A stretch of DNA of 49,638 nt from a virus. Its lineage: Duplodnaviria > Caudoviricetes. The notes beneath the pieces are model-generated. The model saw only the letters and a list, made by a program, of their open reading frames with translations, made no database searches and was not told where the DNA came from. A program made the position numbers and the translations under genes. The number at the start of each line of letters is the position of its first letter. Positions within the stretch are counted from its first letter, which is position 1. The stretch is from the IMG/VR virus record IMGVR_UViG_3300005405_000328, positions 1 to 49,638 of that record. The stretch is one strand, 5' to 3'. Of this stretch, positions 1-49,638 are shown piece by piece.

Positions 1-69
1 ATCCCGGTAATCGTAGCTGGCCACCGCTTTCCTGGTAAGTTCCTCGAGTTCCCGAATCGATATCTGCAT
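1..69 (-). CDS. 5' end of a host gene running off the left edge (MQISIRELEELTRKAVASYDYRD...)
   Basis: ATG at 69 preceded by strong SD GAGGGGAG; frame open to window edge; lies outside the att site. Confidence 0.6.
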   Translation of the reverse strand, partial: MQISIRELEELTRKAVASYDYRD

Positions 70-571
70 AGTTCCGTCTCCCCTCACGTAAAAGTTATAT
101 GCTCCCTTAGATCGTGATTGCGCCCCTTTTCCAAGGGCGCGTGTCAAAGCCGACCCGGGAAATGCTGGGCCTTTTTATGCGGGCCTGCAGGGGAGCACAA
201 CCACCTGAAGGCCGCAATGTCCCTGCCACCACTTATCACTTTGATTTCGCTCAGTTATTGACTTGGGCGATTTGGTTCCTATTATACTGTCTACTGTCAT
301 ATACTGTCATACTGTCGGGTCAGGGGGTACATCTCGCCCGCTACACGGACCGCTTGTGCACCGATACGCCCGCGATGAAACATGCACTCCGCCCTCTTCC
401 CCAAGCAAGGATCAATCCCCGTGACAAGAGAACCGTCCCCCTATCACGCAATAAATAATTGTCATCTTGCCATTCCAAACAACAATTTGTGTTGATTTTC
501 CTTTCTTCCTGATAATATTTATAACATTATTCCAAGTTATGCGCATAAATATTTTTAGAGGTTGAAAAGCT

Positions 572-769
572 ATGGTAAAGTACATCGTACAAATGGTTGA
601 CAAATATTCGGGTGAAGTATTGGATACCGAGGATGAAGAGTTTGATACCTATGAAGATGCCGATGAATACAGCCTCGTATGCAGTTCTAATTACGCCGCT
701 GGAGCAGAAGTTTTAGAACTGGCTGGGGAAGACTTCGGTAATCCTGATGATGTTCTCATACAGAACTAA
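572..769 (+). CDS. small acidic hypothetical protein (host flank)
   Basis: 65 aa ORF with GAGGT SD upstream; no recognisable motif. Confidence 0.4.
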   Translation: MVKYIVQMVDKYSGEVLDTEDEEFDTYEDADEYSLVCSSNYAAGAEVLELAGEDFGNPDDVLIQN

Positions 770-906
770 TTTCTAATGTTTAAACAACGTCTATTGTTTA
801 ATTCTACCAACTGCTACATTACTCCTGTTTTTCAATCCATATTATTAAGTGGTAATATTTTCCCGGGGGTCAAACCTAAAATAGCTGCAAAATGAATCCA
901 GAAACG

Positions 907-936
907 AAAAATACCGAAGGCCTTAAACCTTCGGTA
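907..936 (-). terminator. intrinsic terminator downstream of the original tRNA 3' end
   Basis: TACCGAAGG(912-920)/CCTTCGGTA(928-936) stem followed by a U-tract on the minus strand. Confidence 0.75.
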
Positions 937-952
937 AATTCTTGCTTGATAT

Positions 953-1012
953 TGGTGCCCGAGGCCGGGGTCGAACCGGCACGATGTTGCCATCGCGGGA
1001 TTTTAAGTCCCG
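953..1012 (-). pseudogene. 3' half of tRNA-Leu(TAA) = prophage attachment-site core
   Basis: Minus strand reads CGGGA-CTTAAAA-TCCCG (anticodon arm, TAA), long variable arm, GGTTCGA T-loop and ...GGGCACCA; similarity stops at 1012, so D-arm and 5' acceptor strand are missing. Confidence 0.9.
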
Positions 1013-1065
1013 TTCTATACCTGTCTATATACCATTATATTGGCTTTTATTTTATTGCCATTTCT

Positions 1066-1089
1066 TTTCCGCAAATATTTCCGCAAATA
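1066..1089 (+). repeat. tandem TTTCCGCAAATA x2, candidate integrase arm-type sites
   Basis: Exact 12-bp tandem about 55 bp inside the att core; same motif recurs at 49614-49637. Confidence 0.75.
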
Positions 1090-1176
1090 CCTCTTCTTTG
1101 ACTTGCATTTTAGTGAGAGACATATATAAAAGTATAATATGTATAAAAAATTATGAGCAGAAGCGGACTTAAAAAT

Positions 1177-1208
1177 AAGCCTCAGTAATTTTTACCCTAC
1201 TGAGGCTT
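1177..1208 (-). terminator. intrinsic terminator after the P63C gene
   Basis: 11-bp perfect stem AAGCCTCAGTA/TACTGAGGCTT with U-rich tail on minus. Confidence 0.75.
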
Positions 1209-1219
1209 GATATATTTAT

Positions 1220-2134
1220 TTAAGCATTCTGTTGGTCTTCTTTTTCAAACTCTATTTCAAGTTGCGTCTCGCTACCCGGAAAAGCCTTGTTGAAAAGGTG
1301 CTCAAATTCTGCCCAATTAGAAGAAATACGCATTAATGTAATTACTGAGCTCAAGTGTTTTTCTAAGTGCAAATTTCCAATGTCATCAGTCAAAAATTGA
1401 TGATGCCTATACCTGCGATTACCTCCAAGGGTTTTGGGGTTCTTTGTTTTTAATTCATCCAATACTCCTGGGGGCAATTTTTCGTATACCAATTCATTAG
1501 TTAGTGTTCCCGCATAACCGGGACGTGCTATTGATAGGGGGTTGTATTGCCAACCACGTAATCTAAATAATTCCTTGTAAAATTCGTCTGGAAACCTCTT
1601 GGTCCAAGGCATTAATTCCCTAGATATGTACGCTTCAAGTATTTTATGTAATTCATTTCTATCGCGCTCTGCTTGATAACCAGTGGCTTCATCCACGAGG
1701 GCTATGATGCCAACCTTTGATAAACTCCTTACAATTATTTCACTTGCAATAGCTAAGGGTATTTGCTGTTTTGTTAGGACTCCAGCTTCTCTTGCCAAAA
1801 GATATACGTCGCATAATAAAGGTAATATCTCAGCCTTATAACCAGTAGTAATTTTGCCATGGACGTTAATATAAGTTAAAGGAACGAGCACTTCCTGTAA
1901 ATCCCGATCAATAAAAGGTTGCAGGTTATTGGCATCGATAAAACTGGGCATATTGAGCACTCTTATTTCGTCTTTTTTTCTACCCCTTTTTGTGCGACCA
2001 AAAGCCTTAAAAATAGCTGTTTTGGATATCACCCTTGTTTTGTCCTCTAACACAGCACAAAGAAGATCTCTTTCGCCAATATTAAGTGTTCCTGCGTGCG
2101 TGGCCTTAAAAATATTATCTTGTAAATCGTTCAC
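1220..2134 (-). CDS. P63C domain protein
   Basis: GIIALVDEATGYQ...PWTKRFPDEFYKELFRLRGW...VYEKLPPGVL...HQFLT pattern typical of P63C proteins. Confidence 0.8.
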   Translation of the reverse strand: MNDLQDNIFKATHAGTLNIGERDLLCAVLEDKTRVISKTAIFKAFGRTKRGRKKDEIRVLNMPSFIDANNLQPFIDRDLQEVLVPLTYINVHGKITTGYKAEILPLLCDVYLLAREAGVLTKQQIPLAIASEIIVRSLSKVGIIALVDEATGYQAERDRNELHKILEAYISRELMPWTKRFPDEFYKELFRLRGWQYNPLSIARPGYAGTLTNELVYEKLPPGVLDELKTKNPKTLGGNRRYRHHQFLTDDIGNLHLEKHLSSVITLMRISSNWAEFEHLFNKAFPGSETQLEIEFEKEDQQNA

Positions 2135-2311
2135 ATTAAACCTCCAATAAAAGAAATATTTTCCTATATTTTAACAGACATATACCAAAAATACCCTTTA
2201 ATAATATGAGGTTAATTCTCCGGATAACTATTGTGTGGCTGGATGCAGTTCTTCTCGGTTCATGGGTTTCACCTCAAATATGATCTATCGAACATATAAT
2301 ATTTAAGCGAT

Positions 2312-2851
2312 CTATTTTTTTATACTAAACGCTTTATTTGGATCAGCTTCTACCTTGTTGCTGACAGTATCTTCAGATGTTTCCGTTGAAAATGATTTCA
2401 AAATGGTTAACATTATTAGAATTACCCTTAAAGAAGAAAATGCAAAAAAAGAAGCTAAAAACAGCCATGCACATGAAGTTATTTTAGTTGCTATGGTATC
2501 CGTGCCTACAAACATAGTTATTATAGTAGATATTACAGCTAAAATTAATCCGCTTATTAGAGCACTATGGAAATATGAGTTCAGTAACTCCATAGCATCA
2601 TTTTGTTCGATTCGGCGCAAGGTTTTTCTATTAATTGTTGAAATTAGGACTGCAACCATAGTTGCCATAAAACCTACAATTACTGCGCTTACATTTATCG
2701 TGGCTGCTAGAACCGCGCTAAATTCTTTGTGGCCAATTATATTGTAATTAGAATAAATTGCTGCTAAAACCACTATACTCGATACTATAAATGGATACAT
2801 TTTTTCAACTCGTAGTGATTCTAGAAACAGGGTTAGTCGGGGTCGACTCAT
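2312..2851 (-). CDS. multi-pass (about 4 TM) membrane protein, partner of the upstream gene
   Basis: Four hydrophobic segments; GGAGG SD; 11 nt from upstream ORF; AT-rich. Confidence 0.75.
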   Translation of the reverse strand: MSRPRLTLFLESLRVEKMYPFIVSSIVVLAAIYSNYNIIGHKEFSAVLAATINVSAVIVGFMATMVAVLISTINRKTLRRIEQNDAMELLNSYFHSALISGLILAVISTIITMFVGTDTIATKITSCAWLFLASFFAFSSLRVILIMLTILKSFSTETSEDTVSNKVEADPNKAFSIKK

Positions 2852-2862
2852 ATAATGACCTC

Positions 2863-3783
2863 CTAAGTTTTAAGGATTTTTTGTAAATAAGGCCTTCTAT
2901 CGAAATAATACGGAAGGATGGCATCTATTAGTCGCGAATATACTATACCTTCGGTTCTGGAATAGGTCATTGTTATATAACTATGTACTCTGTCCTCTAT
3001 TAAATTATAAAATTTACTATTACCATCATCTTCGATAACTGTAACTTCCAGTCTTGTTACCTCTTTTTGTCCATTAAGCTCTCTAAGTGTATCCATAACG
3101 GCTTGTTCTGCTAAGCCATCTATTTTTTTAAATTGACCCATGGTAAATTTAAACTCCGCATTAATAGGATCAAAATCTTCCACAGCTTTAAATATTGATA
3201 ACAATGCTTTTTTATTCGTTGTTAATTGACTATTTCTTAAGTTAGCAAAAGATACATCGAATACTCTGAAATTTTTTTCATTCTGTAACTTCGTATACAC
3301 ATCCGGAGTAATTATTGGTTTGAAAAAAATATCTTCACCCATATAGATTAATTTAAAATAGGTTTCAATTCCGCTAGGCGAAAGGCTGTCACGGTTTCTT
3401 TGAATAACAATTACTGCTAATTCAGAATCATATATAGCAGTGACTTCCTCGCCCATATACTCATCATCTGGTAAATCCATATATTCGAAGGTACCATCTG
3501 GTTTTACAATGCCAGGTAAATCATTTTCTCTTCCTCTTATAAACTGAAGTCCCCATAAGCATTTCTTGTCTTTTATTTGCCTCAAATTATCAACAGTTTG
3601 AAGAATTGCGTTCTCGCCGCCAAAATTATACTTGCGGTCCTTAACATCAATTGACTGCGCCTTTATTAGTATATTCTCCAGATCAAATAATTCTTCATAT
3701 ATGAAATTTTTTTCATTATCATGCCTTCGACACCAAACCTGGAAATAATCAAATCTCACCCTTTTTTTTACGATAACACTCAA
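2863..3783 (-). CDS. DUF6731/DUF4747-like soluble protein (candidate RexA/KwaB-like)
   Basis: 306 aa; VRFDYFQV N-terminus and 'EYMGEEVTAIYD...IQRNRDSLS' core resemble DUF6731 from memory; strong SD. Confidence 0.55.
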   Translation of the reverse strand: MSVIVKKRVRFDYFQVWCRRHDNEKNFIYEELFDLENILIKAQSIDVKDRKYNFGGENAILQTVDNLRQIKDKKCLWGLQFIRGRENDLPGIVKPDGTFEYMDLPDDEYMGEEVTAIYDSELAVIVIQRNRDSLSPSGIETYFKLIYMGEDIFFKPIITPDVYTKLQNEKNFRVFDVSFANLRNSQLTTNKKALLSIFKAVEDFDPINAEFKFTMGQFKKIDGLAEQAVMDTLRELNGQKEVTRLEVTVIEDDGNSKFYNLIEDRVHSYITMTYSRTEGIVYSRLIDAILPYYFDRRPYLQKILKT

Positions 3784-3876
3784 GATAACCCCTCCCTACT
3801 GTTATTACGTTCAAGGAAGCAATAGATTATCCTTTAGTTAAATACCGATTAACTTCGACAAATAGTGCCTTAATTC

Positions 3877-3901
3877 AAAAGCCGGGGAGCGATCCCCGGC
3901 T
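3877..3901 (-). terminator. terminator ending the late/lysis operon
   Basis: AGCCGGGGA/TCCCCGGCT stem plus U-tract on minus. Confidence 0.75.
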
Positions 3902-3926
3902 GCTTCATTTCTATTTTGCTTTGTGT

Positions 3927-4346
3927 CTATTTTGGCGGTGTAGCAGTGCTTGTCTTCTCTATTGCCTCAATAATTGCTTCTTTAATTTTTATAATCAGGT
4001 TGTCATTAAGATCTGAAGCACTGGCAGATTCAGTTATTGTCAGTGCCCCAAATATTTGAATGGCTTTGTCCTTAATCTCGGCTATAAACTTAGCGGCAGT
4101 AGCAGCTGCAGCTGCATAAAATATTGCTGTTATTTGTGTACTATAATCACCAACAATGAAGGTAGCCAACGCCAGTACCGTGAGTCCTCCCACAAACGGC
4201 AAAACATTTGTAGCTATAAATTGTGGCAGTTTCCGGATATCGAATGTACCTGCTTTAATGCTCAAAATGACGCCCAATAGAGTGTCGATTAATATAAGGA
4301 CTAGGACAGCCCCAAGTGCTGCTAATATTCCTGTAGTCATATCCAA
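3927..4346 (-). CDS. holin-like membrane protein
   Basis: About 3 TM segments; directly after the endolysin. Confidence 0.65.
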   Translation of the reverse strand: MDMTTGILAALGAVLVLILIDTLLGVILSIKAGTFDIRKLPQFIATNVLPFVGGLTVLALATFIVGDYSTQITAIFYAAAAATAAKFIAEIKDKAIQIFGALTITESASASDLNDNLIIKIKEAIIEAIEKTSTATPPK

Positions 4347-4352
4347 TACCTC

Positions 4353-5141
4353 CTATTTATCAATTATTACTTGATTATTGGCCCCGTCCCAAGCAACGGC
4401 AATGCCAACGTCCCGCAGAGCAACGGCCGGAATATAAGTTGTGTCCTTGCCATCAACTGTAAGTATCGTAGAGTTTCCTACTTCCTTTCCATTAAGAACT
4501 ACCTTAACTTCTTTCAAGTCCATTCCAACCTTCATGTCAACAGTTCCTCCTTCTTGGTAATCTACGCCGAAATATTTACAAATTCCCCTAGCAATTGCTT
4601 TCGCCAGTATCCACTGGTGCGCTTCATCCGAACACCAAACCACTTCATTATCGTTTGAAACAAAAGCCATTTCCACCAGAATAGTGGGCTTGTATACTTT
4701 CTTGATTACACCTATCCCGCTGTCAATCTGCTTCACGCCGCGGTTTGTTAGTCCGGTAGCCAGCACTAATTCACCTAACACGAGGTAAGCCAATCTTACT
4801 TCGCTATCACTGTAGGTAGGGTATTGAGAATAAAGAACTTCAACCCCATGGGCGCTCTTGTCAGCAGAACTATTAAAGTGCAAGGCTACCGCAATACCCG
4901 CATTTGATTGATTAGCAAAAGCAATCTGCCAGTTTACGTCATCCGTCTGGTTAGTGGCCCCCCATACTGCAACGTCAGCAGCGCGACTCAGGTTTCCGCC
5001 GATTCCGTTGAGCTCTAATAAGGTTTTTAACTTCAACCCTACACCAAGATTACCGTCGCACTCCCTCGCTCCATTTGCAGAATTTACAGCCCCAGGATCA
5101 AAACCTCCGTGGCCAGGGATAATATCAGTTTCTATATCCAT
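4353..5141 (-). CDS. endolysin, N-acetylmuramoyl-L-alanine amidase (Amidase_3) with short C-terminal domain
   Basis: PGHGG.DPGA, E, LHFNS and ILVEMAFVSN zinc-amidase motifs. Confidence 0.9.
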   Translation of the reverse strand: MDIETDIIPGHGGFDPGAVNSANGARECDGNLGVGLKLKTLLELNGIGGNLSRAADVAVWGATNQTDDVNWQIAFANQSNAGIAVALHFNSSADKSAHGVEVLYSQYPTYSDSEVRLAYLVLGELVLATGLTNRGVKQIDSGIGVIKKVYKPTILVEMAFVSNDNEVVWCSDEAHQWILAKAIARGICKYFGVDYQEGGTVDMKVGMDLKEVKVVLNGKEVGNSTILTVDGKDTTYIPAVALRDVGIAVAWDGANNQVIIDK

Positions 5142-5153
5142 AATATCTCCTTT

Positions 5154-5468
5154 CTAAAGCGGTCCCGCTTCGCTTTGACTTGTTGCTGCGGTGGCGGTTG
5201 AGGTTGAATCCGTCTCACAAGCTTTCATATTCTGCTTATAGTCGGCATAGCTTTTTAACGCTTGAACACCGCCGCCGCCAACAACACCAAAGGTTAGACT
5301 TCCAAGCGTGCTAGATAAACTATCCATAATGTACTGGACAACGACAAAATGAGTAAATACACTGACAGCGATCAATCCCAGATAAACCATTAAGGTAATA
5401 AAAAAGCCTGCTATTAAAGCAGACATACGCCTTTCATCAATTGAAAATAAATCCTTCCACATGGGCAT
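5154..5468 (-). CDS. 2-TM membrane protein (holin-like)
   Basis: Two hydrophobic helices, in lysis cassette. Confidence 0.6.
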   Translation of the reverse strand: MPMWKDLFSIDERRMSALIAGFFITLMVYLGLIAVSVFTHFVVVQYIMDSLSSTLGSLTFGVVGGGGVQALKSYADYKQNMKACETDSTSTATAATSQSEAGPL

Positions 5469-5477
5469 CGCCTCGCT

Positions 5478-5762
5478 TTACACCGCCTGCGCTATGCGCC
5501 GCAAATACTCGCAATACTTTATTTCTACCTCTCTTGCCCAATTCATCGCTTCTTCTACATCTCCGTTTGTTTTCTGGTTAAGTACGGCTTTAGCTGTAAC
5601 TTTTGCGAGTTTTAAATTGGCTTGACCCATTTCCATTTGAATTAGAGAGCCTTCATTTCTTAATTCAGCAATGTGTTTTTCTCTGCGCTGGTGAACACCA
5701 ACATAAGCAACCCCGATAGCTCCAATGCTAGAAATAATAGTTGAAACAGTACCTGCATCCAA
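5478..5762 (-). CDS. single-TM lysis-cassette protein
   Basis: Start reassigned to TTG at 5762 (GGAGG SD); N-terminal TM then charged helix. Confidence 0.6.
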   Translation of the reverse strand: MDAGTVSTIISSIGAIGVAYVGVHQRREKHIAELRNEGSLIQMEMGQANLKLAKVTAKAVLNQKTNGDVEEAMNWAREVEIKYCEYLRRIAQAV

Positions 5763-5801
5763 TTTAACCGCCTCCCCCAAAACTGTTTTTACCCAAAGCA
5801 A

Positions 5802-5926
5802 AACCACCCAGCTGAGCCAGGTGGTTGTCAAATATTTTTGTAAATGTGTTTGCAAATAAGGCTAATACCCCAAGATGACCACTCCCCCCGTCCCCCAAAA
5901 TAATAGCCGCCCATTTCTGAGCGGCT
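5802..5926 (-). terminator. two terminator-like hairpins between tail and lysis genes
   Basis: Stems at 5905-5926 and 5802-5826, each followed by U-rich sequence on minus. Confidence 0.55.
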
Positions 5927-5998
5927 TGGATCCCTGATACTAAATCCCTAAGCGCTTGGTATTTTACTTGTTCCGCTATCGCTATTTCGAGAGCACAA

Positions 5999-6136
5999 TT
6001 ACTCCTCCCACACTCTAACTAAAAAAGCATCTCCATAATCTTCTAAAACAATCCAATGAGTCGCGGTTGTATCGGGTCTGAACGGATTTTCTTCAGTTCC
6101 CGCACCTATTCGCGGTAAAATTTTATCCTCTACCAT
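5999..6136 (-). CDS. 45-aa tail-associated peptide (MVEDKILPRIGAGTEENPFRPDT...), not in ORF track
   Basis: ATG abuts the upstream TAA, GGAGG SD inside the upstream gene. Confidence 0.65.
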   Translation of the reverse strand: MVEDKILPRIGAGTEENPFRPDTTATHWIVLEDYGDAFLVRVWEE

Positions 6137-6700
6137 TTACAACACCTCCACTCTAAGAATGTCAAATGCCGCGTCTATCGCTGAAGCGGAAATACCATGT
6201 CTAGTATTGTTAATCAATTCAACGTCATTGATTGTAGTAGTGATAAGTTCCACGCCATTAACTCCTACGGAGACCTCCGCTCCTCTAAGTACAGCGAATA
6301 ATTCATGCGATTGCTCTGAAGATACCCCCGAAGGAACCGTAGCCAATACTGTCACTACTTCGTTAATTGTTTTGGCTAATGTTAAAGTAGAAGGAGTAGC
6401 TATATAAAGCAGAAGTCTATCTTTACCCGAAGCACTAACCCTAGGTCTAATTGTTCTAGCTGTAGCAACACCTAATGCACATATAAAAGCACTAAATCTG
6501 CAATCAGCTTCCCCACTATTTATCGCGGTCATAGCCCCAACAACCGCTGTCTTAAGTTTCAACTGTCCATTCTCAATCTCATATCCACCTGTAAAAGCTT
6601 CCCATGCTTGTCCTGTATCCGCGATACCTGGCAGACCATTTGCCCGATTAAATCCATCAAATACTCGTAATTTACTGGCCTTGGTTAGTAAAAGGCTCAT
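6137..6700 (-). CDS. tail-tip protein, beta-sandwich/lectin-like
   Basis: D.FNRANG..G.ADTGQ.W start and beta-rich body; position at end of tail module. Confidence 0.6.
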   Translation of the reverse strand: MSLLLTKASKLRVFDGFNRANGLPGIADTGQAWEAFTGGYEIENGQLKLKTAVVGAMTAINSGEADCRFSAFICALGVATARTIRPRVSASGKDRLLLYIATPSTLTLAKTINEVVTVLATVPSGVSSEQSHELFAVLRGAEVSVGVNGVELITTTINDVELINNTRHGISASAIDAAFDILRVEVL

Positions 6701-6711
6701 ATCAGTACCCC

Positions 6712-7266
6712 CTACGCCTTTAGCATGACTTTTATAGTCCTTGCCGGTGTCTGGGCGGCACTTGCTACCAATGCTAAATAATGCACTCCTGCTAGCTTCA
6801 GGGCGTGTACGTCAACTACATAAATCTTGTTTACCGCTACAGTCATAGCAGGAAAAGTCACCCCTGCATCATTTACAATATCAACCTTTGTTCCTCCTGA
6901 TACAGCAGAACCCTTAATAGTTATGGTTGCGGCATCCCACTCGGAAGGCATCAAGAAAGATAAATATTTAAAGTTTCTAAAATCAATCTCTGTTGATTCT
7001 GTTCCCTCATTTGCTATTGTTACATCTACTTCTTGATAACTTCCAGCTACCACAACAGCATTATGATCTGGATCAATCCCAACTTCTCCAGCAACAACAG
7101 CTTTAATTTTCCCGTCCGTCCCTGCAGTCACCTCAATCACCTGAGTATTCCCACCGGCATCAAGAATAGGCAACCCCGCATCATTAACTAGCAATGCGTA
7201 CAGTTGCTGCTTCCCAACCACTTTCCCTTTATCAGTATGCTGTAGATCCCCTTTTTCGATCGGCAT
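6712..7266 (-). CDS. tail-tip/fibre-like protein
   Basis: Position; beta-rich C-terminal domain after a GS junction. Confidence 0.55.
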   Translation of the reverse strand: MPIEKGDLQHTDKGKVVGKQQLYALLVNDAGLPILDAGGNTQVIEVTAGTDGKIKAVVAGEVGIDPDHNAVVVAGSYQEVDVTIANEGTESTEIDFRNFKYLSFLMPSEWDAATITIKGSAVSGGTKVDIVNDAGVTFPAMTVAVNKIYVVDVHALKLAGVHYLALVASAAQTPARTIKVMLKA

Positions 7267-7308
7267 TTCTCGCCCTCCCCATATAAAATACCGCCCTACC
7301 TCTGGCGG

Positions 7309-7518
7309 CTATCTTCTGCTTTTCAGCAAATCCAGTATTTCAGTTTGCATTTCAAGGATAAGTTGGTTCTGCTCGTACACATTGTCGATATTAATTTTCC
7401 CTGTTTTCTTTTTGTCCTCAACAGCTTTCAGTTTTGTCTGTCTATCAGCCTGTTTTCTCTCGTAATCCTCGTTCTTAAGGTGTTTTTCCGTCTTGCCAAT
7501 CATCAGTTTTTTATGCAT
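7309..7518 (-). CDS. small tail-associated protein
   Basis: Overlaps upstream stop; followed by a hairpin at 7290-7309. Confidence 0.55.
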   Translation of the reverse strand: MHKKLMIGKTEKHLKNEDYERKQADRQTKLKAVEDKKKTGKINIDNVYEQNQLILEMQTEILDLLKSRR

Positions 7519-7891
7519 TCACTCTCAACCTCTTTTCTGCCGCATCGCAGACACAATCAGAAGTTAGCGCGATAACGTATTCCCCGGCCCCCGCAAATTC
7601 AAGGGTTAGCGCCCCAATCCCGTTGACCGGACTGACTGTATCGGTTGCAATCGTGATTCCCTCGTGTTGTATGCTGACTATGAAGTCGGTATTCTGGTCT
7701 GTTATGGCGTTTCCTTGATAATCATGGAAGGAAAATGTTACCGGGAAATCCTGGTTAGTTCCAATCTGATCGGCGCATTCTATTGCAATCTGAATAAAGG
7801 CACATTTTATAGCTCTTGCTATCTCTTTGCCATCTTCTCTTTGTATTTGGTATATAATTTCGTTTTCGTTGACAAACTCTGTAGTATGCAT
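7511..7891 (-). CDS. tail-associated protein with Ig-like C-terminus
   Basis: Start at ATG 7891 (AGGAGG SD); beta-strand pattern. Confidence 0.55.
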   Translation of the reverse strand: MHTTEFVNENEIIYQIQREDGKEIARAIKCAFIQIAIECADQIGTNQDFPVTFSFHDYQGNAITDQNTDFIVSIQHEGITIATDTVSPVNGIGALTLEFAGAGEYVIALTSDCVCDAAEKRLRVNA

Positions 7892-7902
7892 TCTATCCCT
7901 CC

Positions 7903-8568
7903 TTAAATGCCTACATGCCAAATGCCATACATTGTATTTATTGGTACGGCATAGGTGTTGCTCTTATATTGAAGTGACAGCGATGTCTGAATTGGCAACC
8001 CAGGAGGTATCGTAATAATCAAGCCTTCGCTTTGCTGTCCTGGGCTTACTATTGGCTTAATCCCAAGTGATAGGGCCTCGAATGAGGTAGATGCCCCTAC
8101 GTTTTGAAAAGCATCAGGCATTCTCCAAGCCATTAAGTTGCGTGCAGTGTTCCAAAAAGAACCGATGGCTAGCCAACGATGGGCCTCCATATCAACACCA
8201 TTACCGTCATAACAAACATCGCTCCAAGTATCCTCAAAAATAGTTGTGCCGTCTACTTCGAATTTCAGCAAGTTAGTATCAACACTGCCTGCACCTAACC
8301 AATGCATGTAACCACCTATAATTAATCTAGGCCCAGTAATTTTAACAATATCATGCCAAGCATCATCTATAAGGGTATTGCTGCCAACCCAGCCAAAGGT
8401 GCATACAGGCGATTTCCCGTTCCAAGGGGCTTTGGCAAAAGTAGCACCCATTACATCATTAATATTCTTCACTTTGGCGTGTAGACTGCCTGCATCATTT
8501 GCTTCATCTCCCCGGTATCCCACCTGACGCCCTATAAAATTAAGTACGGGCGTTAAAAATTCATACAT
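7903..8568 (-). CDS. putative receptor-binding/tail fibre protein
   Basis: Position; aromatic-rich C-terminal domain. Confidence 0.5.
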   Translation of the reverse strand: MYEFLTPVLNFIGRQVGYRGDEANDAGSLHAKVKNINDVMGATFAKAPWNGKSPVCTFGWVGSNTLIDDAWHDIVKITGPRLIIGGYMHWLGAGSVDTNLLKFEVDGTTIFEDTWSDVCYDGNGVDMEAHRWLAIGSFWNTARNLMAWRMPDAFQNVGASTSFEALSLGIKPIVSPGQQSEGLIITIPPGLPIQTSLSLQYKSNTYAVPINTMYGIWHVGI

Positions 8569-8569
8569 A

Positions 8570-9313
8570 TTAACTGCCTCCCATCAGGTAATCGCCGCTC
8601 ATGGCAAAGGTTAAAACATCCCTTATGCCGCCATCCGGTCCATCTGGTGGAGGGAGATACCGGTATGTCTTGGTGACCAGGCCGTTGGCGTCGTACTCAA
8701 AAGTAGCGGCAAGGTTGTCCCCAGAGATCGAGTGTACGATATCATCCTGACCCTCCGCTGGATCATTGCTAAAAACCTTAAAATGGAGGGCATTGTTCGC
8801 AGTCCAGGCGCCAGTGTCAGCTGCTCGGTAGTATGCCGGGTAACCCGCATCCTGGGCAGCCTCTCCAATCCAATCTACTTTATTTATGGCGTCTCCCGCC
8901 TTGACTACCACCAACCAGTATTGAGCTCCAGAAGTCAAGCCCGTGAGGTTAATCGGCACGCTCCACCAAGCTTTTGGATCCGGAATAAATTCCATAGGTA
9001 CCACTACCTGTTTTAACAGGGTGCCGTCATCTCCATTGGCCGGATCCATTCCCTCCCTGATCTGTACTGTAAGGTCAGCGCCAAGATTATCCCGATCAAG
9101 CTCTATCTCCACCCTGCCAATATCTGTAGCACCGGTGAGGGTGAACCGAGCGCAGTGGTTATAATTGGCTATGCTGTTCTCTACTACACCAGAGCCGCCC
9201 TTGGCGTCTCGCTGGCTGCCCTGATAGATAAGAGAAAAGGGCTGCGCTGTCAGAATACTGTTCATGGTATCTTCATCGAAAGTAGACCGTCCGTCTTTAA
9301 ATGCATTTAACAA
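8570..9313 (-). CDS. tail/baseplate protein
   Basis: Tightly coupled ORF in tail operon, GGAGGTGA SD. Confidence 0.6.
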   Translation of the reverse strand: MLNAFKDGRSTFDEDTMNSILTAQPFSLIYQGSQRDAKGGSGVVENSIANYNHCARFTLTGATDIGRVEIELDRDNLGADLTVQIREGMDPANGDDGTLLKQVVVPMEFIPDPKAWWSVPINLTGLTSGAQYWLVVVKAGDAINKVDWIGEAAQDAGYPAYYRAADTGAWTANNALHFKVFSNDPAEGQDDIVHSISGDNLAATFEYDANGLVTKTYRYLPPPDGPDGGIRDVLTFAMSGDYLMGGS

Positions 9314-9327
9314 ATGTATATCACCTC

Positions 9328-9798
9328 CTAAGTTACAGCTGTAAGTGGGATCCTAATCTCGACGGTTAGGGTGTTTCTGGAAACCTTACTGATACCGCCA
9401 GGGGGCAGAATCCGGTTTAATATTTGGCCGCTATCTGTAATCTCAGTTGCAGCTAAAAATACACCCTGTTCTGACCAATCACCATTTGCCTCGCCGGGTG
9501 TAAAGAAGAACCTAAAGCGCAGTTCATTTAATTCTCTGGTTTTGACTGCAATAGCTTTTCGGAATACCTCGCCTTCCAGCTTTGTGTTCCCTGATGCAGC
9601 AGCTGTAGTTCCGGTACCGACAGCCAGATATATAGCGTTGTTAACAGGGATTTCTCCCACAAAAATAGCGGCCAGTGCATTTAGGCCGCTTTGAGTAATA
9701 AGATTATGTTCTTCCCTGGTCTCTATAACATTCCCATTTTCATCGCGCCAGATAAAGCGCCAGGTACCAGATACACCAATGTTTTCTTTTAAGTCCAA
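9328..9798 (-). CDS. baseplate/fibre-attachment-like protein
   Basis: NLIT..G...YLAVGTG.T......TKLEGEVFRK and EANG...E.G motifs seen in phage tail-fibre N-terminal domains. Confidence 0.6.
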   Translation of the reverse strand: MDLKENIGVSGTWRFIWRDENGNVIETREEHNLITQSGLNALAAIFVGEIPVNNAIYLAVGTGTTAAASGNTKLEGEVFRKAIAVKTRELNELRFRFFFTPGEANGDWSEQGVFLAATEITDSGQILNRILPPGGISKVSRNTLTVEIRIPLTAVT

Positions 9799-9851
9799 AA
9801 AAATACCCCCTTTCTGGGAGTTAATTTATTTCTATATCGCTATTCCTATAA

Positions 9852-10059
9852 CTAAACTATAATTTCCTGTGCAGGTTGAGCTTGCGCAATTGCCAATTCA
9901 GTAAGCAATAAAGCCTCTCGCTTACAAGCTTGTAAATAGTCCTCCACTGTTTGCACTTCTGGTGGGTTCTTTCCCCAACGATACTCAAAGGTATTTTCCC
10001 CCTCGGAAACAACAAACAGATAAGCATTGGGTTCTTCAAAAACTTTAATTTCTAAACAT
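9852..10059 (-). pseudogene. 68-aa tail-associated gene with a 1-nt frameshift just after the start
   Basis: AGGAGG SD then ATG TTT AGA AAT TAA; removing one T gives MLEIKVFEEPNAYLFVVSEGENTFEYRWGKNPPE...IIV* (208 nt = 3n+1). Confidence 0.65.
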
Positions 10060-10072
10060 TTTCGTGTCCTCC

Positions 10073-10552
10073 TTACAGTTCTAGAGAATAACCTAGACTA
10101 TACGTTACTGAATCAGCATCTGACGGCTCGACGGTTACTTGCCACCTACGAGGGAGTTTTATGCTTTTAACCGTACCGTAAAAATCAGTTGCTAAGGCTC
10201 CGGGTTATATTTGGAAACTGTACCAACCTCCAACCTCTGCGGCTAGAAAACCTGTGTCCGCCAGCGAAAGAGTAGCGTTGTTAGTAGGCTCAATGAATTG
10301 AATATGCATTTTAAGAGTTGTTGCGCCAGCTTTTGCGGTAACGTAGAGATATAAGGTAACTCCTTTACCGTTATAGTTGATTTGTTGCGGCGAGACTGTC
10401 ATGGCTGTCCTTGCCGCATTTGCCAGCAAAACTCCTTCGAGGTTATTGCGCCACATATCCCATGTGGCAATTGAGTAAGTGCCATCGCCATTATCAATAA
10501 GCTTTAACGGTTGCCCCCATAGTTCTGGTGGTCTTACAATAATATCTGCCAT
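10073..10552 (-). pseudogene. 159-codon tail protein gene with an internal TAA
   Basis: After ...SFQI-TAA (10205-10207) the frame continues PGALATDFYGTVKSIKLPRRWQVTVEPSDADSVTYSLGYSLEL* to a stop overlapping the next SD. Confidence 0.7.
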
Positions 10553-11205
10553 TACTTAACCCCCTCTGCAACTATTGTCAGTGTCCCCGACGTGGGCGCA
10601 TTTGCAAACTGTACCCTTAGTCTCAAATTGCTATGCACTCCTTGTAGTGCAGGAATAGTCTTAAAACGTGCGCTGGCCCCGATTCCGCCCACCTTGCCCG
10701 AGTATAATAAATCGCTCTCTGTATTTGTTATCACCTCGTGCTCATAATACATACATCCAGCCGTTGTTGCGGAAAGGACATTAACTGCGGCACAAGCTGT
10801 AAATATGGTTAAATCACCGTTTGCGTTACCAGCTACATTGGATAAAGTGCTGTAAACGGATAGTTTCCAGTCCTTGTACTGTCTTATTTCTGTGTCTGCC
10901 AAATGGTCAGATATAGCATATTCATGATAATCCGTGTCCCTGATCTCAACCGCGTTGGCTAAAGTTGCTTTTATCTCTTTACTTCCAGTTAGTGAAGTAA
11001 TAACCGCACCATTTGCATCAACCTGGACAGGTATATATACTCCTCCGGAAGTTTTACCCCAGACTAGACTATCAGGCCCATACCTGCCGTTACCTAAATC
11101 AATTCCTGTCATAGGACGGAAATCATCTGCAACAGGATTGAAGAACTGCGGTATTGGAGTTTTTCCACTTTTATCTCTTAACATTGTCTTTGTATCATAT
11201 CCCAT
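10552..11205 (-). CDS. tail-tip/fibre-like protein
   Basis: N-terminal PIPQFFNP segment, LTGS junction, beta-rich C-terminus. Confidence 0.55.
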   Translation of the reverse strand: MGYDTKTMLRDKSGKTPIPQFFNPVADDFRPMTGIDLGNGRYGPDSLVWGKTSGGVYIPVQVDANGAVITSLTGSKEIKATLANAVEIRDTDYHEYAISDHLADTEIRQYKDWKLSVYSTLSNVAGNANGDLTIFTACAAVNVLSATTAGCMYYEHEVITNTESDLLYSGKVGGIGASARFKTIPALQGVHSNLRLRVQFANAPTSGTLTIVAEGVK

Positions 11206-12687
11206 TTACCAATCAATCCTCTCTACCCAAATGCCAGGGCCAATCATTGCCCAATCTCCACCGCTATCACATACAACTAATCCACAAATAGCATCAGCAT
11301 CCCCACATCGATAAGGTAGCGATCGCGGTGTGTTTGTAACCGTGTCAGATATCCCAGCCTTATCAATTCGTCTGTCTATCTTAGATATAATCGTCGTATC
11401 CCCGGCCCTATTTTGTTGGGCCGAAACCAGTGCCTGAAGGTAATCGGCTATACCTTTTAATCGTCCGCCGTATTCTATCTTGTACTGCCATATATCTGTA
11501 GTTACGTTTGATACGGTTACTTTCCGAACCAGGAAGGTTCCAACCACGTTTCTCTCGGGCAAATTGATATTAACCAATTGTCCGGGTTCCCATCCTGGAA
11601 TCTCCGTACTAAAATTTCCGGATACTGTTGGATTAGAATAATCTCTCAGCTCCGCTTGGCCAGCTGCCTCCGCCGCCTCTATTGTCGTTAAAGCATCGTC
11701 GGTTATAACATCTTCAAATATACCGTCACAGTCCAATACTGCCGCCGCTATAGCCTCCTGGCTTTCGAGATCCTCAACCATGGTGATAACGTCAATATCC
11801 TGTTTGGCTGTAAGAGTAATGGTGGTACCGACTGTAGGGGTGGAAGTGTCATTAGCGCACTTAATGTACTTCTCCTGAAAGTTCAGAAAGTAGTCATAAG
11901 TTCCATCGTCCTCATCCACGTTCTCTATGCCAATGCCACCATCAGGATTAACTAAAACTCCACCCACCTGAAAACTGCACTCATGAGGCCCCCATGGGAG
12001 GTTCCATACCCGGGCCACACCGTCTGCTTTCCACTCCAGAGGTTGTGGATCACTTAGCATAGTACCACCTATGACGTAAATCCTGTTTTTTAAGCTCTGT
12101 GTATCAATGGTATGACTGCCAAACTTAAATCTCCCCCCGGGTACCAACTCCATAGGAGCTGGGCTGATTAATTCATTCAGGGAGAAGAACTGAAGATCCT
12201 TGAACGAATCAGGCTGCCAGTGCCAACCAACATATTTACATAGCAATTTAAAACACTCGCTGGGCTTAACGTAATTAAATTTAATTTTAATAATATTCGG
12301 AGCTCCGGATCTTACGCCATTTATTGTAAACCCAGGGCATTTTTTTGCGGCAATGTCCAAGAATATGTCGCTGGCACTCATGTTCTCGTAATCCTCAATA
12401 ACTCTTTTGCGGTCCATCAAGGCGGTATAATCATCACAATTAATTTGGCGGACATTTATGGAGCCATCCGGGAAGGAGCGTGCCAATTTATCCTTTGTTA
12501 TAATTCCTGCAAAAAGGCGTTTATCATCTTGCTCAATAATTATTTCATCGCCCCACGCCGGCTGTACTCCTTTTAGCTGGAATGAACAAGTATCTATTTC
12601 ATAGGTGAACGCCTTTTCGATTTTAAGACTCTTTTGTTCCAAATCCGGAAGACGCTCAACTCCGGCAATTTTAATGCTTCTCATCAA
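11206..12687 (-). CDS. tail hub/baseplate protein following the tape measure
   Basis: 493 aa, overlaps TMP stop; hub-like motifs (LKNRIYVIGG, GWEPGQLVNI). Confidence 0.7.
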   Translation of the reverse strand: MMRSIKIAGVERLPDLEQKSLKIEKAFTYEIDTCSFQLKGVQPAWGDEIIIEQDDKRLFAGIITKDKLARSFPDGSINVRQINCDDYTALMDRKRVIEDYENMSASDIFLDIAAKKCPGFTINGVRSGAPNIIKIKFNYVKPSECFKLLCKYVGWHWQPDSFKDLQFFSLNELISPAPMELVPGGRFKFGSHTIDTQSLKNRIYVIGGTMLSDPQPLEWKADGVARVWNLPWGPHECSFQVGGVLVNPDGGIGIENVDEDDGTYDYFLNFQEKYIKCANDTSTPTVGTTITLTAKQDIDVITMVEDLESQEAIAAAVLDCDGIFEDVITDDALTTIEAAEAAGQAELRDYSNPTVSGNFSTEIPGWEPGQLVNINLPERNVVGTFLVRKVTVSNVTTDIWQYKIEYGGRLKGIADYLQALVSAQQNRAGDTTIISKIDRRIDKAGISDTVTNTPRSLPYRCGDADAICGLVVCDSGGDWAMIGPGIWVERIDW

Positions 12688-15600
12688 ATCAGCCCCAATT
12701 TATGTAGCTTGCTTGTCATTTCTTCTTCCCAATCCTCGGTCAGCTGGAATATAAATGTATTGCCACCATTGTTGTAGGTGGTAGAATTGGATGATCCGGC
12801 GGCCCCCGAGGATTTAACAGATATGCTTGATATGCCAGCCATAGTGTTTATAACTGACTCCAAGCTTGGCAAGCTATTCTGAATTCCCTCTATAAAAGTC
12901 CCCACCAAAGAAGGGCCCCATTCCATGATCTTGCTTAATGGTCCTTTATCTGCCGGTGAGTGCGGCATATAAGCATCTACCGTGCCGCCTAATTCCTCCA
13001 TGGTTTTTCGCAGGGCTTCAAACTGGCTTTCAATTCCGCTTATAAAATTAGTCATCAGACTTACACCGTAACCCGTAGCACTTTTATCAAGGGCCTCAAA
13101 CGATACCTGAATTTTGTTAAGCTGCTCAGTAGTGTTCTTCAGGATCTCGGCATTTTTTGTTTTCCACTCCTGTTTTAATTCTTCCAGTTTTTGAGCCGCC
13201 GCGATATTTAGTTCCGTTAAACTCGCCTGATAATCTGCATATAGCGCGTCCGACTGTTCATTAGCAATAGACCTGGCAGCGCTTTGTTTCTCTTGCCAGA
13301 GGGCAACATACTGGCTCAATTGAACATCAGTCAAGGTGTTCAGCGCTGCAATCTCATCGGCGGCGTCCGGACCCATCTCTTCAAGTTCGGATATTAAATC
13401 ATCACTGACGCCCCGGCCAGCTATTAAAGACAGGTTTGCTCTCCAGGAACCTATTGTATCTACCTGGTCTTGCAGGTTCTGTAAGAGGGTTTCCCCCGAT
13501 ACTTCTTTATTATTAACCGCATCGAATAGTCCCACAAAATTAGCAATTGCGTCTGCTCGGGATGTTAATTCGTCTTTATAAGACGCAGTCAGGCTAGCTT
13601 CATCCTCAGCCAATCGGTTATTAACTTCATCCACTGCAACTTGATATTCCTGGGCTGCTTTAGCCATGTCTGCATAGTAATCAGCCACAACCTCTTTGGC
13701 ATCGCCAAGCAGATCTTGGTAACCTTTCAATGCTGTCTGCTGTTTCTTTAAAGATTCCAGCTGTTCCTGAGTTGCCTCCATTTGAGCCTTGGCATCATAA
13801 GCCGCAAGTTTGGCCCGGGCTTCTACAGCCGCCTTTTTAGCCGCAGTCAGCTTATCTTCGGCGGCGCCCTCTTGTTCTAATGCTTCAATTTTGCTATCAG
13901 CAGCTGCTATGGCTTGTTCAAGGGAGGCCCGTTCGATTTCTGCTTGATCTGCAGCCTGTTGTTTCTGGATCCCTGTTAGGTTGGCAGCCTCTTCTTTTAA
14001 TTTGGCTTCCATAGCTGCTATCTGTTGATCCATGGAGGCTAGGACTTGACTGGTACCGTCCGTGATACCCTGAGCCAGACCTGCAGAAACATTCTCACCT
14101 ATTTCAGTAAAAACTGTTGAGGGAGAATGGATACCCAATAATCCCTTAACTGTATCTGTAATTTTACTGGCAACGGTCGCCATAGTCTCTCCTATGGCAT
14201 CAATACGAGACGATATGCCATTAATAAGTCCATTAATTATGGCTTTCCCTAAACTTAGACATGTTGTAACTAGTCCTTCAAAGGCATTAATTACAATAGT
14301 TTTTATGCCTGACCATAAATCAATAAATATATCCTTAAAGTGCTCCCAGGCTCCTGCCCAATCGCCAGCCATTATATCTAAAACTACACCTAACACATCA
14401 GCAATTACTTGAATAGCAGTTTGAAATATGGCTTTAATTATGTTCCATATATTGGCCAGAACAGATGTTATGTTATCTCCCCACTCACCCCAAAACGCTG
14501 TTATGCTTTCAGCTATAATTGTTATAATGGCTTTTATGTCTTCCCAGATGTCTTCAACTTTATTTCTAAAATCTTCGTTGTTTTTCCATAGATCAACAAC
14601 CGCTGCAACCAAGCCAGCTAAAATTGCTATAACTGCAGCAACAGGGGCTACTACACCTGCTACTGTAGCCATAAACCCACCAGTTGCGCCTTCTGCTGCT
14701 ACCGCTGCCGCCACCAATCCTGATGCTCCCAGCGCCTCCGATATGGTACCAATAGCACTGACTACCATTCCCGCGACAATCAACAGCGGACCAATTACTG
14801 CAGCTATCCCAGCCACAATAATTATTGTTTGTTGTAAAGCAGGATTTAGATCTGCAAAACCATTTATAAACTCCGTAATATTTTCAATTAGAGCTCTAAG
14901 TGGTCCGGAATTCAACTCATAAAGTTTTACCGCAGCAGTTTCGGCCGAACCCTTCATTTGCTCGATTGATCCGCTAAGATTGTTCATTTTCTCGCGGGCT
15001 ACTTCTTTAGCAGTAACGTCAGACATCGCAGTCTTCATAGAAGTTACACCCTGCTCACCCTCTTTATAGAGGATGTTAGCCGCCCGGATCGCATCAGACC
15101 CAAACATTGTCTCTAGTGCCATCATACGTTCAGCGTCTGTTAACCCGCTCAGGTTGGTTTGTAGCATCCCTGCAATATCATCCAGAGATTTTAAGCTGCC
15201 AGTAGAATCGTAAAAAGCACTAGTACCGTCTTTGTTGATTAGATTAAACTTTTTAAATGCTGCCGAGGCCTTATCTGTAGTAGGTTGCAGGTTTAGGAGC
15301 ATTGTCTTTAAGCTTGTACCCGCGTCAGAACCCTTTAGCCCATTTTGAGCAAAAACAGCAAGAGCTGTAGCAGTATCTAGGAATCTCATTCCGGCCCCTG
15401 CAGCTACTGAAGAAGCTTGAGAAAGTCCTAAGTTCAATCCGGCTACGTCGGTAGCTGAAGCATTAGCTGCCCCGGCCATAATATTAGCTGCATCAGTAAC
15501 CGTTAGAGCATCATCTTTAAATGAATTTAGAGCTGTTGACGCAATAATTGCAGCATCAGCCAACTCTATATCACCCGCCGCCGCTAAAGCTAATGCCCCT

Positions 15601-16286
15601 GATAATCCTCCATTTAATATCTGCTCTGTACTGACCCCGGCCTTTTTTAATTCTTCAATACCCCGGGCAGCCTCAACTGCACTATATTTTGTATCGGCCC
15701 CCATTTCTATGGCCATATCGTGCAGTTGCTCTAGGCTCTCGGTTGTTTCACCGCCCAGGGCTTTAATATCAGACATACCTTGCTCGAAGTCAGATCCTGC
15801 TTTAATAACAGCGGCTCCAGCTGCGGCTACCGGCACTGTTACACCCATAGTCAGAGTTTTACCAGTGCTAGTCATGCTCTCCCCAGCCGTTTGGAGCTTG
15901 TTTCCCATATCTTGCAGCGCTTTGCTAGTGTCATTTGCCTGTGTTTTTAGTTTTTTCAACTCTTGCTCTGTTTTCGCAATCTCGCGCTGGTATGCCCTAT
16001 ACTGCCCTTCGTTGATCTCACCTTTTGCAAATTGCTGGTTTAGTTGTTCCTGGACAGCTTTTAGACTCTCTAGTTTGTTTGTAGTATTTGATACGCCCTC
16101 GGCAAGCAGTTGCTGCTTTTGAGCCAAAAGTGCAGTATTTGAAGGGTCAAATTTCAACAGTTTCTCAACTTTATAAAGCTCTGACTGTATATCCCTTGCA
16201 GACTTATTTACATCCTTAAGTGCCGCCTGTAACCCTACGGTTTCTGAACCAATTACTACATTTATGCCTCTTATAGTCTCCGACAA
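12684..16286 (-). CDS. tail tape measure protein
   Basis: TP901-type core (DFEQGMS..KA; KGSDAGTSLK), Trp/Phe repeats, coiled coil; likely start TTG 16286 behind AGGTGA. Confidence 0.93.
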   Translation of the reverse strand: MSETIRGINVVIGSETVGLQAALKDVNKSARDIQSELYKVEKLLKFDPSNTALLAQKQQLLAEGVSNTTNKLESLKAVQEQLNQQFAKGEINEGQYRAYQREIAKTEQELKKLKTQANDTSKALQDMGNKLQTAGESMTSTGKTLTMGVTVPVAAAGAAVIKAGSDFEQGMSDIKALGGETTESLEQLHDMAIEMGADTKYSAVEAARGIEELKKAGVSTEQILNGGLSGALALAAAGDIELADAAIIASTALNSFKDDALTVTDAANIMAGAANASATDVAGLNLGLSQASSVAAGAGMRFLDTATALAVFAQNGLKGSDAGTSLKTMLLNLQPTTDKASAAFKKFNLINKDGTSAFYDSTGSLKSLDDIAGMLQTNLSGLTDAERMMALETMFGSDAIRAANILYKEGEQGVTSMKTAMSDVTAKEVAREKMNNLSGSIEQMKGSAETAAVKLYELNSGPLRALIENITEFINGFADLNPALQQTIIIVAGIAAVIGPLLIVAGMVVSAIGTISEALGASGLVAAAVAAEGATGGFMATVAGVVAPVAAVIAILAGLVAAVVDLWKNNEDFRNKVEDIWEDIKAIITIIAESITAFWGEWGDNITSVLANIWNIIKAIFQTAIQVIADVLGVVLDIMAGDWAGAWEHFKDIFIDLWSGIKTIVINAFEGLVTTCLSLGKAIINGLINGISSRIDAIGETMATVASKITDTVKGLLGIHSPSTVFTEIGENVSAGLAQGITDGTSQVLASMDQQIAAMEAKLKEEAANLTGIQKQQAADQAEIERASLEQAIAAADSKIEALEQEGAAEDKLTAAKKAAVEARAKLAAYDAKAQMEATQEQLESLKKQQTALKGYQDLLGDAKEVVADYYADMAKAAQEYQVAVDEVNNRLAEDEASLTASYKDELTSRADAIANFVGLFDAVNNKEVSGETLLQNLQDQVDTIGSWRANLSLIAGRGVSDDLISELEEMGPDAADEIAALNTLTDVQLSQYVALWQEKQSAARSIANEQSDALYADYQASLTELNIAAAQKLEELKQEWKTKNAEILKNTTEQLNKIQVSFEALDKSATGYGVSLMTNFISGIESQFEALRKTMEELGGTVDAYMPHSPADKGPLSKIMEWGPSLVGTFIEGIQNSLPSLESVINTMAGISSISVKSSGAAGSSNSTTYNNGGNTFIFQLTEDWEEEMTSKLHKLGLI

Positions 16287-16293
16287 TGCTCTC

Positions 16294-16349
16294 ACCTGCC
16301 TTTATATCTGCAGGCAGGCATTGGCTCGCTACTTATTGTGCGGCTCGCT
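16294..16349 (-). promoter_or_regulatory. two AGCGAGCC repeats plus hairpin covering the tape-measure SD
   Basis: Repeats at 16342-16349 and 16323-16330; GCCTGCCT(16319-16312)/AGGCAGGT(16301-16294) stem. Confidence 0.6.
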
Positions 16350-16466
16350 CTGTCCTTCTATTTTCACTGTTACTATTTGCTTGCACCGCTGACATTTGAT
16401 TGTAAGATCAGCGGCATTAGCATAAAACATGGTTTTTCCACAATGGGGACATTTTACTTTTTCCAT
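16329..16466 (-). CDS. Com-family (phage Mu Com-like) zinc-ribbon protein, 45 aa, not in ORF track
   Basis: MEKVKCPHCGKTMFYANAADLTIKCQRCKQIVTVKIEGQSEPHNK: CxxC...IKCxRCK signature. Confidence 0.75.
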   Translation of the reverse strand: MEKVKCPHCGKTMFYANAADLTIKCQRCKQIVTVKIEGQSEPHNK

Positions 16467-16470
16467 CTGA

Positions 16471-16758
16471 TCAACTCATTTCAACTTCGTGCCTTACCTG
16501 AGCCATAGCAATTCCGATCTTTTTTCTTAGCTCCCTTATTTTGCGTTCTGATTTCTTTGTTTTAGGACCGCTTAATAATTTTGTTTGCCTTTCTTGCATT
16601 GCCCTTATCTCGGTATTTGTGTAATGAGATATATATTCCTGAGAGCAATGCGGACATTTAAATGCTACTTTTTGAATATCTCCCTGTATGAATGTTTCAT
16701 TGATCTCTGTTAGTACGAATTCCTTATTACACCCTTCGGTGCATACTAGCTTTACCAG
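16471..16758 (-). CDS. 95-aa zinc-ribbon + coiled-coil protein with probable CTG start, not in ORF track
   Basis: Open frame LVKLVCTEGCNKEF...FKCPHCSQEYISHYTNTEIRAMQ...; in-frame TAG 3 codons upstream; GGGGGT SD 8 nt before CTG. Confidence 0.65.
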   Translation of the reverse strand: MVKLVCTEGCNKEFVLTEINETFIQGDIQKVAFKCPHCSQEYISHYTNTEIRAMQERQTKLLSGPKTKKSERKIRELRKKIGIAMAQVRHEVEMS

Positions 16759-16771
16759 GTATGCCTACCCC

Positions 16772-17002
16772 CTATCCGAGCAGCTTATCAATATCCTTTT
16801 GCGTTGCCTTCCGTACCTTCCCACTGTCTACAAAGAAGTAAATATCTAGAAAACTTATGAAATCTGCTACGCTGAATTCATTTATCTCTGCAAGACTCAT
16901 CTTTGCTCTTTTGCCGGATGCTATCAATTCAAGATCAAACTCTTCCGGATTGATTGTTCGCTTACTTTTGCTGGACTTGTTTTTTGGCCGCTCCTTTACG
17001 AA
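16772..17002 (-). CDS. frameshift extension (T part) of the tail assembly chaperone
   Basis: +1 frame from the TTT TTT CGT site: FVKERPKN...EFDLELIASGKRAKMSLAEINEF...VRKATQKDIDKLLG*. Confidence 0.75.
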   Translation of the reverse strand, partial: FVKERPKNKSSKSKRTINPEEFDLELIASGKRAKMSLAEINEFSVADFISFLDIYFFVDSGKVRKATQKDIDKLLG

Positions 17003-17312
17003 AAAAGCCGTTGGTAGCCTCCTCCATCACGGCACCCATAAGCTGTTCATCCGAGAAGTCGAATCCATCAAATGTCGAAAGCCAGGTTTCAAACCCTGGG
17101 AATTGATTACCTGGTCCTGAATCTGCCTTGGCCATGGCCCAGGTCATCTGGAGTATCATTACAGTATCTAGTTTGCTGTGATCCTGTTTTATGGAGTTCA
17201 TTTTTGTTAGATCACCCAGCAGATCAGCCCTAAATTCCTGCCGGTAATACAGAAGGGCCAGGGGCGTAGCCCTGACCCTAACCGGTTTTTCGCAGATTTT
17301 TATTTCTTTCAT
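16962..17312 (-). CDS. tail assembly chaperone (G part)
   Basis: Between major tail and TMP; RATPLALLYYRQEF motif; slippery GFFR near the end. Confidence 0.8.
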   Translation of the reverse strand: MKEIKICEKPVRVRATPLALLYYRQEFRADLLGDLTKMNSIKQDHSKLDTVMILQMTWAMAKADSGPGNQFPGFETWLSTFDGFDFSDEQLMGAVMEEATNGFFRKGAAKKQVQQK

Positions 17313-17321
17313 ATATGCTCC

Positions 17322-18221
17322 TTAACTAAAGGTAGGCAACTGCACTGCAGTGAACCATGCATTGTAAACAGCTTCATTGGCAGTAGCTAACTCAAGAACT
17401 CTTTTAACGATCTTCTTTCCGCCAATCTCAATTGGCAGCATTGTAATGGCTGCAGTTTCAGTCGCAGGATCATCGCTGCCCTCAGTAGTTTTATGATCTT
17501 TTTTGGGTCTGGCTAACTTGCAGTCATAGTAGACAAACCTGCGGTTTTTAACATCACCCTGCACTTGTCCCATTAAAGCAAACTCTTTTTGTGCACCATC
17601 CGCAATTTCTACTACTCCTCCGTCAGTATCCATTTCCCATCCAAATGCCTCTACTAAAATAGCATCCGGAATTAATGCGGTTTCTAAATCTCCTGAATAT
17701 CCGTTGTTGCTGGTTGAAGTGTAGTAAATACTATTGTCTGCATAAAATTTTGACTCTTCCCCCTCTGGATCCGCAGATAGTCCCACCACCCCGAGGACAG
17801 GAATAGGTATTCCATAACCAGTAGCACCTGCAGTAACATTCGTCGATGCTCCGACTGTCACCCCAGTGGTGCCAGGGGTACACGCTAATGCTAATGTGGC
17901 ATCATCCGCAGCCACCACTTTTGCTGTCAAAGTCAGAACACCTGCCGCACTTCTGGCAATAAAGTCCTCAGAGACAGCCGCATTGTTATTTAGTACATTG
18001 GCGACGGCGGCGGCAACTTGGGTAACTGTACTGTGTGATTCAGTGGAAAAAGGAACTTTAATAGCCAGCGGGGACCCCGTGACAGCTGCGCTGGTGACCG
18101 TTATGGTCACTTCCCCGTCCAGAGTGCAGCCGGTCAAAAACGCTATGCTTTCAACCTGAGCCACACCTTTAAAGGCTATATGTAGTTTTTCGAGTCCATA
18201 TAAAACCTTGTTATTAGACAT
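17322..18221 (-). CDS. major tail protein (phi13-type) with ~110-aa insertion
   Basis: NKVLYGL, FYADN..Y, NNGYSGDLE, FALMGQVQGD..NRRFVYY motifs. Confidence 0.88.
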   Translation of the reverse strand: MSNNKVLYGLEKLHIAFKGVAQVESIAFLTGCTLDGEVTITVTSAAVTGSPLAIKVPFSTESHSTVTQVAAAVANVLNNNAAVSEDFIARSAAGVLTLTAKVVAADDATLALACTPGTTGVTVGASTNVTAGATGYGIPIPVLGVVGLSADPEGEESKFYADNSIYYTSTSNNGYSGDLETALIPDAILVEAFGWEMDTDGGVVEIADGAQKEFALMGQVQGDVKNRRFVYYDCKLARPKKDHKTTEGSDDPATETAAITMLPIEIGGKKIVKRVLELATANEAVYNAWFTAVQLPTFS

Positions 18222-18225
18222 TTCT

Positions 18226-18561
18226 TTAACCTCCTATAAGTTTTATTTCATAAACAACCTGCCGCATCTTCTCCGACTCCAAATACGCTTCGGTTTTTGA
18301 GTACGGTAGGCGAAGTAATTTTAAAAGATCCTGCACCTTTTTTTCAGATACAGGATCTTTGTTTACCGTATAAAGTTCAATTTGGTAATTACCAATATCA
18401 ACGTAGTTCTGGTTATCAGCTTTCATATCAGACCCATAAGCATACTGATAAGTAATAAAGGGGTAACCAGGAGCAGGATTTTCTTCAGTATTTATAAACT
18501 CACCATAAGCAGCCGGCAATCCTATAGATTTAATTCCAGTGAATAATTCTGCCTCTGTCAT
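18226..18561 (-). CDS. tail terminator/completion protein
   Basis: P.YPFITY...ADN..Y...YQIELYT..KD motif and position. Confidence 0.75.
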   Translation of the reverse strand: MTEAELFTGIKSIGLPAAYGEFINTEENPAPGYPFITYQYAYGSDMKADNQNYVDIGNYQIELYTVNKDPVSEKKVQDLLKLLRLPYSKTEAYLESEKMRQVVYEIKLIGG

Positions 18562-18567
18562 ATCCTA

Positions 18568-18975
18568 TTACTTCCCCCCTCCATTTCGAATAACTCGCTT
18601 AATGCGAGATAGCAATACCGGCTCCCACTTATCATAAACTGGCCGCATATGTGGAATCTCATCTACCCGTCCTCCATTTACTTTTGCGTGACCGAATTCG
18701 AGTAGATGTACCCGACGATAGTGTTTTTTGTTCCAGATTACATATTTCCTATGACCGTGACTCCCCAATGATTTATTAGTTTTAACAAAACTCCGGGCAT
18801 ACTCACCTCTAGTCACAGAGTCCGATTGTGGAGCCTCCAGTGCTGTTTCTATCAGCACTGCAGTTGCAACATCATCAACTGTTAATTTAATACCCGCACT
18901 AACATCATCGGTATACTCTTTAACCGCCCGGGTGATCTCATTGGCCAGCTGATCAATGGAAGTTTTTTTAGCCAT
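18568..18975 (-). CDS. HK97 gp10-like neck protein
   Basis: HLLEFGHAKVNGGRV...PHMRP motif. Confidence 0.85.
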   Translation of the reverse strand: MAKKTSIDQLANEITRAVKEYTDDVSAGIKLTVDDVATAVLIETALEAPQSDSVTRGEYARSFVKTNKSLGSHGHRKYVIWNKKHYRRVHLLEFGHAKVNGGRVDEIPHMRPVYDKWEPVLLSRIKRVIRNGGGK

Positions 18976-19276
18976 CAGCCGCCACCCTTTCACAGGTTAA
19001 CCTTATTTTTTCGCTTGTTTTGCCCGGGCTGGTCCGGATGATCCGGTAAGTAATGGAATCGTGCTTTAACTTTGTTTCTTTTCGATATTCCCTTGTATAG
19101 ATTTCAAATGTTTTTTCAGGACGCAACCCGGCTGCAGCAGCATTATAAAACTCTCTGGCATATACTTTTAACTCCTCAGCAAATACCTTTCGTTCAGTAG
19201 GAACCTGCACCTGGTTGCCAATGTTGTCTGGGGTGATAGTAACGCCAATTAAATAAATTACCCTATCCTGCCTCAC
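18968..19276 (-). CDS. head closure (head-tail joining) protein
   Basis: DNIGNQ...RKVFA...EFYNAAAAGLRPE motif. Confidence 0.85.
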   Translation of the reverse strand: MRQDRVIYLIGVTITPDNIGNQVQVPTERKVFAEELKVYAREFYNAAAAGLRPEKTFEIYTREYRKETKLKHDSITYRIIRTSPGKTSEKIRLTCERVAADG

Positions 19277-19290
19277 TTACATCAATCCTT

Positions 19291-20226
19291 TTAAACGTCC
19301 AGGTAGACATCCACCTGGTGTCCGTCCAGAGCACTGGCCAGATCAATCGTATTTGATTCGATTGCTGTAGCACTCACTGTTACAGTCGGAGCGGCCTCTA
19401 ACACATTATTTAAAAATACCTTATCCACCGTATTTCTCTCCAAGAGATAAGGCAGCCCCAGTTTATCATTCCAACCAATAGACACAATGTCTTGTGCCAC
19501 TCCAGCGGTTCCATTAGTGGAAGCCCCTGCGGTAACCCCAGTAGTGTCTGTATCTACAAAGCCCATGGCTAAAGTCCCATCGTCAGCTAAGTAAGCATCA
19601 GAGGTAAGAGTTACGGTAGCCGAAGTTCCAGCCGCATTGGAAGCGGTAAAGTGCGGAGCAACATCAGCGTCGGCATTGATAGCTGCTACGATCAGAGTTG
19701 CTACCTCTATAGCCGTATCATCCTGTTCTACTTCCACGGCTATTGCCTTTGGAGCGTCCAAGACGGCTGCTGTTACGGTTACCGTAATAGTTCCAGCAGC
19801 ATCCGCCTTATGGGATATTAGCTGAGTTTCTGTCTGGAATGCAGGAACATGGGTGCGGGCTGGTAGAGTAACCTTATCAACAGTTTTGAAGGCCTTAGCC
19901 CCCTCCACAACAGCAACCCCATTAGTTGCGATTGTCTCTGTTATCTCTTCATCTGCATAATTTGTTCCGGTTAGTACCACATTTCCAGCAATACCAGCTA
20001 CGTTTCCTTTTATTCTTGCGGCTCGTGGTACAGCAGGGTCAGTAAGGTTGACGGCCAAGGTAGATCCACCCGCAGCTAGGATAATCCCAGCGTGTACTCC
20101 GGTATTGTTTGCTGCCACGGCATCTGCAGCCAGGACTTGAAAATGGGCTCTAAATGCCCTGTCAACCACTACACCCTCCACATCGGTCTGAAGTTTTTGT
20201 CCCATTTTATGATTATATGAATGCAT
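19291..20226 (-). CDS. putative virion decoration protein with inserted domain
   Basis: Ala/Thr/Val-rich; between connector and closure genes; internal segment similar to the major-tail insertion. Confidence 0.55.
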   Translation of the reverse strand: MHSYNHKMGQKLQTDVEGVVVDRAFRAHFQVLAADAVAANNTGVHAGIILAAGGSTLAVNLTDPAVPRAARIKGNVAGIAGNVVLTGTNYADEEITETIATNGVAVVEGAKAFKTVDKVTLPARTHVPAFQTETQLISHKADAAGTITVTVTAAVLDAPKAIAVEVEQDDTAIEVATLIVAAINADADVAPHFTASNAAGTSATVTLTSDAYLADDGTLAMGFVDTDTTGVTAGASTNGTAGVAQDIVSIGWNDKLGLPYLLERNTVDKVFLNNVLEAAPTVTVSATAIESNTIDLASALDGHQVDVYLDV

Positions 20227-20239
20227 CGTTTACCTCCTT

Positions 20240-20803
20240 TTAAGCTGTTGTAAAGCTTATTACTGTATATTTCATAGTCTGGCCGGCGTATGCGGCCGCA
20301 CGGTCTATAACGATCGCGTATTTTGTGGCTGCATCTAAAGGGTTGCTTGTTTCTATAGTCAGCAATTTGCCCGTAATATCCAAGGTAGCAACAATAGTAA
20401 CAGGTACCTGGGTACTATAGCTTACCAGGGCTATTGAGTAGCTCTTAATCCTGCTGTTAAAAGTCAGTACAGGTTTCACATTTACTGAAACGGCAGTTGC
20501 TCCTTCTGCTGGGCTGCTTGTTACTTTAAGCACTGAGCTTCCGATGGCCAATTGACTGAGTAAAGAATAAAAGACGGGAGAGAACTTAATCTCCCCGTCT
20601 TCTACATTCCAAAGATCAGCTACGCCCATGACGATTATGCCGACTGCCAGGTCATCAAGCATCGACGTTTCAGATACCCCAGCGCCTAACATGAAAGACT
20701 TAACAGCCAATAGCTTTTGAGTCAGGACATCATTAAAATCAGTGCCTTCCACCTGAGGGCCCAGTCCCTTTTTGCACTCAATTAAGAGTTCGGCATCCGT
20801 CAT
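20240..20803 (-). CDS. head-tail connector (gp6-like) fused to an Ig-like (Big_5-like) domain
   Basis: About 90-aa helical connector, then SSPAEGATAVSV...LTFN...L...TKY.IVI...FTT. Confidence 0.7.
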   Translation of the reverse strand: MTDAELLIECKKGLGPQVEGTDFNDVLTQKLLAVKSFMLGAGVSETSMLDDLAVGIIVMGVADLWNVEDGEIKFSPVFYSLLSQLAIGSSVLKVTSSPAEGATAVSVNVKPVLTFNSRIKSYSIALVSYSTQVPVTIVATLDITGKLLTIETSNPLDAATKYAIVIDRAAAYAGQTMKYTVISFTTA

Positions 20804-20816
20804 TTAGACCAACTCC

Positions 20817-22100
20817 TTAAGCGCCCTTCTTGACTATTACGACACCGTTCGGATCAATGAGTTTTCCATCGGCTATAAGGATAGCCTTGTCAATCCATTC
20901 GTTGGTGTCATGGTCGAAATACCTGAACATGGTCATCTGCATATTGCTATTGAAACCATAGTTTTTTAGGTTGCAATATACAGCAACAACATCCGTCACC
21001 GCGGCATCATCATATGGGGCAATTATATCATCCTCAACCAGAATTACTTCCTTGCCGCCAAAACGCTCCTGGGCTCCCTCGGTAATCCCATAGTTAATAC
21101 GTCCTATGGGCTGACCGTTGGCATCTACCATGCCGTCAATATATGCTTCAAATGTACCTGACGCCATAAGGAATGCCGCGCCTGCCTTATAAGCCAGAGG
21201 CATTTTTGCAAAGACCTTCTTCTTCCAGCCGTCCCACGCATCGAATTCAGCTGGGGTAAGAGTAACGATCTGAGCTGCTGGCACTCTTGGATCTAGGGTA
21301 ATACCCAGGGGGCCACCCGCTCCAGAGCCACTTATAACAGCTTGGTCGATAGCCTTAATCATGGCTTCAACAATCAGGTCCGTTATGGTATTCTCGAAAC
21401 CAACCAGGGTTACAGTGTCTGCCAACAAAGAGGTAGATACTTTACATTCCAGCCCATAATAAGCAAAGGTCACGCTGGTATTGGCCTGCACCTTCTTTTT
21501 ATCCGATACGGCAGCCTGGGTGATCCAAGTTGCAGTCGGTTTCAGAGAAAGAATAGGTACCGTAACACCGCCTCTAATGCTGAGCCTTCTAACCCGTGAG
21601 AATACCTGTCCATAGACGGTTATTTTACTAATTACCTCATTCAGTATAGTGGTCGGAATTACTGCAGTAACATCGGTTGTGGCCGTCATGGCATCAAGCC
21701 TTAATTCAGGAGTTACCCGCCCAGTTCTGGCAAATTCCATAAAAGCAGTTCTATATTCTACAGTTGCATATGGGTCCACCGGTTCTGCAGCCCTACTTTG
21801 TTGTTGCCCTCCGCCTATTCCATAAGTAGCCAAGATATTAAGCGGACCAACGGGCTGCTGCCCTCTCTGTTCCCCTTCTCCGGAAGCAGGAGGGGGATCC
21901 TGGTGCCCCGGTGTGCCAGGCTGATCGTCCGGAATGCCATCAATCATTGACCTCAGTTCTGCAATCTCTCCGTTAAGGGTTTCCAGTTCAGTATTAATAC
22001 TTCTCAGTTCTGCAATATCTTCTGTAGTACTGGCTCTGGTACCCAATTCAGTCTTCCTGGCTTCTTTTTTTGCCAACATAGCTAATAGTCTCTTTTTCAT
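20817..22100 (-). CDS. major capsid protein, HK97 family
   Basis: Coiled-coil delta domain, VIPTTILNEVI, GSG.G.PLGI, DANGQPI, DGKLIDPN. Confidence 0.92.
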   Translation of the reverse strand: MKKRLLAMLAKKEARKTELGTRASTTEDIAELRSINTELETLNGEIAELRSMIDGIPDDQPGTPGHQDPPPASGEGEQRGQQPVGPLNILATYGIGGGQQQSRAAEPVDPYATVEYRTAFMEFARTGRVTPELRLDAMTATTDVTAVIPTTILNEVISKITVYGQVFSRVRRLSIRGGVTVPILSLKPTATWITQAAVSDKKKVQANTSVTFAYYGLECKVSTSLLADTVTLVGFENTITDLIVEAMIKAIDQAVISGSGAGGPLGITLDPRVPAAQIVTLTPAEFDAWDGWKKKVFAKMPLAYKAGAAFLMASGTFEAYIDGMVDANGQPIGRINYGITEGAQERFGGKEVILVEDDIIAPYDDAAVTDVVAVYCNLKNYGFNSNMQMTMFRYFDHDTNEWIDKAILIADGKLIDPNGVVIVKKGA

Positions 22101-22120
22101 CTCTTATTGCCCTCCAATTT

Positions 22121-22789
22121 TTAAATTTTCATCAACACTTGTGCTCTTGTTCTCAACGTTTCCAGTTGCTGCTCGTTTTTCAGACTATCCAGTCCAGACC
22201 GGGCACTCTCCAGTGCACGTTTATCCACACTATCCAGTGTTTCGTCGCGAGCCATTATGTTAGTCTCCTCGTATTGGGGAGACCATAATGCTGATACTTC
22301 CCATATCTTTTGGAATTTGTGAATCTCCCGGGTTGGCAGATCAGTGTCCAGATTAAGCCATTTTTCCTCTTTCGCAGTAAAAGAAAAAGACATTCCGCTG
22401 ACATCCTGACTTTTTACGGATGAGTACAGCGATTTTGCCTCTGCATTATTTTCAATATCAAGTTTGGCCCGAATACTTAATCCCCGATCATCAATAATAA
22501 GCTGCATTGTGGAATTCGGATTATTTTTGCGGCTTCTGGCCAAAGGAATTGTTCTGTTGTTGTGATGAATAAAAAATGGGACATCTTTTAAATCTGCCCC
22601 ATCAAGTGCACCGCGTTTTATAATCTCCTTGAACCATCCACCCACATTTGTCTCAGCCTCGTAAGGTATTACAAAGGCTTCGATTATTGCGCGTGGTTCT
22701 TCATCCGTAGGCTCCAGTGCTCTTATCTCCTGAAGTTCAAAATATCTCTTAGGCATTTCATCCTTTTGTTCAGGTTTGACCATTGGCAT
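22121..22789 (-). CDS. HK97-family prohead protease
   Basis: FKEIIKRGA, catalytic H (FIHH) and S (GMSFSF), EVSA..PQY. Confidence 0.9.
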   Translation of the reverse strand: MPMVKPEQKDEMPKRYFELQEIRALEPTDEEPRAIIEAFVIPYEAETNVGGWFKEIIKRGALDGADLKDVPFFIHHNNRTIPLARSRKNNPNSTMQLIIDDRGLSIRAKLDIENNAEAKSLYSSVKSQDVSGMSFSFTAKEEKWLNLDTDLPTREIHKFQKIWEVSALWSPQYEETNIMARDETLDSVDKRALESARSGLDSLKNEQQLETLRTRAQVLMKI

Positions 22790-24036
22790 TATTCATTACC
22801 TCCTTGATTCGTTTCTTTTCCTCCAGCTCGCTTCATCTGGTACTCGTTGGCCAGTAAGACATCAATATAATTCAGGCTCATATTTCTGATGTCCCCACCT
22901 TCATAAGGCGGGTACCCAAATAATTGCAATAACTGGTTGTTGGTCAATGCTCCCCGGTTACCCAGGATGTCAGCTACTGCTATTCGATTTTTTGTATTGG
23001 TGAACAACAGCATCTGTGGGTAAAAAACAATCTCATTACCGAAATCAATCTGGTTCTGCGTAAATATAGCTTTTGAAAAAGCTTGTCCCAAAGCTATAAT
23101 TATGGGTTCTAGGGTCTTTTCATAAAATGCCTGGTATTGCTCATCAGTAAAATCACCGGTTAGGATGGGAACCGACACCCCATACCAATTCAGCACTTTG
23201 TTTTGAAGGAACTCCAACGTATCCTTATCAATCAGTTTGGGGTCTATATTTAACGGGGTATAATCACCCTTCAAATCCAGTGCCACTATGCTTGTATTGC
23301 CGCTGCTTATAGCCGCCTCCAGCTTGGCACGTTCCGCTGCTTGCTTGTCATCATCCATCATGGTATTGACTTTAATTATTCCGCGAAGTGACAAGCTAGT
23401 TTTAATTGCTTTCTCCAAACCCTGCAGTACCGAATCATTGATCTGCAGCACCTTGAGCAAGGCTGCATTATCAGGTTGACCGTTTAATCCCCCACCCATG
23501 ATGTCATTATTGCTGAACTTCTTACGCAAATGAATAACGTCAGAATATTTAAGCGTAAACTTATCCCCATTAGCGAAACTCATTTCAATATACAAGGTCT
23601 GGTTTGGATCTTGAAGAAAAGTAACAGTTGTAGGATTTAAGGGATAAAAGGCAGTGTATTCCTTCGAGCCATCCGGCTTTAAATAATACTCAGGATAAAT
23701 AAATGCATTACTGTTCATAAACAGCAACCAGATCGTTTTTTCAATAAAGTCCCTGGTTGTCATTAGCGGGTTCGGAGCAAACTTAAATAGCCGGTTGAAG
23801 CTGCTTGCTACGTTTACCTGCATTCCGTCACTATTGTTAGTTCTTATGTGCTTTGGCTGTAGCTTACTACATTCAGTTGCTATCACATCAATGCACATCT
23901 GGACAACGTCAGAGGCATAAATGTTATTACCAAACATAGAAAAAACGGGCGTATACCCGTTCATCATCATTGCATATTTAAGATTCTCCCGCCCGTCTTT
24001 AGAAAAGGCAAGTTTAATTAAATCCTTAAAGGCCAC
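22789..24036 (-). CDS. portal protein, HK97 family
   Basis: PNPLMTTRDF, DVIHLR motifs; position after TerL. Confidence 0.92.
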   Translation of the reverse strand: MAFKDLIKLAFSKDGRENLKYAMMMNGYTPVFSMFGNNIYASDVVQMCIDVIATECSKLQPKHIRTNNSDGMQVNVASSFNRLFKFAPNPLMTTRDFIEKTIWLLFMNSNAFIYPEYYLKPDGSKEYTAFYPLNPTTVTFLQDPNQTLYIEMSFANGDKFTLKYSDVIHLRKKFSNNDIMGGGLNGQPDNAALLKVLQINDSVLQGLEKAIKTSLSLRGIIKVNTMMDDDKQAAERAKLEAAISSGNTSIVALDLKGDYTPLNIDPKLIDKDTLEFLQNKVLNWYGVSVPILTGDFTDEQYQAFYEKTLEPIIIALGQAFSKAIFTQNQIDFGNEIVFYPQMLLFTNTKNRIAVADILGNRGALTNNQLLQLFGYPPYEGGDIRNMSLNYIDVLLANEYQMKRAGGKETNQGGNE

Positions 24037-24057
24037 TTCATCACCTCATATCTACAC

Positions 24058-25821
24058 TTAGGCTGCTTGCCTTTTAACAAGTTCAAGGAACTCGGTTCTA
24101 TTATCAATATATATCCTGTATGCGATTATCATAGTCACTGACCCATCTATTTTCTTTTCCTCTTTTCCCTGAATCTTAATTGGCATAATTTCTTCTTTAC
24201 TATTAATGTTAAAGGCCGTATTTTCAAGGCACCATTTATCTATGGGGTTATCATTATAAACAATGAGTTTACTACCCAAATCCTTTTCAACCAACTTCAT
24301 AGGTTCTGACATACTCCCCCACTCCTGTGATACTCTCTTGCACTCAAAACTATAGTCCTCTTCCATTTCTTTAACCCAATAAATTGCTGACCATTTGTCA
24401 TAACCGGTCTTGTATGTCCGTATGCCGTAATTTTTATAGAGGTCAACATACCATTTAGTAACTAACCTGAAGTCATTCTCGTTACCTGATGAAACAGTAA
24501 TTAATCCCTGCCGGATCCACTCCTTGAATTTCAGTAAATCATCCTTGTGGAGATTATCGAGTTTTGATTCAGGTATAAAATATTGCTGGTGGAAGTATTT
24601 TTTATTACTACCAGGTTTCATTAACATGATCTTTGCACTGGTTAAGTCACCTGTTTTAGAGAGATCGGCAGCGCCTATTGCATAACAGTCCCTAAATTCT
24701 TCAAGATCAAATTTTTCAATATTTATTATGTCTTCCGGCATGAGCCATGCACTTGCATTGTTTTGCTTGATATTGAAATCCTTCGCCAACACAAACGCCC
24801 GGGTTGACTTGCTAGTTTTGGCCTCCTCGATCATCTGCCTTAGGTAACTCCATTTTTTAATAGTTCCTAAGCCAGGATTACTCTTTACCCAGCTGCTCTC
24901 ATCCTGCCAGATCTCGGCTTCGGAATCTTGTGTGTAGAGCCAGATCAGCCATCGGGGACGGTCAAGTTCTCCATCCAATACCTGGCGCGCTTCTTTTAAT
25001 CGGCCATCCAGGTAGCCATCGTTAGTAAACCCCTCAGTTGTAATCTCACCGTAAATTGGTTCATCCTGGGTTGATAGCGCCTGACGTATTGGCATGATCG
25101 ATTTGTCATCTTTGAGTTCGTGACTTTCGTCAACGGATCCGACGCCGATATTTTTACCCTCTTTAGCGCCGGTCTTCGCTGATATCTTACGTATATTTCC
25201 TTTGTTTTTGTATGAGAATTTACCAGTATGCTTTGGCTTTTTAGGGTTTCCAAAGAATATACCTTTGATGTTTTTACGCGTTACCTTGGCCAGTGCCGGG
25301 CTTTGCTCACGCATCGCATCGATGGCCTGAAACATCAGATCTGCCTGCTCGTAATCATTACTAGAGCAAAGTATCTTAATTCCAAGAGGACCACAAAAAA
25401 ACTCGGCCAGGTCCATAGCCGATACAAATGGAGTTTTTCCATTTTTCCGGCCGATCACAAGTAAGTAGTCTTGGAATTTACGAACCCACCGACCAATCTC
25501 GCCATCGTATATTTTGAAAGAATAAAAAGCCTCAACAAAGGCTTTTTGAAATAGCATCAATATGAACGGTTTACCGGCAAACGGTGCCTCGGAATGCTTA
25601 CATTTCGTCTCAATAAATTTAATGCGTTTATGGGCTTCAGTGAAGTCAATCCGAATATCCGGGTCATTAAAGTGTTCAAGCAGCATGTCCAGCTGCTGCA
25701 TTAGTTCATGTCCAATAATTATTTCTCTGGACTTGCACTTGCCTATATATTCAAGCAGCCAGGAATGCTGATCAGCAGCTGGTACCCCAGGGTTATATAT
25801 TCCGTTTGCCAGATTAATCAT
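24058..25821 (-). CDS. terminase large subunit (HK97-like, cos type)
   Basis: Walker A GRKNGKT, Walker B VDESH, W.KSNPGLG, nuclease DLS...D and KIDG. Confidence 0.95.
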   Translation of the reverse strand: MINLANGIYNPGVPAADQHSWLLEYIGKCKSREIIIGHELMQQLDMLLEHFNDPDIRIDFTEAHKRIKFIETKCKHSEAPFAGKPFILMLFQKAFVEAFYSFKIYDGEIGRWVRKFQDYLLVIGRKNGKTPFVSAMDLAEFFCGPLGIKILCSSNDYEQADLMFQAIDAMREQSPALAKVTRKNIKGIFFGNPKKPKHTGKFSYKNKGNIRKISAKTGAKEGKNIGVGSVDESHELKDDKSIMPIRQALSTQDEPIYGEITTEGFTNDGYLDGRLKEARQVLDGELDRPRWLIWLYTQDSEAEIWQDESSWVKSNPGLGTIKKWSYLRQMIEEAKTSKSTRAFVLAKDFNIKQNNASAWLMPEDIINIEKFDLEEFRDCYAIGAADLSKTGDLTSAKIMLMKPGSNKKYFHQQYFIPESKLDNLHKDDLLKFKEWIRQGLITVSSGNENDFRLVTKWYVDLYKNYGIRTYKTGYDKWSAIYWVKEMEEDYSFECKRVSQEWGSMSEPMKLVEKDLGSKLIVYNDNPIDKWCLENTAFNINSKEEIMPIKIQGKEEKKIDGSVTMIIAYRIYIDNRTEFLELVKRQAA

Positions 25822-26144
25822 TCAAACTCATCCAATTCATCGTCTTCTTCAATTATGCCTTTTGATAAAATACCATTGAGTGTTTTGACTATTACGGCAT
25901 AAGAGTTGACGTTTTTAAGATATTGCCTGGCTGATTCAAATGGCTTTTGCATTTCAATATGCTGGGGGTGGATCTTTACCATACCGGTCTTCTCCAGAGA
26001 CTGTCGTAGTTCATAATTTTCAGTATATAGAAAAGCCGCATCCTGGATCAGGCCTTCGACCAACTGTTTCTTAGGCAGATCAACATCTTTGAAAATTTCG
26101 GTCAGTTTTTCCAATTCTTTTTGATATACGTCTGATTTTGCCAT
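25818..26144 (-). CDS. terminase small subunit (P27-like)
   Basis: Overlaps TerL start; helical with acidic tail; start at ATG 26144. Confidence 0.7.
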   Translation of the reverse strand: MAKSDVYQKELEKLTEIFKDVDLPKKQLVEGLIQDAAFLYTENYELRQSLEKTGMVKIHPQHIEMQKPFESARQYLKNVNSYAVIVKTLNGILSKGIIEEDDELDEFE

Positions 26145-26164
26145 TTTTCGGAAATCCTCCACCG

Positions 26165-26247
26165 ATTTTCAAATTTTTCGGTTCGTGTGAAAGAAGCCTC
26201 CCCTCACCGGTCCCTTAGAGGATGCCGGTATTTTTTGAATGGGGGGG
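26165..26247. other. candidate cos/packaging region
   Basis: Short GC-run-rich intergenic gap between HNH region and terS, the usual cos location in HNH/HK97-type phages; exact cut site not determinable. Confidence 0.4.
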
Positions 26248-26793
26248 CTATGTAGTCAAAAATACAAACGGCCCGCGCACTCCTGCGCTTAAATGCTCGG
26301 CTGCTTCTAATGCTAATCTTATTCGCCACTCTGGTTCTTTCCCCTTAGTGGCATACAGCACGCCTCTGGCTATCTGATCACCACATCCTACAGCCGTATA
26401 TCCATCCAGTAATTCCCCTACCTGATAGTCACTGTCAATAAAGAATAGCCGGCCTTCTATGCCAACTAGAAATATTCCACCCCGTTCCTCCTCGTTGATC
26501 TTTGTTGCGTACCCTCCTGCTTTTAAACAGTCTCTTACCGCTTCGATAAAATCAGTAACCATATACTGATAAATATCTTTCTTGGTACCATCAGTCTTAA
26601 AAAGGGATGGTGGTTCTAATTTAAATCGAAGTAGTTGCCCCATTCGCCATGATGAAGTAAAGCCCATTAAAAAAGGACCGTTCCGGAATACTTTCCAATC
26701 GGTCCTAAGCTGTAAATCCCATCCAGCAACTGATGCACTATCACCGCCCATGTAAACCTTATTATTATCGATCAACCCAACAATGCAAGTCAT
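26248..26793 (-). CDS. HslV/proteasome-beta-like Ntn hydrolase
   Basis: Start MTCIVG (Thr exposed after Met removal; GGAGGT SD), GGDS, KVF, YTAVGCG..IA.G.L. Confidence 0.75.
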   Translation of the reverse strand: MTCIVGLIDNNKVYMGGDSASVAGWDLQLRTDWKVFRNGPFLMGFTSSWRMGQLLRFKLEPPSLFKTDGTKKDIYQYMVTDFIEAVRDCLKAGGYATKINEEERGGIFLVGIEGRLFFIDSDYQVGELLDGYTAVGCGDQIARGVLYATKGKEPEWRIRLALEAAEHLSAGVRGPFVFLTT

Positions 26794-26804
26794 CTTATAC
26801 CTCC

Positions 26805-27488
26805 CTATGCAGTATACTCTTCGAACCACTTATGAATATAACCGGCCCACTCATCCTGCCGGTACCGCCTATCCTCATCAAGCTCCAGCCGTCTCAGGCA
26901 TTCATCCTGGCTTACATAACAGAAGATTAATTCCGCTCCCAGATCCGCAGCTAACTTCTCTCTCTTGTAACGATCCGCATAGCCGCCAATTATCCAGGCG
27001 TTATTCCACTTTCCATACCTGGTCTTTATATTATCAAGTAGTTGGTTGTGAATACCTCGCACATTAACCAGTAGATTATCCGGCTTATCGTAATAGGGTA
27101 ACATCGACACTGCCGTGTACAGCTGGTCAATATCTACTACTAGATCACCTCTACTTATTTGCTGCCGAATAAATGTTTTCTTTCCGGCTAAAGGCGGCCC
27201 ATAGACAATACATACATCCTTTGTAGGCTTATGACCAAACCGGTGATGGATCTGATTGTGACAGTCAAAACATACCAATATAACATTTTTAGGGTTAAGA
27301 CTAATGTTATAATCACATACATTTTCCGGGGTCAATTCAATTGTATGGTGACCTATTATTTCTATTGATTTAGCTATTGTCCTTCCGCATTTTTCGCACT
27401 TATTGCCACGTTCGTTTATTAATAGCAATCTGAAGTTAATCCACTCATCGGAAGCATAAAAGCTTTTTAATATAGCGTATTTAGCCAT
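26805..27488 (-). CDS. HNH endonuclease fused to a P-loop domain
   Basis: CxxC...HH...N...CxxCHN..H then VYGPPLAGKKT. Confidence 0.85.
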   Translation of the reverse strand: MAKYAILKSFYASDEWINFRLLLINERGNKCEKCGRTIAKSIEIIGHHTIELTPENVCDYNISLNPKNVILVCFDCHNQIHHRFGHKPTKDVCIVYGPPLAGKKTFIRQQISRGDLVVDIDQLYTAVSMLPYYDKPDNLLVNVRGIHNQLLDNIKTRYGKWNNAWIIGGYADRYKREKLAADLGAELIFCYVSQDECLRRLELDEDRRYRQDEWAGYIHKWFEEYTA

Positions 27489-27521
27489 AGTCTTTATTCC
27501 TTTTCCCAAGCGCTTGGAAAT

Positions 27522-28220
27522 TTAAAAGTTCTTAAGCTCATCCATTTTCTTCTGATGATCGAAACGTTCTCGTTCAATCTGTATATGCTCTTTAATCTTT
27601 TTAATCCTTTGTTTCTGCTCCTCTGTAACCATATCCCAGTTAGCATGCAGCATTTCATCATAGCGCTTTATCATATTTGTTAGCTGCCCCATAGCTACGG
27701 CTTGAGCCTTTAATGACCTCTCCTGTTTATCCCAAGCAAACTGTATTTCGTATTCTTTTTCCCAGCCATCACCTTGAGAGCTTTCAAACTCCTTTTCTCT
27801 TTTTAGTTCTTTTGTCATATCCTCTTTATCTTCCACAAACATGATCTTTTGACTGTGAATGATAGCTGCAAACTTCATACGAATATTTAAATACAGGATA
27901 TCTATAGGCGCCATTCCTTCGGTATCCTTTAAGATATCCACCGTTGCTTTAGGCAAATACTTAGAAAACAACCCATGAATATAATGGTTCATATTGTGAG
28001 TAGGAGCTCCACCGCCACTATTTCCAACTGCGTTTTGGTTTCCGTAAGGAGCGCCTACTTTACCGACTCTGTCTTTCCACCTGTCTTTCACTCTCCAGGT
28101 CTTAATATTATTAAGCTTCTCTCCTAATTGATCAGCTATTTCAGTGGAGCTTAACCGCCCACCGCTTTCTTTATATAAATTAAAAGCCTCATCCCTATTA
28201 GGACTTCTTTGTCTGCCCAC
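27522..28220 (-). CDS. terminase small subunit-like HTH protein (YqaS/XtmA-like)
   Basis: RQRSPNRDEAF, HTH, W...D.W, GAPYGNQNAVGN..GGAP..N.N...HG, EYEIQFAWDKQ. Confidence 0.8.
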   Translation of the reverse strand: MGRQRSPNRDEAFNLYKESGGRLSSTEIADQLGEKLNNIKTWRVKDRWKDRVGKVGAPYGNQNAVGNSGGGAPTHNMNHYIHGLFSKYLPKATVDILKDTEGMAPIDILYLNIRMKFAAIIHSQKIMFVEDKEDMTKELKREKEFESSQGDGWEKEYEIQFAWDKQERSLKAQAVAMGQLTNMIKRYDEMLHANWDMVTEEQKQRIKKIKEHIQIERERFDHQKKMDELKNF

Positions 28221-28474
28221 TCAACCCCCTCCCAAACAAAAAGTAAGATTTATTTTTTATCTTACTCACGGTAGTTAATTATTGAATTGATATCTAATTG
28301 GAGATTTAATTGAGTTTGTTTTTTCCAAGTTTTTATATTATTTTCAGTTAGCAGCCCTTGTTGTTCGGTAGCTGTTGTTTATTGCTCTTTCCATTTTCTG
28401 TTAAGTGTTTTTATATTAATGTAGTTCAAAGCTAGATTAATTCAGTATTTGAAGCTGTTTTTCTGGTACTTTCC

Positions 28475-28592
28475 GAATGTGCTATTTATATAGAGAATCA
28501 GACATTCAAAATAATTTGTTCCTTCCTTAATATGTCTTAATTTTTATCTCTCGAATGTTAATATGTTAAAAAATAAGACATTCAGATAAAAA
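28475..28592. repeat. two GAATGT...ACATTC inverted-repeat sites downstream of the second recombinase
   Basis: 28475-28507 (21-nt spacer) and 28553-28583 (19-nt spacer), the latter flanked by TTTTTATCT/AGATAAAAA. Confidence 0.5.
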
Positions 28593-28597
28593 ATAAC

Positions 28598-29224
28598 TTA
28601 AGTTGTCCTGATCAAATTATTAAGTGAATCGCTATATTTATCGTAAGTCTCCCTGTCCAAACCGAGATATCTTTTTGTTTCAGCCTCGCTCCTATGCCCC
28701 AGCATTTCCTGAACCAAAGTAACATTATAATCACTTTCAATAAATATTTTATAAGCATAGGTTTTACGCATTGAATGGGCTGAAATGCGTGTAAGTCCAA
28801 ACTCTCGGCCAGCATCTTTTAGGATCCGGCTCACATGACTGACTCCGATATGTTTGTTTTTGCCCTTCCTGGATTGAAATAAATATTCATAATCTTTCTT
28901 ATTCCTTATGTATTGCGCTAAGAGCACATCCAGGTTGGCTATTACCTTCACTATTCTTGGCTTGATATTTTCTTTCCTAATATTTTTACTATTAACTTTT
29001 TTACCTTCCATAATCTCAAAATACCCTTTATTTAGGGCAGCTCTTATATCCCTTACCTTCTGGCCAACCAGGTCACCGGCTCTGTACCCTGTTGAAATCC
29101 CGAGAACAAATAACATAAAATCTCTTTCATTCTTACTTTTTAAGAAGTCCTGAATATCCAAGACCTTTTCCCTATCTTTTATGGGTTTTGCCGGTTCTTT
29201 CTTAGCCATATTTTTAATTCCCAT
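28598..29224 (-). CDS. small tyrosine recombinase (catalytic domain only)
   Basis: TGYRAGD, SAHSMRKT, LGH, RYLG: R-HxxR-H-Y residues intact. Confidence 0.9.
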   Translation of the reverse strand: MGIKNMAKKEPAKPIKDREKVLDIQDFLKSKNERDFMLFVLGISTGYRAGDLVGQKVRDIRAALNKGYFEIMEGKKVNSKNIRKENIKPRIVKVIANLDVLLAQYIRNKKDYEYLFQSRKGKNKHIGVSHVSRILKDAGREFGLTRISAHSMRKTYAYKIFIESDYNVTLVQEMLGHRSEAETKRYLGLDRETYDKYSDSLNNLIRTT

Positions 29225-29246
29225 CTGTTTTAATTATTGCGATCAG

Positions 29247-29483
29247 CTAGCGGGATTTATGCCTGCTCCACTCAATTATTCCCCAGACCGAAAGCAAAAA
29301 ATAAACTAACATTAATAGGACCTGGGCATAGATCCCGGCCCGGTAATCAATTGCTGCCCATACCAGATTAGTGATTATCCAAATATAAAAGCACCAGGCC
29401 TTTTGTTTAATATTAGCCACGGTGCCTATGATTGAGGCCAGTGTTATTGCCCAGGTCCAGTCCATCTTATTCCTCGCGATCAT
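29247..29483 (-). CDS. small PnuC-like 3-TM protein
   Basis: WCFYIWIITN..W......GIY......VYF.LSVWG...W pattern. Confidence 0.65.
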   Translation of the reverse strand: MIARNKMDWTWAITLASIIGTVANIKQKAWCFYIWIITNLVWAAIDYRAGIYAQVLLMLVYFLLSVWGIIEWSRHKSR

Positions 29484-29700
29484 TATCCCTCTGGAGCCGT
29501 AGATCCATCCGGATAAGTTTGTCTAAATCGTCAACTGTTTTCATAACAATGTTTCCGGCCTGGAATTCCTTTACCCACATAGCAATACCTGCTTGAACAA
29601 TCTTGCGATATTTACCACTTGAATCGCGAATATTCTCAACAGCATGAAGTGTTTTCTGTGAACCTTCATCTCGATTTAACTTTTGTTGACCCTTTTCCAT
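29467..29700 (-). CDS. 77-aa hypothetical phage protein
   Basis: Strong SD; KYRKIVQAGIA.WVK.FQAG...TVDDL.KLI. Confidence 0.7.
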   Translation of the reverse strand: MEKGQQKLNRDEGSQKTLHAVENIRDSSGKYRKIVQAGIAMWVKEFQAGNIVMKTVDDLDKLIRMDLRLQRDNDREE

Positions 29701-29735
29701 TGCAGTTACCCCTCCCTCTCCAATATAATGGAAAA

Positions 29736-29840
29736 AGAGATAGTGCTTTGGTTCATCTGCGGCCGCAGGCTTACACTATCTCTGGTGCCAGGGGTAACCT
29801 GGTATAAGGGAGGATGTTAGCGCATCCTCCCTTTGTTATT
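29736..29840 (+). ncRNA. candidate ~100-nt antisense small RNA
   Basis: TTGCAG-N18-TATAAT (29700-29729), three consecutive stems, the last an 11-bp terminator with U-rich tail. Confidence 0.6.
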
Positions 29841-31188
29841 TAGTTATTTCTGCCTTCTGGCCGGTGAATTCTTCCCAGCGTTTTATAATTACATCGCAGT
29901 AAACCGGATCCAATTCCAGACCATAGCCTCTTCGCCCTGTTTGTTCAGCAGCTATCAATGTGCTGCCGCTCCCCAGGAAGCTATCTAACACTATCTCACC
30001 GGGCTTGCTGGAATTCCTTATCGCCCGTGCACATAACGCTAAAGGCTTCATAGTAGGATGATCAGCATTTCTTGATGGTTTATTAAAGCGCCAGGTGCTA
30101 GTTGCTGAATCATCGCCCTGATCCATTACTTCATAATCCGGTACCCTAAGTGTAATGGACTGGATCCCGGTGGAGAAGGTTAGTATTTTCCCATCTTCGG
30201 TATCTCTTATTGTCACTCCAGTGGATTCATCAATTACTGTACTTTGCTTACGGCCACCATACCACCTATGTTTTGAGCCCGGCTTCCAACCATATAATAT
30301 AGGTTCATGTTTTGGCTGATAATCCATGCGGCCAATTACAAACTGGTTTTTAACCCAGATAATACACTGCTTAACCATCCATCCTGCATCTACCAGGGCA
30401 GTTCTAAAATTAATACCCTCACTTTCTGCATGGCATACATAAAACGCTCCGCCCGGAGCTACTGCATTAAACATATTCAAAAACGAAGCCCGGAGAAAGT
30501 TATAAAACTCAGCCGGGCTCATCTTATCATTCATGATTTTTAGTTTATCTTTAGTACCACCGGTATAATCTACGTTATAAGGTGGATCCGTAAATATCAT
30601 GCCGGCAAACTGGCCATTCATTAGCTTTGTAACATCATCCTGGCTAGTTGCATCACCACACATTAACCGGTGGTTTCCAAGCTGCCAAATGTCCCCGGTC
30701 TTTGTAACCGGTTCAATAATCTTTGCAGCTTCGGCTTCGGCATTGAAGTCATCCTCAATAATCTCCGGTTTGAGCTGGAACTCAGTGATAAGGTCATCGA
30801 TCTCCACTAAATCGAAACCGGTAATCCCAATATCAAAATCCCCGGCTTTAAGTTCTTCTAATAAATCCTTTAACCGGGGAAAATCCCAATCACCGCTTAT
30901 TTTATTAAGGGCCAGGTTTAAAGCCTTCTCTTTATCCTCAGGTAGGTCGACAACTGATACCTCTACCTCTTCCCAACCCAGCTCCTGCAAAACCTTTATT
31001 CTCTGGTGACCACCTACTACATTGCCAGTTCTCTTATTCCAGATAATAGGGTCGATATAGTCAAACTCCTGTATAGACTTCTTCAACTTCTCATATTCTG
31101 GCTCCCCAGGCTGCAGATCTTTGCGGGGATTGTATTCTGAAGGATTCAGGTCGCTTATGTGCTTTAGATCAATCTGCATATTTGTCAA
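29836..31188 (-). CDS. ParB-like N-terminal domain + N6A/N4C DNA methyltransferase
   Basis: YNPRKDL...GGHQR; TDPPYN, HPTMKP, LDSFLGSGST. Confidence 0.92.
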   Translation of the reverse strand: MTNMQIDLKHISDLNPSEYNPRKDLQPGEPEYEKLKKSIQEFDYIDPIIWNKRTGNVVGGHQRIKVLQELGWEEVEVSVVDLPEDKEKALNLALNKISGDWDFPRLKDLLEELKAGDFDIGITGFDLVEIDDLITEFQLKPEIIEDDFNAEAEAAKIIEPVTKTGDIWQLGNHRLMCGDATSQDDVTKLMNGQFAGMIFTDPPYNVDYTGGTKDKLKIMNDKMSPAEFYNFLRASFLNMFNAVAPGGAFYVCHAESEGINFRTALVDAGWMVKQCIIWVKNQFVIGRMDYQPKHEPILYGWKPGSKHRWYGGRKQSTVIDESTGVTIRDTEDGKILTFSTGIQSITLRVPDYEVMDQGDDSATSTWRFNKPSRNADHPTMKPLALCARAIRNSSKPGEIVLDSFLGSGSTLIAAEQTGRRGYGLELDPVYCDVIIKRWEEFTGQKAEITK

Positions 31189-31302
31189 AACTCCTATATA
31201 TTAATCGACATGAATAAATGATTTAATAAAAACAAGCCCCGGTCTCCCGAGGCTTGTTGTGTTGTACCCCAGTTGCCCGAGGTACGCATTATAAGTATTT
31301 TC

Positions 31303-31376
31303 AGTATATAAGATTAATCCGGACTTTTGTTCCCGATTTTTTCCTTAAATTTTCCCGATTTTTTCCTGATTTTTTC
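31303..31376 (-). promoter_or_regulatory. candidate activator-dependent late promoter with direct repeats
   Basis: TTCCCGATTTTTTCCT at 31330-31345 and 31352-31367 (22-nt period), partial third copy, -10 TATACT at 31308-31303 without a canonical -35. Confidence 0.6.
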
Positions 31377-31442
31377 TTATTCATTATCCCTATACAGTTA
31401 TCCATGGCCTAATTGATACACCCGAGTCAGTTACGCTTAATC

Positions 31443-32360
31443 TTATTTTTTTGTTGTTGGATTGGGTATTAGGGAGATTTGTTCGGTATTTCTCATTTTA
31501 TATCTATCCATTAGTAACTCATATGGCTCAATTTTTGGATGAATTAACTGTTCTCCATTCTTAGGAACGATTCCATTAGCTTCAAAACAAATATCTTTAA
31601 CCTCATAAAGTTTTGATCCTATTGCCTGACATTTATCATAATTAAATATGGTAATATTTCTTCCTGTTTGGTCAAGGGAACTATTAAACTTGATTCCCTC
31701 AAATTCTAACGTCTTAATGAACTCCGCAATGTATTGTAATGGTATGTAACTTTTTTTATCGGAATCATAGGGTCTTGAAAAATCATCCATAACTAAATAC
31801 ATAAGATTTTGCTCAAAGCCCTTATCGTAATTACCAAATGAATCATATGAAAAATCAGCTATTCTTAATGACTCATTAACTCTTATTTCGGCTATGCTCA
31901 CATCGCTATTTAGATAGGGTCTAACTTCAACCAAGGCTGTATATGGTTTTTCAGATGTATACAAATACTTTATAAAAGCTGGATTGGTTCTCCCATCATT
32001 CACAATATCATTATCCTGTGGAACAAAAGAAGCCTTTTCGTTAAATCCCCAAAATCCTAATTCAATATCTGATAGTGCCTCTCTTTTGAGTTCAACACTT
32101 GTTAATAGGGTAACCAAATCTTTTTCTTCATAATTAATATCATTCTCGGGAAAATGTAGCCACCTCTTTTTCCCAGTATACAATCGCGCTCTGTAGAGAA
32201 TTGTGCCTTTTTTAACTTCTGATTCCTTCTTTTTGGTAAGGTGTTTGAGGTGGTCAAGAATTTCATGATTTACAAAAAATCTATTCTTATAAAGTACTGC
32301 GTTTTTGAAATCATGCCATAACTCATAAGCAGCGTCAAAATTACCACTATTTATACTCAT
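31443..32360 (-). CDS. RES-domain protein (moron)
   Basis: LYRAR, GRTNP.FI.YLY, TAL.EVRP, Y.P.QYIAEFIK...FEGI.FNSS; AT-rich; ATG 32360 with AAGGAG. Confidence 0.85.
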   Translation of the reverse strand: MSINSGNFDAAYELWHDFKNAVLYKNRFFVNHEILDHLKHLTKKKESEVKKGTILYRARLYTGKKRWLHFPENDINYEEKDLVTLLTSVELKREALSDIELGFWGFNEKASFVPQDNDIVNDGRTNPAFIKYLYTSEKPYTALVEVRPYLNSDVSIAEIRVNESLRIADFSYDSFGNYDKGFEQNLMYLVMDDFSRPYDSDKKSYIPLQYIAEFIKTLEFEGIKFNSSLDQTGRNITIFNYDKCQAIGSKLYEVKDICFEANGIVPKNGEQLIHPKIEPYELLMDRYKMRNTEQISLIPNPTTKK

Positions 32361-32439
32361 TTGAGCTCCTTTTACATTAGTATTTTGCACTAACAACGTT
32401 CAAAGTTCAGAATTCCACATTATGGTGAAATAGTCCTTC

Positions 32440-32973
32440 CTATAACACTTTTGTTTTCTGCCAAAGCGCCTGGTCCATAAATAGCCCCAGAACCTCTTCC
32501 GCTTCTTCATCCGAAAGGTAATTAAAGCACCAAGCCAAGGTTTTGACGATACTATTTTTTTGGTCATAATAGGTGTTTTTATCGAAAGATTGTTTTTCAC
32601 AGATCTGCAGCCAGGACATTTTTTTAACATAGATCATCTCAATCATCTGTCTTTGCTCTTGATCCAGCATAGTGTCAATCGAGACTTCAACTATTTCCTT
32701 CAATGCCTCTAAATTCTTGATTTTAAGTTCAAGCTTCCTAACCGTGTCTCCCTCAATACGGTTAATAACAGCTGTCTCAACAGGGGAGGAAACCGAGTAA
32801 GTTTTGCCTTCTCGAAGTTCGTAACTAGCCACCATGCTAGGCTCCAGTTGTTGGCGGACCATTTCAATTCGCTGCATAATCGCCATAATTCGAATCGGGA
32901 AGCTCTTGTAAGTGTAAAGTAGTCGCTCAGTGGCCTTATACCATGAATTGCCCTTTTTCTCCCCATTTTTCAC
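32440..32973 (-). CDS. late transcriptional activator (RinA/ArpU-like)
   Basis: End of early region; SSPVETAVI, coiled coil, C-terminal sigma4-like HTH (KMSWLQIC...KNTYY). Confidence 0.7.
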   Translation of the reverse strand: MKNGEKKGNSWYKATERLLYTYKSFPIRIMAIMQRIEMVRQQLEPSMVASYELREGKTYSVSSPVETAVINRIEGDTVRKLELKIKNLEALKEIVEVSIDTMLDQEQRQMIEMIYVKKMSWLQICEKQSFDKNTYYDQKNSIVKTLAWCFNYLSDEEAEEVLGLFMDQALWQKTKVL

Positions 32974-33007
32974 TTGGTCTTCTCCCCTTCCGTCCAAGTA
33001 ATCCCTA

Positions 33008-33595
33008 TCAACTGCTCTTCTTGACCTTTTTACTATCATCGATCGTACCCTTAAGCTGGATGACTAGATTCTTTATTTCTTGCTCGATATTTTCAGGGTG
33101 TTGTTTTATCTCCCAGATCTTCCTGTGAACCTCTTTCTTTTTCTCTTCCACTAGCTTCAGCTGGGACCTCAGTTCATAGGCCTGCTTGTCCAATGTTTCC
33201 TGTTTAGCTCTTTCAACTTCCAACTTCTCCTTAATAATTACCTGATTTTTTTCAAGCTGCTTCTGGCACCTGATTATTTCACTGACAATGGCCCGCACTA
33301 ATCGTTTATTGCTCCCGGATGAGTAAACATATGGCAGCCTGATCGGATATAATGTCACGACTGATTTATCTTCATAGCTGGCGACTAACATAATATCGTC
33401 TTTAATATAAAAGCTGCTCGGCTTACTTTCCTTGCTTACCTGCCCTCGAAATAGAAAAGTGCTGTTATCAAATAATTCCAAGATCTTCTGTACAAGTTTG
33501 TTGTGATTATTAGCAATATACTGGTTTATTTCGGCCGGCGGAATGAGCAGGATCCGCTCGCAATACCGTTCCAAAATATGCTCTGTTACATTCAA
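33008..33595 (-). CDS. hypothetical protein (T.H..ERY.ER motif + coiled coil)
   Basis: TTG at 33595 with GGGGAGG SD. Confidence 0.6.
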   Translation of the reverse strand: MNVTEHILERYCERILLIPPAEINQYIANNHNKLVQKILELFDNSTFLFRGQVSKESKPSSFYIKDDIMLVASYEDKSVVTLYPIRLPYVYSSGSNKRLVRAIVSEIIRCQKQLEKNQVIIKEKLEVERAKQETLDKQAYELRSQLKLVEEKKKEVHRKIWEIKQHPENIEQEIKNLVIQLKGTIDDSKKVKKSS

Positions 33596-33614
33596 GCCAT
33601 CCCCTCCCCCATTT

Positions 33615-34316
33615 TCAAGCCATTTTTCTTTTGCGATAGTCGGGCCCGGGTACCCATACCCCGTCAGTAACTTCAATGATTCTCGAAACAACCCGCTCCC
33701 CAACCTGCTTTTCCAATTGATCTATATCGTAATTTGATGTTAATATCATCGGCCGATGCGTACGGTACCGAATATCTACCAGGTTGTACAACTGATAATC
33801 AACCCACTCTGTAGGTTTCATTGCCCCTATATCGTCAAGTATTACGATGTCATCAACCTTGGCTCTGTGCAGCATATATAATGCTTTTTCTTTAGACCGT
33901 TCATTACCTGAATAACTCTCTTGAAGAGTGGTAAGAAGGTCTGTGACATTGAAAAATCCGATGTACATGCCTCTATATTCCTGGGAAATTTTCGCTTCTT
34001 CAAAACTAATATTTTCTGAGTTATTGGACTTATAGCCAAATCTCTCCACATTGGCAGCTGCGATCGCATAAGCCGTCCCTACTACGATGTGTGTCTTTCC
34101 CGTACCAACCGGGCCGTGAAGAAATAAGCCTTTTCCATTGGCGATGTTACCGATATCTTGCTCGGCATAGCCCATACATCTCTTTAATGCTTTATTCTGA
34201 TCATTGTTACGCGGAAAATAGTTGTTAAACCTGGTATTTATGAATTTGGGAGGTATCCCATATGAGTTCCAAACAGTATTTAATCGATCACCAATTTTTA
34301 GGGTATCCATTTCCAT
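33615..34316 (-). CDS. DnaC/IstB-like helicase loader ATPase
   Basis: GPVGTGKT, ILDDIG, R......TSN, RVVSRI, GPDYR. Confidence 0.9.
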   Translation of the reverse strand: MEMDTLKIGDRLNTVWNSYGIPPKFINTRFNNYFPRNNDQNKALKRCMGYAEQDIGNIANGKGLFLHGPVGTGKTHIVVGTAYAIAAANVERFGYKSNNSENISFEEAKISQEYRGMYIGFFNVTDLLTTLQESYSGNERSKEKALYMLHRAKVDDIVILDDIGAMKPTEWVDYQLYNLVDIRYRTHRPMILTSNYDIDQLEKQVGERVVSRIIEVTDGVWVPGPDYRKRKMA

Positions 34317-35100
34317 TCTCCTTTCCTTCGGGTGAAGGTGGGCTATATTCATCTTCCCATCCTTTTGCGTTGAGCCAGGTTGCTGGGTTAGGTATGAATT
34401 CCCCTGCGTTTTTTTTCCATTTTGGTGATGCTCTACCATTCTCTATGCCGTTGAGTATTTTCTTAAATAGCAGATCATCAGGGCTAATTCTTAACCAGGC
34501 CTTCTCGGCCGCACCTTTTGAGTGCTTCTTAGGATACTTATCCCAGAATTGATCAAATAATTGCTCCTGCTTCTTACTCTTGAATGGTGGTCGTGGTTTA
34601 TCTGCTGTTTCATCCGGTTGTTCACTTTGATCACCCTGGGGGAATAAAAGGGGGTTACTATTTTCTTTTAATTTACTTTCTTTTACTTTATTTGCATTGC
34701 TTTCGCTATGCGTTTGCATTGCGTTAGTATCACTGTATTTCGACCACCGAGTTTTAGCTGCTTCTTTGGCTTTCTGGGAGCGTTTTTCTTTTATTTCCAT
34801 CCTTCTGAGAAGTGATTTGCTCCAAATATTTGTACCGTCTGATTCAAAAAGTTTGAACTCATTTATGCAGTCATTTATAAATTGCTGTGCTTTTTCATCG
34901 GTGCAATGCATTTGCAATGCGAACGCATTATAAGCATACTTACCCTCGATACTTAAACGGTAGTCTTGCTGATCTCTCATCATTTCGATGATCATCCAGT
35001 ACCAGCCATAACCTTCCCACCCGTAAACGCTACGCATGCGTACTATCTTTGGATCTTCCCGGGCATTACTATCGTGGGAGAAATAGAATGTATCCTTCAA
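34288..35100 (-). CDS. replication initiator (DUF4373-type N-terminus)
   Basis: YFSHDSNAR.D.K.......GWEGYG.YW; FDQFW..YP.K..K..A.KAW; P.PATWLN..GWED; GCAATGC-rich repeats at 34691-34725 may be the origin. Confidence 0.8.
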   Translation of the reverse strand: MKDTFYFSHDSNAREDPKIVRMRSVYGWEGYGWYWMIIEMMRDQQDYRLSIEGKYAYNAFALQMHCTDEKAQQFINDCINEFKLFESDGTNIWSKSLLRRMEIKEKRSQKAKEAAKTRWSKYSDTNAMQTHSESNANKVKESKLKENSNPLLFPQGDQSEQPDETADKPRPPFKSKKQEQLFDQFWDKYPKKHSKGAAEKAWLRISPDDLLFKKILNGIENGRASPKWKKNAGEFIPNPATWLNAKGWEDEYSPPSPEGKENGNGYPKNW

Positions 35101-35490
35101 TTAAATACCCTCCCCTGCTTGGACTAATCGTAAAATTGGACGGTTTGGTGGAACTACTCCGTTTTCCTCGGTCCAATATCGTATGTCACCATGGACAATG
35201 ACTCCTAATAAGCCCTCTTTGGGTTTATTCCATTCAAGCCATTTGATATTAATAAAATGTACTGTTTTAGGTATCCCGTTCATAGTCACTTCAAATTCTT
35301 CATCTGGTTTGGGTATTTCTTGGTGAAACTTTACCGAAAGTGCAATGTTAATATTGGCTGGTTTGCCGCGGGGATCTCTTTCGTATAAGAGGCATGTTTT
35401 ATAATCATGCTTACCATAGCAGTCGCCGCCGTGATGGTGCTTTTCTCTTATGCAATATTGGCAGTAATCAATCTGCTTTTCTGATTGCAT
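35101..35490 (-). CDS. hypothetical protein with Cys/His cluster
   Basis: Coupled ORF in early operon. Confidence 0.55.
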   Translation of the reverse strand: MQSEKQIDYCQYCIREKHHHGGDCYGKHDYKTCLLYERDPRGKPANINIALSVKFHQEIPKPDEEFEVTMNGIPKTVHFINIKWLEWNKPKEGLLGVIVHGDIRYWTEENGVVPPNRPILRLVQAGEGI

Positions 35491-35493
35491 GTC

Positions 35494-35709
35494 CTATGCC
35501 TCAATGATTCCCTGCTCAAGTCTCTTATCAATGTCCCAGGGATCTGCTATTTTCCAACCCATGCAGTCTTCCATATCAGTGCATTGCCGTTCTTTTTTAT
35601 CAATAGTACATTTACCATTCCTTGAAATATCTAATGATTTAGGTCGATTTTTTATATTTGGTTGCTCCCATCGACGGCAGCTACCACAGCAACGTTTTGG
35701 TTCGGACAT
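35494..35709 (-). CDS. small Cys-rich hypothetical protein
   Basis: CGSC...C...C..W pattern; SD present. Confidence 0.55.
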   Translation of the reverse strand: MSEPKRCCGSCRRWEQPNIKNRPKSLDISRNGKCTIDKKERQCTDMEDCMGWKIADPWDIDKRLEQGIIEA

Positions 35710-35721
35710 ATAAATTCCCCC

Positions 35722-36708
35722 TTACAGATGCTCGATCATCTTTGTAATTAATCCAGATGTTGCCTGTTTATATTTGACCCGGCTCTCTTCTTCAATTTCA
35801 CCCAGGGCTGTAAGCAATGTTTTGAAGTCAGATACCAACGTATCGAATCTAAGTTTAAATGTAATTTCGGCCGCGCTGCGCTGGCCAGCCCTAAGTGTCT
35901 CCAGTTCCTGCTCAACTTCCTCGGGAATTGTTGTAACTGTAGTGGCAGCAGTAACGTCGATGGGCTTGTCCTTCAGCTGCTCTTCAAGTTCCTTGATCTT
36001 CTCCTGGGCTTCGTTTAATGATTCCAGTAACCGTTTCTCTTCCTCGGTATCACCGGACGATTGAGCCTCGGCCAGGTCCTTTCTCATTTGGGCGACAGAC
36101 TCGCCCCACTCAATAAACTTTTGTTCATACTGATCCTTCTCGGTCTTCAAGGTTTCCTGAAGCGTTTTGACATCCTTTTGTGTATCTGCCAGTACTTTAT
36201 CTGCTAAGCGTTTGTCCTCTTCGGCTTTGGCCTTTGCAGCGTTCAACCCTTCCTGTACTTCCAGCAGGTGTTTATTATGTTTCCGCTCCTCTTCCAGTTC
36301 CTTGATTACTTTTTGGAGCTCCCGGGTGGACATATTATCAATATCATGATTTTCTACAAACTCTTCGCGCTCACCATCCGGCAGCGCCAGTAAAGCAACT
36401 GCCTGCGTATAACTCAAACTTCCAAGCGCTTGGGATTTTGCACCGGTCTCACCGAAGAGGGCTATCTGATCAGCTCCGTACTCCTCGAAGATCCTCATCA
36501 TGTTATTTGCCGTACTCTGAGAAAAATCAACTGATATTTTCAACCAGGTACCCCACTCACCATGAGGCACGCATAGCTTGGCCTCACACAACCTACGGCC
36601 GATTTCGATGCTGTTATATAAGACCATGGTCCTGGTCTGGTTTATAATATTATTTATTTCGGCCGCTATGAGCTCTGGGCTTCTCTGGATCGCAACTACT
36701 GTTGACAT
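35722..36708 (-). CDS. DUF3102 domain protein
   Basis: IEIGRRL.EAK..VPHGEWG.WL...VDFSQSTANN.MR. Confidence 0.85.
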   Translation of the reverse strand: MSTVVAIQRSPELIAAEINNIINQTRTMVLYNSIEIGRRLCEAKLCVPHGEWGTWLKISVDFSQSTANNMMRIFEEYGADQIALFGETGAKSQALGSLSYTQAVALLALPDGEREEFVENHDIDNMSTRELQKVIKELEEERKHNKHLLEVQEGLNAAKAKAEEDKRLADKVLADTQKDVKTLQETLKTEKDQYEQKFIEWGESVAQMRKDLAEAQSSGDTEEEKRLLESLNEAQEKIKELEEQLKDKPIDVTAATTVTTIPEEVEQELETLRAGQRSAAEITFKLRFDTLVSDFKTLLTALGEIEEESRVKYKQATSGLITKMIEHL

Positions 36709-36727
36709 TTAAACCTCTCCCTCCGAA

Positions 36728-38305
36728 TTATGCTGGTATTTGAATTCTCACTTTAGGCTTACTGATCTCTAATTTAGCTTTCTTAAACGCCTCGACAAAT
36801 GCAGCCACCTTTTTGTCCGGAAGGCAATTGTTACGGCCGTATACCTGAGTCACCTGGTGGCCTCGGACTTGCACAGTAAAGAAAGGTACATCAGGTTCGG
36901 ACCGTTTCCTAATAACTAGAATCACATACGATTTGTCAACGTAACCCCTGGCATAAGTGCCAACACAATGATTCAATGCTTTGCCTTCATTGATAAGTTC
37001 TTGAGTGCTGGCTGCAGGCCTGATGATCAAACCGCTGCGAGTGAACCGGTACCGCTGGTCTAAATCTTTTACCATTGCTTTTATTTTTTCATCCAGTTCC
37101 TTGTCTGCCTTGGTCTTAATTTGCTTAATAGTATTCTGATGAGCCCGATACAGATCACGGGGAAACATCACGCTCTTCTTGTTAAGATCTAGATTCAGTG
37201 TCCGACAGTCAGAAATATAATCCCGCCATGCATGTGCCAATTGAGATTTATTGTAATAATGCTTTGGTACATTCGATTTTAACGGGAGTAAAATAGAGCC
37301 TGGTTTTATTTGCCGTTCGTACTGCTTGTTTATGTAGGTGCTGGCACTTCTTAAGGTAAGATTATTTAATAATCCAAGTAGATTTTTCTCCCAATACCCA
37401 TCGTTTTCGATATCTTTGATTTCTTCGAATGTCAGGTTGGATCCGTCGCGTTTTGAAATTTGCAGAAGATGTAAGAATAACCCATCGACTTCTACGCCAG
37501 ATTGCTTGATTGCCTTTAAATCTGCTCCAGTTAGACGCAACACCTTGTCCAATGATTTCCCGCGCCAGTTAATGGCTCCCCAGGTGCAGTTTCCCCAGAT
37601 CTTATCTTTTACTAGATTGCGGAATCCCAGCTTGGTCAGATACTCAACACAGGGTGCTTTTGCATATAATCCTAAAAAGCGCTCCGGGGAGACCTTCGGG
37701 TATTGCTCATAAGTGCTGTATTGGAACGGAGTTCCTTTTATTGCCTGGTGGACACTGGCCAGGCATACGTCGTGATATCTCTTATTGGCAATGTGGTTCT
37801 GCTCAAACATAGAAAAGATAGTGCGCCGCTTTTCCCAGTTGAATTCCGTAATAGATCCAGCCGCATTGAAATAGCTCTGCCGTGTGAACATGGCGCTATT
37901 CCCCATTTCGAACACATAGCGCGCTGTCTCCAGATACTTGGTTTTCACATAATAGTAGTCTCCACGGTAGTCCCGGGCAGCCATAATTCCCCGCGCCACA
38001 ATTACTTTAGGATCCTTTCGTGATTTCTCAAAATATAAGAAATAAGCATCATCATACATATAATTGCGACCCATTCCGCTCGATTTCACTACGCATAAGC
38101 TCTTACACTTTGGGCACTTAACAAGCTCATTATGCTTTAGTTTTGTCTGCAGATCAGTGTGGCAGTGGGTACAGTACCCATACTGCTTATTACCTTCACG
38201 TCTCGTGAAAATGTAGCGGCTTTTTAGGAAGACTCTCTCCCTTGCATATATTTCAATGGCCTTACTGATCCCAGGAGCAAAATGATCCATATATTCTTCG
38301 TACAT
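36728..38305 (-). CDS. PcfJ domain protein
   Basis: W.DY...FP.DL..AH and EG.ALNHCVG.Y...IR....PD.PFFT. Confidence 0.85.
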   Translation of the reverse strand: MYEEYMDHFAPGISKAIEIYARERVFLKSRYIFTRREGNKQYGYCTHCHTDLQTKLKHNELVKCPKCKSLCVVKSSGMGRNYMYDDAYFLYFEKSRKDPKVIVARGIMAARDYRGDYYYVKTKYLETARYVFEMGNSAMFTRQSYFNAAGSITEFNWEKRRTIFSMFEQNHIANKRYHDVCLASVHQAIKGTPFQYSTYEQYPKVSPERFLGLYAKAPCVEYLTKLGFRNLVKDKIWGNCTWGAINWRGKSLDKVLRLTGADLKAIKQSGVEVDGLFLHLLQISKRDGSNLTFEEIKDIENDGYWEKNLLGLLNNLTLRSASTYINKQYERQIKPGSILLPLKSNVPKHYYNKSQLAHAWRDYISDCRTLNLDLNKKSVMFPRDLYRAHQNTIKQIKTKADKELDEKIKAMVKDLDQRYRFTRSGLIIRPAASTQELINEGKALNHCVGTYARGYVDKSYVILVIRKRSEPDVPFFTVQVRGHQVTQVYGRNNCLPDKKVAAFVEAFKKAKLEISKPKVRIQIPA

Positions 38306-38319
38306 AAAACAGTCCCCCC

Positions 38320-38679
38320 CTATAAGAGATCTTCTAGCTTCACATCAAACTCTACTGATTTCTTTTCCGGTACCGGATCAGCAGTTGCAGATATAACTGC
38401 AGGCTTTTCAATGCCATAGTATTTCAGTACAACATCAAAACCTTCTTCATCGGTAAGCATTGCACGATTATTTTTAGCCTGTTTTCTGGCCACGTTCGCC
38501 ATTTCATCGTAGCTCTTGGTAATCGTCTTACCATCAGCAAGTACCTTTTTCGCTGACTCAGGTGACGATTCCAGATGCTTAAGCAGAAAATTACCAATTA
38601 CCTCAATGGATTTATCATCCTTATTGGCATCTATCTCGGTTTGAAGTTTTTTAATAGCATCATTCAACACACTTTTCAC
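38320..38679 (-). CDS. PcfK-like (AcrIIA9-related family) protein
   Basis: KT.......M...ARK......L.DEE.F..V..YY pattern directly upstream of pcfJ. Confidence 0.55.
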   Translation of the reverse strand: MKSVLNDAIKKLQTEIDANKDDKSIEVIGNFLLKHLESSPESAKKVLADGKTITKSYDEMANVARKQAKNNRAMLTDEEGFDVVLKYYGIEKPAVISATADPVPEKKSVEFDVKLEDLL

Positions 38680-38882
38680 TCCCTCGCATTTTTACCTTTC
38701 TTCTTTGTTTTGGCCTTGGGTAACACCAGCTCTGGCATTTGTACAACAGGTGGTGCCCAGTTTGCATTTCTCTTCCGATTAAACCTTTCCATGCACTCCC
38801 AATAATCTAGACTGCCATCGTGATAGATTGGGGGTCCTTCCCGGGGAACGGTACAAATTGCTTTAAAACTGACAGAGCTCAA
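38676..38882 (-). CDS. small hypothetical protein
   Basis: Overlap-coupled ORF. Confidence 0.45.
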   Translation of the reverse strand: MSSVSFKAICTVPREGPPIYHDGSLDYWECMERFNRKRNANWAPPVVQMPELVLPKAKTKKKGKNARE

Positions 38883-39889
38883 GATCTCACCTCCGGAAAC
38901 TCACTATGTTCCACCCCATCCAGGAGCCGGCCAGCGTTTTTCTTGCCAGACTTAACCATCGGTTGCCCATCGGACCAATCAATAGTTTGTTTCCGATATA
39001 AACGCCCTTTTTCACCAGGCCACCAATCGCCCCAACTCTTGAAAAAGAACGGCACCCCTGCTGCCTGGCATTGATCCCTTAGTGATCTCACCCAGCCCGG
39101 ATGCATCGGTCTGGCGCCTGGGCCAGTCTCTCCGCCGCAGATCAGCCAATCGAGTTTCAATATTTCTTTGTAGCCGGAATAAGATACAATATCGCATCCG
39201 CATTCAGGACATTTGGTATTATCATTATCTGAATATTCCAATTCATCTAAATCGGTAAAATATCTTCTCTGGCATCTTACACATCCACAATCAGCCAGCC
39301 ACTCCCTTAAATCCACCGGCCCCAGCATCGGTTCAATTGATACAAATCTCTTTGCCACTGGTATCTCCAGCAGTATGGGTATCCGCTCATCTGCCCGGGC
39401 TTGGTTCTCGGCGGTAACGCCACACCAGACGTTCTCCATTGGCGTAACATCAGGAATACCAAGAGCGTCTATCACTTCATACCAACCCTGATAAGAACAA
39501 TTTTCATCGTACATGGCTTTTAAGATATATTTCTGCATCCGCTCCGGGCGCTTTGTTAAAACCATAAATGTATGCTGTGAAGCCTTTGCCATAACTGCAA
39601 ATATATAATCCAAGAACTTGTCCGGCACATCCTCATGAAATAAATCTCCCATGCTCTGGACAAAAATCCGTCGCGGCTTTTTCCAGTGCAATGGTTTTTC
39701 AAAGCAGTCAATATATGGATGGAATACCCCGTTAGAACTATCAAAGGGCTGTCCGTTACCAAATCTCTTGTTTAATCGTTCAGCATAACAATTAGCGCAG
39801 CCTTCGCTTATTTTGGTGCAATGGTACCCAAGATCAATTGTGCGGATCGGGTTCCAGGTATCCGTTGCCCACTCAATTTTGGTTGGCAT
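38879..39889 (-). CDS. DUF5131 (phage Gp37/Gp68) family protein
   Basis: TKIEW...TWNP, C.KISEGCANCYA, SMGDLFH, LTKRPER, SIEPMLG, GGETGPGARPM. Confidence 0.9.
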   Translation of the reverse strand: MPTKIEWATDTWNPIRTIDLGYHCTKISEGCANCYAERLNKRFGNGQPFDSSNGVFHPYIDCFEKPLHWKKPRRIFVQSMGDLFHEDVPDKFLDYIFAVMAKASQHTFMVLTKRPERMQKYILKAMYDENCSYQGWYEVIDALGIPDVTPMENVWCGVTAENQARADERIPILLEIPVAKRFVSIEPMLGPVDLREWLADCGCVRCQRRYFTDLDELEYSDNDNTKCPECGCDIVSYSGYKEILKLDWLICGGETGPGARPMHPGWVRSLRDQCQAAGVPFFFKSWGDWWPGEKGRLYRKQTIDWSDGQPMVKSGKKNAGRLLDGVEHSEFPEVRS

Positions 39890-39891
39890 CC

Positions 39892-40110
39892 TTACTCACC
39901 CACTTTCAGCTTCCTTACAAGGGTTTTCTTATCTATCAAAATAGCTCCGTTTCGAAGAGCATTAGACCTTATTTTCCGGCTCAGAATGTCATAATGAGGA
40001 TGCCGGTGCTCCTGAAACCATTCGCGCTTGAGACCGATCCCGGCCGCAAATGAATGTAAATCTTCGATGGATCCGGTGGTGACCAGGTGGACACCATCTG
40101 TGTAAATCAT
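39892..40110 (-). CDS. DUF4031 family protein
   Basis: LHSFAAGIGLKREWFQ....HYD. Confidence 0.8.
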   Translation of the reverse strand: MIYTDGVHLVTTGSIEDLHSFAAGIGLKREWFQEHRHPHYDILSRKIRSNALRNGAILIDKKTLVRKLKVGE

Positions 40111-40523
40111 TAGGACACCCCCAATATTTCAGAGTTATCGTGGATGTTGCCGATAACCTTCATACCATGAAAGGTTGCTTTGGGAGCAATAGACCATTTC
40201 CCGTCTTTACAGGGAGTGCAACATTGGAACTGAGTAAAATTACCAAAACTATGCGGTTGTGTTCCTGTTCCTCCAATTCTCCTTATAACGAATACCTTGC
40301 CAGTTCCGTCTTTGACAATATCGTTTTCATAGGATTCAATTCCATTAATATCAATAAATCCGGTAAACTGACCGATGGTTGTTAGGTCAACCTCAACTTC
40401 ATCACCTTCGCCAATATAACGGCATAATTTAATATACTGTTCGGTATTAGAATATTTAATATAATAACCGTATACCCACTCGCCGTTATTCAACCGCTTG
40501 CCCCTGAATTTAATCTCCTTCAC
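40110..40523 (-). CDS. YopX family protein
   Basis: EIKFRGK...GEWVYG, GQFTG..D.NG...YE.DIV, VIGNIHDN. Confidence 0.88.
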   Translation of the reverse strand: MKEIKFRGKRLNNGEWVYGYYIKYSNTEQYIKLCRYIGEGDEVEVDLTTIGQFTGFIDINGIESYENDIVKDGTGKVFVIRRIGGTGTQPHSFGNFTQFQCCTPCKDGKWSIAPKATFHGMKVIGNIHDNSEILGVS

Positions 40524-41131
40524 TAAGCCACCTCCAACCCTTCCACCGCATCCTGGTCCGGGCCTTCCAGTCCGTCCTCAATAGGCTCCTCCAACTTCCG
40601 GCCGCTTATAACTCCCTTAGAGGTCCAGATCTTAGTGCTGCCTATCGCATAAGGGTCGATGCTGACCATGTATGTAGATTCGTCCCAGTTCCAAAGCCCC
40701 TGCATACCCTTGGCCGGGATGGGCACCTTCAACTGGTGAATGTTATCGAGCACCCATGCGAAACGACCGGGACTATAATCTCCGAAGGCAAGCTCGTTGC
40801 CGGTAATAATCTGCTTATTCTCGAGGTGGGCTGCTGCCGTTATCCCATTTACAGTGGTGCGACCGGCGATCATAACACAATCAACCAGATTACAAATACC
40901 AACTACCTGCCCAAAAGGGAGCTGTCTTAGATGAGGTTCTACCCCATGTCTCATAAGCACAGATGTAAATGGTTCTTCATACCATAATTGTTTAACCCAG
41001 CCCGGTATATTTTTAGAGGCATGAATTAATAAGGGGCCGCGATAAGATGTAAACCACGAACGGGTTTCATTATTCTTTTCTCTCCATGGAACAAACATAG
41101 CCCATGGTTGCCATAACGAGATTACTCTCAT
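40523..41131 (-). CDS. ASCH domain protein
   Basis: SLWQPWA, ETRSW.T.YRGPLLIHA, PIPAKG.QGLW. Confidence 0.85.
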   Translation of the reverse strand: MRVISLWQPWAMFVPWREKNNETRSWFTSYRGPLLIHASKNIPGWVKQLWYEEPFTSVLMRHGVEPHLRQLPFGQVVGICNLVDCVMIAGRTTVNGITAAAHLENKQIITGNELAFGDYSPGRFAWVLDNIHQLKVPIPAKGMQGLWNWDESTYMVSIDPYAIGSTKIWTSKGVISGRKLEEPIEDGLEGPDQDAVEGLEVA

Positions 41132-41841
41132 TACGCCACCCCCTGGGCCATCAGCTCACGCATTAAAGCCATGGCTATAGGATCATGGATGACATCGTTT
41201 ACCTTCCTCTGAGCGCTGCTAAGAATAAATATCTGCCTCTGATAAATCTTTTCAGCCTCAGAGGGTAAAGCCGCAGTTTCATTCATTTCACCGCCGATAA
41301 AATTATTGATATCCGTTTCTTCCAAGAGTGTGGAACTGGGGTCGCCAGACTCGCTTAGCACGGTATTGTCTCCTAAGTTATTGTTGAGCTGGTTCGAATC
41401 GTCTGTACTACCCTGAGTCTGTTTTTGCGCTTCCTCTTTTTTGCCCGCTCTAAGTCCCTTGGCAGGAATAATATCTGCAGCTATTAACCATTTGCGCATA
41501 GTAGAATCTGACACCTTACACGCCAATGATGCATGCCAAATATTATGGCCTGACGTCTCCCAAATGTGTTGTAACTCCTCCATTGATGGAGGGTCTATTT
41601 TTTGTCCCTTCATATCATCCTCTCCTCCTCTAATCGATATAATTGACACCGCACCCTCCCGGGGCTTGTCCGGGTTAATATCATCAAGAAAGAACGAACC
41701 CTTGTATTTACCGAAATCAACTGTCACATGTTTTTCGGTGACCTGAAGTATCCGGCCAGCCCTAGTCTTTACTTTGTTTCGCATATCTTGGATCGTATAT
41801 TCAATTGTCTTGCCAGCAGCCAGGTCGGAAGCTTCGTACAT
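41131..41841 (-). CDS. hypothetical protein with central HTH-like segment
   Basis: 236-aa coupled ORF. Confidence 0.55.
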   Translation of the reverse strand: MYEASDLAAGKTIEYTIQDMRNKVKTRAGRILQVTEKHVTVDFGKYKGSFFLDDINPDKPREGAVSIISIRGGEDDMKGQKIDPPSMEELQHIWETSGHNIWHASLACKVSDSTMRKWLIAADIIPAKGLRAGKKEEAQKQTQGSTDDSNQLNNNLGDNTVLSESGDPSSTLLEETDINNFIGGEMNETAALPSEAEKIYQRQIFILSSAQRKVNDVIHDPIAMALMRELMAQGVA

Positions 41842-41853
41842 ATTTTATCTCCC

Positions 41854-42198
41854 CTAATTTTCTATCCGGACGTTAACGATTCTCCGTCCCCACTGGACCG
41901 CCTGATCGTGACTATCCATGTAAATATCCAACCGGTTGCCCTGAATCGCTCCGCCAGTATCCTCTACTACTCCGGGCCCATAACCTGGTATGTAAATCCT
42001 TGTCCCTGCAGCTAATACATTAGGATCTGCTGCAATGGTTCCCCTTTGCGGCCAGGTACCTGTACTGGTTCTGTTACTTGTCCAGGTATAGGCCGAGACT
42101 TCACAAGTTATCTGCTGGCTTCCTGAACTAATCCCACTTCCCTCGGTACTGTTAATACGTCCCCGGGATGAAGAAACTCCCCCAAGCGGTTTGTCTTT
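41854..42198 (-). CDS. 3D (Asp-Asp-Asp) domain reading frame without a canonical start, not in ORF track
   Basis: CEVSAYT...TSTG.....GTIAADPNVL..GTRIYIPGYG..VVEDTGGAIQGNRLDIYM......QWGRR. Confidence 0.8.
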   Translation of the reverse strand, partial: KDKPLGGVSSSRGRINSTEGSGISSGSQQITCEVSAYTWTSNRTSTGTWPQRGTIAADPNVLAAGTRIYIPGYGPGVVEDTGGAIQGNRLDIYMDSHDQAVQWGRRIVNVRIEN

Positions 42199-42431
42199 TC
42201 AATGTTATGAATAACCTCGCGGGGATCCTGATTAGGGCAATTGGTTTCTGCGATACTCCAAAGGCTATCCCCCTGCTGGACTGTAACCTCTGTTTGGGTG
42301 GTAATGGGTCGTAATTCTTCTTTTATGTGGCAGAATATTGTGAAAAATATAAGGAATGTTAATATTGCCAATAGCGCTGCTATCGTGGCCTTTAGATCAT
42401 CTGACTTTTGCATGGTTGTCCTCCTCTCCAA
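42108..42431 (-). CDS. TM-anchored LysM protein (YneA-like architecture)
   Basis: N-terminal TM, VTVQQGDSLWSIA...N......LHPGDVLTVP. Confidence 0.8.
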   Translation of the reverse strand: MERRTTMQKSDDLKATIAALLAILTFLIFFTIFCHIKEELRPITTQTEVTVQQGDSLWSIAETNCPNQDPREVIHNIEKTNRLGEFLHPGDVLTVPREVGLVQEASR

Positions 42432-42484
42432 TGGATAGATTTGCCAATGTGACTGGGCAAAAAAATTTTGTGAGGTTTTTAAAA

Positions 42485-42973
42485 CTACGTATTAACGCTT
42501 TCTAGCTCTGCTGTAAATCTTTCGTATATGGTAATTGCTTGATCTATGTCTTTAGCAAACCAGATCTCCTCATAAAACGGTTCAATCAAGGCTCGCATTT
42601 TACGTGATTGCTCTTCGGTTGTCTGGCTGCCTTCTTTGATGAATTGATGAATAGGGCTTCCTTCCCGAATATCATCGTAAGAGTTATATCTTTTTGTTGG
42701 TATTTGCGTAAAATCTCTGATTTTTTCTTCATGACCTTTGCGAGAGGTTTTAAGTGCATCTATTTGATGATCTATACTTTGTATAGCTTCCACGTCTGCT
42801 GTTAATCCGAAATGCTCATACGACTGTAGCTTCCTGGTCTTTTCAGCGGTGGATTGCTGGCGGCTTATCTCCTGTAACTTAGAGTTAATCTTATTGGTAA
42901 ACAATTTTATAAACTGCTCAATACGTTTGAAATCCAGGCCGGTATCATTTCTAATAATCTTTACTTCACTCAT
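42485..42973 (-). CDS. hypothetical helical protein
   Basis: GGAGG SD, 162 aa. Confidence 0.6.
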   Translation of the reverse strand: MSEVKIIRNDTGLDFKRIEQFIKLFTNKINSKLQEISRQQSTAEKTRKLQSYEHFGLTADVEAIQSIDHQIDALKTSRKGHEEKIRDFTQIPTKRYNSYDDIREGSPIHQFIKEGSQTTEEQSRKMRALIEPFYEEIWFAKDIDQAITIYERFTAELESVNT

Positions 42974-42985
42974 TTCCGTTACCTC

Positions 42986-43534
42986 CTACCAAATTACGGC
43001 GATGTCGCCGTTATATTCAACTTCTGGCTCGATAACCTGTACAACCCGATAGGTTTCATAATCCCAAAAAAGCAAATGACTTTTCTTGGGATCGAGGAAA
43101 TCTTTAGCGTTAATATCTTCAGTGACTAATTCTAATTTAAGAACAATTACTCCATCCATGGTGCTTTCACAGTCGAAATCTTTGACATAGTCATCAAGGT
43201 ATTTTTCTACATCATCTTTACTTTCGCAGAACTCATTTTCTTCAGAACGATTATTAATTATCAAATACTTCATGGCTTCCTCTCGCTCGTAAGCCAGACG
43301 AGCTTTTTCATCACAAATGGCACAAGTACAATGAGCCAAAATGGACGATAATGTACCATCCAAATATCTATAGCGTTCATGATACTTTAGATCATTGGTA
43401 GAACCGCATTTCTTGCAAACCGGTTCAACGTCAACAACTTGCATCGTAGCTGGCTTTAGCCCGTAAGGCTTTCCAACGCACTCACATATATTATTATCTG
43501 AATAAATTTTCAGGCACTTTGAACAATATTCCAT
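42986..43534 (-). CDS. Cys-rich hypothetical protein
   Basis: Several CxxC pairs; GAGGT SD. Confidence 0.55.
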   Translation of the reverse strand: MEYCSKCLKIYSDNNICECVGKPYGLKPATMQVVDVEPVCKKCGSTNDLKYHERYRYLDGTLSSILAHCTCAICDEKARLAYEREEAMKYLIINNRSEENEFCESKDDVEKYLDDYVKDFDCESTMDGVIVLKLELVTEDINAKDFLDPKKSHLLFWDYETYRVVQVIEPEVEYNGDIAVIW

Positions 43535-43559
43535 TTACCTCACCCTTTCGTTACGTAAC

Positions 43560-43832
43560 TTACTTTGGCCTCAGCTCCCTAAACACCGCTATAATCGGTG
43601 CCATCTTCGCGCTATCAGGTCTGTATTTCTCCTGCCATTCAATGTCCGGTTCTATGAGGTCAAGCAGTCTGGTGATCGCTTCTAAGTTTGTTGGCTCAGC
43701 CTTTGCTTCCAGAGACGCCTGCAGCTGCTCTTCCAAAGTCTTATTTATCTTGAGAAAATTATTAATACTTTGCTCGGTCCTTGCTTGGCATTTATTACAG
43801 GCTTCGCAGGCCACACTGAGCGCTTGGTGCAT
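43560..43832 (-). CDS. small hypothetical protein
   Basis: CxxCxxC then coiled coil. Confidence 0.5.
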   Translation of the reverse strand: MHQALSVACEACNKCQARTEQSINNFLKINKTLEEQLQASLEAKAEPTNLEAITRLLDLIEPDIEWQEKYRPDSAKMAPIIAVFRELRPK

Positions 43833-43850
43833 ATCCGTTCATCCTATCCG

Positions 43851-44145
43851 TGATATACTTTATAAGCTGGGAGGGTGACGGTAGACTGGCCGGCCACATC
43901 CGCCAAACTGCTCCCAGCTAGATTATTCATCAGATATATTTCATCGGCCCCGCCTCATCCGGCCAGTTACCCACTTCATCGGCAAGGGCCTATTGGGTTC
44001 TGTTGATAGAGCGGACCGATCCTGCCCCGGCTACTGGTGAATTGCTCGACCCTTATCATCAGGGACCTGTGATAGGTGTGTGAGTTTGGTATCACCAAGA
44101 CCGTCACTCCGCATGTCATATCGCCACGCTGCCGCCCTGTGCTTG
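43851..44145. ncRNA. candidate structured non-coding/attenuator region
   Basis: About 300-nt GC-rich gap with a long hairpin, long-range complementarities and an extended -10 on +. Confidence 0.45.
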
Positions 44146-44607
44146 CTACCCCTTTATTGCAGGCTGTATAATTTCACCGTTGTACTCTACCGTTAAATCT
44201 TCCGGCGCATTAAATAGGCAAAAGTAAAAATTTCTTAATTCTTCCCGAACGTCATACTCATGGCCCTCTCGGATGCTCTCATAATCCTCTTTGATCTCTT
44301 GATAATCCTCAGTAAGGTCTTTCTTATGTTCTTCTAGCTCGGCCGGTTCCAAATCAAGGTCTTCCACGTTTTGCTGAATATACTGCTCTACAGTCATTCC
44401 GGGTTCGTAGCCTAAGTTATTATCTTTAAGACGCCTTTTAACCTCGGTAATAATCCACTCCTCAGTCTCCTCTTTATAAAGGTCATTCAGGTACCATTCC
44501 ATTTGGCCACGAAGACTATCACCATGATTTTTTTCCCATTTATAATGGGCAGCCATTAATACTGGCCAGACTTTTCTCTCTAATTCATTTTCTAGGATAA
44601 TCCTCAT
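44146..44607 (-). CDS. acidic hypothetical protein
   Basis: GAGGTG SD, 153 aa. Confidence 0.6.
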   Translation of the reverse strand: MRIILENELERKVWPVLMAAHYKWEKNHGDSLRGQMEWYLNDLYKEETEEWIITEVKRRLKDNNLGYEPGMTVEQYIQQNVEDLDLEPAELEEHKKDLTEDYQEIKEDYESIREGHEYDVREELRNFYFCLFNAPEDLTVEYNGEIIQPAIKG

Positions 44608-44635
44608 GTATTTTCCACCTCTCTTATTTTCTTTC

Positions 44636-44710
44636 TTGTCTCTCTAAAGAGATGTGATATAATGAAGTTGCAAATTTATCTAGTCGCTCCGTTTAGGGCG
44701 GCTTTTTCTT
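44636..44710 (+). ncRNA. candidate ~40-nt antisense RNA (OOP-like)
   Basis: TTGTCT-N16-TATAAT with TG extension; terminator with G-U pairs and U-tract valid only on +. Confidence 0.55.
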
Positions 44711-45227
44711 TGTCTAAATCTTCCGTCAGCATCTTAACCAGCTGGATCTCGAATTGATTCTCCCAAACAACCAGCAAACTAAGCTTGGCTCTGATCTCTT
44801 CGATCAGTTCCTTAGCAGCTGCCCGTATTGCAAACCTATCATCATCGGTTAAATCCTCAGGACGTTGCTTATCGATTAGCCTAAACCCCATCTTATCCAA
44901 ATGTTCATCCGCTTCACGGTCTTCCTTAATGGCTTTTTGAAGTATGTTTTGAGGATGCATATCACCTTTTATAGGCCGGAATAAATTATATCCAGTCCCT
45001 TCGAAAGCGACAGCCAGTCCTCCCATTGGATGCATCTTTGATATATTCTGTCTTGCTTCTCTTGGGATCCGACGCTTACCATTAATAGCTGCATATATTG
45101 CATCAACTGAATAATTACTGTCCTGGGCTAAAGATTTGGCTGGTGTATCGCTACTCTCCAGGGCACTCCGGAGCATACCGCCCGTTATGACCATCTCTGC
45201 TACTGCCATTGACATTCTCTCAATCAC
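44676..45227 (-). CDS. phage HTH-like regulatory protein
   Basis: N-terminal HTH-like segment ending I.GKRRIP; early operon. Confidence 0.55.
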   Translation of the reverse strand: MIERMSMAVAEMVITGGMLRSALESSDTPAKSLAQDSNYSVDAIYAAINGKRRIPREARQNISKMHPMGGLAVAFEGTGYNLFRPIKGDMHPQNILQKAIKEDREADEHLDKMGFRLIDKQRPEDLTDDDRFAIRAAAKELIEEIRAKLSLLVVWENQFEIQLVKMLTEDLDKEKAALNGATR

Positions 45228-45401
45228 TACCTTTCTGTCGTAAACACTTGGTTTTACTTGACATATATTGCCTGTATTCTTATATCAGATACATCACTCC
45301 CCTCGCTCTTTGAAAACTGAGCCCGGTTCTGACTCCCCTCGGGGCCGGGTACCCATCCCACCCTCCCCTCTTATGTAGCCGGACTATGCCGGCGAGTATA
45401 A

Positions 45402-45698
45402 TTAATCTTCTTTAGTCCAATCTCTCACTTGCCAGCCACCTGGTGGTTTAGTTGTGGTGCTAGGGTTTGGTTTACGTCCTCTTCTTGGGGCCGGATTGGT
45501 AGCAGCGCTCGATCCTTCGCGGAGGTAATTGCGAATGAATTCCTGTAGATCATCAGCATTAGCTCTCCATCTGCCGCCCAACTTCTTAACTGGCATCGCG
45601 GGATATTTTTTCACATAACTTCTTAATGTATCAATGCGTTTTATCCCGAGGATTGAGCATATCTCTTCAGTTTCAATAAGTGAGTTCATATATTTCAC
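45402..45698 (-). CDS. excisionase-like winged-HTH protein
   Basis: EEICSILG...TLR.Y......P..KLGGRWR...DL..F. Confidence 0.75.
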   Translation of the reverse strand: MKYMNSLIETEEICSILGIKRIDTLRSYVKKYPAMPVKKLGGRWRANADDLQEFIRNYLREGSSAATNPAPRRGRKPNPSTTTKPPGGWQVRDWTKED

Positions 45699-45722
45699 CT
45701 GCTTAAAGCTTTATTTAGAAAA

Positions 45723-45890
45723 CTATAATAAGTTAGCAATTGCCTTCATGGCCTCAAACTCTTCTTGTAACTGTTTTAGGTTTATCCTGCTCCATCGGAG
45801 GTTTGCTTCCTGATCCAGGAGCTCTGCTTCGCTCACAGCAATTTCATGAGGAAGCTTTGAAAGTCTATCAATAACGTGCTGCCTATCCAT
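45723..45890 (-). CDS. small coiled-coil protein
   Basis: AAGGAG SD before MDRQHVIDRL. Confidence 0.5.
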   Translation of the reverse strand: MDRQHVIDRLSKLPHEIAVSEAELLDQEANLRWSRINLKQLQEEFEAMKAIANLL

Positions 45891-45974
45891 TGGCTCATCT
45901 CCTTCCACAATTTAACGTTGTTCGCTACTTCAAGACTGTGGGAAACTGTTTATACATTCGAATAGGTTTGTGGC

Positions 45975-46178
45975 CTATGCACTGACTGAAATTTGATCAT
46001 CTCCGAGAAGTTCGGTTACTGTAATACCTAAAGCCGAAGCTAATTTTTTCACAATTGGTATGGTTGGATTTTTTTTATTAGCCTCCAATTCAGATATATA
46101 AGTTTGAGATACACCAGATTTTTCAGCCAACTTAGTCTGTGACCAGCCTTTTAAGTTGCGTTGTTTTTCTAATTCCAT
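45975..46178 (-). CDS. Cro-like XRE HTH regulator
   Basis: WSQTKLAEKSGVSQTYISELE...NPT; divergent from the repressor. Confidence 0.88.
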   Translation of the reverse strand: MELEKQRNLKGWSQTKLAEKSGVSQTYISELEANKKNPTIPIVKKLASALGITVTELLGDDQISVSA

Positions 46179-46200
46179 GTGATTTCACCTCCATGGAAAT

Positions 46201-46284
46201 ATATTAACGCAAGTGCGTTAATATTGTCAACGCAATTGCGAACTTTTTTATATTATTTTTATACTTTATAATTGCATTAGCGTT
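46201..46284. promoter_or_regulatory. genetic switch: operators AACGCAnnTGCGTT and divergent promoters
   Basis: Palindrome with perfect 11-bp arms at 46201-46224, degenerate copies 46229-46242 and 46271-46284; TTGACA on - (46230-46225); TTGCGA-N18-TATACT on +. Confidence 0.75.
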
Positions 46285-46296
46285 AAAAAGTAAGGA

Positions 46297-46773
46297 GTGA
46301 GCTATTTGGATACAGCAAAGCGCATTATAGAACTGCGCACCCAAAAGGGCTATAGTACAAATCGCCTGGCCAAAATATCTGGCATGGCTCAGTCTACCTT
46401 GCGAGATATAGAAATAGAGGGGAAACAACCAACGATTCCTACTTTAGAACTAATTTGTAAAGGCCTGGGTATTACATTAGCCGACTTTTTTAGTGATGAG
46501 GTTTCTGATGTTCCGGCTCATATAAACGAATTGCTATTATCGGCTCAAAGCCTTACCCCTAATCAAATAGAAACCTTAAACCAGTTTATAAAGGCTATGA
46601 CCGAGGAAGCGGCCGCAAAAGATGGGTTGCACCTAGTCGCTGAGTCAAAGGGGATTTATATTGGGAAAGCGGCGGCTAATAGAGGGACCGATAATCCAAT
46701 GGATGATCTTCCCTCTGAAGCCATTGAGAGTATTGAGAGAGCAAAGAAACAATATTTGGACGAAGATGAATAA
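46297..46773 (+). CDS. CI/ImmR-like repressor (XRE HTH)
   Basis: N-terminal HTH, divergent from Cro-like gene, upstream of ImmA. Confidence 0.85.
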   Translation: MSYLDTAKRIIELRTQKGYSTNRLAKISGMAQSTLRDIEIEGKQPTIPTLELICKGLGITLADFFSDEVSDVPAHINELLLSAQSLTPNQIETLNQFIKAMTEEAAAKDGLHLVAESKGIYIGKAAANRGTDNPMDDLPSEAIESIERAKKQYLDEDE

Positions 46774-46869
46774 ATAAACAGATACCTGGCCTGCTCTTAA
46801 AAGAGCAGGTTTATTAGTTTTAGGGGTAATCGACAAATTAATACTAATTGCAACAAAGAAGGTGATGGT

Positions 46870-47319
46870 TTGCAGCAAATGTTTGAGTTGGCAGATCAAG
46901 AGGGGGTTAATATTCGCTGGTATAATTTCGTTCAGCCAATTAGAGGAATGTATTGGGATCCAATTGTTAAACCCCCAGTAATATTCTTGGATAATACATT
47001 AGCAAAAAACAATAGACTTTTGCGTTGTGTCATGGCCGAAGAACTGGGCCACCATTTTACACTGGATCGGGATTGTTTATACCGTACATATTACAACTAC
47101 CGTGACCGCCTCGATGTTTCGCGAGCTGAATATCGCGCGCTCAGGTGGGCTGCCAAACATCTAATCCCGCAGGAAAAACTAGAAAAGTTAATAAGAAGTG
47201 GGATCGTTCAAAAATGGGAAATAGCTGAAGCTTTTAATGTAGTCGAGGAGCTTATCCCTTATAGGATGGCTATGCCTGATGCAGTTAGAGCTTTGTACGG
47301 GAATGCCAGCTCATATTAA
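46870..47319 (+). CDS. ImmA/IrrE-family metallopeptidase (antirepressor)
   Basis: RCVMAEELGHH, E.RA..WAA..LIP. Confidence 0.85.
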   Translation: MQQMFELADQEGVNIRWYNFVQPIRGMYWDPIVKPPVIFLDNTLAKNNRLLRCVMAEELGHHFTLDRDCLYRTYYNYRDRLDVSRAEYRALRWAAKHLIPQEKLEKLIRSGIVQKWEIAEAFNVVEELIPYRMAMPDAVRALYGNASSY

Positions 47320-47351
47320 ATGTAAATAATAGGAATGTGGAGGGAAGCGTT

Positions 47352-48254
47352 ATGGCTATTGAAGAGTATGACTTATTACCTTTCCGGAAATTCACTGCCA
47401 AAAGTGAGTTTGATAAAGCTTTGCATACCTTTGAAGGAATAATTAAAGGGATCACCATTGATGGCCTAATTAACTCTGATGAGATAGCCGAATTAGAAAA
47501 CTGGTATCATTTGCACCAACACATTATCGATTTGCACCCTCTTGCCATATTGGGTTTACGACTCAAAACAGCACTCGCAGACGGCATTGTCTCTTTAGAA
47601 GAGCAAGAGGATCTTCTCTGGGTTTGTAATAGTTATAAATCAGGAAGTATTTATTATGAGTTAATAACCAAGGATATTCAAACACTGCAGGGCATATTAC
47701 ATGGTATTCTGGCTGACAATAAGATTGATGCGCTGGAAATACAGAGGCTTGAGGAATGGCTTGACAATAATAACCATCTGATTGGAGTCTATCCTTATGA
47801 TGAGATATGCAGCTTAGTAACAGCAGTTTTGCAGGACGGTAAACTTACTATTGATGAAATAAACATGCTAAGGGTATTCTTTAGCGAATTTATTGATACC
47901 AGGACTTCATATAACCTCAATGATTATGAGCTGGAGGAGCTTAGAAAAAGTATTAATATAGCCGGCATCTGTGCAGTTTGTCCTCCGATAATTATCCGAG
48001 ATAAGCTATTTTCTTTTACGGGAGTATCATCTAAGGCTACCAGGTTAGAAATAAAAGCTATTATAGAAACTGCAGGTGGCAAGTTTAATAACAACGTACT
48101 AAAAAATACAGATTTTTTGATTGTCGGGAATGAAGGAAATCCATGCTGGGCTTTTTCTTGTTACGGCCGTAAGGTTGAAAAAGCCGTAAAACTAAGAAAA
48201 TCAGGGAAGTCTATTATAATCGTTCATGAAAATGATTTCTGGGATGAGATATAA
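47352..48254 (+). CDS. BRCT-domain protein with duplicated N-terminal helical repeat
   Basis: C-terminal FSFTG...GG......TDFLIVG...YGRKVEKA...E.DFW; repeat L.GI..GI..D..I...EI..L..W x2. Confidence 0.8.
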   Translation: MAIEEYDLLPFRKFTAKSEFDKALHTFEGIIKGITIDGLINSDEIAELENWYHLHQHIIDLHPLAILGLRLKTALADGIVSLEEQEDLLWVCNSYKSGSIYYELITKDIQTLQGILHGILADNKIDALEIQRLEEWLDNNNHLIGVYPYDEICSLVTAVLQDGKLTIDEINMLRVFFSEFIDTRTSYNLNDYELEELRKSINIAGICAVCPPIIIRDKLFSFTGVSSKATRLEIKAIIETAGGKFNNNVLKNTDFLIVGNEGNPCWAFSCYGRKVEKAVKLRKSGKSIIIVHENDFWDEI

Positions 48255-48348
48255 GAATTGTAATTATAATTAGCTAATATTTACCTAAAGGAATCTTCCC
48301 TTGCTTCGGATAACTTACCTTGTAGTAAATAGTAAAGGACGATTATTT

Positions 48349-49638
48349 TTGAAAAAGCCGTGGAAAACCACCGTTAAACCCTTAAATGAAGAAGAATCAA
48401 AGTGGGAGATAATTGTACATCTTGGGTTTAATCCTGAGACTAATAAATATGATCGTCGCTATAAGTGGATTTACGCAACAAAAGAGCGCGAAATTCAGGC
48501 CGCGACCAGGGAATTTGTATCCGAGATAGAAAAAGAAATGGAAGAAATAGAAAGGGAAAAGGATGTAAAGGTATATTCCCAGGAAATACTTGCAGATTGG
48601 TTTACCTATTGGCTTAATGATTATGTTCCGGTCTTTTACAAGTGGGAAAGAAACACCCATGAACGAGCGGTCAGAATTGTAAATAAGAACATCATCCCTG
48701 GCATTGGGTATATTCCTATTTCTGAACTTGAGCCGGACCACATAATAGATTTTTATGTAAAGTTATTCAAAGAGGGCAAAAAAGTAAAGACCAAAGATCC
48801 AGAAGGTAATTCTATTATAAGATGGGTTGGTTTATCAAACAGATCAGTTCGCTATGTTCATGTGATACTAAACCAGTCTTTAAATGATGCTGTTACGAAG
48901 AAAAAGATTTCCGCAAATCCCGCAAATGGATTGAATCCCGCCGCAGACAAAGAGAAACACTACTCAAAATGGGTGGTATTGAGCGAAGAGCAACTCCTAG
49001 ATTTCCTTGCAAAATCAGAAGGGCATAGGGATTTTGCATTAATCCACACTGCTGCCTACAGCGGCTGTAGACAATCAGAACTACTCGGCTTAACGAAGGA
49101 TAAGATATTGTGGAAAGAAAAAGCTCTACGGATTGAGCAGTCCCTTCATTTGGATCCAGGTAGTGAAAATGGGTTTGAACATCGACCACGGACCAAAAAT
49201 GATCCTAGCACCAGAACGGTAAACGTCACAGAAGATGATTTGGAGGTACTGCGGCAATATATTTCCAAACAGAAAGAGGCAGGTATTGTTTCTGAATTAG
49301 TTTTTACCGAACCCGATGGAGAGAACATAAATCGCAATAATTTAGGCCATCGATTTTCTAATTTGGCAAGAAAGAACGGGCACCCGGGAATGACCTTTCA
49401 TCATATGAGACATTCCCATGCTACTATATTGCTTTCTAATGGGGCAAATATCAACGAGGTAGCAGAACGGTTGGGACATGCTGACCCAACTATAACACTG
49501 GCAGTTTATGGCCATGTGCTTCCTGGTAGGCACCAACAATTAGCTGAGCACTTCGCTAGTTTAATTAAACCCAAAGAGATAAAAGACGATTCGAAAAAAT
49601 TTACCCGTAAAAATCTCCGCAAATTTTTCCGCAAATAA
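48349..49638 (+). CDS. int: prophage tyrosine integrase
   Basis: GCRQSE, TKN, FHHMRHSHAT, LGH, VYGH catalytic motifs; likely TTG start 48349. Confidence 0.93.
   Translation: MKKPWKTTVKPLNEEESKWEIIVHLGFNPETNKYDRRYKWIYATKEREIQAATREFVSEIEKEMEEIEREKDVKVYSQEILADWFTYWLNDYVPVFYKWERNTHERAVRIVNKNIIPGIGYIPISELEPDHIIDFYVKLFKEGKKVKTKDPEGNSIIRWVGLSNRSVRYVHVILNQSLNDAVTKKKISANPANGLNPAADKEKHYSKWVVLSEEQLLDFLAKSEGHRDFALIHTAAYSGCRQSELLGLTKDKILWKEKALRIEQSLHLDPGSENGFEHRPRTKNDPSTRTVNVTEDDLEVLRQYISKQKEAGIVSELVFTEPDGENINRNNLGHRFSNLARKNGHPGMTFHHMRHSHATILLSNGANINEVAERLGHADPTITLAVYGHVLPGRHQQLAEHFASLIKPKEIKDDSKKFTRKNLRKFFRK
49602..49637 (+). repeat. 12-nt-period arm-type repeats in the integrase 3' end
   Basis: TACCCGTAAAAA-TCTCCGCAAATT-TTTCCGCAAATA; last copy identical to 1066-1089 units. 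Confidence 0.7.

Follow-up and report, generated by a model that had tools for sequence, protein, structure and literature searches.

A conserved com–RNA cassette ahead of phage tape-measure genes, likely a Mu-type translational switch on a core tail gene

Directly ahead of the tape-measure protein (TMP) gene of a tailed phage lies a small gene whose 45-aa product is, as judged from its sequence, a member of the phage Mu Com family, and the RNA at the junction of the two genes is predicted to fold into two hairpins, P1 and P2, of which the second covers most of the Shine-Dalgarno (SD) sequence of the tape-measure gene. Comparison with related loci indicates that this is a real, conserved com–RNA cassette on the tape-measure gene. 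By analogy with Mu, Com probably binds P1, opens P2 and switches tape-measure translation on. This is likely the known Mu-type translational switch, acting here on a core tail gene instead of a DNA-modifying enzyme.

The com gene and its genomic setting

The window, i.e. the whole analysed stretch of 49,638 nucleotides, comes from a virus record with the layout of a temperate tailed phage (integrase, replication, terminase, portal, head, major tail, tape measure, endolysin). Its late genes lie on the minus strand, on which the major tail gene (18221..17322) is followed by these features:

16772..17312, minus: pair of likely tail assembly chaperone genes, ORF 17312..16962 overlapped by frame 17026..16772, from ORFs and position
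16471..16758, minus: 95-aa ORF with zinc ribbon and basic tail (phrog_1315, E 1.1e-19)
16329..16466, minus: com-family gene encoding a 45-aa CCCC zinc ribbon (Pfam PF10122, phrog_6417)
12684..16286, minus: tape-measure protein gene, TTG start, 1200 aa (Pfam PF10145, E 1.2e-44)

The com ORF (16466..16329) starts with ATG and has the pattern CxxC-x15-CxxC. The initial annotation had described a CxxC/CxxC ORF of 45 aa ending 42 nt before the tape-measure start and had likened its product to Com. The coordinates were confirmed (stop TAG 16331-16329, TTG 16286), and the likeness was borne out by a profile search, in which Pfam PF10122 was top among the 43 families listed (27.7 bits at a cut-off of 22.9, E 1.8e-6). 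The protein also matches phrog_6417 'translational regulator' (E 5.6e-10) and phrog_13819 'gpCom', and 12 of 35 aligned positions are identical to Mu Com from record AF083977 (34% over 35 aa, pairwise E 6e-8). A com search of 1.84 billion representatives gave 64 matches at E ≤ 0.001, and the cysteines C6, C9, C25 and C28 are invariant across 31 aligned proteins (30 short matches and the query). The AF2 model contains four beta strands (mean pLDDT 84.5) and ends in about ten low-confidence residues, with a mean pLDDT of 56 in the last block. A Foldseek comparison of this model with the PDB gave no match at E ≤ 0.001, the top rows being small zinc ribbons at E 0.5-1; a word-index protein search with the 45-mer returned no candidate, and NCBIfam had no match above a cut-off for either com or the 95-aa ORF.

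Translation from TTG 16286 begins with MSETIRGINV, in agreement with the N-termini of relatives, and a Kyte-Doolittle scan places hydrophobic segments of the protein around residues 480-570 and 616-641. The gap between com and the tape-measure gene showed no site resembling a promoter or a terminator. The 95-aa ORF, which the initial annotation had missed, lacks an ATG, likely starts at a CTG behind a GGGGGT SD, and stops 4 nt before com. It is present 5' of com in 10 of 34 loci with com and in none of 77 loci without com, and it could be a partner of com or a passenger. Used as a query in a locus search of viral contigs, it gave no confirmed locus, and the ESM Atlas held no usable match to it.

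The ORF pair at 17312..16772 lies between the major tail gene (phrog_88) and the tape-measure gene in a region that matches phrog_709 (unknown function); by this position it likely encodes the tail assembly chaperones, which are context here and stand outside the switch. Frame 17026..16772 is +1 (equivalently -2) relative to ORF 17312..16962, and the overlap at 16998-17009 (minus) reads GGC TTT TTT CGT; a similar string is found upstream in 14 of 80 TMP loci. The usual arrangement in tail chaperone frameshifting is -1. In one related locus (L228:500-1200), a small membrane-protein gene in opposite orientation lies between chaperones and tape-measure gene, and in the predicted fold the reverse complement of its SD pairs with the tape-measure SD. 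Elsewhere on the minus strand of the window, the major tail protein (17322-18221) has about 120 aa ahead of its PHROG match, and two ORFs of 311 and 187 aa between head and connector genes (19291-20226 and 20240-20803) have no PHROG match at E ≤ 0.001. The region 26805-28220 / 28598-29224 holds two ORFs with terminase-small-subunit PHROG matches, one of them also HNH-like, and a second, short integrase-family gene adjoining a ParB-methyltransferase.

The RNA element

The junction of com and the tape-measure gene carries the following elements:

16347..16352, minus: CAGAGC word 5' of P1, within com; columns at least 90% conserved in 33 loci
16324..16344, minus: P1 hairpin, GCCGCAC-loop-GUAGCGAGC, in the MFE fold and by RNAalifold; holds the com stop
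16294..16319, minus: P2 hairpin, GCCUGCCU/AGGCAGGU, -13.3 kcal/mol alone; predicted to inhibit translation
16292..16301, minus: tape-measure Shine-Dalgarno sequence AGGCAGGTGA, 8 of 10 nt inside P2; anti-SD duplex -13.8 kcal/mol

Two copies of AGCGAGCC (16349-16342 and 16330-16323, period 19), the sole copies in the window, straddle the com stop, as the initial annotation had reported. However, such a repeat is at chance level window-wide: 27 of 100 shuffles contain at least two AGCGAGCC copies and 50 of 100 contain GAGCC-N10-20-GAGCC, and the window has 41 exact 8-mer repeats of period 9-30. The exact pair, moreover, occurs in only 14 of 34 related loci, and the tandem 8-mer as the functional unit was therefore rejected. 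Conservation points to another unit, which is the bulged hairpin P1 together with the unpaired CAGAGC word. Folding gives two adjacent hairpins, P1, formed by both repeat copies (16344-16324) with bulged As at 16330 and 16326, and P2 over the SD; the pairing of the two copies had gone unnoticed in the initial annotation. The CAGAGC word is unpaired and outside the structure in the RNAalifold consensus. P1 is a candidate Com site. The stem that had been described 3 nt past the second copy, covering part of AGGTGA, is P2, in which GCCTGCCT (16319-16312) pairs with AGGCAGGT (16301-16294) and buries the AGGT of AGGTGA (16297-16292). This part of the annotation stands.

The fold of the 121-nt region has a z-score of -2.27, with 3 of 200 shuffles as good, and Rfam gave no match at gathering score in the window and none at E ≤ 10 in 16200-16800. 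The window alone is insufficient, and the significance of the element lies in its conservation in relatives.

Two further pairings were considered and dropped. A hairpin in which the 3' GAGC of P1 joins the GCC at the P2 foot yields only -2.2 kcal/mol alone and costs 6.3, with the SD opening cost remaining at 8.9, and a C-G to U-A change in one lineage is too little to retain it; the other, a longer one that spans the window's TTG start, lacks conservation in the alignment.

Related loci

Relatives were collected by four routes. Searching viral contigs for the repeat pattern gave 32 matches, of which 19 are unrelated and 13 have the element ahead of a long ORF resembling TMP; com is intact in 12 of these and broken near its start in one. 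The second route used only the zinc-ribbon core, excluding the tail that overlaps the RNA, and scanned the next gene for 47 proteins; it leans to this subfamily, because its seed com alignment came from the repeat-pattern loci. Among the resulting 165 loci in 58 clusters, a tape-measure gene is next in 20 clusters, not counting the window's own copy (L140) and L148, which ends after the element. A methyltransferase, Mom or ParB-methyltransferase-like gene is next in 14 (13 from the scan and L135 from its resemblance to L130), and the remaining next genes include primase, portal, protease, scaffold, major tail and unknowns. The element is carried by 17 of the 20 tape-measure clusters; the other three (L077, L111, L169) gave no match and have an SD opening cost of 9.3-9.8 kcal/mol. 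Com homologs ahead of major tail, scaffold, portal, head protease and primase genes are seen at L072:2090-2175, L070, L116, L179, L190, L194 and L052, several of them with SD-covering or terminator-like hairpins.

The third route used only the TMP N-terminus. Among the best 80 of at least 595 confirmed loci, 3 have com, all 3 with P1 and P2, and none of the 77 without com has either hairpin; a first TMP search had given 9 loci, none with com. The initial annotation's gate before the tape-measure gene holds as a conserved order of com, RNA and tape-measure gene, but not as a general feature of tail assembly (3 of the best 80 TMP relatives).

The fourth route used only the DNA pattern of P1, with at least 120 matches. 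Among the 120 listed, 20 also have P2, and a com ORF is present in 20 of these 20; the others comprise 2 with com and a variant P2, 5 with com and a terminator-like hairpin, 3 spurious cysteine matches and 90 with neither. All 9 downstream proteins that were scanned match TMP PHROGs, of several families. Named relatives are mostly from Bacillota (Paenibacillus, Anaerostipes). They include the cultured Anaerostipes phages AC844P1-3, in which the com homolog is unannotated (OP172636); in AC844P2 (L404:2501-2691; OP172636.1 29701-29511), com likely starts at ATT, and a variant element precedes a tape-measure gene that is annotated as hypothetical.

P1 alone does not imply a translational output, since it also precedes terminator-like hairpins in five loci (L289, L297, L338, L344, L387; four of the five were folded). 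These hairpins, which have long stems with U-tracts and no nearby SD behind com and P1, as well as a U-rich tail in 2 of 34 com–TMP loci, are what one would expect if P2 were a terminator or processing hairpin and Com an antiterminator acting on transcription or RNA stability. We consider this very improbable for the tape-measure loci: the tail is absent in 32 of 34, P2 of the window has no U-tract and no terminator-like site was found there, and in the 34 loci the 3' arm of P2 carries the SD a few bases before the start codon. The hairpins of the five loci also start with GCCUG.

Conservation and covariation of the two hairpins

In a 23-row RNAalifold set (the window, 20 loci found by com homology and 2 by repeat pattern; L077, L111 and L169 left out), both hairpins are predicted, with pairing in 184 of 184 P2 cells. 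A larger set of 33 rows consists of 34 non-redundant loci minus L404; since the 34 were chosen with a P2-like string, P2 conservation there is partly by construction. In this set, 98.4% of cells are paired, compared with 22-39% in slid controls, and six pairs show double changes, with 22 such cells vs 6.0 in shuffles, a level reached in 0 of 500 shuffles, which ignore kinship. P1 is paired in 96.5% of cells, its strongest pair being G-C in 20 and A-U in 12 rows; these counts are from a MAFFT alignment, since P1 could not be anchored automatically in 4 of 34 rows. Homologous loci, in which repeats and stem had been proposed as the features to look for, have thus kept the stem with covariation, the exact repeat being found only in the 14 loci mentioned above.

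A covariance model built on the 33-row set finds one site in the window (86 bits; the next scores 13.6 bits), so no second Com target was found there with this model. It recovers held-out com loci, including L404, gives one match per genome in 5 of 5 whole records, including a held-out phage, and does not match any of 32 com-less TMP loci at E < 0.01. In 8 of 34 loci, P1 is preceded by a short copy of the Mu type, and in 5 of 34 a further GAGCC word reaches into the first bases of P2 and ends there, which suggests that Com words form an array extending as far as the P2 foot.

The position of the com stop raises translational coupling, in which ribosomes that terminate there would unfold P2 and start again on the tape-measure gene, with Com itself being incidental. 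In the window, 9 nt separate the stop from P2, and in 19 of 34 loci the distance is at most 12 nt. Holding the RNA open to stop+12 or stop+15 reduces the SD opening cost from 9.3 to 6.2 or 3.9 kcal/mol. However, RNA open to stop+9 has no effect (9.6), and the distance between stop and P2 spans 7 to 27 nt. Even where they are non-coding, P1 with its bulged As and the CAGAGC word stay conserved, and P1 persists where the com stop falls upstream of it (L351, L378, L152). Moreover, a zinc-ribbon ORF is present in all 20 listed matches with P1 and P2, which would be needless under coupling alone. We therefore regard coupling as an unlikely explanation, albeit the least unlikely of those set against opening of P2 by Com.

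Accessibility of the Shine-Dalgarno sequence

The predicted cost of opening positions -16 to -5 has a median of 10.8 kcal/mol in loci with com (n=26, minimum 7.0) vs 4.4 in loci without com (n=64, maximum 12.0; Mann-Whitney p 5e-12, uncorrected for kinship). It is higher with com in 11 of 11 hand-picked contrasts of tree neighbours, and the most closed SDs without com stem from unrelated pairings. In the 34-locus set the median is 12.0, and one locus has the minimum, only 4.1. For the window, 9.3 kcal/mol are predicted, and 7.8 for Mu mom. Forcing P1 to form leaves the SD opening cost at 9.2 vs 9.3 kcal/mol, which argues against a simple alternative fold.

The initial annotation had also stressed a weak TTG start. 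TTG 16286 is the start codon, but its weakness appears incidental: ATG is used in 15 of 34 loci, and non-ATG starts are also found in 25 of 64 loci without com (Fisher p 0.064), so that a weak start was rejected as a needed part. Weak starts are seen in com itself, with ATT/ATC/ATA in 10 and GTG in 6 of 32 loci (SD-based pick).

Evolution of the cassette

On a tree of 86 TMP N-termini (15 with com, 71 without; 120 columns, many open forks), the com label needs 11 changes, 4 of them forced by well-supported branches. The cassette is optional and patchy, and it is gained or lost as a block. Several loci have unrelated genes upstream of com, and com still adjoins the tape-measure gene. One close TMP relative of com-bearing phages (L242:1110-1210) has the same SD and may be a natural 'lock removed' or pre-insertion state.

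Such a pattern, with at least 11 gains or losses (4 forced) and with L242 having the same SD but neither com, P1 nor the 5' arm of P2, is compatible with a selfish insertion, i.e. the same lock and key without benefit to the phage, kept because loss of com alone would silence an essential gene. This possibility concerns purpose and is compatible with opening of P2 by Com. That it is the whole explanation seems to us as improbable as antitermination: no mobility gene or target duplication was seen in a non-systematic look, and the cassette recurs before several TMP families, which suggests selection for this target.

Discussion

Mu Com is described as binding CC(N)2-3GAG in a hairpin beside an inhibitory structure, and its C-terminal tail may be needed for melting, according to the account in PMC6483171. 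The cassette resembles Com/mom in that a small CCCC zinc ribbon is encoded directly before its target on one strand, and in that a GC-C...G-A-GC hairpin adjoins a stem hiding the initiation signals, with a similar predicted opening cost. It differs in its target, which is the tape-measure gene (PF10145) and not Mom or a DNA methyltransferase; in the hairpin, which has an extended stem with a second bulged A where Mu has a CC-N3-GAG loop; in the position of the element, which straddles the com stop, whereas in Mu it lies inside com and the target start overlaps; and in the shorter C-terminal tail (45 vs 62 aa). Neither SELEX word, GAG(N)2CC or the loop motif CC(N)2-3GAG, occurs literally in the window element. 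It has an extended CC-N14-GAG with the same closing pairs and bulged A, a form that was defined after the window was seen.

In a module search for a paired base, two C-G pairs and a bulged A across 57 clusters (L140 left out), the Mu-type module was found in 14 of 14 methyltransferase clusters (4.4 expected), and its extended form in 14 of 20 tape-measure clusters (4.0 expected); 4 of 23 others also gave a match (2.4 expected). Com-like genes preceding prophage DNA methyltransferases are described for FluMu and Pnme1 in PMC3299994. There, too, com keeps its place and the downstream target is swapped, and the 14 clusters of this kind that we recovered all have the short Mu-type module; in contrast to the cassette described here, those systems target DNA modification enzymes, with a loop of 2-3 nt in most RNA modules. 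In Pseudomonas, com-like genes stand before lectin-like bacteriocins, tailocin cargo, lysis enzymes and levansucrase, their role being called unexplored in PMC6240691. The likeness lies in an often unannotated PF10122 gene before non-mom genes, several of which have harmful products; the differences are that these hosts are Proteobacteria and that neither an RNA element nor a tape-measure target was found described there.

Our model is that P2 keeps the ribosome-binding site of the tape-measure gene closed by default, as predicted from the fold, and that Com, by inference from Mu, would bind the GC-C...G-A-GC bulged-A module and neighbouring GAGC words. Binding to P1 would open P2 and turn tape-measure translation on. 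P1 and P2 can coexist, which means that Com would need to enter P2 at its foot, as has been suggested for the TIS of Mu. The coexistence of the two hairpins in the predicted fold, for which no Com-stabilised open alternative was found, is what a repressor would allow as well: Com on P1 might stabilise the closed state or block ribosomes and cap tape-measure output in the late phase. Only a few copies of the tape-measure protein are needed per tail, which would suit such a limiter. However, P2 is predicted to close the SD already without a protein, the loci without com are also without P2, as expected of a lock that needs a key, and the target of Mu Com is activated according to PMC6483171. A repressing Com thus appears improbable, somewhat more so than coupling, and we favour activation, given a default state that is already closed and a P2 that was not seen in any locus lacking com.

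With regard to timing, com shares its late transcript with the tape-measure gene and follows the tail chaperones on it, and tape-measure synthesis might thus wait for a build-up of Com. Such waiting could delay or damp production of a hydrophobic, possibly toxic tape-measure protein. These two steps are the weakest of the model, and any timing benefit would be non-essential because 77 of the 80 close TMP relatives manage without the cassette. A broader and more speculative reading, which we hold to be possible but doubtful, is that Com and P1 form a portable sensor, which phages and mobile elements can plug into an SD-burying hairpin or a terminator, and that before the tape-measure gene it acts as a post-transcriptional checkpoint of tail assembly, in which tape-measure protein would be made only once Com, often translated from a weak ATT or GTG start, passes a threshold. 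If this were true, the diffusible Com of one prophage could license tail production of another.

To our knowledge, described translational control of tail assembly is mainly chaperone frameshifting. In the literature searched, mainly open-access main text, we found no protein-operated gate on a tape-measure gene and, in line with the initial annotation, no description of Com before tape-measure genes; supplements of RNA-motif catalogues may list the element. If the switch works as proposed, it would be a concrete mechanism that keeps the tape-measure protein low and late. Some tape measures with membrane segments are described as toxic when overexpressed in PMC11797047. The covarying alignment points to bases for mutation, and AC844P1-3 are cultured phages carrying the module. 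Such a pair, an activator of 45 aa and a target of 80 nt, would in addition make a compact tool for use in Gram-positive hosts. For the family as a whole, a working switch would widen Com from a curiosity of Mu to a small regulator of virion genes that annotation has missed.
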